Shown here: piece after piece, positions 1 to 32,000 of the stretch
Layout of the letters: every line of letters begins with the position of its first letter
Position numbering within the stretch: the stretch's first letter is position 1
DNA from: Candidatus Helarchaeota ASGARD archaeon Hel_GB_B
GTDB lineage: Archaea > Asgardarchaeota > Lokiarchaeia > Helarchaeales > HEL-GB-B
Direction: 5' to 3'
DNA length: 32,000 nt
NCBI GenBank assembly: GCA_005191425.1
Contig: SUPR01000027.1
Span: forward strand, 5,791-37,790
The notes under the pieces: model-generated
Database searches by the model: none
What the model was told of the DNA's origin: nothing
Seen by the model: the letters and a program-made list of their open reading frames with translations, nothing else
Made by a program: the position numbers and the translations under genes

Positions 1-541
1 CTTATTATTCTTTAAAATAAAAAACTTATCTTTTCTATTAAAATGTAGTCTAACGATAATCAAAAAATTGCTCTAAGTTTCTATTGAACTATTTATGGTT
101 TAAAAATTTAGAAGAATTTTTACGTAAATGATGTATCTATTAGAAAGATAAAAGAAATTAAATAAATTTTATTAAAAATACATTAAAATAAATTAAAAAT
201 ATACAAATAAATTAAGATGGTAATAATATTTTGAATAAAAATTGGTTTTATTTAATTGATATGATTAATAGAATCCAATAAATTCTAAAATTTAAGATTA
301 TAAAAATAATAAATCAAATTGGCTGGTTATTTCTCAATAAATTTAACAAATTTTTGTCCGAATTTTAAAAATTTGCAATTCAAAAAAAGATTTTCAACAG
401 ATATATTTTAAAATATTTCAATAAATTAATTTGCCTAAAAATTTTTATTAAAAAATTTAATATCTCCTTTAGAATTACATTTATAAAATTATGAAAAGTT
501 TATTTAAATTAGAATATTAAGTTTTTATTCGAGAATTAATT

Positions 542-2272
542 ATGTTTAAAATTCGGTGGTATAAAATCGAACTAGATGGCATTCTTGAAGATCTAAGAAA
601 AGATGACCTCCAGAAAATAGAGGAGGCAACAAAAAAATTATTAGATTTAGATAAAGAAGATTTTGAAAATTATGGTTTTGATGATGCTATCAATAAGATC
701 TTTGAAATTATAGAATTATTTGAAGATATTGAATCAAAAAGACCGGAATTTTGGAAAAGGCTTAAAGATAAAAAAAAGATAGAGAAATGGGATAAAATAA
801 TAGAAAATATTCGAGATAAATTGCGCGACCTTGATTTAACTTCTTATGATTTAAATGATAAGGGAATTGAAGCTCAAGATAAAGATGATGATGACCGGGC
901 TTTAATTTATTATAAACAAGCAGTATTATTAGACCCAAATTATCGGTGGAGTTGGTACAACCTTGGTAATGTATATCGAAATAAAGATAATAATGAAAAA
1001 GCAATAGAATGTTATAAAAAAGCGGTGAAAATTTACCCTGACTATGGAGATGCTTGGAACAATATGGGTAATGCATATAGCGATTTAGATAAATTAAATG
1101 ATGCATTAGAAGTCTATGAAAAAGCTGCAAGTATTGAGTCATATGAAAATAGGAATTTTCCGATATATAATATAGGGCTTATTTATGAAAAAAAAGGCGA
1201 TAAACATAAAGCATTAGAGTATTTTAAAAAAGCATTGGAAGTTAAAGGAGACTATGCTAAAGCCCAGTATAATGCTGGTAGAATTTTATATGAGATGGGA
1301 AATATTTTAGAGGCCCAAAAATATTTTACTTTAGCATTAACGAATGATTTTGAAAATTATTATAAAGATATTGCTGAATTTAATATAAATGTATATAATT
1401 TACTTGCTAAACATTTAATTAACGATTTTATTGATTTCAAGAACTTAAATGTTGACATTATCCAAAAAGATGTCAAAGAGATAATTAAAAATATTTTTTC
1501 AAGGAATTATTTTGGCGAAAAAGAAATCAATTTTTTATTAAATGATCCAGAATATATTAAAAATTGGAAAAAAAGCTTTACCACAGGGAAAGCTGAAATT
1601 ATTGAAAATTTTATAAATAATTGTCTTGCTTCTATTTTTATTAGTAAGGATGAAGATCTTTTAAATGGTTGGATAAATGAAGATATTAGTAAAATGTTAA
1701 ATAATAATGAAATTGATTATGAGTTTTTAAGAATAGAACTGATCTTAAAATTCATTAATAATTTTCCTGGAGATGAATTATCTCAAAATATTAGAGATAA
1801 ATTAAATTCTGTAATTATTGAGAGTTATGATTATTTTAAAAAGACATTTAGACTTATCCGGAATTATATTTTATCTCATAATATTAATTCAGCTGAAGAA
1901 TATATTGATAAATTTTTAGATCAAATAGAAAATGAAGAGATAAAGACAAAATATAGGAAGGAATATGTAGCAACAACTATAAAAATTTCTGAATTTTTAA
2001 GAGATTACGCATTAATCAATAATAATTTACTCTTTATAAATTTAAATGAAAAAATAATTTTGTGGTTATTGGAGAATTTAGATAATAGAGATGCTTCAAT
2101 TGAAGTTGCATTTTTTTTATTAGAATCGGTCGACTTATTTTATAAGAATAAAAAATTTGAGACCAGTTTAAAATGCGCAATAAAAGCAAAAGAATTTTTT
2201 AACAAGTTGGAATTTATTAAGGATTCTCAAAAAGTCGAAAAAATTATTAAAAAAATTGAGATATTAAATTAA
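542..2272 (+). CDS. Tetratricopeptide repeat (TPR) protein with acidic helical N-terminus and long helical C-terminus
   Basis: 576-aa ORF with five consecutive ~34-aa TPRs at about aa 101-272 (e.g. SWYNLGNVYRNKDNNEKAIECYKKAVKIYPDY, AWNNMGNAYSDLDKLNDALEVYEKAASI, IYNIGLIYEKKGDKHKALEYFKKALEV). BRE/TATA-like GAAAAGTTATTTAAAT at ~493-508. Confidence 0.9.
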   Translation: MFKIRWYKIELDGILEDLRKDDLQKIEEATKKLLDLDKEDFENYGFDDAINKIFEIIELFEDIESKRPEFWKRLKDKKKIEKWDKIIENIRDKLRDLDLTSYDLNDKGIEAQDKDDDDRALIYYKQAVLLDPNYRWSWYNLGNVYRNKDNNEKAIECYKKAVKIYPDYGDAWNNMGNAYSDLDKLNDALEVYEKAASIESYENRNFPIYNIGLIYEKKGDKHKALEYFKKALEVKGDYAKAQYNAGRILYEMGNILEAQKYFTLALTNDFENYYKDIAEFNINVYNLLAKHLINDFIDFKNLNVDIIQKDVKEIIKNIFSRNYFGEKEINFLLNDPEYIKNWKKSFTTGKAEIIENFINNCLASIFISKDEDLLNGWINEDISKMLNNNEIDYEFLRIELILKFINNFPGDELSQNIRDKLNSVIIESYDYFKKTFRLIRNYILSHNINSAEEYIDKFLDQIENEEIKTKYRKEYVATTIKISEFLRDYALINNNLLFINLNEKIILWLLENLDNRDASIEVAFFLLESVDLFYKNKKFETSLKCAIKAKEFFNKLEFIKDSQKVEKIIKKIEILN

Positions 2273-2300
2273 TTCAGGAGCAATTGAGTTTGAACCAAAT

Positions 2301-4937
2301 ATGACTGATAAATGTAAGTATTTAGATGAAAAAGATATTTTGGGCGAAATCTTCTATTTATGTAACATCCAAAAAAAAGGTATTTCTACCGATTTTGTTT
2401 TGGAAACATGTTTATCTCCAAACTGGAAAGATTGCGAGTTTGTATTTAGTCCATCGAAATCGCATTTAAAAGGCAAATGGAAGGAAATAATTGGATTAGA
2501 GGATATCAAAAAAGAGCTCATCCAGAAGGTCCAACATCCCTTCATTTTATCTCAGATTAAAAATATGAAAATAGAACCAGTAAAAACGCTTATTCTTTTT
2601 GGTCCAGATGGGTGTGAAAAATTATCATTGGTCCATGCATTAGCTGAAGAGAGCCATGTTAATTTAGAGACTATTTCATTCAGACAAATTGAAGAATTGA
2701 ACACAAAAATTGATGAAATTGGAGAAAATGACCCGACTATTATTTTAATTGATGAGGTAGACCTAGTTGCACCACCAATAGAATCAAAACAAGTATATTT
2801 AGCAACATTTAGAATCCAAGATCCTATAATTATATTAATGTCTGCTATTCAGAAAATTAAATCTTCTAATAAACCTATATCCTTGATTATGATTACTGAT
2901 AATCCTGATTTAGTTTCTCCATTAATTTTAAAACAGGAATATATTTCTGATATAATTTACGTTCATCCTCCAACGGAAAAAGATAGGAAGGAAATTTTAA
3001 AAAATTTATTACAAAATAAACCGCTGGAGAAAAATATTGATTTTGATTTACTGGCCAAAAAAACATTTAATTTTTCGGTGCAGGACCTTAAAAAACTAGT
3101 TAGAATAACCGAATTAAAATGGGCTGAAGATTCTTATGAAAATGAGCGAAAAATTTCAATGGACGACATACTCAAGGCTCTAAAAGAAGTAATCCCCTCA
3201 TTGACAAAATCAATGATTAAAAAATTTGAGATAACTGCGATTCGTTATGGTGCAATGGAAAAAAGGTTTAGTAAAGAACGATTAACGTGGGATGATGTAG
3301 GAGGATATGATTCTATTAAAAAGCAATTAAAAAATATTATTTCAATGTTAACATCAAGTGATATGTATAAAAAATATGATGTTAATGCACCAACAGGTGT
3401 GCTTTTATTTGGACCTCCTGGGTGTGGTAAAACTTATATTGCCAGAGTAATGGCTGATATTGCTAATGCTAATTTCATATATGCAAGCGCTCCTGATTTA
3501 TTATCAAAATGGTTGGGTGAAAGTGAACAAAAAATTCACGATTTATTTACAACCGCAAAATTAAACCCACCTACAATTCTCTTTTTTGATGAATTAGACG
3601 GAATTGCATTTGAAAGATCAAGAACAACTGATCATCCGTATTTGACGACTATATTGTCTACATTTCTATCTGAATTCTCTGATCTCCGTCCTGAAGACCA
3701 TATTTTAGTAATTGGAGCTACTAATAGAATTGAAGATATAGATCCAGCATTTCTTAGACCTGGACGTCTTGATGAGCGAATTGCAGTTCCACCACCAGAT
3801 TTTAATGCAAGAAAAGAAATTTTTCAAATTTATTTAAGAAAAGTAGAATTGAGTGATGATGTTGATTTTGATTTTTTAGCAGAAAAAACTAAAAATTATA
3901 CTGGAGCTGAAATCGCTTATATTTGTGATACCACTAAACGCAATAAAGCTTTTAAGGCTATTGAAAATGGCAAATATACTAAAATAAAAATGAAAGATAT
4001 TTTAGAAGTTTTAGATTCAATTAAACCAGATCTATCATCTGAAGATATTGATGAATTTAATGAAATGATTGAAAAATTTGAACGCCGTGGTAAATTTTCC
4101 CCTGAAATACTTCATGAGCCTATATACTGGAATGAAATTGGAGGTTTAAAAGAAGTTAAAGATTTTTTACAAAATCACGTTATACGGCCATTAATTAATT
4201 ACAGAGATGCTCTGGAATTCGGTATTACACCAAAAAAAGGGATAATTATTTACGGTTTACCTGGAACTGGAAAAACATCAATAGCAAAAGCAATTACAAC
4301 CGAATCCAATGCAAATTTCTTTAGATTTTCAGCATTAGAATTATCTAATGTCTTTCTTTATAGAACTGATACACCAAAAAGTTTTAAAGATTTGATACGC
4401 GATGCCGAAAGAGTTGCACCTTCTATTATACTACTCGAAAATGTAGAAGCTATCGATTCATTTGAAATAGCCCTTTTTATTCAAAGTGAAATTGAAAAAA
4501 TAAAAAAGGAAATTCCAATTTTAATTATATGTGAAACCAATAATTTTGAAGGAATACCTGAAATTTTAAAAGCAAGCAACCAAATTCAATATGTTGTTAT
4601 TATAAATCCACCTACTTTTGAAGAACGAATCGAAATTTTAAAAATTAAAACAAAAAATCTTATTCTTAAGGACGATTTTGACTTCAAATTTATTGCAAAT
4701 AGAACTAATTATTATACTGGTTCGGACCTTGATAAATTGATAAAAGAAGCTGCTCATATTGCCTTTACAAGGAAATTAAATAACAGTTCAAAAGATTCTG
4801 TTAAAATAAACGAGGATGACTTTTTAAATGCAATGAAAATAGTCGAACCATCACTATCACAAAAGATAATCGATGAATTCAAAAATTCAATCGACAGAAT
4901 CCAAAAAAACAAAACTCGTATTGGTTATTATGGTTAA
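2301..4937 (+). CDS. Cdc48/VCP-family AAA+ ATPase with three tandem AAA modules and C-terminal HbYX motif
   Basis: Three modules begin WKEIIGL, WDDVGGY and WNEIGGL. Walker A: GPDGCEKL (degenerate), GPPGCGKT, GLPGTGKT. The middle module has pore loop KWLG, Walker B FFDELD and SRH ATNRIEDIDPAFLRPGRLD. The protein ends RIGYYG. SD-like AGGAG at 2276-2280. Confidence 0.92.
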   Translation: MTDKCKYLDEKDILGEIFYLCNIQKKGISTDFVLETCLSPNWKDCEFVFSPSKSHLKGKWKEIIGLEDIKKELIQKVQHPFILSQIKNMKIEPVKTLILFGPDGCEKLSLVHALAEESHVNLETISFRQIEELNTKIDEIGENDPTIILIDEVDLVAPPIESKQVYLATFRIQDPIIILMSAIQKIKSSNKPISLIMITDNPDLVSPLILKQEYISDIIYVHPPTEKDRKEILKNLLQNKPLEKNIDFDLLAKKTFNFSVQDLKKLVRITELKWAEDSYENERKISMDDILKALKEVIPSLTKSMIKKFEITAIRYGAMEKRFSKERLTWDDVGGYDSIKKQLKNIISMLTSSDMYKKYDVNAPTGVLLFGPPGCGKTYIARVMADIANANFIYASAPDLLSKWLGESEQKIHDLFTTAKLNPPTILFFDELDGIAFERSRTTDHPYLTTILSTFLSEFSDLRPEDHILVIGATNRIEDIDPAFLRPGRLDERIAVPPPDFNARKEIFQIYLRKVELSDDVDFDFLAEKTKNYTGAEIAYICDTTKRNKAFKAIENGKYTKIKMKDILEVLDSIKPDLSSEDIDEFNEMIEKFERRGKFSPEILHEPIYWNEIGGLKEVKDFLQNHVIRPLINYRDALEFGITPKKGIIIYGLPGTGKTSIAKAITTESNANFFRFSALELSNVFLYRTDTPKSFKDLIRDAERVAPSIILLENVEAIDSFEIALFIQSEIEKIKKEIPILIICETNNFEGIPEILKASNQIQYVVIINPPTFEERIEILKIKTKNLILKDDFDFKFIANRTNYYTGSDLDKLIKEAAHIAFTRKLNNSSKDSVKINEDDFLNAMKIVEPSLSQKIIDEFKNSIDRIQKNKTRIGYYG

Positions 4938-5050
4938 AAAAAATAGTAGTGCAATATACTTGATAATAAAATCTAAATATTTAAATCTAAAAAAATAATT
5001 AATATAATTTAATAAAACATAGTGTTTATTTTCCTTTATTAGGGATTAAA

Positions 5051-5671
5051 TTGGAAAACAATAATTTAAAAGGCGGAACTGAAAAAGAGGAAGAAAAAAA
5101 TGAGCTTGTCAACTTCTTAAAAGATACTCGCGAGATTATTTTAAATGGTGTGCGAGATGCCTTTATTGATAGAAAAACTGATAATATTCAAAAACTCTAC
5201 CAATTAGCAGCTAAAATCTCGGAAGAATTGGGTGATATCGAATCTAAGAAACGATTTGAAAACAGGTCAAAATTGTTTAATAGAAAAAATGCAAACGAAA
5301 TTTTAGAAGATATTGATTTAACCATTAAAAGCATCATTCAAATTATTAATTATGAATTTCAAGATAAAATTAAAAGGGTACTATACACTATAAATTTGCT
5401 AATAAATACTGCAAAAGAAATAGAAATCGCAGAAAAAACCTTTAGAAGGGCAAATGCCCAATTAAATTTCTCACTTATTCAATATATTCGAAAAATGCGG
5501 GCATTTAGAAATGAATTATTTAGGTTAATACCTAAGGAATTAATACAAACATCCTTCGAAGAATGGGAAAATGAACATAAAAAAATAAAACTAAACCTTG
5601 AAAAATTAAAGGTAAAATTAGATCTTCTTATTTTAAAGTATAAAAAAGATTATAATGAAGAATTAATTTAG
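5051..5671 (+). CDS. Hypothetical all-helical protein
   Basis: 206-aa ORF with TTG start and a charged amphipathic helical pattern. No family motif recognised. Confidence 0.75.
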   Translation: MENNNLKGGTEKEEEKNELVNFLKDTREIILNGVRDAFIDRKTDNIQKLYQLAAKISEELGDIESKKRFENRSKLFNRKNANEILEDIDLTIKSIIQIINYEFQDKIKRVLYTINLLINTAKEIEIAEKTFRRANAQLNFSLIQYIRKMRAFRNELFRLIPKELIQTSFEEWENEHKKIKLNLEKLKVKLDLLILKYKKDYNEELI

Positions 5672-5846
5672 TTATCGTGTTTTTTAAACTTTTTACTTTT
5701 CTATTTTAATTTTTATTATGGATTTTTGTTTATTACAATTTTTCAATTAAATTTCCGCATTTTTTTCCATTAAAAAATACAATAATAATATAAATAACTT
5801 AAATTAATACAAATTATAAAATAAATATATGATTAAGTAAGTAAAG

Positions 5847-6953
5847 GTGATTGGTTTACAAGTTTGTGCTTGGGATCTTGAAGGGCCATTATCAATGACT
5901 GATTTTGCTGCTGAAATTTTTAAATATCTAAAAATAAAGATTAAATCTAAAATTAAAGGTAATTTAGGTGATTTATTCTATTTAATCAGTAAGTATGACG
6001 ATTATCTAATAGACTATCCTCTAAATCAGCAAAAATTAAATATTGAACGATATAATCCTGGAGATACATTAAGATTATTAGCCCCATTTTATGTAAATTA
6101 TTTTTCTAACGCAGAATTATTTGAAATTGCTAAAAAAAAGTTAGGTATTATTCCAGGTGCAATTGAAACAATTTCATTATTACAAGACGAATGGGATATT
6201 TACGTAATCTCCACAAGTTATACTTATTTTGCATATCAAGTAACAGAAAAATTAGGAATCTCTAAAGACCATGTATATTGTACATTATTAGATGTAGATA
6301 ATTTAAAAGAGTTTAAAGATCAATTAGAAACAAAAATTAATCATCTTTTGTATAAAATATTTCCGAAATATATTGATAATAATAAGAACTTTGAGATTAT
6401 AGTTGATGATCTAAATGATTTTTTCTGGGGCGACCGAAACTCTGGATATTTTCAAATAATGGAAAAAGTAGTTGTGCGGGGTGGCAAACAAAAAGAACTG
6501 GCTATTGAGAGTATTTCTGAACGAACCGGCTGTCCAATTGAAGAAATAATTGTAACTGGCGATTCCATAACCGACATTAACATGTTAAATAGAGTAAAAA
6601 ATGAAAATGGTATTGCAATATCTTTTAACGGCAATAATTATTCTATACCGCATGCAAATATAGCAGTAACAACTCCTAATGTCATGGGTATTATGCCAAT
6701 TTTTTATAATTACAAAAAAATTTGGGATTTTATTAAAGACTGGAACGAAAATTTTGAAAAATTTAAGATGGACCCCTCTAAAATTCCAGATGATTTAATT
6801 CCGTCTTCTCTGAAAGCATATTTTATTAAAGAAAATTTTGTCCCACAAATTAATGATATTAGGTCAATCACTAATGAAAAATTAAATGAACTAATAAAAA
6901 TACAAAAAGAAATGCGAAAAAAAGTAAGAGGTTGGGTTGGTGGTCTAGGATGA
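5847..6953 (+). CDS. HAD-superfamily hydrolase, COG4030/EhaR-like
   Basis: Motif I variant WDLEGP, motif II ISTSY, motif III K (GGKQK) and motif IV GDSITD followed by GIAISFNGN. This matches the archaeal family often labelled energy-converting hydrogenase A subunit R. Confidence 0.8.
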   Translation: MIGLQVCAWDLEGPLSMTDFAAEIFKYLKIKIKSKIKGNLGDLFYLISKYDDYLIDYPLNQQKLNIERYNPGDTLRLLAPFYVNYFSNAELFEIAKKKLGIIPGAIETISLLQDEWDIYVISTSYTYFAYQVTEKLGISKDHVYCTLLDVDNLKEFKDQLETKINHLLYKIFPKYIDNNKNFEIIVDDLNDFFWGDRNSGYFQIMEKVVVRGGKQKELAIESISERTGCPIEEIIVTGDSITDINMLNRVKNENGIAISFNGNNYSIPHANIAVTTPNVMGIMPIFYNYKKIWDFIKDWNENFEKFKMDPSKIPDDLIPSSLKAYFIKENFVPQINDIRSITNEKLNELIKIQKEMRKKVRGWVGGLG

Positions 6954-7864
6954 AATTAGATATAATTTGCGAAGGTGCTGCATTAATTGATATGGTCGCA
7001 TTAGTCGACCGATTTCCAAACATAGATGATGAAGTTTTTGTACCAAAATTAGAATTCAAATGCGGGGGTTCTGCAGCAAATACTGCTGTTGCATGTTCCA
7101 AATTAAATTTAAAAACAGGTTTCATTGGAAAAATAGGTAAAGATCCATTTGGTTCTCTATTAATTGATGATTTTAATAGAAATTCTATTAATATAGAAAA
7201 CTTGGTAATTTCTGAAGTCTTGCCTACTGGAAATTGTTATGCTGCTGTCGATAAAAAAGGTAATCGTATCTTATATGCTTTTAGCGGTGCAGCAAATGAG
7301 TTAAATCCAAATGAATTAAAAGAAGATTATATTAAAAATTCAAGATTAATACATCTTGCAAGTCTTAAAAATATTCTTCCATTAATAAAATCTGCTGAAA
7401 TCGCGCAGAAAAATGATGTATTAATTTCGCTCAACCCTGGTGCATTGATAGCAGACCAACCTTTTGAAAATATTAAGCCTTTAATATCAAAAATTGATAT
7501 TTTTATCAGCTCAGAAAGTGAATTGAAAAAAATTTTTGATGATAATTTGGAAAATTCTTTGAAGAAGTTAAAAAAATTTGTGAAAATTTGTGCTATTACT
7601 CAAGGTTCCCGTGGATCTTTGATCAACGATTATGAAAATAATGAGCAATTTGTAATTCCGTCGTACAAAGTAGATGTAAAGGATACTACGGGCGCTGGAG
7701 ACGCTTATTCTGCAGGGTTTCTCTCAGGTTTGCTACATAATAAAGATTTATTTACATGTGGAAAAATGGGAAACGCAGCTGCAGCTTTATGTATCCAAAA
7801 AATTGGTGCTCGATTTGGAATACCCAGTTATAATGAATTAATGACTTTTATTGAAGAAAATTAG
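6950..7864 (+). CDS. PfkB/ribokinase-family carbohydrate or nucleoside kinase
   Basis: Signatures GGSAANTAVACSKL, IGKIGKDPFG and DTTGAGDAYSAGF. Start reassigned from the track's 6932 to the ATG at 6950, which overlaps the upstream TGA (ATGA coupling). Confidence 0.93.
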   Translation: MKLDIICEGAALIDMVALVDRFPNIDDEVFVPKLEFKCGGSAANTAVACSKLNLKTGFIGKIGKDPFGSLLIDDFNRNSINIENLVISEVLPTGNCYAAVDKKGNRILYAFSGAANELNPNELKEDYIKNSRLIHLASLKNILPLIKSAEIAQKNDVLISLNPGALIADQPFENIKPLISKIDIFISSESELKKIFDDNLENSLKKLKKFVKICAITQGSRGSLINDYENNEQFVIPSYKVDVKDTTGAGDAYSAGFLSGLLHNKDLFTCGKMGNAAAALCIQKIGARFGIPSYNELMTFIEEN

Positions 7865-7873
7865 GAGTTAAAA

Positions 7874-8902
7874 TTGTATCATCTTAATTTTTGTATTACT
7901 GATAAATGTAATCAAAATTGTATTCATTGCTTTGTGAACCCAAATCAATGTAATTTTAATGGATTAGAAGAAAATTTTATAATTGGATTATGTGAAAAAG
8001 CTTTCAGATTTGGCCTAAAATCAGTCCACATTTTTGGTGGAGAACCATTTTTAAGACCTGATTTAAAAAATATTTGCGAAAAATTAAATGAATTAAAAAT
8101 AAATATAAGTATTGCTACAAATGGTCATTTTCTTAATCCTGAACAAGTTGAATGGATCGAAAAATTCAATATTTTTCTTACTATTTCACTTCATGGGACT
8201 GAAAAAATCCATGATGAAATTGCGAATATGCAGGGCTCTTTTAAGACTACTTTAAACAACATCAAATATCTTTTAAATAAAAAAATTAAATTTGCTATTA
8301 CAACCTGCGTTAATAAATTAAACATGGAAAGTTATCCTAGTTTACTACAAGAATTAACTAAAATAGGAATAAAAAATTTTATAATACTTTATTTTTCTCC
8401 AATAGGCCGAGGAATGGAATTAATTGATTATATAATTTCTAATGAAGAATGGGAGCAATTTATTTTTGATGTCCAGCGTTTTAAATGGAAACTAGACCCG
8501 GAAATTGAGATTTCATTTGAGCCGAGCATTTTTAATCGTAAATATATTAATTTATTTACTTATAGACAACAATGGGCATCATGCCAAATAAATTATAAAA
8601 ATAATTTTGTAATTGATGCAAATGGCGATGTCTATCCTTGCATTTTATTACTACGGGATAAGAGGTACCTATTAGGTAATGTTTTAAAATCAGATATAAT
8701 TGAAATATATAATAAAGACCTTACCTTATCTATTAACTCTGCTTATGATATTCCAAATACTTGTTTAAATTGCAATTTATTTGATTTATGCAAAAGCGGG
8801 TGTATTGCTTATAAAGGAAAAGGTAATATTGATTTTAGATGTAATCCACAGAATAAAAATTATGCACTTTTATGTCCACTTTTTACTAAAATCCTATATT
8901 AA
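7874..8902 (+). CDS. Radical SAM protein with SPASM domain
   Basis: CxxxCxxC motif (CNQNCIHC), GGEPFLR, and SPASM cysteines (SCQ...GDVYPC...CLNCNLFDLCKSGC...C...CP). TTG start with AGGAG at 7863-7867. Confidence 0.93.
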   Translation: MYHLNFCITDKCNQNCIHCFVNPNQCNFNGLEENFIIGLCEKAFRFGLKSVHIFGGEPFLRPDLKNICEKLNELKINISIATNGHFLNPEQVEWIEKFNIFLTISLHGTEKIHDEIANMQGSFKTTLNNIKYLLNKKIKFAITTCVNKLNMESYPSLLQELTKIGIKNFIILYFSPIGRGMELIDYIISNEEWEQFIFDVQRFKWKLDPEIEISFEPSIFNRKYINLFTYRQQWASCQINYKNNFVIDANGDVYPCILLLRDKRYLLGNVLKSDIIEIYNKDLTLSINSAYDIPNTCLNCNLFDLCKSGCIAYKGKGNIDFRCNPQNKNYALLCPLFTKILY

Positions 8903-9049
8903 AACAAATGTTATCAATATTTCATAAATAATATTGGAAAATATAAATAGATAATTAATTAATTTTTATCTGATTTTAAAATGTCATATAAAAGTAAAAT
9001 ATTAAATTACAAATTGCATTAATTTATTAATTTAAGTTGAGGATTTCAA

Positions 9050-11467
9050 ATGCTTTATAAGCGTCAGATATTAGGTACTAAGATTTCTACAAATCAAAAT
9101 TTTATCAAAACAATTTCGGTTTCTCCTGATGGTAGATATATTATATCTGGTCATTGGGATAATATTATCAAAATTTTTGATATACAAACATGCAGATGTA
9201 CTAAAATTTTAGAAAATCATTCGGATTCAATATATTCTATTGCATTTTCTCCTGATAACAAATATTTTGCTTCAAGCTCTTTTGATAAAACAATTAAGAT
9301 ATGGGAATTGGAAACCGGTAAATGTATCAAAAATTTCAAAGGCCATAACGACTGCGTTAATTCTGTAATTTTTTCTCAAAATGGTAAATATCTTATCAGT
9401 GGCTCTAGAGATAAAACTATAAAAATATGGAATATACAAACAGAAAATTGTATTAAAACATTAAAAGGGCATGTTGGTTCGGTTGAAATAATAATTATGA
9501 CCCACGATGGTTCTAAAATAATCTCTGGTTCAACTGATGGTTCTATCCGGTTATGGAACTTTAAAAATGGTAAGTTAATTGGAACAATACATGATTTCGG
9601 CGTTATAATTTATTCATTAAAAATATCTTCTAATGGAAAATTTCTAATATCTAACTCATTAGATAATATAAAAATCTGGGATTTAGAAGAACTTGAGCTG
9701 ATTTTTACATTAGAACTACATAAAGGACAGATAAATTCATTCACTGTTACATCTGATGGTAAATATTTAATTTGTGGCACTGAAAATGGTCATATTGCTG
9801 TCTGGGATTTTAATAATAAAAATATAATTAATGAATTAGAAGTTAGTAATAGTATTGAAGTGATTGAATCAATTGATAACAAAACTTACAATATAATTTT
9901 AGATCAATGTTTCGCTCATTTAGATGAAAATGGAAATATAGTCCAATGGATTAAATTTAAAAATGATATCATTCAAAACTTTCCAATTTTCCACAAATTA
10001 GATTATGATGAATTTAATTCATTTCTATCTAATTTGACGCATTCTAAAATGTCCATAAATAAGTTAGCCGATGAAATCAAACTTGAAAGAGCCGATATAA
10101 TAAATTTTATTTCCTTCTTAGAAGATCATGAACTAATAAGTGGTCAAATTGATAAAGATAATAATTTTCTTTCTTATCTATATATTCAAGAATCAATTAA
10201 AGAAATTCTAAATTTATCAGGAAAAATTGAAATTGAGAAAATTACGCAAGTTATTGGTATTCCACAAGATATATTATTAAGAATTATGAAAAATATGATA
10301 AAAGAAAATGTATTAAATGGTTTTTTTAACGATCAAGAGTCAATTTTTACTACAAATGAAGAATTTATGTCTAATATTGTCCTTGAATTAAAAAAGAATA
10401 AAATTCTAAACCTAACAAAATTATCTGATGAATTTGGAATTAATAAAGATTATATTTTGAAAATTATTGAAGACTTAAAACAAAGAGGCGATATTCCTCA
10501 AGTTAAAATTTCTGCTGATGTTGTTCAAGTCCTTGAAGAAGAAGTTTTACCACCAATTATAGAACTTAAGCCTGAAGAAATTGTTGAAATTCCTGAAATT
10601 AAAGAAATAACTGAGCCAATCCATGAAAAAACTCAATCTAAAAAAGAGCTAAAAATTACTGCTAAAGAATCTAAAAAAAAGACAAAAGTTGATATTTATA
10701 TAGAAGAAATTAATGAAATATTTCTCAAATTAATAAAAATATTCGAAATCCTAGAAATACCTGCTTTTTACGAAGAAACTGAAAAGTTTTTTAACGAAAT
10801 TTTTAACTTTAACAAATCTACATTAGAAAAATTTACAAATGAAAAGTTTATTTCCGTAATTACTAATTTTCAACAAATTATTAACGAAATTACTTCTAAA
10901 CAAGATAAAATTGAATCAATTCAATGTCATAATTTAGAATTTAAATTTATTTCAATTATTAAGGACTTTTTAAATTATAGTAATAAACAATTAAAAGAGA
11001 TTATCAATAATTTAAAGGAACCCAGTTTTTATAAAGTAATAAATGACGCATTTAATGAATTTGACTACCATTTTATTAAGCAAAATAACTTATATATTGA
11101 AAATATTCTTGATTCCATTATTTTAATTGATAAAAACAATACTATTTTGTTTGATTACAGATTTCGACCAACTTATGATCAAAATTTAACTGAAAAAATA
11201 TTAGATTTAATCAAAAATAAAGAGAAAAATTTAATTCACGAAGAATTTGAAATTTTTGAATTAAAATCTGATACTATCTTTTGTTATCTAAAGAAAATCA
11301 ATGATATTCAATTATTATTAATAACAACTGGACAATTTATACCAAATTACCTCAGTTATATTAATGATCTTGCTTCTGATATTAAAGCAGAATTTAGAGA
11401 CCTCTCAAACTCCGGTAAACAGAAAATAAAAAGTATCATAAAATCCAAATTCTTTTTTAACCTTTAA
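9050..11467 (+). CDS. WD40 beta-propeller / tandem winged-helix / longin-like multidomain protein
   Basis: Six clear WD40 repeats plus a degenerate seventh (e.g. GHNDCVNSVIFSQNGKYLISGSRDKTIKIW). Three WH-like repeats follow (ISINKLADEIKL-type helix pattern ending ISGQID; IEIEKITQVIGI...LNGFFN; LNLTKLSDEFGI), then a Pro/Glu linker. The C-terminus SIILIDKNNTILFDYRF...IFCYLKKINDIQLLLIT resembles a longin fold. Confidence 0.85.
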   Translation: MLYKRQILGTKISTNQNFIKTISVSPDGRYIISGHWDNIIKIFDIQTCRCTKILENHSDSIYSIAFSPDNKYFASSSFDKTIKIWELETGKCIKNFKGHNDCVNSVIFSQNGKYLISGSRDKTIKIWNIQTENCIKTLKGHVGSVEIIIMTHDGSKIISGSTDGSIRLWNFKNGKLIGTIHDFGVIIYSLKISSNGKFLISNSLDNIKIWDLEELELIFTLELHKGQINSFTVTSDGKYLICGTENGHIAVWDFNNKNIINELEVSNSIEVIESIDNKTYNIILDQCFAHLDENGNIVQWIKFKNDIIQNFPIFHKLDYDEFNSFLSNLTHSKMSINKLADEIKLERADIINFISFLEDHELISGQIDKDNNFLSYLYIQESIKEILNLSGKIEIEKITQVIGIPQDILLRIMKNMIKENVLNGFFNDQESIFTTNEEFMSNIVLELKKNKILNLTKLSDEFGINKDYILKIIEDLKQRGDIPQVKISADVVQVLEEEVLPPIIELKPEEIVEIPEIKEITEPIHEKTQSKKELKITAKESKKKTKVDIYIEEINEIFLKLIKIFEILEIPAFYEETEKFFNEIFNFNKSTLEKFTNEKFISVITNFQQIINEITSKQDKIESIQCHNLEFKFISIIKDFLNYSNKQLKEIINNLKEPSFYKVINDAFNEFDYHFIKQNNLYIENILDSIILIDKNNTILFDYRFRPTYDQNLTEKILDLIKNKEKNLIHEEFEIFELKSDTIFCYLKKINDIQLLLITTGQFIPNYLSYINDLASDIKAEFRDLSNSGKQKIKSIIKSKFFFNL

Positions 11468-11749
11468 ATTAACCAATATATTTTATTTATTTAATTTTTT
11501 GACTTATTCATTATTTTTAATGTGTATTTTGAACTTTTTTTCAAATAATATACTCAATGTAGCTATTAATTTTTAATTTATTTATTTGTATAATTTTAAT
11601 TTATTAATTAAAATCTAAAATTGAAATATCATAAATAACTCATAAATTTATTAAATATAAAAAATATTTTTAACAGAATTTAATTAATTGCCATTATTAA
11701 TCAATAAATTAGATATGTTTGGTGCATTAAAATTCCATCTTTTGAGCAA

Positions 11750-13168
11750 ATGGACAAATTTTTCAACCCAGAATCATTAGTAATAATAGGTGCTAGTAGA
11801 AAAAATTGGGGTGCTTCTAATTCTATTTTGACAAGTTTAATCTATAAAAAATATAAAGGAAAAATATATCTAGTCAATGCGAATGCGCGTCATGGTGAGC
11901 AATTAAAGGGATTTCCGCTTTATAAAAATGTAAAGGAAATACCATGCGTCGATTTGGCATATATAATAGTCCCAGGTCGGTTTGTTAAATCAGTAATTGA
12001 AGATTGTATTGAAGTTGGAATAAAAAATGCAAGTATCATATCTGCAGGTTTTAAAGAGTCGTTGTTATACAACAAACAAAAAGTGGAATTAGAGCAAGAA
12101 ATTGTAGAGTTAGCTCGAAAACATGACCTCCGATTTGTTGGCCCTAATTGTAATGGTATTATAAATGTTCCAGAATCATTTTATGCACTTTTTGGCCCCC
12201 GTGTAAAGATTGAGCCTGGGGCATGCTCTTATGTCTCTCGAGGAGGTACTGCCATCGCAAACATCCTTATACAATCATCATTATCTGGTTTCGGCGCTAA
12301 TAAATTAATAAATATTGGTGACCAAGCAGATTTAACTGTCCAAGATTTTATAGAATATTATGATAAGGATCCAACAACAAAAGTTATCGGAGTCTATACA
12401 GAAGGGATTTCTAATGGTACAGAAATGGTTAAAATATTAAAGAATGTCTCTAAACCGGTAATTTTCTATAAATCTGGGCATTCAAATGCAGGAATGCGAG
12501 CTGCACTATCACATGTTGGTGCTATTGCGAAAAAGGGGACTAATGAAATTTATAAGGGGTTTATTAGACAAACTAAAATAATACCTGTTAATAGTATAAT
12601 TGAAATGGTCGATGTTGCAATGGCAATAAGTCTAGCTCCACCACCAAAAGGAAATAGAGTTGGGATTTTCACTTATGGTGGGTCTCTTGGAGTTATGATG
12701 TCTGATGCTGCTGAAGATAATGGACTAATCGTAGGAAAATTGAGTAGAAATCAAATAGAAACTCTAAACAAAATTTTACCTGAATATTGGTCTCATAATA
12801 ATCCTGTCGATGTTACTGATGGAAATGAAGCATATTTACCGCAAAATATTTTGAAAATTTTCAGAATTATTCTTGAAGAATTTGATGCACTTTTTATTGT
12901 AGCTCCTGTATTTGAAGATGATTCCATTTTTGATGTTTCACCAAATGAAGTTAATTTCAGGAAAATGTATCAACAAGTGGTCAAAGATAATATCAAAAAA
13001 TATAAGAAGATAATCGACGAAGTCCAAAAACCAATTTTTGTCCTTGGGGATCGTGGTGAATTCTCTAAGCTTTTTATTAAAAATAACATACCAGTATATC
13101 CAACATTTCAAAGTCTTGCTAGAGCTTATGGGGCATATTATCATTATATCAAAAATAGAGAAAAATAA
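11750..13168 (+). CDS. acdA: ADP-forming acetate/acyl-CoA ligase, alpha subunit
   Basis: CoA-binding domain (FFNPESLVIIGAS, VGPNCNG), phospho-His motif RAALSHVGAIA, GNRVGIFTYGG and NNPVDVT. Confidence 0.9.
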   Translation: MDKFFNPESLVIIGASRKNWGASNSILTSLIYKKYKGKIYLVNANARHGEQLKGFPLYKNVKEIPCVDLAYIIVPGRFVKSVIEDCIEVGIKNASIISAGFKESLLYNKQKVELEQEIVELARKHDLRFVGPNCNGIINVPESFYALFGPRVKIEPGACSYVSRGGTAIANILIQSSLSGFGANKLINIGDQADLTVQDFIEYYDKDPTTKVIGVYTEGISNGTEMVKILKNVSKPVIFYKSGHSNAGMRAALSHVGAIAKKGTNEIYKGFIRQTKIIPVNSIIEMVDVAMAISLAPPPKGNRVGIFTYGGSLGVMMSDAAEDNGLIVGKLSRNQIETLNKILPEYWSHNNPVDVTDGNEAYLPQNILKIFRIILEEFDALFIVAPVFEDDSIFDVSPNEVNFRKMYQQVVKDNIKKYKKIIDEVQKPIFVLGDRGEFSKLFIKNNIPVYPTFQSLARAYGAYYHYIKNREK

Positions 13169-13179
13169 TGCAATCTTGG

Positions 13180-13593
13180 TTAATTTTTATTCTCTATGTT
13201 AATAATTTGAATTAATAATTTTCTATTTCTTGGTCCATCATACTCATTAAAATATATACCTTGCCAAGTCCCCAAGATCAGATTTTTATTTTTTATCATT
13301 ATTAATTGAGAAAATCCTGTTATTATTGACTTGGCATGTGCTGCTGAGTTACCTTCAATATGCTGGTAATCTCCAAAATAGGGGATTAATTTATCAAATA
13401 TTTTTAGAATATCTTTTTTTACTGATGGGTCGGCATTTTCATTAATTGTAATCCCAGCTGTAGTATGTGGGACAAATAAAATACAAAATCCATTTTTAAT
13501 TCCTGATTTTAAGATAATTTCTTGCACATCGTTGGTAATATCAATGATTTCTTCTCTTTCTGAAGTTTTAATTTCAATTTCATAAATTTCCAT
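13180..13593 (-). CDS. yjbQ: YjbQ / UPF0047 family protein
   Basis: Motifs HTTAGITINENADPSV, EGNSAAHAKS and LGTWQGIYFNEYDGPRNR. Start placed at the ATG at 13593, downstream of an SD-like GAGG. Confidence 0.93.
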   Translation of the reverse strand: MEIYEIEIKTSEREEIIDITNDVQEIILKSGIKNGFCILFVPHTTAGITINENADPSVKKDILKIFDKLIPYFGDYQHIEGNSAAHAKSIITGFSQLIMIKNKNLILGTWQGIYFNEYDGPRNRKLLIQIINIENKN

Positions 13594-13957
13594 TTCTAAA
13601 AACCTCAAAATTAATTTTGCTAATTAATAATTTGTTAATTATTATATTCTATTTTTACTAATTTTCAAATCTATAATTCTCAAACTTATTTTTTGCACCA
13701 ATGAATTTAGTAAAATATATTTGTGCAAAGACATAATTAGCAATAACATTTTAAGAAAATCACGAATAAATGTTTAGTTTAAATATTGTTTTTATAATAA
13801 AAAAATTATTATGACTGTAACTAATAATCTTGATAAGGAAATTGTTGAAAAAATTATAAAGGTAAAAGCATTCAAAGAAAAATTTTATAAATTTATATAC
13901 AATACTAAATTTAATTCATCAAATTGAAAATTATCTGTTTTATATGAAGTATCTATT

Positions 13958-14449
13958 TTAAGTTAAATCTACTTCAATCAGAAAATCGCTCTCTTTAGCA
14001 GTAAATCCTTTATATTCAATGATTTCAAAATATTTCTTAAGAATTAAAAAAGAACCTGCACATATTCCAAGAATACTTCCTATAACAAATCCAGAAGCTG
14101 CAAATATATTTGTTATACTAAATATCAACATTAGAATTCCAATAATAAATGTAGTTATTTTAATATCGAATATTATTATTGTCGTCTTTTTGATTAAACA
14201 AACAGTTAAAAATAATAAAATAAAGGAGAATAATCCTCCCCAAAATAATCTTAAACTCATTACTGAATAGTCCCAAATTGCTGGCCCAATTTGATTTAAA
14301 TTCGAATAATAAATATTTGCTAAAAGTAATCTAAAAAATTGCACTTGGTCTAAATAGATTATAACAAACCAGCTAATAAAATCTAAAATAGTTGCTCCAA
14401 ATGCTAAAATAAATGCATTTCTCACATTAAAGATCTTATTTAAATCCAA
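13958..14449 (-). CDS. Small multi-pass membrane protein (DUF6114-like C-terminus)
   Basis: About four hydrophobic segments; motif GILMLIFSITNIFAASGFVIGSILGICAG. TTG start with AGGAG upstream. Confidence 0.75.
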   Translation of the reverse strand: MDLNKIFNVRNAFILAFGATILDFISWFVIIYLDQVQFFRLLLANIYYSNLNQIGPAIWDYSVMSLRLFWGGLFSFILLFLTVCLIKKTTIIIFDIKITTFIIGILMLIFSITNIFAASGFVIGSILGICAGSFLILKKYFEIIEYKGFTAKESDFLIEVDLT

Positions 14450-14502
14450 TTTCTTTATCTCCTTATTTTAAGATTATTATTTTAAATGCACTAAACTGGT
14501 AT

Positions 14503-17124
14503 TTATAAATTATCATTTTCAAATTTTTTAAAATGATTTTTTCCTTTAATTTTTTTCGTTCTTAGATGGTTATAAAAAGTGTGGTATCTTCTTTTATACC
14601 AATTTTCAATTTCATTTATATCTTCATTTGATAACTGATATAATTTATATACAAGATAATCTATTTTTGTTTGTTCATAAATAAAATATGGATATTTTTG
14701 GTCATCATGCTGCTTTTGAATGATTTTGTTGACCAAATCTTCAATCTGATACATTATAGATTTATTATCTTTGTCTATTAAAGGGATTGGAATTTGTTTA
14801 ATTCCACCAACTTGCGTGTGAACAGTTGAATTAATATAATTTTTTAAAAGATATTTCACAAGTTTTGAACATAAAATACCTAAACAAAATTCTAAACTAT
14901 AAAATTCTGTGAAAATTGTCATTCCCATTACATCAAAAACTGAAGAGTGGTTTAATCTAAAGGTCGGGGCGTAAAATCCAGTATCTGAATAGGTAATTCC
15001 TTTTTTAAAATAATATTTAAAATTTTGAAGTCTTGAAGCTATTTTATTAGAGGAAAACAATTCAATCTTGTCTTTTTTACCATAATATCTTTCTCGGTCT
15101 ATTATTGTTAAATTTTTTAATCTATTTATTGCTTCTTTTGACCAATTAATATAATAGTTTGTTGGTACCCAATAATTTGGAAGCCACCCCTCTTTGATAT
15201 TTGATTCAGCACCTTTATCATATGGAATGTATTTTTTACCACCATAATCATTGTCATCAATTCCCAATATATCTCCAGTCTTTTCATAATATCGTCTATA
15301 TTTTTTAGAGAACTCTATCAATTGTTCTCCATTTAAAATTAATTTCTTATCTACGACCTTATAATTTCCATAAACTTTTTCATTACTTTTTCTAATATAA
15401 TATTTATTATCTCCTGTCCCTAATCCTTGTTTTATTATTGATATATCTCCAAATTTTAATAAATTTAAGCGATTTCCATTAAAGATTATTTTATATATTA
15501 ACAATGATTTATTTTTAGATGGAAATGAATGTTTATCACATTCTTGGTCATTCATAAGGGAAAAAATTTTGGGGCTGGCAATAATTATTGGAATTTTCGA
15601 ATATTTTAATAATATTTTTTGCTGGTATTTATAAAAACCCACATTTGTTTTTAAAAAGTTACCATCTAGCCTATCAAAAATTAGTTTACCAAGGATATCT
15701 ATTAAAATATTTTTATTTTTAACTGGAATCCCTGTCAAATCAATTGCTTGAACATCTGAATTTAATCTTAAAAATCTGTTTTTATCACCTGGTAAACTTT
15801 TCAGGATAAATATCGAAGTGTTTACGGTAGCTTCAAATAACCAAATTGGGAGTGATACAATAAAAATTAATCCACAAGAATTTAAAACTCTCCTTCTTAA
15901 AGGTAAATGGCTCTCAATAGTACGCCAAGTATCACTCGTAAGAAAGGATAAATAACCATTCACTTTTAGAAATTCTAATGATTTGACTATAAAAGCTCCA
16001 TAAAGATCCATACTCATTAATCCAAGCTTTTTTGCAGTTTCTTTAGAAATGCCTCTTCCTCTTGCTGCATAAGGTGGATTTCCAATTATAATATCAAATT
16101 TAAATGAGATATTCGAATTATTTATTTTTAAAAAATCAGATCTTAGAAAGTTAAATTTCAAATTTCTAAACTTTAAGTTTCTACTACTTATAAAAAATGG
16201 TAGTAATATCATTAAAGCTGCAATATCCATTGCCTCTTTTTCTATATCAATGCCATATAGAGATTCGTTTATAATTTTAAATTTTATGCGTAATAATTCA
16301 TTTTTATCAATATTATTTGAATTCATAATTATCTTTTTACAATTTAACAAAATTAATGTAATATCTTCTAGAATTGAAATTAAAAAAGTGCCAGTTCCCA
16401 TTGCTGGGTCTAAAACTTTAAAATTATCAAATATCTTTATAATTTTTAAAGCATTTTCTTTATTAATAGTAGAGACATTAACATTTATGTCTTTTGAAAA
16501 TAAAATTTTTATGTCCTCTTTTTCTATGCCTAATTTCTCTTCAATATACCTAATTAATACTTTCTTGGTCAGAAAGTTTGCAATAAATTTATTTGTATAA
16601 TAAATCCCAAATCTTTTTTTCTCCGAACCTTTGTATAATTCATAAATATAACTAAAAATATCTGTACCAATTTTATATTCCTCAAAAATAAAGAATTCCG
16701 TAGAAATTTTATTTCTGGAAAAAAAGTTTAAAACAGAATTCTTCTTATTTGGGTCAAAAATTTCGTTGGGTATAAAAATATTATTAATAATTTTCCATTC
16801 TTCTGGTGTAAAATCGTCAAATCTTAAATCTATTTGATTGAAAAATTTGATATTTGACCATTCTTCTGAAAAATTATCTAAAAATCTTCTCAAAAATAAA
16901 TCAAAATAATTTCCATTATTTTTATTTACCTTAAATCTTTCAAATATGTCAGAAAAGTGTTCTTTTATTATTTTTCTATCCTTAATGAAATAATATAATG
17001 TAATTTTAAATAATAGATCTTTTACAAACTTTAAAATCAATTTCTTATTAGATAAATTTGGGTTATACTTTATTATATTTCTTACAATATTATTGTATAG
17101 GATTTTAATTTCTTTATTTGTCAT
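14503..17124 (-). CDS. N6-adenine DNA methyltransferase, Eco57I/BREX PglX-like
   Basis: Motif I VLDPAMGTGTFL, YGIDI, motif IV IIGNPPY, and DLYGAFIVKSLEFL. The C-terminal region has PglX-like motifs KQGLGTGDN, YDKG, YFKKGITYS, FDVMG and QVGGIKQIPIP. Confidence 0.88.
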   Translation of the reverse strand: MTNKEIKILYNNIVRNIIKYNPNLSNKKLILKFVKDLLFKITLYYFIKDRKIIKEHFSDIFERFKVNKNNGNYFDLFLRRFLDNFSEEWSNIKFFNQIDLRFDDFTPEEWKIINNIFIPNEIFDPNKKNSVLNFFSRNKISTEFFIFEEYKIGTDIFSYIYELYKGSEKKRFGIYYTNKFIANFLTKKVLIRYIEEKLGIEKEDIKILFSKDINVNVSTINKENALKIIKIFDNFKVLDPAMGTGTFLISILEDITLILLNCKKIIMNSNNIDKNELLRIKFKIINESLYGIDIEKEAMDIAALMILLPFFISSRNLKFRNLKFNFLRSDFLKINNSNISFKFDIIIGNPPYAARGRGISKETAKKLGLMSMDLYGAFIVKSLEFLKVNGYLSFLTSDTWRTIESHLPLRRRVLNSCGLIFIVSLPIWLFEATVNTSIFILKSLPGDKNRFLRLNSDVQAIDLTGIPVKNKNILIDILGKLIFDRLDGNFLKTNVGFYKYQQKILLKYSKIPIIIASPKIFSLMNDQECDKHSFPSKNKSLLIYKIIFNGNRLNLLKFGDISIIKQGLGTGDNKYYIRKSNEKVYGNYKVVDKKLILNGEQLIEFSKKYRRYYEKTGDILGIDDNDYGGKKYIPYDKGAESNIKEGWLPNYWVPTNYYINWSKEAINRLKNLTIIDRERYYGKKDKIELFSSNKIASRLQNFKYYFKKGITYSDTGFYAPTFRLNHSSVFDVMGMTIFTEFYSLEFCLGILCSKLVKYLLKNYINSTVHTQVGGIKQIPIPLIDKDNKSIMYQIEDLVNKIIQKQHDDQKYPYFIYEQTKIDYLVYKLYQLSNEDINEIENWYKRRYHTFYNHLRTKKIKGKNHFKKFENDNL

Positions 17125-17415
17125 TCTTTTTTCATTTATTTACATCTGTATTAAAAGAAATTATATTTTTTAAGTTGAACTTAAATAAATTTAGCATAAT
17201 AATTTTAAATTGTTAAATTATTTTAATAATTTATCTAAATTATCGCGACCTAATGTTATTTTAAAGGTTTAGATTTTGAATTAAAATTTTCAATAAGAAC
17301 TTCGAACCACTTAATAATTAATTACATTTAAGAAATCTTTTTATAAAATATGATTCATAAATATTTCAGATTTTATTTTTCTAAAAATAATCGAAAAATA
17401 ACGGAGTTAATAACC

Positions 17416-17943
17416 ATGAATGAAAAAACTGAAATTGTTACAAATTCTGGAGATCCAAAAATGTTCTATAAATGGAAATTAAATAGTTTAATTCTTCGAA
17501 TGGTATATCCTCAAATATTGAGTAATTTTGTTATAAAGTATAATCATGATATTAGTAAAATTAATAAAGCATTACTTAATATCGGAAAAAATTCAGCCCG
17601 TAGAGTTATATCTGAATTTCCAATTAAAGAGTTTAATACAAAAATTCTGATCAGAAAAATAACTTGGAGGCATTGGGGGACTAAATCCATTGTAAAAGGT
17701 AATATTAAAGATGGTGAATTAAAAATAATTGTTAAAAAATGCCCACTTTGTATGGGACTTGCTCCATTGGAGATTGAAGGTCTGCATTATTGCATATCAT
17801 TTGCAGGTTTCTTACAAGGTGCTTTTGAAGTTCTTCAAAAAAAATATAAGAAATTAATCCAAAATAAAATGACTTTTGAGACAATAGAATCAAAAGGTTC
17901 AAATGATCTAAATTGCGTCCATTTATGTAGAATTGAGGAATGA
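17416..17943 (+). CDS. Bet3 (TRAPP)-like / V4R-fold protein
   Basis: By eye it aligns along most of its length with eukaryotic Bet3 as I recall it (see findings). It also has CPLC and [15 protein letters not shown]. Start moved to the ATG at 17416 (GGAG at 17403-17406); the track starts at 17350. Confidence 0.75.
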   Translation: [175 protein letters not shown]

Positions 17944-17946
17944 AAA

Positions 17947-18579
17947 ATGGTTGTTGATAAATTAAATTTTTTTACAAAATTATTAGGTTCATTTGGCGGG
18001 AGATATATATTTAATACTGCGCAAAAAATTAATTTATATACTTGTGGGTTAATTGTTCAAGAAACTATGAAGATATTTATGGACATATATGGAGATTATG
18101 AAATTGGCATAGAAGAATTTAATGAAGCCCTCGCAACTGGTGTTAAAGAAATGATTGCCGATATGTTGGACCAATCTTATTTATTTGGAAAAGGATTGGG
18201 TGATATTGTTTCAAGAACTCCTTCTGATTCTTGTAGTGCAATTGAAATAGGGTTCTGGGCTCTGATGGGTAAGGAATCTAAACAATTAATTGAGAAACCA
18301 ATTTGGGTTCCTTTTGAACAGCCTAATGAATATATTGGTAAATTGGTAGTTGGAATTAAAAGATGCCCATTTTGCTTTGGAATGGACAAAAATATTGAGT
18401 CCAAACTAACTAAAGTTCATTACGGAGATTTTTTTGCCATTATGATCGGAGGTATTCTTCAAGAAATAATGGAATATGTTGGAAACGATTTTGAAATGAT
18501 CTCTAAAGAGACTAAATGCTTTATGCGGGGCGATGAAAAAGGTGAATTAACCATCTATTTCAAACAAAGAAAAAACTAA
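17947..18579 (+). CDS. V4R-domain protein
   Basis: IKRCPFC...HYGDFFAIMIGGILQEI...ETKCFMRGDEKGELTI is a V4R-type C-terminal pattern. It begins 3 nt after the previous stop. Confidence 0.8.
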   Translation: MVVDKLNFFTKLLGSFGGRYIFNTAQKINLYTCGLIVQETMKIFMDIYGDYEIGIEEFNEALATGVKEMIADMLDQSYLFGKGLGDIVSRTPSDSCSAIEIGFWALMGKESKQLIEKPIWVPFEQPNEYIGKLVVGIKRCPFCFGMDKNIESKLTKVHYGDFFAIMIGGILQEIMEYVGNDFEMISKETKCFMRGDEKGELTIYFKQRKN

Positions 18580-18911
18580 AAAATAGAGAAATTAGGGGTA
18601 GTAACTTTTACTAATTTTTATACAAATATTATATTTTTAATAATAGAGCTGCTTTTAAGATTAAAAATTATATTTCTAAGAAATATTTCATTTCACAATG
18701 ATAGAATTTCCAGAATTAATAAAGGAAATATTTAAAGAGATAACGATCAGTCAAGGAATTGTTGGAGAATCTATTTATCGTTTGTTTAAAATTACAGATA
18801 TTAATAGTAAAACCAAATCGGAATGTTTATAATTAAAAATACGCATTTTATAGCAATGCCGGAATTTATAAAAACTCAGAACAAATAAAATCCAATAAAA
18901 GAGAGAGATGA

Positions 18912-19883
18912 ATGAATAAAAAAGACTCCTACTCGAGAAACAAAATATTAAAAAAATTCCTGGGTTTAAAGACCTATTTTAAGTCAGCATTTCAGGAGAC
19001 CATGTCTGAGCATAGTCATTTTTCCATGTATTATTGTAATGGGGTTATGCGATTTGTGTCATATCTCAAGAAATATGGGAGAGCAATAGACAAAGGGCTA
19101 ATTCACGATATATTTAAAGTATTTTTTTCACAGTTAAAATATGGAGAGAATGGAGTCGCGATAGAAAAAGAGATGGGTAAAAAGAGGTTAGACCTATATA
19201 GAATGGTTGAGGACGAAATAATAGAAGTAAAAACGATAAGCAATATTTCGTTTAAAAAGATATTCGGGACTGTCAAATCTGTATTCAAACTGGTGCCAAA
19301 GGCTGACCGGTTATGGCTATTTTTCTTTATGAAATTAGGGGCTTCAACTCTAAAAAATAAGAAAAATGAAAAAGATAGTGTGGAAGACTTGAAATGCAAA
19401 TATTTTTTAATATTCCTTGACATAATACTATCAGGTGTAGATGACTTGACCGAAATAAATAAAGAATTAGAGAGCGGAATAAAAGAGTTAATAGAGAGTG
19501 GAGCAGAGGAATTGGACCTATCGAAGGAAATAATAATTCCATTAGAAAATGTAGTGTTTGTAGAAGATTTAAAAAGGGAGTTGGAGGAAAATAAGAGGGA
19601 GTTAGAGGAAAATAAGAGGGAACTAAAGGAAAATAAGAGGGAGTTGGAGGAAAATAAGAGGGAACTAAAGGAAAATAAGAAGGAATTAAAGAGAAAAGAG
19701 AAGGAATTAAAGGAAAAAGAGAAGGAATTAAAGAAAGAGAAAATGGAAAAAGAGAAGAAATTAAAAGAATTAAAGAGAGAATTAGAGAGAGAAAAATTAG
19801 AGAAAAAGAAAATAAAAGATGAGCTGAAGAAAAAGGAAAAAGAATTACAAGAACTTAGAAAAAAATTAAAAAACACGGAATAA
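18912..19883 (+). CDS. Putative PD-(D/E)xK nuclease-fold protein with C-terminal K/E-rich coiled coil
   Basis: IEKEMGKKRLDLYRMVEDEIIEVKT gives an E...D...ExK pattern (D at 19191, EVK at 19224-19232). Heptad repeats KRELEEN/KRELKEN follow. Confidence 0.7.
   Translation: MNKKDSYSRNKILKKFLGLKTYFKSAFQETMSEHSHFSMYYCNGVMRFVSYLKKYGRAIDKGLIHDIFKVFFSQLKYGENGVAIEKEMGKKRLDLYRMVEDEIIEVKTISNISFKKIFGTVKSVFKLVPKADRLWLFFFMKLGASTLKNKKNEKDSVEDLKCKYFLIFLDIILSGVDDLTEINKELESGIKELIESGAEELDLSKEIIIPLENVVFVEDLKRELEENKRELEENKRELKENKRELEENKRELKENKKELKRKEKELKEKEKELKKEKMEKEKKLKELKRELEREKLEKKKIKDELKKKEKELQELRKKLKNTE
19572..19739 (+). repeat. Intragenic 21-bp tandem repeat, 8 units (one heptad each)
   Basis: Units such as AAGAGGGAGTTGGAGGAAAAT and AAGAGGGAACTAAAGGAAAAT; units 3 and 5 are identical. 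The later units drift to GAGAAGGAATTAAAGGAAAAA. Confidence 0.93.
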
Positions 19884-19917
19884 ACGAAAAAGAGGGATAT
19901 GGATATACAAGAGAGTA

Positions 19918-20283
19918 GATTTAAAATACAAATATTTTTTAATATTCCTTGATATAATACTATTATGTATAGATGACTTGATTGAAATAAATAAAGAATT
20001 GTAGAGTGAAATAAAAGAGTTAATAGAGAGTGAAGCAGAGGAATTTGATGTATCAAATGGAATAATAATTATTCTAGAAAATGTAGTATTTGTGGAGGAT
20101 TTAAAAAAGGAATTAAAGGAAACAAAGCGAAAATCAAAGGAAATAGAGAGAAGATCAAAGGAAATAGAGAAAGAATTGAAGAGAGTGAAATTAGAAAAAA
20201 AGAAAATAAAAAAAGAACTGGAAAAAAGGAAAAAAGGAAAAAAGGTACAAAAACTTAGAAAAAAATTAAAAGATATGAAATAA
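19918..20283 (+). pseudogene. Degenerate copy of the 3' half of the 18912-19883 gene
   Basis: 19918-20106 aligns without gaps to 19386-19574 with 27 mismatches in 189 nt (~86%, counted by hand). GAG has become TAG at 20002-20004. There is no in-frame start before the homologous region, and the coiled coil is shortened. The track ORF 20092-20283 is its tail. Confidence 0.85.
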
Positions 20284-20494
20284 ATGAGAATAAGGAGTAT
20301 ATACTGGTAATAGATGATAATCTTGTTCTATTTTTTAAAATTATAACTGAAAGGTAATTCTAATAATGTAATATAAAGAGAAATAGACCTAATACTTCTG
20401 TAAAATGCCAGTCTTAAAAATATTATTGTAGGGATTGTAATAGGTCTTTTTATGTTCAAAAAATATTAAAAAAATAAAATTTAATTAAATATAA

Positions 20495-20965
20495 TTATTC
20501 TTTTTCATCAGTATTCTTTTCTTGCATTTCCTTTTTTTCGTCTAAAGTTTCAATTTCAATTTTTTTAGGTGGTTCTATTTCGGTTTTATTTAATATAATT
20601 TTTAGGATTCCATTTTCCATATTTGCTTTAATATTTTCTTTATCGACATTTTCAGGTAATGTTAAGCTTCTTGAAAAGTTTTGACGAGAAATCTCTTTAT
20701 ATATATAGCAACCTTCTTCATCTTTTTCTTCTTTTTTAGTTTCTTTTTCTGATTTTATGGTCAAAATATCATTTTTAATTTCGATATTAATGTCGCTTTT
20801 GTCAAAGCCTGGAACTTCTAATTTAATTTCATAATGATCGTCAAGTTCTTTAATATCCATCTTAGGCATTTCGAATCGAGTTGTTATTTCAAATGGTTCA
20901 ATAAATAAGTCATCAAAAAATCTATCTATATCAAACAAACTATGTGGTCTTAATATCAAACTCAT
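20495..20965 (-). CDS. hsp20: Small heat shock protein (Hsp20/alpha-crystallin)
   Basis: MDIKELDDHYEIKLEVPGFDKSDINIEI, FSRSLTLPENVD, ANMENGILKI and C-terminal IXI motif KIEI. Strong SD GAGGTGA at 20978-20972. Confidence 0.96.
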   Translation of the reverse strand: MSLILRPHSLFDIDRFFDDLFIEPFEITTRFEMPKMDIKELDDHYEIKLEVPGFDKSDINIEIKNDILTIKSEKETKKEEKDEEGCYIYKEISRQNFSRSLTLPENVDKENIKANMENGILKIILNKTEIEPPKKIEIETLDEKKEMQEKNTDEKE

Positions 20966-21052
20966 TCCACATCACCTCATTTTATCTTAATTATCAATGT
21001 TTTGATATTTTTTTCAAGCATTTTAATCAATTTATTAAAGACACATTTATAT

Positions 21053-21067
21053 GTCACACTTTGTGAC
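21053..21067. promoter_or_regulatory. Palindromic operator candidate upstream of hsp20
   Basis: GTCACA-CTT-TGTGAC is a perfect 6-bp inverted repeat (equivalently GTCAC-N5-GTGAC), located over the predicted hsp20 transcription start. Confidence 0.65.
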
Positions 21068-21084
21068 TATAGAATGAACGACTA

Positions 21085-21099
21085 TTTATAAATTTTTCG
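21085..21099 (-). promoter_or_regulatory. BRE-TATA promoter of hsp20
   Basis: The minus strand reads CGAAAAA-TTTATAAA, a canonical archaeal BRE+TATA. It predicts a start site near 21060 and a ~95-nt leader. Confidence 0.65.
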
Positions 21100-21380
21100 A
21101 AGTTAAATTTTTAACAAATCTCAATTAAAACACAAAAAAATTAACATTTTTTTCATATTTATTTTAAAATTTGATTAGATAACCAAGTAATTATGAAAAT
21201 TAATCAATGTATGATAAAAAGAAAATTGAAAATTTTTTCTATAAAAATATATTAAAAGATATTTTTCAAATAAATTTAAAATAATTGGTCATAAATATTT
21301 ATTTTAAATAAAATAATAAGTAAGAGTAGTTCTATAAGAATTTCCATTAAATATTTAATAAACATTTAAAAAATAGGAAT

Positions 21381-22223
21381 ATGTATGTTAATTTAATTTT
21401 TTCAAATAAGATGCTTATTCATAGTGGAAAAATAGAGTCTGGATTTATTAAATGGGCTTTATATGGGTTTAGTAATCATCATTTAAATCCAGAAGTTTTT
21501 GAAATACAGCCGAAAGCCAAAATAAGGACAGAAGGAGAGGAAAAAAATACTTTTGCTTATTTTAAGATATCCAAATTGTCAGCTGGGGATGAATTTAATT
21601 TCAGGTGTGCAATTCAATTTTATACAATTCCCCTCAATATTCCTTTAATAAGTTTTAGTTTTAATGAGTATCCAAATCAAATAATTACTAAGTATTGTAG
21701 TTATTCAAAATATTGGCCAATATACGATAAAGAAATACAAAAAATAGCGGCAGATTTAAAGAAGGAATCAAAAAACGATGTTAAAAAATTTTTAAAGGAC
21801 ACTTATAAATTCGTAGAAAAATCAGTCAAATTGCGAGAAAATATGAATGAACGACTTGGGGCGTCAAGAGCTTTACAGGAGAAAATAGGTGATTGTGATG
21901 AATTTTCTGATTTATTTATAACCATTTTAAGGGCAGCAAAAGTCCCAGCAAGAAGAGTTGTTGGAATATACATCTCAAAAAACAAGCACGAATTTCATGC
22001 ATGGACTGAAGTATTTATACCGCATTATAATACATTTATTCCTTTTGATATTGCATTAAACTATTTTTCAAGTATATCTCAATTTCATATTATCCGGTTA
22101 AAAATGGCTCAATCTGAATATCCTCCATTTGTATATGTAAAATATAAAGGTTCTTCAAATGTAAATTTAGAATTTACAGAAAACGATTTAGAAAAAATTG
22201 AAATTTTATATCCTAACGAATAA
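21381..22223 (+). CDS. Transglutaminase-like (Cys-His-Asp triad) protein
   Basis: GDCDEFSDLFITILRAAKVPARRVVG, HAWTEVF and PFD. No signal peptide evident. Confidence 0.9.
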   Translation: MYVNLIFSNKMLIHSGKIESGFIKWALYGFSNHHLNPEVFEIQPKAKIRTEGEEKNTFAYFKISKLSAGDEFNFRCAIQFYTIPLNIPLISFSFNEYPNQIITKYCSYSKYWPIYDKEIQKIAADLKKESKNDVKKFLKDTYKFVEKSVKLRENMNERLGASRALQEKIGDCDEFSDLFITILRAAKVPARRVVGIYISKNKHEFHAWTEVFIPHYNTFIPFDIALNYFSSISQFHIIRLKMAQSEYPPFVYVKYKGSSNVNLEFTENDLEKIEILYPNE

Positions 22224-22308
22224 AAAGTAATTAATTGGATAATATTTAAATTAGTATGGGTAAAACATTTTTCCAGTTAAAATTAGTAATTATAATTTCC
22301 TTATAATA

Positions 22309-24114
22309 TTAAAAATCTCTTTTGTATTTATCGGAATAAAATTTATCTGCCTTTTTTGATTCTAATATATTAACAATATTAATAATTTTAAAAACAAATG
22401 TGAAAAAAAAGCCAAAGGGAATTGCTAATCTAGAAATGAAGGTAAATTTTCGTGTAATTCTCTTTTTTTTAAGAATTTTTGGTAATAATCTTGCAATTAA
22501 TTTAAATTCGTTTTTATCAGAAACAATACCTTTTCTATTAAAACCATTTTGATATTTATTGTCTCTAAAGGCACTTTTGAAGTCTCTATAGATCCAAATG
22601 AACCAACCAGAAATCCAATCTTTTGAATTAAAAATTTCTATAGACCTAATCAAAATTGAAGCCTGTTTTTCTTCTGAAAAGCGCTCGAAAATGTTAGAAT
22701 GATAATTATATTTTGCTCCAGCTCCAAATTCTGTAATAAACCAAGGTTTATTATAACATAAAGATATGCCTCGCGTCATCTCAAGTATAAAATTTAAATT
22801 TTTTTCGCTTAACAAATACCAACCGAAGTATTCATTTAAAGTAGCTATGTCTGTTTTAGACCGATAATGATCTGACAAGAAACGTGATGAAACATAGCTA
22901 ATAGGCCTAGATGGGTCTATTTTCTTTGCAAAACTTATTAAATTTAAAATAAATTTGTGGCAATCATACGATTCAATAGGTATTTCATTTCCTACAGACC
23001 AAAAAATAACTGATGGATGATTAAAATCTCTATATATCAAATCCTGAATCATTTTAGCTGCTAATTTAAATACTTTTGGGCTCTTGAAATTGATATTCCA
23101 ATAGACTGGAATTTCCTCGAGTATCAATAACCCAATTTTATCAGCCAAACAAAGAAGTGATTCATCATGAGGATAATGGGCAGTTCTAATTGCATTAAAC
23201 CCTAATTTTTTAATATTTAATAAGTCCTTTTTTCTCAATTCAAATGGAATGGCCCTCCCAAATGGTATTAACTCCTCATGAAGATTAATACCGTATAATT
23301 TAATTTTTTTATTATTGAGATATAAAAATCGTCCATTAATTTTAATTTCTCTAATTCCAAATTGGATTTTTGTAAAATAATTACTGTCGCTAAAATTTAA
23401 TAAAATTGTATAAATATTAGGAGTATCAGGAGACCAAAACAACGGATTTTCAATGTGGATATAAAAAACCCCTTTTTCAGTATCTGGTTTAACTTGACCT
23501 TTTAAAATAGTCTTATTTGTAAATTTAAGTTCATAATTGAATGATTTTACTTCTGTAATATAATATTTACATATTAATTTTGCAGAATTTTTGCTAATTT
23601 GAGTATAAATATGCACCCAATCTATTCGACTCTTAGGTAGAATCTCATAAAATACATCTCTATATATTCCACCCCAGTTATACCAATCAAAAAGTTTGCT
23701 AGGGATTCTATTTTTTTTCCTAATATTATCAACTTGAACAGCAAGATAATTTTTTTCGGATTTTTTAAGATATGAATTTTTAATTTTAAATTTAAATGGT
23801 AAGAAACCACCTTCATGCAAACCAATATAATTATTATTTAACCAAATTTTTGTTTGATAATTACTACCGTTGAACAACAAAAAGAATTCCTCGTTATTTT
23901 CGTCTAATTCATTTATTTCAAAAATTTTAAAATACCAACATATCCCTTCATATTTTTCAAGTCCCTGATAAGAATTCCAGCTTGACGGAATTTGGATTTT
24001 TTTAAAATTCGAAATTCTATTTTTAATATTTGAGATTAAAAACAATTTATTCTTAATTCCATCATTATTAAAATCAACGTAAAATAGCCATTCTCCCGAA
24101 AGTAGTTTTTTCAT
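22309..24114 (-). CDS. Glycoside hydrolase family 2, beta-glucuronidase-like
   Basis: WNSY/EGICWY, HEGGFLPF, DWYNWGGIYRDV, IRTAHYP, acid/base WSVGNE, NEYFGWY, nucleophile ITEFG and NRKG motif. Confidence 0.92.
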   Translation of the reverse strand: MKKLLSGEWLFYVDFNNDGIKNKLFLISNIKNRISNFKKIQIPSSWNSYQGLEKYEGICWYFKIFEINELDENNEEFFLLFNGSNYQTKIWLNNNYIGLHEGGFLPFKFKIKNSYLKKSEKNYLAVQVDNIRKKNRIPSKLFDWYNWGGIYRDVFYEILPKSRIDWVHIYTQISKNSAKLICKYYITEVKSFNYELKFTNKTILKGQVKPDTEKGVFYIHIENPLFWSPDTPNIYTILLNFSDSNYFTKIQFGIREIKINGRFLYLNNKKIKLYGINLHEELIPFGRAIPFELRKKDLLNIKKLGFNAIRTAHYPHDESLLCLADKIGLLILEEIPVYWNINFKSPKVFKLAAKMIQDLIYRDFNHPSVIFWSVGNEIPIESYDCHKFILNLISFAKKIDPSRPISYVSSRFLSDHYRSKTDIATLNEYFGWYLLSEKNLNFILEMTRGISLCYNKPWFITEFGAGAKYNYHSNIFERFSEEKQASILIRSIEIFNSKDWISGWFIWIYRDFKSAFRDNKYQNGFNRKGIVSDKNEFKLIARLLPKILKKKRITRKFTFISRLAIPFGFFFTFVFKIINIVNILESKKADKFYSDKYKRDF

Positions 24115-24217
24115 GATATTTACCTTATTAAAATCGAATTTAGGATTTGGTAATCAAAAAATAATCTTTAAAAGTATGCTATAATAAATTTTAATATTAA
24201 TATAACCTCTATAAGGG

Positions 24218-25666
24218 GTGAAAAATAAAACGATAGAACCGTCAATACCTAACGAAATTCTAAAAGCACTTGAGCAGAATGGTTTTACTTTATTGATTAA
24301 AGGCGATGCTGGTACTGGAAAAACTACTTTAAGCCTAGAGATATTAAAATTTGCAAAATCTAAAATTTATATTAGTTCTAGAATATCTCCTACAATGATT
24401 AAAAAGCAATTTCCATGGTTAGAAAATGAAGACATTATTTTTATTGATGCAACACAAACCTTTTTTCAAGAAGACAGTATAACAACCCAAATTGAGCGTG
24501 CAATAAAATTTAGGGAAATGCCTGGTTTTTTACAAAAGTTATACGAAATTGTTAAAAATAAAGATTCCTCTACCATAGTAGTAATAGATTCTTGGGATGC
24601 GATTTACAATAGTATTTTAGAAGAGTCATTAGAATCTAAAAGAATTGAAACAGTTCTTACTGAAATGGTTCGGTTTTTAAAATTCAATTTAATATTAATC
24701 ACTGAATCCAATCAAACTTCACTAGATTATATTTCTGATGGTGTTGTAGAATTAAAAAGTGAAATTATTTGTAATAGAAGTAAAAGAGTTATAAAAATAA
24801 AAAAGATGAGAGGAATTGAAATTACACAACCTGAATATCTTTTTTCATTACACCAATCCAGGTTTAAGCATTTTCAGAGAATGATGGAATTTATTCCTCT
24901 TAAAAAGTTAAACAATAAACCTCCTTTAATCAAAAATACTAAAAATAAATTATTAAGTTATTCAGAGTCATTAAACAATTTTTTCAATTATGGGTTAAAA
25001 AGGGGCACTATTAGTTTACTTGAAATTAGTGAGGATGTTGGGTTCGATTATATTTGGGTCCTAATTCCAATAATGATTAATCAGTTGCAACAAAATCACG
25101 GGATTACTTTAATCCCAGATGAAGGATTAGATTTTAAAGTTATATATAATGTACTTTCCAGATATATATCTCAAGATATTCTCGAAAAATATTTAACATT
25201 TTTTGATTTTTCTCCTACCTATACTGAACCTAATGAATTTATCAAATTAATAAGAATACTTGACTATAAAAAAGATATTGAGCATATTTATAACGATATT
25301 AAAGAGGACATGATAAAAAAGATAACTGAACGACAGAACCTTTCACAAGACCAAATTTATGGTGGTACTGCCTTTTTTGGTAGTAATAGATTCGAAAATC
25401 GGTTCGGAATCGAAAATATAAAGAAATATCTTATAGTAATTGGTGAATTTATTAAATTATTTAAAACTAGCAGGATGGTCTATATATCTTATTTTAATCA
25501 AAAAATCCGAGAGATTATTTCTCCAATGGTCTCCACTCATTTTAAAATTGAAAAAATTTGTAATGTCATGGTAATCTATGGAGAACGTCCGTTCGCTAAT
25601 ATGCATGTAATTATAATAAATTTTGATAAAGGTTATCCGGAAATTAATTTATATCCCATAGTCTGA
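24218..25666 (+). CDS. GvpD/KaiC-like RecA-fold ATPase with degenerate second domain
   Basis: Walker A LLIKGDAGTGKTT, Walker B VVIDSWD, LDYISDGVVEL and IKKMRG. The second half starts with a KaiC-like pattern (SESLNNFFNYGLKRGTISLLE) but has no P-loop. Confidence 0.82.
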   Translation: MKNKTIEPSIPNEILKALEQNGFTLLIKGDAGTGKTTLSLEILKFAKSKIYISSRISPTMIKKQFPWLENEDIIFIDATQTFFQEDSITTQIERAIKFREMPGFLQKLYEIVKNKDSSTIVVIDSWDAIYNSILEESLESKRIETVLTEMVRFLKFNLILITESNQTSLDYISDGVVELKSEIICNRSKRVIKIKKMRGIEITQPEYLFSLHQSRFKHFQRMMEFIPLKKLNNKPPLIKNTKNKLLSYSESLNNFFNYGLKRGTISLLEISEDVGFDYIWVLIPIMINQLQQNHGITLIPDEGLDFKVIYNVLSRYISQDILEKYLTFFDFSPTYTEPNEFIKLIRILDYKKDIEHIYNDIKEDMIKKITERQNLSQDQIYGGTAFFGSNRFENRFGIENIKKYLIVIGEFIKLFKTSRMVYISYFNQKIREIISPMVSTHFKIEKICNVMVIYGERPFANMHVIIINFDKGYPEINLYPIV

Positions 25667-25706
25667 TAATTAAAATCTTTTAATCTAAATTATAAATTGA
25701 ACCTAA

Positions 25707-26930
25707 ATGAACATCTTTATTTTTGAGTACTTAACTGGTGGCGGATTTATTAATGATAAGCTACCACCATCTCTTGTATGTGAAGGCGCAGCAATGCTTT
25801 TAACATTGATAAAAGGGTTAAACCCCGATTTTGATGTTAAAATTTTATTAGACTACCGATTAGCCGGGTATAAGGAGTTTTTTAAAAACATTTCCCCTAA
25901 AATAATTAAGAATACAAGCGATTTCAATGAGAATTTCAAAGATTATATTAATAATTCTGATTATTATCTCATAATAGCGCCTGAGTTTAATAATATATTA
26001 AGAGATTTAACTCTAGAAGCTGAAAATAGTAGCGCAATTAATTTAGGATGTAATTCATATTCTATTGAAAAAACTGGAAATAAATTTGAGACTTTTAAAA
26101 AATTATTTCATTTAAAAAAGTATTTGCCGGCTACTCTAAAAGCAAATCATAGCAATGCTAAAATTAGCGAAATTTATAAATTTTGTAAAGATTTAGGCTA
26201 TCCTGTAGTTTTTAAGCCAATTGATGGCGTAGGTGGAGGTGGGATCAGTCTAATTAGGAATAAAGATGAAATAAATCCAGGAATTAAAAAAATTAAAATC
26301 AATTCCAATGAAAATGAATTTATTATCCAAGAATATATTAAAGGAAATGATGTCAGTGTATCTCTTTTTATTGATAATAATGTAATCCATCCTTTAACTT
26401 TAAATGGACAGCTTATAACTTTAGGTGATATAACAAATGAAACGAAATATAACGGTGGTTATATTCCATTCAATAATCGGGATTTTAACCATGATGATAT
26501 TTTTAAAATTGCGATTGATTGTGTGTCTTCGATTACCGGATTAAATGGATATGTTGGAATCGATTTTGTAATAGGTGAAAAACCATCTATCATTGAAATA
26601 AACCCAAGATTGACTACTTCCTATATTGGTGTTAGAGAACTCCTTAAATCTGACTTATATACTCAAAAAATTATTGGTACAATCATAAAGCCAGAGATTG
26701 ATACTCATAAGAACGTATATTTTACAAGATTAGAACTTAGAAATGTACATCACCGTATAATAGAAAAATCTGAATTTAATAAGTTAATTCTTTCTAATTT
26801 GATAACGCCATTTTTTAAATTTAAGGATAATTATTCTGGATTTATACTTTTAAAATCAAAATCTTTTAAAAAGAACCTAAAGAAATTAACTAGGATAAAA
26901 AATTTTATTTTAAAAAACAAAATTAATTAA
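25707..26930 (+). CDS. ATP-grasp protein, COG1821/MfnD (tyramine-glutamate ligase)-like
   Basis: N-terminus IFIFEYLTGGG...EGAAML, LIIAPE, KPIDGVGGGG, QEYIKG, GYVGIDF and IEINPRLTTSY. Confidence 0.82.
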   Translation: MNIFIFEYLTGGGFINDKLPPSLVCEGAAMLLTLIKGLNPDFDVKILLDYRLAGYKEFFKNISPKIIKNTSDFNENFKDYINNSDYYLIIAPEFNNILRDLTLEAENSSAINLGCNSYSIEKTGNKFETFKKLFHLKKYLPATLKANHSNAKISEIYKFCKDLGYPVVFKPIDGVGGGGISLIRNKDEINPGIKKIKINSNENEFIIQEYIKGNDVSVSLFIDNNVIHPLTLNGQLITLGDITNETKYNGGYIPFNNRDFNHDDIFKIAIDCVSSITGLNGYVGIDFVIGEKPSIIEINPRLTTSYIGVRELLKSDLYTQKIIGTIIKPEIDTHKNVYFTRLELRNVHHRIIEKSEFNKLILSNLITPFFKFKDNYSGFILLKSKSFKKNLKKLTRIKNFILKNKIN

Positions 26931-26980
26931 ATAAATTCAGATAAAATCATATTAAAATTAATTTGGTGTGAAATTTCAAA

Positions 26981-27544
26981 ATGACTGAAGTAATTTATTT
27001 TGATAAAGCAGGTGCATCCAATACAGAGGATGCATTACAAGCTGCCAAGAGATGTGCAACAGCAAATAATATTAAGAAAATAGTAATAGCAACGACAACA
27101 GGTGAAACTGGTGTTAAAGCTTCCAAGATATTAAACGGATTTGATTTAATATTTGTAACCCATGCTTATAGTTTTATGAAAACTGGGGAACAAGAATTAA
27201 AAGAAAATAATAAAGAGATTTTAATAAAAAATGGAAAAATTGTAACAGGCGTACATGCGTTATCTGGTGTTGCAAGAGGTATACGATCAAAATTAAAAAG
27301 TTGGGATCCAGTTGAGTTAATAGCATATGCGATGAGAGTAATTTTTTGTCAAGGAATAAAAGTCGTTCTGGAGATAGTAATGATGGCGGTTGATTCAGGT
27401 GTAATTGAGTATGGGGAAGAGGTTGTGGCTATTGCAGGTACAGGTACAGGTGCAGATACTGTATGTTTAATTAAGGCTGCAGATACTTCGCATTTTTTTG
27501 ATCTAAGATTAAAAGAAATAATTTGTAAGCCAAGAAATTTCTAA
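26981..27544 (+). CDS. Pyruvate kinase C-terminal-like alpha/beta protein (MTH1675/COG1751 family)
   Basis: YFDKAGASNT, VIATTTGETG, FVTHAY, HALSGVARG, QGIKVVLEI and IAGTGTGADT. Confidence 0.88.
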   Translation: MTEVIYFDKAGASNTEDALQAAKRCATANNIKKIVIATTTGETGVKASKILNGFDLIFVTHAYSFMKTGEQELKENNKEILIKNGKIVTGVHALSGVARGIRSKLKSWDPVELIAYAMRVIFCQGIKVVLEIVMMAVDSGVIEYGEEVVAIAGTGTGADTVCLIKAADTSHFFDLRLKEIICKPRNF

Positions 27545-27562
27545 TTATAAATTGTAAAAAGG

Positions 27563-28720
27563 TTAAGTGTCTCCACTTTTAATTTCATCTTTGATTTCTT
27601 CTTTAATTTCATCTTTTAATTCTTTTTTTAATTCATCTCTAATTTCATCTTTAATTTTCTTGATTTCTTTAGATTCTTTACTCTTTTTACTTTTTATATG
27701 AAATTTCTTCTTTTCTAGAGATTTTTTAGGTTGTTCTCGTGGTGTTTCAGAAACTTTTTCTATTTCTGGTTTTTTTTCAGGTAATTTTGGTGGTCTCCAC
27801 CATCGAATCCATGTTTTTGATGGTTTTTTAATCTTTTTAATCTTAAAAATTAGGATTGCTGTTATATTAATACTTAAAATATTCACAATACAAATTAGAA
27901 AGCTACCCAAGCTAATAGAGAATTCGCCTAATATCAAAGTAATTCCGATGTTAACAATTGGTGGCATCAATGAAACGCCAACTGCAAGTCCGACTAATGA
28001 AGAATAAAATTTACCCCCAGTTAATGAGAATCCGGTAGCAATACCTATTATAAGGGCAATAAAAAAGTCTAAGATAGTAACATTTTCACGTTTTAATATT
28101 TCCTGCGATTTTATGGGCAATGGAAACATAGAATTATTAAAATAATTTAATGAATAATATAAGAGTCCTATTAAAATCCCACAAACAACTGAAATTAAAA
28201 ATCCAAATATTTCGGTCTTAGCTGCTTTTTTTATTAAAATTTTATCTCTTATAATAATCCCAAAGCTAAGGCCTAAAATTGGACCCATTAAAGGTGCAAG
28301 TACCATTGATGCCATTACAATTAGAACATTATCACTAATTAGACCAAACCCGGCAGTAAATGCGGACAAAATTACGAAAATAATGTAATCAATAGAGAAT
28401 TCTGAATTATTAGAAATATCTTTGAGTATTTCCTCAACCGAAATTTTTGAAGATATACGCTCTTTTTCCTTTGAAAGCATTTCAAGAGGTGGTAAAGTAG
28501 CTTTAACTTCTAAAATATCTATTATTCCATAGGAGCTACCTACACCAATTGAATTTAAAGATTCAATAATATCTGGAGCTTTTATATCCTGCACTCTAAA
28601 TATAATAAGTGCATCCGTCTCTCCTTGAATTGTATGAATTCCCTTAACTTTTAATTCTAATAATTTATCTATGACTATCTTAAGTTTTTCTAGGGGAATT
28701 GTAATTTGAATTTGTCTAAT
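27563..28720 (-). CDS. TIGR00341/DUF389 membrane protein
   Basis: IVMASMVLAPLMGPILGL, LVGLAVGVSLMPP and many TM segments. The frame stays open upstream of the track's GTG (28594) and encodes IRQIQITIP..., the family-type N-terminus. Probable ATT start at 28720 or 28723. Confidence 0.85.
   Translation of the reverse strand: MRQIQITIPLEKLKIVIDKLLELKVKGIHTIQGETDALIIFRVQDIKAPDIIESLNSIGVGSSYGIIDILEVKATLPPLEMLSKEKERISSKISVEEILKDISNNSEFSIDYIIFVILSAFTAGFGLISDNVLIVMASMVLAPLMGPILGLSFGIIIRDKILIKKAAKTEIFGFLISVVCGILIGLLYYSLNYFNNSMFPLPIKSQEILKRENVTILDFFIALIIGIATGFSLTGGKFYSSLVGLAVGVSLMPPIVNIGITLILGEFSISLGSFLICIVNILSINITAILIFKIKKIKKPSKTWIRWWRPPKLPEKKPEIEKVSETPREQPKKSLEKKKFHIKSKKSKESKEIKKIKDEIRDELKKELKDEIKEEIKDEIKSGDT
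27581..27652 (-). repeat. Intragenic imperfect 12-bp repeat encoding (K/R)-(D/E/K)-E-(I/L) x6
   Basis: KDEI RDEL KKEL KDEI KEEI KDEI at the C-terminus of the TIGR00341 protein. Confidence 0.6.
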
Positions 28721-29469
28721 AATTAGTCCATCCTTAAATATCTTATTTTTATAAGGTAATTAATATGTTTTTAATTAGAATTTTATTTCATTATAATACT
28801 TATTAAGGAATATTTAAATCATTGTAATGTTTACTTTTTAAATTTAATCAAATTTATTAAAGCCTTATATTTAAAGTATAACTAAAATTTTTTGGTCTGA
28901 ATAAAAAAGTAAAAAGATCAAAACATAAATTTAAAATACATATTTCATGTAATATTTAATCCGAAGAAGAGATATAGAAACTTTCCGAAATTTTACTGAG
29001 TTTTTTTAATCATTTTGTCTTTTTCTAACTTATTATTAATTGAATAATTACCTATTCTTTTTAATTTCTATACTAAAATCTTTTAAATCATATTTTTATC
29101 CGATAATAGGGCTTCAATTAATTTAATTTTAACCATTTTAATAACTTTTTCCTAAAGATATTTATGATGATTTAAGGTTAATCGGGATTTTTGTTTAATA
29201 AAAAATCAATAATAATAAATTGTTACTTAGTATTTGTTAATATTACATTTCAATTTTAAATTTTATTTGAATATTTTTTTCCAGAAGGTTCTTTCATTTA
29301 TCTTTTTTAAAAATAATGTATACTTTCGAAATTGGCTTTTTGGAAGAATATATAGTTTTTAGTCGGTATTTCAGAAAAACAGACTTTAAATTTTTTTATG
29401 ATAATATATTTTTACAGTACTAATCCTAAATCAAATCATTATAATTTACAATTTTTTTTAATGGATTAA

Positions 29470-29484
29470 CGAAATGTTTATATA
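29470..29484 (+). promoter_or_regulatory. BRE-TATA promoter of histone gene
   Basis: CGAAATG-TTTATATA lies ~60 nt upstream of the histone ATG. Confidence 0.55.
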
Positions 29485-29541
29485 TATAAAGATTTACTAT
29501 TAAAATATAGAAAATTAAAATTCCAAATTAATAAAAAAAGA

Positions 29542-29772
29542 ATGAAGGTGTTTAGAACGACAAAAAGAAGATTTTTTGCTTGGTCACCAATTAGAGCTGT
29601 TATGGCTGATGTCGGGGCAAAAATAGTTGCAAGAGATGCAGTGGATTATTTAATAGAATATTTATCCGAATATACTATTGATCTGACTAAAAGGTCATTA
29701 GTATTAGCAAAACACGCAAATAGAAAGAAAATTACAAAAGATGATATACTCTTGGCAGTAAAAGGCTTTTAA
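29542..29772 (+). CDS. Archaeal histone (HMf-type fold) with short basic N-terminal extension
   Basis: FAWSPIRAVMADVGAKIVARDAV...LAKHANRKKITKDDILLA. Equivalents of HMfB G16, L46, H49, R52, D59 and L62 are retained. Confidence 0.95.
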   Translation: MKVFRTTKRRFFAWSPIRAVMADVGAKIVARDAVDYLIEYLSEYTIDLTKRSLVLAKHANRKKITKDDILLAVKGF

Positions 29773-29805
29773 AAAAAGTTAAAAAAAATTTTACTCCTTT
29801 TTTTT
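29771..29805. terminator. Putative bidirectional oligo-T terminator between convergent histone and Lrp-domain genes
   Basis: T8 tract at 29798-29805 on +; A7 and A8 tracts at 29771-29788 give T tracts on the minus strand. Confidence 0.4.
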
Positions 29806-29830
29806 CTAATTTATTTAAATCGATAAAATC

Positions 29831-30145
29831 TTAAATTCCTTCATTAAAGGTACTATTACTTAAATCTAATCTGAAGGACTCTATATCTCCAGTTAAGGCA
29901 ATAAGGGTCATTGAACGCTTAACAAATTTAGAGCGCCTTATTTTAAGAACAAGTGAATTTAATTCTGCCATTGACTCTGTTTGAATCTTTATAATGATGT
30001 CCCAAGCTCCATATACTATATAACTTTCTACTACATTTTTTTCCATTTCCCGAATTCGACTAATTACATCATACTCTTTTCCTGTATCTACATTCATCAT
30101 TAAATAAGCGATTGTTAAATTTTCATCATCATTCATTTTAAACAA
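29831..30145 (-). CDS. Stand-alone Lrp/AsnC ligand-binding (RAM) domain protein
   Basis: AYLMMNVDTGKEYDV...VYGAWDIIIKI...SMTLI, with no HTH. The start may be the ATG at 30136. Confidence 0.9.
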   Translation of the reverse strand: MFKMNDDENLTIAYLMMNVDTGKEYDVISRIREMEKNVVESYIVYGAWDIIIKIQTESMAELNSLVLKIRRSKFVKRSMTLIALTGDIESFRLDLSNSTFNEGI

Positions 30146-30337
30146 CTCTTTTTTTCAAGTGGATTTTATATTAAATAGGTTTATTTTTATACAATATAAA
30201 TATTATTTAAGTAATTAAATAAATACATAATATCTTCCGAATATTAATTATTACTTATTATTAGTTAAATTTTACTTTTCTAAAAACATAATTAAATAAA
30301 TAATATTCCTCTAAAAAATAGAAATGGGTAAATAAAA

Positions 30338-31288
30338 TTGATAATTGATGTACATTGCCATCTTGGGCAATTAAAAATGTTTCCAGACAGTTATATCGAC
30401 ATTTTTGCTACACATATATCTCATATAGTTCCAGGTTTATCTAAGGAAGCAGTATATCAATCTGAAATAATGAAAAAGAGTTTTGATGGATCACCGGAGC
30501 GACTTATTAAAGAAATGGACGAAGCTCATATTGACAAAGCAGTAGTTTTTGGTGTAGACTGGGGTCTTGCATTAGGTGAACCAAAAATTCCAATAGAAGA
30601 ATATAATAAATATATTGCTAAGGCATCTCAAGACTATTCTGATAGATTAATTGGGTTCTTTACTATAGATCCACGTAGAAAAAATGCTATTGAATTATTT
30701 GAAACTGCTATCACAAAATGGGAGATGCGTGGGCTAAAAATACATCCAACAACTGGTTATAAATTAACAGATGAAAAGTCAAGGGCGTTATTCAAGAAAG
30801 CTATTGAGTTAGAGGTACCTATTGTATCCCATTTAGGATATATTACTGCTTTAAAGGGGTATTTAGCAAAACCGCGATATTTTGATGAGATAACCACTGA
30901 TTTTCCCGATCTGAAAATTTCTTTAGCTCATTTAAATTACGGTGAAATAGAAGATTTATTAAATTTAATGTTCTGTAAAACTGGCGTTTATTGCGATTTC
31001 TCTTCACATGGACAGATTCTTATGATGAATTCACCACCAGATTTTTATCGTCAATTGAGGTTCTTTATGAATTTTGAAGGAGTAAAAGACAGGGTAATGT
31101 TTGGCACTGATTGGCCAATGACCTCAAACATAATGTCTTTGAAAGATTGGGTTGCAACTATTAAAAATCTAGGAAATGAAAAAGTGTCTCAAATATTAAA
31201 TGTAAATGGATATAAACGATTTAAAAAGTCAGAAATTACAAAATTATTAAGTAAAAATGCTCAAAATTTTCTTAAAAATATTTTATAA
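30338..31288 (+). CDS. Amidohydrolase family 2 (TIM-barrel metal-dependent hydrolase)
   Basis: IDVHCH, GLKIHP, SHLG, LAHL and MFGTDWP. Confidence 0.92.
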   Translation: MIIDVHCHLGQLKMFPDSYIDIFATHISHIVPGLSKEAVYQSEIMKKSFDGSPERLIKEMDEAHIDKAVVFGVDWGLALGEPKIPIEEYNKYIAKASQDYSDRLIGFFTIDPRRKNAIELFETAITKWEMRGLKIHPTTGYKLTDEKSRALFKKAIELEVPIVSHLGYITALKGYLAKPRYFDEITTDFPDLKISLAHLNYGEIEDLLNLMFCKTGVYCDFSSHGQILMMNSPPDFYRQLRFFMNFEGVKDRVMFGTDWPMTSNIMSLKDWVATIKNLGNEKVSQILNVNGYKRFKKSEITKLLSKNAQNFLKNIL

Positions 31289-31297
31289 TTTATAAAG

Positions 31298-31675
31298 TTG
31301 ATAATCTTGATTAAAAAATTCATTGTACAAATTGGAATGGGCGTTGATCAACATGGTCATAATATGGACGCTACAAAGGCTGCCATAAAAGCAGTGAAAA
31401 ATGCAATATCTAATAATTGTCTGGCGGGGCTGAATGAAATATTAAATATAAAAGATCCTCTTGAGATGATTGTGGATATTCTAATTGCTAAACCTAATAA
31501 TACTACTATTAACGAAAAAAAAGTTCTCCGGGCTATTCCATTTGGAAAAAAGTCTATTCAGGTTATTGATGGTGGAATGATCGCAAGTGGTATATATATC
31601 AAGGAATTAGGTGATATAAATGATAATATGCTGGTAGTCAATGCTGCAATAACTGTATCATTTGATATAAATTAA
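31298..31675 (+). CDS. Lin0512 family protein
   Basis: IGMGVDQHGHNMDATKAAIKAVKNAI and RAIPFG...VIDGG...NAAITV. The start may be the TTG at 31307. Confidence 0.88.
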   Translation: MIILIKKFIVQIGMGVDQHGHNMDATKAAIKAVKNAISNNCLAGLNEILNIKDPLEMIVDILIAKPNNTTINEKKVLRAIPFGKKSIQVIDGGMIASGIYIKELGDINDNMLVVNAAITVSFDIN

Positions 31676-31688
31676 AAAATTAAATCCA

Positions 31689-32000
31689 TTAGCCCTTTTT
31701 TATAAAATATTTTTTTCCAAATTTTTTAAAATCCCTAGTCCCTCCGCCATTTAATATTATATCTCGAACTTTAAATGGTGCTATAATCATAGTGCCTGCA
31801 ATTCGAGTTAAACCTCTTTTGAATAAAGGGTTTGGGATGCAGCTTGCTGTAGGACCAATTAATATGCATTCTGGACAATTTTTACCTTTTTCTAAAATTT
31901 CATCAATAGTACCGTTAACTAGTGACGATCCTGTAATAAGTAAAACGTTTATTTCATCAATAAATTCCAAATTATTAACAATCGAGATACCAGAGAGAGA
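31689..32000 (-). CDS. DUF364 / Rossmann-like domain protein, 5' end outside window
   Basis: LLITGSSLVNGTIDEIL, LIGPTAS and GGG motifs. The frame is open to the window edge. Confidence 0.85.
   Translation of the reverse strand, partial: SLSGISIVNNLEFIDEINVLLITGSSLVNGTIDEILEKGKNCPECILIGPTASCIPNPLFKRGLTRIAGTMIIAPFKVRDIILNGGGTRDFKKFGKKYFIKKG

What the first reader, a model, noticed from the sequence alone, without database searches (positions are those of the whole stretch)
2301..4937. Cdc48-like ATPase with three AAA modules, only the middle one catalytically complete
Seen: three modules. Each opens with a Cdc48 D2-type W-x-x-(I/V)-x-G motif (WKEIIGL, WDDVGGY, WNEIGGL) and closes with a D2-type helix (PSLTKSMIKKF, PDLSSEDIDEF, PSLSQKIIDEF). 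Module 1 has a broken Walker A (GPDGCEKL, 2601-2624) and no Arg fingers. Module 2 (Walker A at 3411) has an intact Walker A, KWLG pore loop, DE Walker B and RPGR fingers. Module 3 (Walker A at 4254) keeps GLPGTGKT but has Walker B LLENVE, no aromatic pore loop and no Arg fingers. Established: Cdc48/p97/VAT, NSF and Pex1/6 have two modules. Inference: a D2 triplication could give a three-tier hexamer with one motor ring between two scaffold rings. I do not recognise this as a characterised architecture.
Basis: partly seen in the sequence, partly recalled or inferred. Interest (0 to 1): 0.82.

Follow-up and report, generated by a model that had tools for sequence, protein, structure and literature searches.

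The report
Three-ring AAA unfoldase of Asgard archaea
This is a real, conserved gene of a rare Asgard-archaeal family of protein-unfolding motors with three ATPase modules in a row instead of the usual one or two; only the middle module looks able to burn ATP, the protein ends in the short tag that other motors use to dock on the proteasome, and it travels with its own helical-repeat partner protein.

Summary
Window 2301-4937 (+) is one 878-aa ORF with three classical AAA modules, each passing Pfam's AAA cut-off alone, and every cited motif sits at the stated coordinates. It is no chimera: about 16 full-length homologs (47-79% identity) exist in Asgard MAGs, and contigs from independent metagenomes bridge both module junctions without a difference.

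M2 is fully canonical. M1 lacks pore loop 1 and Arg fingers family-wide; its Walker A is broken only in the window's subclade. M3 keeps Walker A but lost the catalytic Glu, sensor-1 Asn and Arg fingers. All three modules are under purifying selection.

New here: a sister clade has four modules (the active one duplicated); an N-terminal domain with four invariant Cys; a hydrophobic-Tyr-small C-terminus in 20 of 21 members; and a conserved partner, TPR plus a helical-repeat domain "X", fused in this subclade and split in others.

'D2 triplication' is neither shown nor rejected. The family occurs in 8 of 400 Asgard genomes. Other uncharacterised proteins with three or more AAA modules exist, for example in Altiarchaeum, without this pattern. 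No paper describing it was found.

Most likely it is a stacked hexameric unfoldase with one motor ring, adaptor-loaded, probably feeding the 20S proteasome. This scan had noted the family only in this genome.

The parts
2301..4937 (+). Complete ORF of the triple-AAA ATPase (878 aa, P0001)
   Evidence: Its start matches the N-termini of orthologs. Full-length homologs. Independent contigs.
2301..2465 (+). N-terminal Cys4 mini-domain (aa 1-55). C5, C21, C37, C45, F18 and P51 are invariant (G58 and W60 just downstream are invariant too).
   Evidence: Alignment A1 of 19 members, including 4-module relatives. No Pfam family above cut-off. AF2 pLDDT 35-52. No named structural relative.
2466..3266 (+). 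Module M1 (aa 56-322), a degenerate AAA. Walker A is GPDGCEKL (2601-2624). Walker B DE is kept (2745-2762). Pore loop 1 is deleted, the Arg fingers are replaced (…LKQEY…), and sensor 1 reads TDNP.
   Evidence: PF00004 45.2 bits. Motif table. dN/dS about 0.07-0.15.
3276..4100 (+). Module M2 (aa 326-600), a canonical motor module. Walker A is at 3411-3434, the KWLG pore loop at 3507-3518, Walker B FFDELD at 3582-3599, sensor 1 reads ATNR, and the RPGR Arg fingers are at 3756-3767.
   Evidence: PF00004 125.5 bits. The Walker A, sensor-1 and Arg-finger residues are invariant in the family alignment, and pore loop 1 and the Walker B Glu are nearly so. It aligns with D2 of VAT, p97 and Cdc48 in the PDB.
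4116..4919 (+). Module M3 (aa 606-873), probably ATP-binding but hydrolysis-deficient. Walker A GLPGTGKT (4254-4277) is intact. The Walker B position reads LLENVE (4431-4448), so the catalytic Glu is lost. The sensor-1 Asn and the Arg fingers are lost.
   Evidence: PF00004 63.0 bits and AAA_lid_3 37 bits. Motif table. G652, G655 and K658 are invariant.
4926..4934 (+). C-terminal Tyr-Tyr-Gly, a hydrophobic-Tyr-X (HbYX-type) tail
   Evidence: Right-aligned termini of 21 members: Tyr at -2 in 20; L/Y/F at -3 in 19; S/G/A at -1 in 21; upstream positions vary. Motif definition from PMC3493965.
542..2272 (+). Upstream partner gene (576 aa), 28 nt before the ATPase. TPR repeats occupy about aa 80-320 (nt 779-1501). 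The helical-repeat domain 'X' occupies aa 315-576 (nt 1484-2269).
   Evidence: Pfam TPR. Orthologs sit directly upstream in L036, L041 and C69. In subclade B the TPR and X parts are separate genes flanking the ATPase, and X also lies upstream of the 4-module gene. X model: all-alpha, pLDDT 74.8. Complex prediction: weak support.
5051..5671 (+). Downstream 206-aa helical protein, conserved next to the ATPase in subclade A only
   Evidence: 52% identity to the L041 downstream gene and 51% to the C69 downstream gene. No Pfam family.

Best explanation
The gene encodes a member of a small Asgard-specific family of classical-clade AAA+ unfoldases built from three tandem AAA modules (four in a sister clade).

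The most likely assembly is a homohexamer of three stacked rings.
- The M2 ring is the only motor. It has a complete ATP site, trans-acting Arg fingers and a KWLG pore loop that grips and threads the substrate.
- The M1 ring has no pore loop 1 and no Arg fingers, and in this protein a ruined P-loop. It would be a passive entry and adaptor platform carrying the Cys4 N-domain.
- The M3 ring has an invariant P-loop, but its catalytic Glu, sensor 1 and Arg fingers are gone. It would be a constitutively nucleotide-bound assembly ring, as in NSF-D2.
- The conserved Hb-Tyr-X tails of M3 would dock the stack on the 20S proteasome.

Substrates would be delivered by the co-encoded TPR plus helical-repeat protein (TPR-X).

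Shown here: the architecture, the motif states, conservation, purifying selection, the partner linkage and the conserved tail.

Inferred: ring stacking, nucleotide states, 20S docking and the adaptor role.
For: Architecture and reality.

Motif pattern. Walker A, Walker B, sensor 1 and Arg fingers co-occur in M2 only, family-wide. M3 has an invariant GxxGxGK[TS] with Walker B EN/QN/DD. M1 lacks the pore loop. Arg fingers act in trans on the neighbouring subunit's site (established AAA+ mechanism). A complete M2 site therefore needs an M2 neighbour, which means homomeric stacked rings.

In the 4-module relatives the extra module is a duplicate of the active one (sister clades, support 93; both score about 370-385 bits against the M2 profile). 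That fits stacking another ring.

The degenerate modules are maintained. dN of M1 and M3 is only about 1.2-1.6 times that of M2, and dN/dS is about 0.04-0.24.

HbYX. Tyr is at -2 in 20 of 21 members, L/Y/F at -3 in 19 and S/G/A at -1 in 21, while the preceding tail varies. This meets the published definition, and tail deletion abolishes 20S activation by archaeal CDC48 (PMC3493965). The genome has five proteasome-family (PF00227) genes, and its PAN-like protein ends in FYS.

Partner. TPR-X lies directly upstream in four subclade-A loci. The split TPR and X genes lie beside the ATPase in three subclade-B loci, with a GTPase gene between X and the ATPase in one. X also lies upstream of the 4-module gene. 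This is a Rosetta-stone fusion.

Complex prediction of N-domain+M1 with TPR-X gave weak support. The score was 0.36 and the best of 3 controls 0.00. That mark was reached by 58 of 80 solved complexes and 2 of 110 mismatched pairs, but at 0.60 or under by only 7 of those 80 solved complexes and by both mismatches that passed. The runs agree in at least 72% of their contacts, and the partner's pLDDT is at least 72.
Against: No hexamer or stack was modelled. The AF2 monomer has pTM 0.41. Its adjacent modules superpose on p97 protomers only at about 10 A rmsd, so the geometry is uninformative.

If M3 sits between the motor ring and the 20S, substrate must cross a ring without a canonical pore loop. 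No solved proteasomal ATPase works that way.

Hb-Tyr-X ends are not specific. About 4% of archaeal proteins match the pattern (PMC3493965). The C-terminal tail of p97 serves adaptor binding (from memory). TPR domains commonly bind C-terminal peptides, so the tail might bind the TPR partner instead.

The genome already has a PAN-like ATPase and two Cdc48s with a penultimate Tyr.

The complex score is in the weak band. The family is rare (8 of 400 genomes), so its role is accessory.
Confidence: 0.5

Rival explanations
1. It is a proteasome-independent segregase or disassembly machine, as p97, NSF or Pex1/Pex6 are. The three-tier hexamer remodels a specific complex delivered by TPR-X. The conserved Hb-Tyr-X tail is an adaptor-binding peptide, for example for the TPR domain of the partner, and not a 20S key.
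For: The dedicated partner genes are conserved and fused, as for NSF with SNAP or Pex1/6 with its anchor. TPR domains typically bind C-terminal peptides, and the C-terminal tail of p97 binds adaptor domains (general knowledge, not tested here). The genome already holds a PAN-like ATPase and two Cdc48s with a penultimate Tyr. M3 lacks a canonical pore loop for handing substrate on to a protease. In one relative a Rag/Arf-like GTPase gene sits inside the cassette.
Against: In archaea every tested AAA protein with this tail activated the 20S (PMC3493965). The tail is the only conserved element in an otherwise variable C-terminal extension, as in PAN and Cdc48. No specific adaptor family such as SNAP was recognised in the TPR partner.
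Confidence: 0.35
2. It forms a planar pseudo-hexamer. Two chains lay their three modules side by side into a single six-module ring, as dynein, midasin or RNF213 do within one chain, instead of stacking three rings.
For: 2 x 3 = 6. Single-chain rings of degenerate and active AAA modules are known in dynein and midasin (general knowledge). The AF2 monomer does not reproduce a p97-like stacking of adjacent modules.
Against: In an M1-M2-M3 ring, the ATP site of M2 would be completed by a neighbour that has no Arg fingers. The Arg fingers of M2 would point at a site that cannot bind (M1) or cannot hydrolyse (M3). The 4-module sister clade does not tile a hexamer. The inter-module linkers and closing helices are of the Cdc48 D1-D2 type. 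All closest solved relatives are stacked double rings.
Confidence: 0.08
3. It is an artefact or decaying gene: an assembly chimera of Cdc48 fragments, or a tandem duplicate on its way to pseudogenisation.
For: The genome is a MAG with 4.9% estimated contamination. Two of the three modules are catalytically degenerate.
Against: About 16 full-length homologs in several Asgard lineages share the same module order. Contigs from independent studies cover the gene with 0 differences and bridge both junctions. Purifying selection acts on every module. Family-specific invariant motifs occur in M1 and M3.
Confidence: 0.01

Closest known systems
Archaeal Cdc48/VAT (and eukaryotic p97/Cdc48), type II classical AAA unfoldases; PDB 5g4f, 5vc7, 6chs
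   Same: Best sequence and fold matches: M2 aligns with D2 (E about 1e-105) and Foldseek E is about 1e-39. It shares tandem classical AAA modules joined by short linkers, a W-x-x-[IV]-G-G module start, and an Hb-Tyr-X C-terminus as in many archaeal Cdc48s that activate the 20S (PMC3493965).
   Different: It has three modules instead of two. There is no CDC48_N double-psi barrel; a 55-aa Cys4 domain stands in its place. It scores 461.9 bits against the TIGR01243 cut-off of 802.65. None of its modules nests in the D1 or D2 clade. Only one ring is catalytic, and it has dedicated TPR-X partner genes.
NSF (active D1, ATP-binding non-hydrolysing D2) and Pex1/Pex6 (degenerate D1, active D2)
   Same: One motor ring is combined with degenerate rings. 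M3 has an intact P-loop without catalytic Glu or Arg fingers, like NSF-D2 in logic. M1 is like the inactive D1 of Pex1/Pex6. It also works with a helical-repeat adaptor, as NSF does with SNAP. The comparison rests on general knowledge of these proteins.
   Different: It is not a member of these families. It lacks their N-domains. The motor ring is flanked on both sides. The partner is a generic TPR protein with only a sub-threshold, 60-residue SNAP cross-hit.
PAN/Rpt and the archaeal network of HbYX-bearing proteasomal ATPases (PAN, CDC48, AMA)
   Same: It has the conserved C-terminal Hb-Tyr-X. The genome's PAN-like protein ends in FYS and many family members end in FYS or LYS. The 20S genes are present.
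   Different: There is no coiled-coil/OB N-domain. It has three AAA modules. The ring that would touch the 20S is non-catalytic and lacks a canonical pore loop. Binding was not tested.
Other database proteins with three or more classical AAA modules, e.g. Candidatus Altiarchaeum 'CDC48 family AAA ATPase' (1,019 aa, NCN65136.1)
   Same: Three tandem classical AAA modules in one archaeal polypeptide. One lineage (P0123) even has TPR repeats fused to three AAA modules.
   Different: In those proteins Walker A/B and the Arg-finger motif are intact in nearly all modules. Their N-domains are CDC48_N, FtsH_ext, TPR repeats or hydrophobic, membrane-like N-termini. None has the Cys4 domain or the Hb-Tyr-X end, and they are only about 31-37% identical over M2. 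None appears to be characterised.

Membership tests
Classical AAA ATPase (Pfam PF00004) | Each module matches the AAA profile above the curated cut-off (21.2 bits) | tested here: met
   M1 45.2, M2 125.5 and M3 63.0 bits when scored alone
Classical AAA ATPase (Pfam PF00004) | Walker A, Walker B, sensor 1 and second-region-of-homology Arg fingers | tested here: met
   Complete in M2 only. M1 and M3 are degenerate in a conserved way.
CDC48/VAT subfamily (NCBIfam TIGR01243) | Whole-protein score at or above the curated cut-off of 802.65 bits | tested here: not met
   461.9 bits
CDC48/VAT subfamily (NCBIfam TIGR01243) | N-terminal CDC48_N / CDC48_2 (double-psi barrel plus beta-clam) domain | tested here: not met
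   No PF02359 or PF02933 hit. The N-terminus is a 55-aa Cys4 domain. The genome's three ordinary Cdc48-type proteins begin like canonical Cdc48 N-domains.
CDC48/VAT subfamily (NCBIfam TIGR01243) | Exactly two AAA modules that are orthologous to D1 and D2 | tested here: not met
   There are three modules. D1 and D2 form their own clades (support 92 and 93) without any of M1-M3. AU tests leave the deeper links open.
HbYX-dependent proteasomal ATPases (PAN / archaeal CDC48 / AMA network) | C-terminus with a small or hydrophobic residue at -3 and Tyr or Phe at -2 | tested here: met
   The protein ends in YYG. Tyr is at -2 in 20 of 21 members. Definition from PMC3493965.
HbYX-dependent proteasomal ATPases (PAN / archaeal CDC48 / AMA network) | A cognate 20S core particle in the same genome | tested here: met
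   Five PF00227 genes, 181-221 bits
HbYX-dependent proteasomal ATPases (PAN / archaeal CDC48 / AMA network) | Physical binding to the alpha ring and gate opening that depends on the tail | not testable with these tools
   The alpha ring plus the ATPase exceeds the size limit of the complex predictor. This needs biochemistry.
NSF/SNAP-type system | The partner belongs to the SNAP family (PF14938) | tested here: not met
   Only a 20.6-bit hit, below the 25-bit cut-off, covering about 60 residues of the window's TPR part. The three subclade-B TPR partners show none.

The most novel reading that the evidence does not exclude
This is the first 'type III' (and, in the sister clade, 'type IV') classical AAA+ machine. 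It would be a three- or four-tier hexameric proteasome cap in which one motor ring (two in the sister clade) is sandwiched between an adaptor-docking ring and a nucleotide-locked 20S-docking ring. A dedicated TPR/helical-repeat adaptor and a metal-binding Cys4 domain would load it. That would be a new solution to coupling substrate selection, unfolding and protease docking, invented within Asgard archaea.
Probability: 0.33. Interest if true: 0.8.

Novelty: new variant of a known kind. Interest (0 to 1): 0.62.

Why it matters
Classical AAA+ unfoldases are taught as one-ring (PAN/Rpt, Vps4, FtsH) or two-ring (Cdc48/p97, NSF, Pex1/6) machines. Here is a conserved, selected three-ring version, with a natural four-ring variant in which the motor ring is duplicated. 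It has a clean division of labour that can be read from the sequence.

That offers a natural experiment on what non-catalytic AAA rings are for: assembly, adaptor docking or protease docking. It also bears on how many tiers a threading machine can tolerate.

If the conserved HbYX tail is functional, Asgard archaea have an additional adaptor-loaded proteasome cap. That is relevant to how regulated proteolysis diversified near the origin of eukaryotes.

The family is small, soluble and without introns, so it is directly testable by expression and cryo-EM. Its rarity (8 of 400 Asgard genomes) argues for a specialised role and not a core one.

Tried and rejected
- **Weak Pfam hit of the N-domain** to D27-like_C (20.6 bits against a cut-off of 27). 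It is below threshold and was not pursued further. The ESM Atlas feature search gave no usable hit, and the structural neighbours are unnamed small Bacillota proteins. I treat the N-domain as a Cys4 domain of unknown fold.
- **AF2 monomer**. The N-domain did not fold (pLDDT 35-52) and pTM was 0.41. Foldseek matches p97 protomers across two modules, but at about 10 A rmsd. It says nothing on stacking.
- **SNAP identity of the TPR partner:** rejected.
- **Domain X.** The profile search against PDB sequences gave only chance-level hits. Foldseek against PDB and AFDB gave weak TPR-like solenoid matches only (E >= 2.5e-3, TM about 0.3). X is a generic alpha-helical repeat with no family assigned.
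- **Origin of the modules.** Three constrained topologies were tested by AU and none was rejected. A fourth test (M3 with D2) did not finish in time.
- **Expression:** no RNA holder listed.
- **Read laying 'joints'** with 20-24-nt sides in two deep metagenome runs. I dismissed them as low-complexity cross-matches from other organisms, as the tool warns.
- **Literature.** Four full-text searches for three-module or three-ring classical AAA proteins found nothing relevant (reading of PMC5070193 and PMC11188069). The library lacks most subscription journals, so absence is not proof.
- **dN/dS.** dS is saturated (>1), so the ratios are rough.
Full report
**1. The observation**

Window 2301-4937 (+) is a single 878-aa open reading frame.

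A Pfam scan finds three stretches of the AAA family PF00004 and two AAA_lid_3 stretches. Cut out and scored alone, each module passes the curated cut-off of 21.2 bits: M1 (aa 55-325) 45.2, M2 (326-600) 125.5 and M3 (601-878) 63.0 bits. The modules are 27-30% identical to each other (E 6e-23 to 1.5e-33).

Two corrections apply. M1 keeps a Walker B Asp-Glu (LIDEVD). The M3 loop that aligns with pore loop 1 contains aromatic residues and only lacks the canonical form.

**2. It is a real gene family, not a chimera**

A word-indexed search of 5.8 billion proteins returned about 16 full-length relatives of 873-890 aa, at 47-79% identity and 99-100% coverage. Wherever a source names an organism, they come from Asgard MAGs labelled Helarchaeota, Lokiarchaeota or Promethearchaeota.

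An exhaustive phmmer search over 1.8 billion cluster representatives found only two clusters that match end to end. The score then drops from 889 to 544 bits.

Contigs from metagenome runs of other studies (hydrothermal vent and marine sediment) cover the locus without a single difference. They bridge the junction with the upstream gene, the M1/M2 junction and the M2/M3 junction. Examples are a 1,678-nt contig over 1961-3638 and an 808-nt contig over 3624-4431.

**3. Anatomy across the family**

I cut modules with a profile built from M2 and aligned them.

M2 is canonical in nearly every member:
- GPPGCGKT
- a Ser-Lys-Trp-Leu-Gly pore loop 1
- Phe-Phe-Asp-Glu-Leu-Asp
- Ala-Thr-Asn-Arg
- Arg-Pro-Gly-Arg

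M1 lacks pore loop 1 entirely and has Lys/Tyr where the Arg fingers should be, in all members including the long relatives. Its sensor 1 reads Thr-Asp-Asn-Pro. Most members keep Walker B Asp-Glu; several close relatives read Asn-Glu. Its Walker A is intact (GPDGCGKS) in the more distant three-module members. It is broken (GPDGC-E/Q/L/M-K-x) only in the window's subclade and two other lineages.

M3 has an invariant Gly-x-x-Gly-x-Gly-Lys-Thr/Ser. At the Walker B position it reads Glu-Asn, Gln-Asn, Glu-Asp, Glu-Arg or Asp-Asp instead of Asp-Glu. It has lost the sensor-1 Asn and both Arg fingers.

The degenerate modules are not decaying. They contain many family-invariant positions. Between close orthologs their dN is only about 1.2-1.6 times that of M2, with dN/dS of roughly 0.04-0.24, although dS is saturated.

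**4.

(a) A sister clade of 1,168-1,178 aa has four AAA modules. In the module tree its first module groups with M1 (support 100), and its last with M3 (99). Its two middle modules are sisters (93) within the M2 clade (99). The extra module is therefore a duplicate of the active one.

(b) The first 55 residues form a domain with four invariant cysteines (C-x15-C-x15/16-C-x6-8-C) plus invariant Phe and Pro. The 4-module clade shares it. It matches no Pfam family above cut-off, and AlphaFold2 does not fold it confidently.

(c) The C-terminus. In 21 members Tyr is penultimate in 20, the residue before it is Leu, Tyr or Phe in 19, and the last residue is always Ser, Gly or Ala. Positions -4 to -15 differ between subclades. 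This meets the published definition of the HbYX proteasome-docking motif. Deleting such a tail abolishes 20S activation by archaeal CDC48 (PMC3493965). Another first-stage note on this window made the same suggestion from the single sequence; the conservation test is new here.

**5. A conserved partner**

In the window a 576-aa TPR protein ends 28 nt upstream on the same strand. The same arrangement is found next to three close relatives: L036, L041 and contig C69 of the same genome.

In a more distant subclade (L037, L040, L043) the ATPase is instead followed by a convergent TPR gene of about 280 aa and preceded by an unannotated gene of about 240-260 aa.

BLASTP shows that the long upstream protein is the sum of the two. 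Residues of about 80-320 match the short TPR proteins at 41-44% identity (E 1e-49 to 1e-57). Residues of about 315-575 match the unannotated 'X' proteins (E down to 9e-9). They also match a 249-aa gene upstream of the 4-module ATPase.

This is a Rosetta-stone fusion combined with conserved neighbourhood, which is good evidence for a functional unit. One relative on a 10-kb contig has neither neighbour.

X folds as an all-alpha repeat (pLDDT 74.8, pTM 0.68). It has only weak TPR-like structural neighbours. The TPR part is generic and is not a SNAP.

A complex prediction of N-domain+M1 with TPR-X (Zn riding along) returned 'weak support'. The score was 0.36 and the best of three controls 0.00. 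That mark was reached by 58 of 80 solved complexes and 2 of 110 mismatched pairs, but at 0.60 or under by only 7 of the 80 and by both passing mismatches. The runs agree in at least 72% of contacts and the partner's pLDDT is at least 72. Given the prior from synteny and fusion, this adds a little.

**6. Origin of the modules**

In a maximum-likelihood tree of 71 modules, archaeal Cdc48 D1 and D2 form their own clades (support 92 and 93). None of M1, M2 or M3 nests inside them. M2 sits weakly (87) with the genome's Vps4-like protein. M1 and M3 are long branches.

AU tests do not reject any of these groupings:
- all family modules as one clade (p 0.61, with a likelihood slightly better than the free search);
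- M2 with D2 (p 0.49);
- M1 with D1 (p 0.47).

The 'D2 triplication' is therefore possible but not shown, and a D1/D2-based origin is not excluded.

**7. Distribution and genome background**

A search with the N-domain+M1 fragment was run over 400 Asgard species genomes. Family-level matches (over 190 bits, beginning at residues 1-4, or at residue 42 in one cut match) occur in eight:
- the window's genome (two copies) and its congener;
- one other genome of the same order;
- one genome of another family;
- four of five genomes of the family that carries the 4-module form.

Every other genome gives only Cdc48 cross-hits of 114 bits or less.

The window's genome (3.5 Mb, 94% complete, 4.9% contamination) also encodes:
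- three ordinary Cdc48s, two of them with a penultimate Tyr;
- a PAN-like ATPase ending in Phe-Tyr-Ser;
- a Vps4-like protein;
- a Cdc48-N plus single-AAA protein;
- five proteasome-family (PF00227) genes.

The second copy (P0007, 70% identity) lies on a 6.2-kb contig with the whole cassette. It may be a true paralog or a co-binned relative.

**8. Mechanism**

The co-occurrence of a complete ATP site and Arg fingers in M2 alone is the key argument. Arg fingers act on the neighbouring subunit's nucleotide. M2 can therefore only be active next to another M2, that is, in a homomeric ring stacked between an M1 ring and an M3 ring.

A planar ring of M1-M2-M3-M1-M2-M3 would leave M2 without a finger and would point its fingers at dead sites. 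The 4-module form, with two complete modules, fits one more stacked ring and does not tile a hexamer.

By analogy, and not by membership, M3 resembles NSF-D2: nucleotide-bound, non-hydrolysing, for assembly. M1 resembles the inactive D1 of Pex1/Pex6.

The conserved HbYX tail on M3 and the presence of a 20S make docking on the proteasome the most economical reading. The main alternative is that the tail serves adaptor binding in a proteasome-independent remodeller.

I put the composite model (stacked single-motor unfoldase, adaptor-loaded, probably a proteasome cap) at 0.5. The proteasome-independent version is at 0.35, the planar ring at 0.08 and an artefact at 0.01.

**9. Novelty**

All solved relatives have at most two AAA modules. 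Four full-text searches found no description of a three-module or three-ring classical AAA protein. The Cdc48-family survey in PMC5070193 mentions none.

The architecture as such is not unique in sequence databases:
- a Candidatus Altiarchaeum 'CDC48 family' protein has CDC48_N plus three catalytically intact modules;
- another lineage fuses TPR repeats to three modules with intact Walker A/B;
- an FtsH-like protein has three modules;
- proteins with four to six modules exist.

None of the twelve other multi-AAA proteins examined shares the Cys4 domain, the dead-active-degenerate pattern or the HbYX tail.

I therefore class the finding as a new variant of a known kind, and not as categorically new. 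Within this scan the family had been noted only in this same genome.

Noticed in passing
Own genome contig C69 (6,174 bp): triple-AAA frame at 1230-3893 (-), TPR-X at 3902-5617 (-), 191-aa helical gene at 544-1119 (-), divergent TPR gene from 5668 (+): A second complete cassette in the same MAG. The ATPase (P0007) is 70% identical to the window's and the TPR-X about 49% identical. GC is 23.6% against 26.1% for the window's contig. It could be a true paralog or a co-binned relative (the MAG has 4.9% contamination).
   Followed up: partly
P0008-P0011 and P0013 (1,168-1,178 aa); locus L038 6001-9507: A sister clade with four AAA modules: a degenerate M1, two canonical motor modules that are duplicates of each other, and an M3-type last module. 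It has the same Cys4 N-domain and ends in Leu/Phe-Tyr-Ser. It occurs in 4 of 5 genomes of one Asgard family.
   Followed up: partly
P0122/P0270 (1,019 aa; NCN65136.1, Candidatus Altiarchaeum hamiconexum): An unrelated archaeal 'CDC48 family' protein with CDC48_N plus three AAA modules that all keep Walker A/B, pore-loop aromatics and Arg fingers. It looks like an all-active three-module Cdc48.
   Followed up: partly
P0123 (1,303 aa): TPR repeats (about residues 250-380) fused to three classical AAA modules with intact Walker A/B. This is an independent link between TPR domains and multi-AAA motors.
   Followed up: no
P0124, P0127 (about 2,100 aa, 6 AAA stretches); P0125 (1,398 aa, 5); P0129 (1,367 aa, 4); P0132 (1,631 aa, 5); P0133 (1,195 aa, FtsH_ext + 3): Metagenomic proteins with four to six tandem classical AAA modules, several with hydrophobic N-termini. 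Six modules in one chain might form a single-chain ring. Their owners are unknown.
   Followed up: no
L037 5053-5982 (+): In one relative a Gtr1/RagA- and Arf-like small GTPase gene (81 bits to PF04670) sits between the X gene and the triple-AAA gene, 18 nt upstream of the ATPase.
   Followed up: no
L036 9084-12806 (+): Downstream of the closest relative's ATPase lies a 1,240-aa protein with about 12 TPR units and a C-terminal CHAT (caspase-like) protease domain. This is not conserved in the other loci.
   Followed up: no
window 5847-8902 and L041 7470-10901: A HAD hydrolase, PfkB kinase and radical-SAM gene trio follows the cassette in both the window and a 74%-identity relative. This is local synteny within the subclade.
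   Followed up: no
Own genome contig C150, 54033-54422 (+) region (448-aa protein): A protein whose N-terminus resembles the Cdc48 N-domain, followed by a single divergent AAA module (a long branch in the module tree). It ends without an HbYX motif.
   Followed up: no

Follow-up and report, generated by a model that had tools for sequence, protein, structure and literature searches.

The triple-AAA ATPase P0001, a protein of 878 aa encoded at 2301-4937(+) of the window analysed here (the whole 32,000-nucleotide stretch of a Helarchaeota contig), ends in a conserved Hb-Tyr-small tail that we judge, at a rough probability of 55%, to dock on the 20S proteasome. The family to which it belongs is probably an undescribed proteasome cap, and P0001 itself is likely a new variation on the HbYX type of proteasomal ATPase. 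We favour docking because the penultimate Tyr is conserved, because the tail falls in the same class as the tails of PAN, because it is predicted to be flexible, and because the host genome encodes a 20S whose alpha pockets are intact.

The gene (2301..4937, +) closes with the codons cgt att ggt tat tat ggt taa at 4917-4937(+), and both this reading and the 878-aa translation bear out the ...RIGYYG-stop end claimed in the sequence-only reading of this DNA, just as its description of a triple-AAA protein is borne out by the three PF00004 AAA stretches and the two AAA_lid_3 stretches found with Pfam. The C-terminal codons R873-I-G-Y876-Y877-G878 plus TAA (4917..4937, +) include a near-invariant Y877 in the family alignment A1, and the last three codons before the stop (4926-4934, +) form the HbYX-type tripeptide Y-Y-G, which fits [LVIMGAPFYW][FY]x at the extreme C-terminus, the proteasomal-ATPase pattern of Forouzan et al. 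2012 (PMC3493965). In the AF2 monomer model the tail follows the last AAA lid helix (aa 854-869) as a predicted flexible segment (aa 870-878; 4908..4934, +), with a pLDDT below 50 for residues 873-878 and no packing seen against the rest of the protein. The chance level of such an ending was computed on the 2134 ORFs of at least 200 aa in the genome, where Tyr is penultimate in 4.4%, [VLIMFWY]-Y-x is C-terminal in 1.6%, and [VLIMFWY]-Y-[GSA] in 0.33%; three of these last seven ORFs are PAN and both triple-AAA paralogs. A HbYX-like C-terminus has likewise been reported for 63 of the 1484 proteins of T. acidophilum (PMC3493965).

The putative receptor is present in the host genome, which encodes two alpha and three beta subunits of the 20S. 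Both alphas retain, at 6/6 positions, the equivalents of T. acidophilum Y8, D9, P17, G19, Y26, and K66, which we take to be the list of the pocket Lys and the residues of the gate; of these, PMC3493965 and PMC7077846 mention P17 and G19. The genuine host PAN (contig C29, TIGR01242 score of 565.9 bits) ends GFYS, which are also the last four residues of the family ortholog P0021, and 19/22 Asgard PAN tails have the form Phi-Y-[G/S/A/C], the same as that of the P0001 tail. This shared tail class within one phylum would be explained by a common receptor on the 20S.

The family sample used for the tail count comprises 21 full-length members, 38-79% identical and from Asgard archaea only, of which 20 keep the penultimate Tyr, with Y, F, L, I, or P at position -3 and G, S, or A as the last residue; the sole exception, ortholog P0004, ends in Y-I-G. 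The linker that precedes the tail varies in sequence and also in length, differing by up to 8 residues, and is unalignable between lineages. Two orthologs with four AAA modules end in CTT TAT AGT TAA and CTT TAC AGC TGA, respectively, and these tail-codon changes are synonymous, thus pointing to constraint at the codon level. The penultimate Tyr was found in 44/98 neighbouring Cdc48-like clusters and in 1/28 of the other representatives with at least three Walker A motifs; judged from these sequences, the Hb-Tyr-small tail is no generic trait of the relatives. It is extremely improbable that the tail arose by chance or survives as a relic without function: about 1.6-4% of proteins do end in a HbYX-like tripeptide by chance, and a single case alone could be chance, but retention in 20/21 orthologs, between whose lineages the linkers can no longer be aligned, rules out a chance origin, and the synonymous codon changes and the lack of the tail in other multi-AAA relatives (1/28) speak against this reading as well. 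Conservation of the terminal HbYX across orthologs had been proposed as a check on the docking idea, with a non-conserved Tyr set beforehand as the outcome that would count against it, and that outcome did not occur. Conservation at the sequence level shows the tail to have some function, but not which one.

A credible rival to the 20S as the receptor of the tail is encoded next door. Only 28 bp upstream of the P0001 gene lies a gene (542..2272, +) whose product, P0002, combines TPR repeats (at about aa 100-270) with a fused helical domain that spans some 250 aa (roughly aa 330-576; 1529-2269, +). This partner domain is a conserved neighbour of the family, since the immediate upstream gene is homologous in 3/3 of the lineages compared (P0002 aa 330-576 vs. 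L025:359-1111, E 5e-17; L025 vs. L054:6470-7216, E 1e-29; L054 vs. P0002, E 5e-6). In the host genome, the domain is joined to TPRs in both of the paralogous cassettes; in genomes G058 and G041, the partner gene follows a distinct TPR gene of 548 aa. As modelled, the partner folds into an alpha solenoid of TPR-like form, with weak structural matches that include the peptide-binding TPRs of Hop TPR2A, STUB1, and Sec72; the best match of the fold search was a 19S subunit chain (Z 11.6), besides MIT-like matches to the last three helices. We draw no specific homology from this search, given that the matches are generic helical-repeat or TPR-like ones with Z < 13, as expected for any helical repeat. 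A profile search of a 5.8-billion-protein collection with the partner domain matched the query alone, and it has no Pfam or NCBIfam match. On the other side of the ATPase gene, a helical protein of 206 aa (5051..5671, +) is conserved solely in the paralogous cassette of the host genome (47% identity to L056:544-1110), and also has no Pfam or NCBIfam match.

TPR domains frequently bind C-terminal peptides, and the tail might thus be a handle for this dedicated upstream partner (through its TPR repeats or its 250-aa helical domain), as EEVD tails are for Hop, CHIP, and Sec72, with the ATPase being a stand-alone remodeller or segregase of the NSF/SNAP kind that works off the proteasome. We consider this unlikely: the genomic link in all three lineages, the TPR fusions or separate TPR genes, and the fold of the partner model all favour it, but the tails, with an aromatic end and a basic or polar linker, are not of the acidic EEVD type, they match the class of the PAN tails in this phylum, the partner fold matches stay within the range of any helical repeat, and the partner could equally bind the 4-Cys N-terminal domain, whose place is the site of cofactors in Cdc48 and NSF. 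A weak further point against it, on a short contig, is that G009 has no ORF of at least 60 aa, and hence no adjacent TPR gene, in the 358 bp upstream of its partner gene. It is unlikely, too, that the tail has some other use, be it the binding of another cofactor (PUB or PUL domains in the case of the p97 tail), ring-ring or double-hexamer contacts, or a regulated site, e.g., for Tyr modification. Such a use would agree with the fact that the L-Y-G tail of eukaryotic p97 is used by cofactors and that there is debate over what Cdc48-20S does in the cell (PMC6008533; PMC11475706), and tail conservation is compatible with any function; against it, the tail is unpacked in the AF2 monomer, and neither PUB (PF09409) nor PUL (PF08324) had a match in the 93.7%-complete host genome, in a search of unproven sensitivity that gave none in the control genomes either.

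Docking, the preferred reading, has to be reconciled with the architecture of the ATPase. Its N-terminal mini-domain of about 55 aa (2301..2465, +; low pLDDT in the AF2 model) has four Cys, C5, C21, C37, and C45, that are invariant in the alignment and may bind a metal, and it occupies the place of the N-domain in Cdc48. AAA module 1 (aa 57-322; 2469..3266, +) has a Walker A that is degenerate in the subclade of P0001 (GPDGCEK), and motif inspection of the alignment found neither an Ar-Phi-Gly pore loop nor Arg fingers in it. Module 2 (aa 326-600; 3276..4100, +) is the only canonical motor, a classical-clade AAA in which Walker A, Walker B, the aromatic pore loop, and the Arg fingers are all intact, and its motifs (GPPGCGKT, the KWLG pore loop, FFDELD, RPGR) are invariant across the family save for one Walker B variant, FFDQLD in P0020. 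Module 3, the tail carrier (aa 606-869; 4116..4907, +), has an intact Walker A (GLPGTGKT), but its Walker B is LLEN in P0001 and QN, ED, or DD in relatives, and the family alignment shows no Arg fingers, no Ar-Phi-Gly loop, and a non-canonical pore loop. By these motifs the tail-bearing ring is hydrolysis-dead rather than an active translocating ring. Among the AAA+ protease caps characterised so far, we know of none whose protease-proximal ring is anything but an active motor, and of none in which the tail-bearing ring is hydrolysis-dead. In Cdc48, moreover, the pore-2 loops of D2 reportedly also contribute to 20S binding (Barthelme and Sauer 2013). The idea that module 3 is an old Cdc48 D2 that retained its tail was dropped because the module tree cannot place it, having open forks and long branches for modules 1 and 3 against Cdc48 D1/D2. 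The C-terminal D2 ring of NSF binds ATP without hydrolysis and holds the hexamer together, and by its motifs module 3 would resemble it; NSF and alpha-SNAP also pair an ATPase with a TPR-like helical adaptor, which for P0001 is a genomic link, but NSF neither carries a HbYX tail nor docks on a protease.

By its sequence, P0001 resembles the archaeal Cdc48/VAT (Cdc48-20S; PMC3493965; Barthelme and Sauer 2012/2013) as a stacked-ring, classical-clade AAA unfoldase: the D2 of Cdc48/VAT/p97 is the best sequence and structure match of module 2, the fold search with the full P0001 model matched p97/Cdc48 D1D2 only, and both proteins extend beyond the last lid domain in a C-terminal Hb-Tyr-X tail that is flexible, in P0001 by prediction. 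It differs from Cdc48 in having the 4-Cys mini-domain instead of a double-psi-barrel N-domain (PF02359/PF02933, double-psi barrel and beta-clam, are absent from the best 25 of its 38 Pfam matches, whereas the Cdc48 neighbours carry both), three or four AAA modules in the family instead of two, a tail borne by a hydrolysis-dead ring, and a dedicated helical partner gene upstream. Membership in CDC48/VAT/p97 was rejected for this three-module protein (TIGR01243, 461.9 bits against a cut-off of 802.65), and so was membership in PAN (TIGR01242, 366.1 bits against a cut-off of 500). With PAN, Rpt1-6, and the PAN-like MJ1494 ('PAN-2', PMC11475706), P0001 shares a tail, here in the lineage-specific Phi-Y-small form of Asgard PAN, and its active module has the classical-clade motifs of PAN; in contrast, it lacks a coiled-coil or OB N-domain and has three rings where PAN has one. 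MJ1494 binds and activates the T20S (PMC11475706). In M. mazei, the 20S was stimulated by 5/5 AAA proteins with the motif and by 0/2 without it, and the T. acidophilum Cdc48 lost all stimulation when deprived of its last 12 residues, HbYX included (PMC3493965).

The family also resembles AMA (AAA of Archaeoglobales and methanogens), a single-AAA-ring protein, in being a lineage-restricted extra AAA ATPase with a conserved HbYX tail, although the two differ in clade and in their N-domains. All AMA members carry the tail, which was taken as the mark of a proteasome regulator and confirmed in vitro (PMC3493965). Like the tails of PA200/Blm10 and human Rpt5, that of P0001 has Tyr at both -3 and -2 and a small last residue, and its paralog in the host genome ends in exactly Y-Y-A, which in PA200 is a working HbYX (PMC7077846); a Y-Phi motif of such tails has also been described (bioRxiv 10.1101/2021.04.28.441858). 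PA200, however, is an unrelated HEAT-repeat protein, and the likeness is confined to the tripeptide.

The P0001 family is, on present sequences, Asgard-specific and rare even there, being present in 6/301 Asgard genomes sampled, and therefore it is not a core regulator; within an incomplete coverage of the literature, no paper was found that describes a triple-AAA ATPase from Asgard archaea. This rarity was counted against docking, together with the dead D3, the reported role of the Cdc48 D2 pore-2 loops, the upstream TPR-like partner, and the Y-I-G ortholog.

In the mechanism that we propose, P0001 would be a hexameric classical-clade AAA unfoldase made up of the 4-Cys mini-domain, a pseudo-AAA D1, an active D2 as the motor, and a D3 that would bind nucleotide without hydrolysing it and serve as a structural, ATP-locked docking ring. 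The Hb-Tyr-small tail would be a functional HbYX that enters the pockets between the subunits of the 20S alpha ring, its carboxylate pairing with the Lys66 equivalent and its Tyr acting on the Pro17 turn, so that it would both tether the ATPase to the proteasome and open the gate, as in PAN, archaeal Cdc48, AMA, and MJ1494, with substrates presumably handed over to the 20S. Placing module 3 as a 20S-proximal spacer is pure conjecture as to ring order, and the motor would then be separated from the protease by a hydrolysis-dead ring that lacks canonical pore loops. The TPR-like upstream partner may supply substrate or cofactor binding at the opposite end. The full picture, in which a few Asgard archaea would build a three- or four-tier 20S cap with a nucleotide-locked, hydrolysis-dead AAA ring as a pure docking adaptor between the motor and the alpha ring, and with a dedicated TPR-like solenoid delivering substrates at the other end, as a self-contained 'base plus adaptor' particle evolved independently of PAN/Rpt, is rather improbable as a whole.

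If the tail binds the partner instead, this would be a HbYX-like tail with a non-proteasomal use, and a reason to treat predictions from motifs, such as those of ProEnd, with care. If it does dock on the 20S, a structurally new type of ATPase would join the archaeal 'network of proteasomal AAA ATPases', its novelty lying in a stack of three or four rings, with a dead one beside the protease, and a helical adaptor of its own. In the Asgard archaea, the lineage closest to the eukaryotes, where the regulatory particle became elaborate, such a cap would reveal whether coupling between a motor and a protease can run through a passive AAA ring, and how additional caps, each with its own adaptor, come into being.

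The gene under study (window 2301-4937, + strand) encodes P0001, a protein of 878 aa whose last codons read R-I-G-Y-Y-G-stop (4917-4937, + strand) and in which Pfam places three AAA (PF00004) and two AAA_lid_3 stretches, so that both the terminus and the triple-AAA character proposed by the sequence-only reading were confirmed. Homologs that span the protein from end to end (38-79% identity) were all from Asgard MAGs, under the labels Helarchaeota, Lokiarchaeota or Promethearchaeota. When 1.84 billion cluster representatives were searched with a profile, only two full-length clusters and one fragment came back, the score falling after the family matches from 1462 to 675 bits. With the family-specific N-terminal 320 aa as query, a strong match was found in only 6 of 301 sampled Asgard genomes: Hel_GB_B itself, with two copies (one on contig C104, one on C69), a single genome from a different GTDB family, and four genomes that share a genus and carry a 1170-aa form. 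Literature searches of limited coverage did not find a description of a triple-AAA Asgard family.

A single tail of this kind could be a chance match, so conservation decides. The Hel_GB_B genome comprises 3.54 Mb in 182 contigs and is 93.7% complete; among its ORFs of at least 200 aa, a penultimate Tyr is present in 4.4%, a [VLIMFWY]-Y-x ending in 1.6%, and a [VLIMFWY]-Y-[GSA] ending in only 0.33%, or 7 ORFs, PAN and both triple-AAA paralogs accounting for three of them. The conservation on which the earlier proposal depended was indeed found, the penultimate Tyr being kept in 20 of 21 family members with complete C-termini, preceded at position -3 by Y (6), L (8), F (5), I (1) or P (1) and followed by a final G (8), S (12) or A (1); the one exception, the ortholog P0004, ends Y-I-G. 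The linker before the tail differs in length by up to 8 residues and is unalignable between lineages, and in two four-AAA orthologs the final codons are CTT TAT AGT TAA vs. CTT TAC AGC TGA, with only synonymous changes in the tail codons and a different stop codon. The penultimate Tyr is found in 44 of 98 neighbouring Cdc48-like clusters and in 1 of the 28 other representatives that have at least three Walker A motifs. Judged from these comparisons, the tail is under selection and is a trait specific to this family. The AF2 model of P0001 (mean pLDDT 79.7) has a final helix at 854-869 and then coil, with pLDDT <50 at residues 873-878. Four archaeal Cdc48-like proteins (P0076, P0095, P0099 and P0109) share with P0004 a Y-[I/V/T]-G ending, with Tyr at -3 and not at -2, which may represent a docking-tail variant whose Tyr has shifted.

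The tail matches a proteasome-docking HbYX motif in form, position and lineage-specific flavour. The proposed receptor is present: the Hel_GB_B genome encodes two alpha and three beta 20S subunits, besides one PAN with the tail GFYS and three Cdc48 genes, two ending in PYT and QYG and the third without the motif. Both alphas retain the equivalents of T. acidophilum Y8, D9, P17, G19, Y26 and K66, which we take to be the pocket and gate residues. P17 and G19 have been named as relevant 20S alpha residues (PMC3493965, PMC7077846). Of the PAN tails taken from 22 Asgard genomes, 19 read Phi-Y-[G/S/A/C], a lineage-specific form that the family tails share; the last four residues of the Hel_GB_B PAN and of the ortholog P0021 are identical. 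That an HbYX motif can have Tyr at -3 is proven, Y-Y-A being used by PA200 for docking (PMC7077846) and Y-F/Y being preferred by the human 20S (bioRxiv 10.1101/2021.04.28.441858). In M. mazei, the 20S was stimulated by 5/5 AAA proteins with the motif and by 0/2 without it (Forouzan et al., PMC3493965), stimulation was abolished when T. acidophilum Cdc48 lost its 12 C-terminal residues, HbYX motif included (PMC3493965), and MJ1494 binds and activates T20S (PMC11475706). As side observations, the final residue of Asgard PAN tails is almost always small (G/S/A/C); at a threshold of E 1e-120, a PAN match was missing from 8 of 41 sampled Asgard genomes, which include every one of the 4 genomes (88-91% complete) of one genus; and a 465-aa CDC48 model match in Hel_GB_B (L017, contig C150:53394-54692) covers only the first 436 model positions (N-domain and one AAA module), lacks an HbYX tail and looks like a half-Cdc48.

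The best solved relatives of P0001 are Cdc48, VAT and p97, matched mainly via module 2, and its scores lie below the curated cut-offs of both CDC48 (461.9 vs. 802.65) and PAN (366 vs. 500). Its N-terminal ~55 aa (window 2301-2465, aa 1-55) carry four cysteines, C5, C21, C37 and C45, invariant together with F18 and W60 in 20/20 aligned family members; this region, of low confidence in the predicted model, is probably a small metal-binding domain in place of the Cdc48 N-domain. Neither a pore loop nor Arg fingers are present in module 1, whose Walker A is also degenerate in the P0001 subclade, and module 2 is a canonical motor (GPPGCGKT, KW[LVY]G, FFDEL[DE], RPGR), invariant family-wide save one Walker B variant, FFDQLD, in the ortholog P0020. 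Module 3 keeps Walker A, has EN, QN, ED or DD as Walker B, lacks Arg fingers and has a non-canonical, partly aromatic loop; it may act as the 20S-proximal spacer ring of the original proposal, and, by resemblance only, has more the look of a structural, nucleotide-locked ring such as NSF-D2. Each of the three modules forms its own clade across the family (support >=100/99), and therefore the multi-module architecture is ancestral to the family, the tree leaving modules 1 and 3 unplaced vs. Cdc48 D1 and D2. The four-AAA relatives of 1170 aa, dead-active-active-dead (L054:7846-11367 and L055:7766-11272, in genomes G058 and G041), owe their extra module to a duplication of the active module within that lineage (93/84).

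The upstream gene (window 542-2272, + strand), separated by 28 bp, encodes P0002, with TPR repeats (Pfam) and a C-terminal helical domain of ~250 aa (1529-2269) without a family match in Pfam or NCBIfam. This partner is a conserved neighbour, and in each of the three lineages examined it directly precedes the multi-AAA gene: a homologous 250-aa ORF lies 12 bp before the ortholog in genome G009 (L025:359-1111; E 5e-17), and homologous 248-aa ORFs (E 1e-29 between stand-alone forms, 5e-6 between the 248-aa form and P0002) precede the four-AAA genes in G058 and G041 (L054:6470-7216; L055:6390-7139), themselves preceded by a separate 548-aa TPR gene. Fused to TPRs in Hel_GB_B, the partner stands alone elsewhere, with an N-terminal C-x2-C-x(3-5)-C motif. 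Its model (pLDDT 83.5) shows a TPR-like alpha solenoid with generic fold matches only. A second complete cassette on the 6.2-kb contig C69 (L056), comprising TPR-partner, triple-AAA protein ending GYYA and 188-aa helical protein (50%, 70% and 47% identity to the window cassette, respectively), may be a genuine paralog; with contamination estimated at 4.9%, it may also stem from a close relative binned together with Hel_GB_B. The downstream 206-aa helical protein (window 5051-5671, + strand) is conserved in that cassette only, with no family match and no homolog found beside the four-AAA genes.

We put at about 0.55 the probability that the P0001 tail would dock on the 20S and open its gate, and not higher because the tail belongs to a dead ring, the partner is a plausible receptor, other uses are conceivable, and chance or relic must be counted. 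We know of no AAA+ protease cap whose tail-bearing ring is hydrolysis-dead, and D2 pore-2 loops, as Barthelme and Sauer reportedly found in 2013, add to Cdc48-20S binding. The dedicated TPR-like partner, encoded beside the ATPase, is a plausible if unlikely receptor for a tail that so closely matches those of Asgard PANs; a cofactor or intra-complex use of the tail seems slightly more doubtful again, and a PUB/PUL domain was not found in the Hel_GB_B genome by a search without a positive control and of unproven sensitivity. That the tail is a chance match or a relic is very improbable for a Tyr kept across lineages with unalignable linkers. Docking on the 20S, our preferred reading, would draw on the HbYX motif and the notion of extra HbYX ATPases, both already established; distinctive of this family are its three or four AAA modules, its 4-Cys N-terminus, the dead ring that bears the tail, and its dedicated helical partner.

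Follow-up and report, generated by a model that had tools for sequence, protein, structure and literature searches.

Homology between V4R domains and the Bet3 family dates from the work of Podar et al. (2008, PMC2253512), in which paired G-x3-G motifs in helices α2 and α5 were described for the Bet3 family. In Asgard archaea, Zn-type TRAPPC3-like proteins are represented by the crystal structures of Thor-TRAPPC3 and by models of Loki (MK-D1) and Heimdall relatives (Tran, Akil, Senju & Robinson 2024, PMC10933270). Four Cys residues of Thor-TRAPPC3 coordinate Zn, as established by anomalous diffraction and as seen in PoxR; in mouse TRAPPC3, the Zn site is replaced by a Ser–Asn hydrogen bond (PMC10933270). 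The published Asgard proteins are described as Zn-binding homodimers: Thor-TRAPPC3 forms a homodimer in its crystals, the MK-D1/Heimdall relatives were modeled as such, and dimerization of Thor-TRAPPC3 and of Bet3 family proteins proceeds through the N-terminal helices (PMC10933270). Eukaryotic trafficking complexes may have been put together from sub-complexes that already existed in archaea, or from isolated folds only.

Here, we compare these systems with a two-gene locus in a 32,000-nt stretch of DNA (the window), which corresponds to contig C104 in a genome assembly of 3.54 Mb and 94% completeness that was also searched. We consider it likely that the first gene (gene A) encodes a Zn-stabilized TRAPPC3-fold protein that is translationally coupled with a divergent paralog (gene B), and that the two products form an A–B heterodimer acting as a ligand-binding or scaffold module. 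The features discussed below are as follows.

17403..17406, + strand: GGAG ribosome-binding motif of gene A, 9 nt before ATG 17416 (direct sequence reading)
17416..17943, + strand: gene A, ATG 17416, TGA 17941-17943, 175 aa; TRAPPC3/Bet3-fold protein with a predicted Cys4 metal site
17455..17610, + strand: N-terminal helices of gene A (residues 14-65; model helices H14-20, H22-41, and H46-65); predicted dimer interface
17740..17916, + strand: predicted Zn site of gene A, with C109 (17740-17742), C112 (17749-17751), C126 (17791-17793), and C167 (17914-17916)
17935..17939, + strand: GAGGA ribosome-binding motif of gene B, located within the final codons of gene A (direct reading)
17947..18579, + strand: gene B, 210 aa; divergent TRAPPC3-fold paralog and predicted partner of A

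The window is very low in G+C (22-29%) and its gene content is archaeal in type, including TPR and WD40 proteins, a triple-AAA ATPase, and a KaiC/GvpD-like ATPase, among others. The nearest database proteins carry Candidatus Helarchaeota labels and, in one case, a Lokiarchaeota label. DNA datasets containing this stretch are hydrothermal-vent and marine-sediment metagenomes, and no RNA datasets are listed for it. An in-frame ATG at 17350, which would add 22 residues to gene A, was rejected as the start codon; position 17416 is preferred because seven orthologs start within a few residues of it and because GGAG precedes it by 9 nt.

Upstream of gene A lies a gene for an 873-aa Eco57I/MmeI-type (type IIG-like) N6-adenine methylase (14503-17124, − strand), which is divergently oriented with respect to the A–B operon and separated from it by a 291-bp AT-rich spacer. 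Downstream of the pair (18912-19883, + strand), a 323-aa coiled-coil protein carries a long tail of tandem heptad repeats with ELEENKR-type units and has no Pfam match. Purine skew is strong around this gene, and GC skew amounts to 0.37 in 18001-20000. Scans of the window for tRNAs and Rfam families were empty.

Relationship of gene A to TRAPPC3 and V4R proteins

A preliminary description of this DNA termed gene A a close Bet3 (TRAPPC3)-like protein and aligned it by recall with human Bet3. Alignment to mouse Bet3 (1wc8) with HMMER reproduced the register of all three quoted blocks, namely an N-terminal KLNSL...VISEF block, a 10-residue segment opposite FSLILENNPL, and an 18-residue segment opposite LIYSNLLCGVLRGALEMV. 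The word "close" overstates the likeness: identity is 18-23%, and the Pfam TRAPP model (PF04051) does not score gene A itself (hmmscan, E up to 10).

Used as a single query against the PDB, gene A gave borderline E values of 0.027-0.09, with TRAPPC3 accounting for all nine best matches. Single-sequence Pfam and NCBIfam assignments of A and B amounted to noise and were rejected (DUF7570, E 0.066; Lacal_2735, E 0.045). Seven orthologs of gene A, at 60-98% identity, occur in Helarchaeota/Lokiarchaeota MAGs. An 8-ortholog profile reached TRAPPC3 in the PDB at E 6.6e-6, and the same ortholog-only profile matched Thor-TRAPPC3 (7YH2/7YH3) at E 8e-4 and 2e-3. Searched exhaustively with a profile, 1.84 billion cluster representatives yielded only 37 related clusters, and the family alignment and profile comprise 38 sequences. 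This 38-member profile aligned with Thor-TRAPPC3 (7YH2/7YH3) over nearly its full length at E 2e-17 and 3.1e-17, with eukaryotic (Naegleria) TRAPPC3 at E 6.8e-10, and with TRAPPC5 at E 6e-3. Across the PDB, the ortholog and family profiles retrieved TRAPPC3/TRAPPC5 chains only, and the V4R chains of PoxR, MopR, DmpR, and MJ1460 were unmatched.

Family-level Pfam models gave a similar picture. At E values up to 1, the TRAPP model (PF04051) matched 8 of the 38 family members (best 4.6e-6), and the V4R model touched three of the 38 (best 0.012). A six-frame scan of the genome with PF04051 matched only the paralogs on contigs C143 and C18. The V4R model PF02830 gave no score to gene A or gene B, whereas four other genes of the same genome, located on other contigs, scored 30.7-48.5 bits, all four being at or above the cut-off of 31 bits once neighboring segments are counted. 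The preliminary description had named nesting among ordinary prokaryotic V4R proteins as evidence against its reading; this is not what was seen for gene A, as the profiles, the model fit given below, and the existence of separate PF02830 genes all place it outside them. The similarity of gene A to Bet3 is real but distant.

The AlphaFold2 model of gene A (pLDDT 88.7, pTM 0.83) contains the Bet3-type two-layer α/β fold, as judged from the model itself and from Foldseek and VIA-align comparisons. Foldseek TMq values were 0.72-0.73 (E 7e-9) against eukaryotic TRAPPC3, including mouse Bet3, 0.69 against Thor-TRAPPC3, 0.50-0.55 against PoxR, and 0.49 against MJ1460; TRAPPC3/TPC6/Trs31 chains as a whole range from 0.68 to 0.73 versus 0.49-0.55 for V4R chains. 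By VIA-align, the model superposes on mouse Bet3 with Z 18.6 (rmsd 2.2 Å over 150 residues) and on Thor-TRAPPC3 with Z 18.5 (rmsd 2.5 Å over 145 residues), followed by TPC6/Trs33 (Z 15.2) and Trs31 (Z 13.3). V4R chains span Z 11.0-13.4 at rmsd 3.7-4.4 Å, with MopR/PoxR/DmpR at Z 12.4-13.4 (rmsd 3.7-4.0 Å) and MJ1460 at Z 11.0-11.3. The superposition on Bet3 that the preliminary description had proposed thus leaves the model about 5 Z units nearer to Bet3 than to V4R.

Bet3/TRAPPC3 (1WC8, 1SZ7, Naegleria 6AQ3, and yeast 3CUE) is accordingly the best structural match of gene A, nearer than either TPC6/Trs33 or Trs31, and the two share the same register at helices α1–α2 and at the G-x3-G helix. 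The equivalent of the first Bet3 glycine motif is G57-x3-A61, within the N-terminal helices. The second, G131-x3-G135, falls within the span of the predicted Zn site and is invariant among close orthologs, and its second glycine is not conserved across the wider family. With Thor-TRAPPC3 (7YH2, 7YH3; PMC10933270), gene A shares an Asgard origin, a length of ~160-175 aa, the two-layer fold, and the lack of an acylated Cys. It differs from that protein in being only ~19-20% identical, in having an additional stretch at its N terminus that contributes to the predicted interface, and in being obligatorily linked to a divergent partner gene, with several paralogous pairs, where Thor-TRAPPC3 is described as a homodimer.

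Cysteine site and missing acylation loop

Only four columns are invariant in the 38-member gene A family, and all four are cysteines: C109 and C112 of a CPLC motif, C126 of an HYC motif, and C167. Thor-TRAPPC3 (7yh2/7yh3) has four Cys in all, each of which is aligned with one of these columns, and from this we infer that gene A binds Zn through the four residues. Gene A contains five Cys in total (109, 112, 126, 167, and 171); conservation of H124, H169, and C171 does not extend beyond its close orthologs. Of the V4R-type cysteines listed in the preliminary description, those of CPLC and HYC and one C-terminal Cys (C167) are invariant in the 38 sequences, and the last Cys, C171, is not. At the positions of C109 and C126, mouse Bet3 has Asn and Ser, which fits the published remark on a Ser–Asn hydrogen bond at this site (PMC10933270).

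V4R proteins (PF02830; PoxR 5FRU, MopR 5KBE, DmpR 6IY8, and MJ1460 2OSO) share the homologous superfamily fold with gene A as well as a Cys-based Zn site in the same region, and the conserved G-D that precedes the final Cys is also present in gene A. Ser159 of gene A occupies the position of the first Cys in the C-terminal C..GD..C motif of V4R proteins. Relative to Bet3, gene A has a Cys4 site in place of Asn/Ser, lacks the loop that bears the palmitoylated Cys, and falls below the Pfam TRAPP threshold; longin partners or a GEF context are not known for it. The self-palmitoylated residue of human BET3 is Cys68, in the α2–α3 loop. In the HMMER alignment, the GRCHDF loop of mouse Bet3 lies opposite a gap in gene A, and since this loop is deleted, gene A has no counterpart of the palmitoylated Cys, as had been suspected from the sequence at first reading.

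The preliminary description also proposed that gene A might be an intermediate between Zn-binding V4R domains and TRAPP subunits. Its components are borne out, in that a Bet3-like fold, a V4R-type Cys4 site, and the absence of an acylated Cys occur together, but proteins of this type are already published for Asgard archaea. The description had itself stated that Bet3-like/V4R proteins were reported there, and they are on record for Thorarchaeota, Loki (MK-D1), and Heimdall (PMC10933270). Because its cysteines match the Zn ligands of Thor-TRAPPC3 and its acylation loop is deleted, gene A is a new member of that published class rather than a newly found intermediate. Taken alone, it is one more divergent member of the known Asgard Zn-binding TRAPPC3-like class.

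A tentative alternative, in our view rather unlikely, is that gene A functions as an ordinary V4R-type sensor or carrier of a small hydrophobic ligand (hydrocarbons or lipids being possible in view of the hydrocarbon metabolism reported for Helarchaeota) and that its Bet3 likeness reflects fold ancestry only. The Cys-based site resembles that of PoxR/V4R, and internal cavities have been reported in Thor-TRAPPC3, for which the authors favor ligand binding (PMC10933270). One family member is labeled "predicted hydrocarbon binding protein" by JGI, and the family is multi-copy in an order that one report (10.1101/527697) treats as potentially hydrocarbon-oxidizing. A feature search of the ESM Atlas, which returned DUF5943, V4R, unnamed, and Thor TRAPP clusters at 0.88-0.94 and does not discriminate between families, placed the first three nearest (0.92-0.94) and Thor TRAPP lower (0.89). 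However, sequence profiles and structure put gene A clearly nearer to TRAPPC3 than to V4R, PF02830 scores other genes of the genome above its cut-off but not this one, and a ligand, a regulator output domain, and a catabolic operon are all absent beside gene A. This alternative concerns function and is compatible with an A–B heterodimer.

Gene B and the A–B pairs

The conserved downstream gene B is more informative than gene A in isolation. Only 3 nt separate the stop codon of gene A (17941-17943) from the ATG of gene B (17947), and this gap, together with the GAGGA motif inside the end of gene A, is consistent with translational coupling. Paralogy between the two is weak by BLASTP (E 1e-4) and clear in the alignment of their family profiles (hhalign probability 98.1%, E 1e-13). 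Gene B as a single sequence and a 6-sequence B profile found nothing in the PDB; a 35-sequence B profile gave a full-length match to Naegleria TRAPPC3 (4.7e-5) and further matches to yeast Bet3 (5e-3) and Thor-TRAPPC3 (0.019). The gene B model (pLDDT 87.3) superposes on yeast Bet3 with Z 15.5 over 176 residues, on Thor-TRAPPC3 with Z 13.1, on Trs31 and TPC6 with Z ~11.3, and on V4R chains with Z 7.9-10.1. Both the profile matches and the Z values argue that gene B is Bet3-like rather than V4R-like.

Three Cys positions are kept in gene B, comprising the CPxC pair C140 and C143 and the C-terminal C191 (at least 90% conserved). Gly replaces the HYC cysteine (HYG), and the last Cys precedes the conserved G-D instead of following it. 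With the third Cys absent and the C-terminal Cys differently placed, a metal site in gene B is uncertain.

Four complete pairs in A-then-B order occur in the genome, and the two genes of a pair are separated by −8 to +13 nt.

Window: A, 175 aa; B, 210 aa
C143: A, 170 aa; B, 210 aa
C18: A, 161 aa; B, 211 aa
C74: A, 169 aa; B, 194 aa

The first 46 residues of a further A-type gene, cut by the contig end, lie at G000:C27:8679-8816 (L006), and the genome may therefore hold a fifth pair. B-type genes are present in all seven genomes of the order, at 3-10 per genome. In 32 of the loci fetched, A is immediately followed by B in the same orientation, at a spacing of −47 to +121 nt; the exceptions among the fetched loci were contig ends, one spurious match, and one B-type gene located after a different protein. 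The narrow ortholog group of the window gene A is confined to its own order among the 301 Asgard genomes searched. In the main Lokiarchaeia family, the broad B profile matches a single copy in 65 of 69 genomes, embedded in a protein of ~460-530 aa. We have not found obligatory A–B pairing or its expansion in Helarchaeales in the literature searched.

At L022 (G294:C252; 1495-2025 and 2172-2792, − strand), a B-type gene is preceded by a 206-aa protein instead of an A gene; in this B-type gene the conserved C-terminal Cys is changed to Ser, and the 206-aa protein is distantly similar to winged-helix (wHTH) neighbors of other pairs (BLASTP 3e-6). Such neighbors, conserved and of ~220 aa, were seen at L002 (2732-3400, − strand), L012 (14-670, − strand), L041 (588-1271), and L043 (517-1197), and their N-terminal domain is roadblock/longin-like by eye only. 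In Lokiarchaeia, the long B protein is directly preceded by an A-type gene in both loci fetched (L013, 688-2665, from G237; L014, 697-2560, from G165). A metagenome protein of 394 aa (P0020) combines a 220-aa N-terminal extension, which has no Pfam match, with a C-terminal A-type domain (E 5.9e-21). Apart from this 394-aa representative, a family-profile search for longer fused A forms found none, which is weak evidence.

Maximum-likelihood trees built from 32 A and 32 B sequences agree in their groupings, and the window pair is placed with the G305 pair in both. The A and B distance matrices are correlated in a Mantel test (Spearman 0.56; none of 2000 permutations reached this value), a test that is inflated by shared ancestry. 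The plain reading of these sequence comparisons is that A–B pairs would have duplicated as whole units early in the history of the order and stayed together since.

A predicted A–B complex gave an ipSAE of 0.88 (runs 0.87-0.89), compared with 0.01 for the best of three controls; 58 of 80 solved complexes attain the ipSAE mark applied, as do 2 of 110 mismatched pairs. Contacts agree across runs by at least 96%, and partner pLDDT is at least 79. The N-terminal helices form the predicted interface (A 5-64 and B 21-70), in the dimer mode of the Bet3 family, as in the Bet3–Trs31/33 heterodimers. The score may derive from resemblance to the Bet3–Trs31/33 heterodimers and the Thor-TRAPPC3 homodimer, which are already solved; it is to be read as likeness of the predicted complex to such dimers and not as binding of A to B, and it does not discriminate AB from AA or BB. 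Invariant columns were not significantly enriched in the predicted interface of A (39% versus 31%, p 0.38) or of B (47% versus 38%, p 0.26).

That gene A would act alone as a homodimer like Thor-TRAPPC3, with the adjacency of B a duplication remnant and no physical interaction between the two, follows the precedent of the Thor-TRAPPC3 crystal and of the MK-D1/Heimdall models (PMC10933270) but appears improbable, given the constant order of A before B at minimal spacing in 32 loci, the seven pair lineages kept as units, the correspondence between A and B clades, and the high-confidence prediction for AB. These features would be hard to maintain without a joint function of A and B, which they favor. 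A and B probably work as a two-subunit heterodimer.

Possible roles and significance

The picture that we favor can be set out in steps. Gene A encodes a small protein with the two-layer α/β TRAPPC3/Bet3 fold, in which a structural Zn(Cys)4 site would tie the β-sheet to a helix as in Thor-TRAPPC3. Genes A and B would be co-transcribed and translationally coupled, and their products would join through the N-terminal helices into a heterodimer comparable to Bet3–Trs31 and Bet3–Trs33 of eukaryotic TRAPP. The pair is among at least four paralogous A–B pairs of the genome and belongs to pair lineages that have co-diverged across the order. Its role may be that of a hydrophobic-ligand-binding module or of a scaffold module.

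A more far-reaching proposal, which we rate as improbable, is that the A–B dimer would be the central part of a proto-TRAPP-like platform in archaea, on which roadblock/longin-type proteins dock and which regulates small GTPases. Some paralogous pairs elsewhere have beside them the ~220-aa neighbor with a C-terminal winged helix (HTH_47/DUF742-like), and in one locus a wHTH-like protein takes the place of the A gene ahead of a B-type gene. In the genome that contains the window, a classical V4R gene extends into the beginning of one for a small GTPase, and a Heimdall longin–TRAPPC3 fusion has been published (PMC10933270). The winged-helix neighbors and the V4R/GTPase overlap hint at a connection to GTPase regulators, but they do not touch the window pair: in a tblastn search of the wHTH neighbors against the window, the best E was 0.16, with no such partner near the pair, a search of the window for GTPase, longin, or roadblock links to the pair found none, and its gene content indicates no pathway. 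Moreover, the roadblock or longin identity of the neighbors' N-domains was assigned by eye only, exchange-factor activity is known for no archaeal TRAPPC3-like protein, and GFP fusions of the Asgard TRAPPC3-like proteins showed no membrane targeting in HeLa cells (PMC10933270). A proto-TRAPP role is a minority possibility.

The V4R/GTPase arrangement is at L046 (G000:C105:24900-26400), where two genes on the − strand (146-688 and 685-1284), one of them for a 199-aa V4R protein (PF02830, 48 bits) and the other for a 180-aa Rab/Ras-like small GTPase, share 4 nt at the start of the GTPase gene. The locus looks like a V4R plus small-GTPase operon.

At its broadest, the A–B heterodimer could be taken to mean that heteromeric Bet3 blocks predate eukaryotes. 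About seven ancient, co-diverging A–B lineages of Helarchaeales would then each constitute a specific heterodimer platform for its own partners (roadblock/winged-helix proteins or small GTPases), and these would be proto-TRAPP cores of which Bet3–Trs31/Trs33 is either a descendant or a parallel. We offer this as speculation and think it doubtful.

The more immediate meaning concerns the A–B pair itself, whose small, soluble, and easily expressed proteins offer a means of probing partner specificity, ligand binding, and links to Asgard small GTPases. If the reading of A and B as a heterodimer is true, a conserved, coupled, and duplicated A–B pair would mean that heteromeric Bet3-type dimers, which are the building unit of the TRAPP core, exist in archaea.
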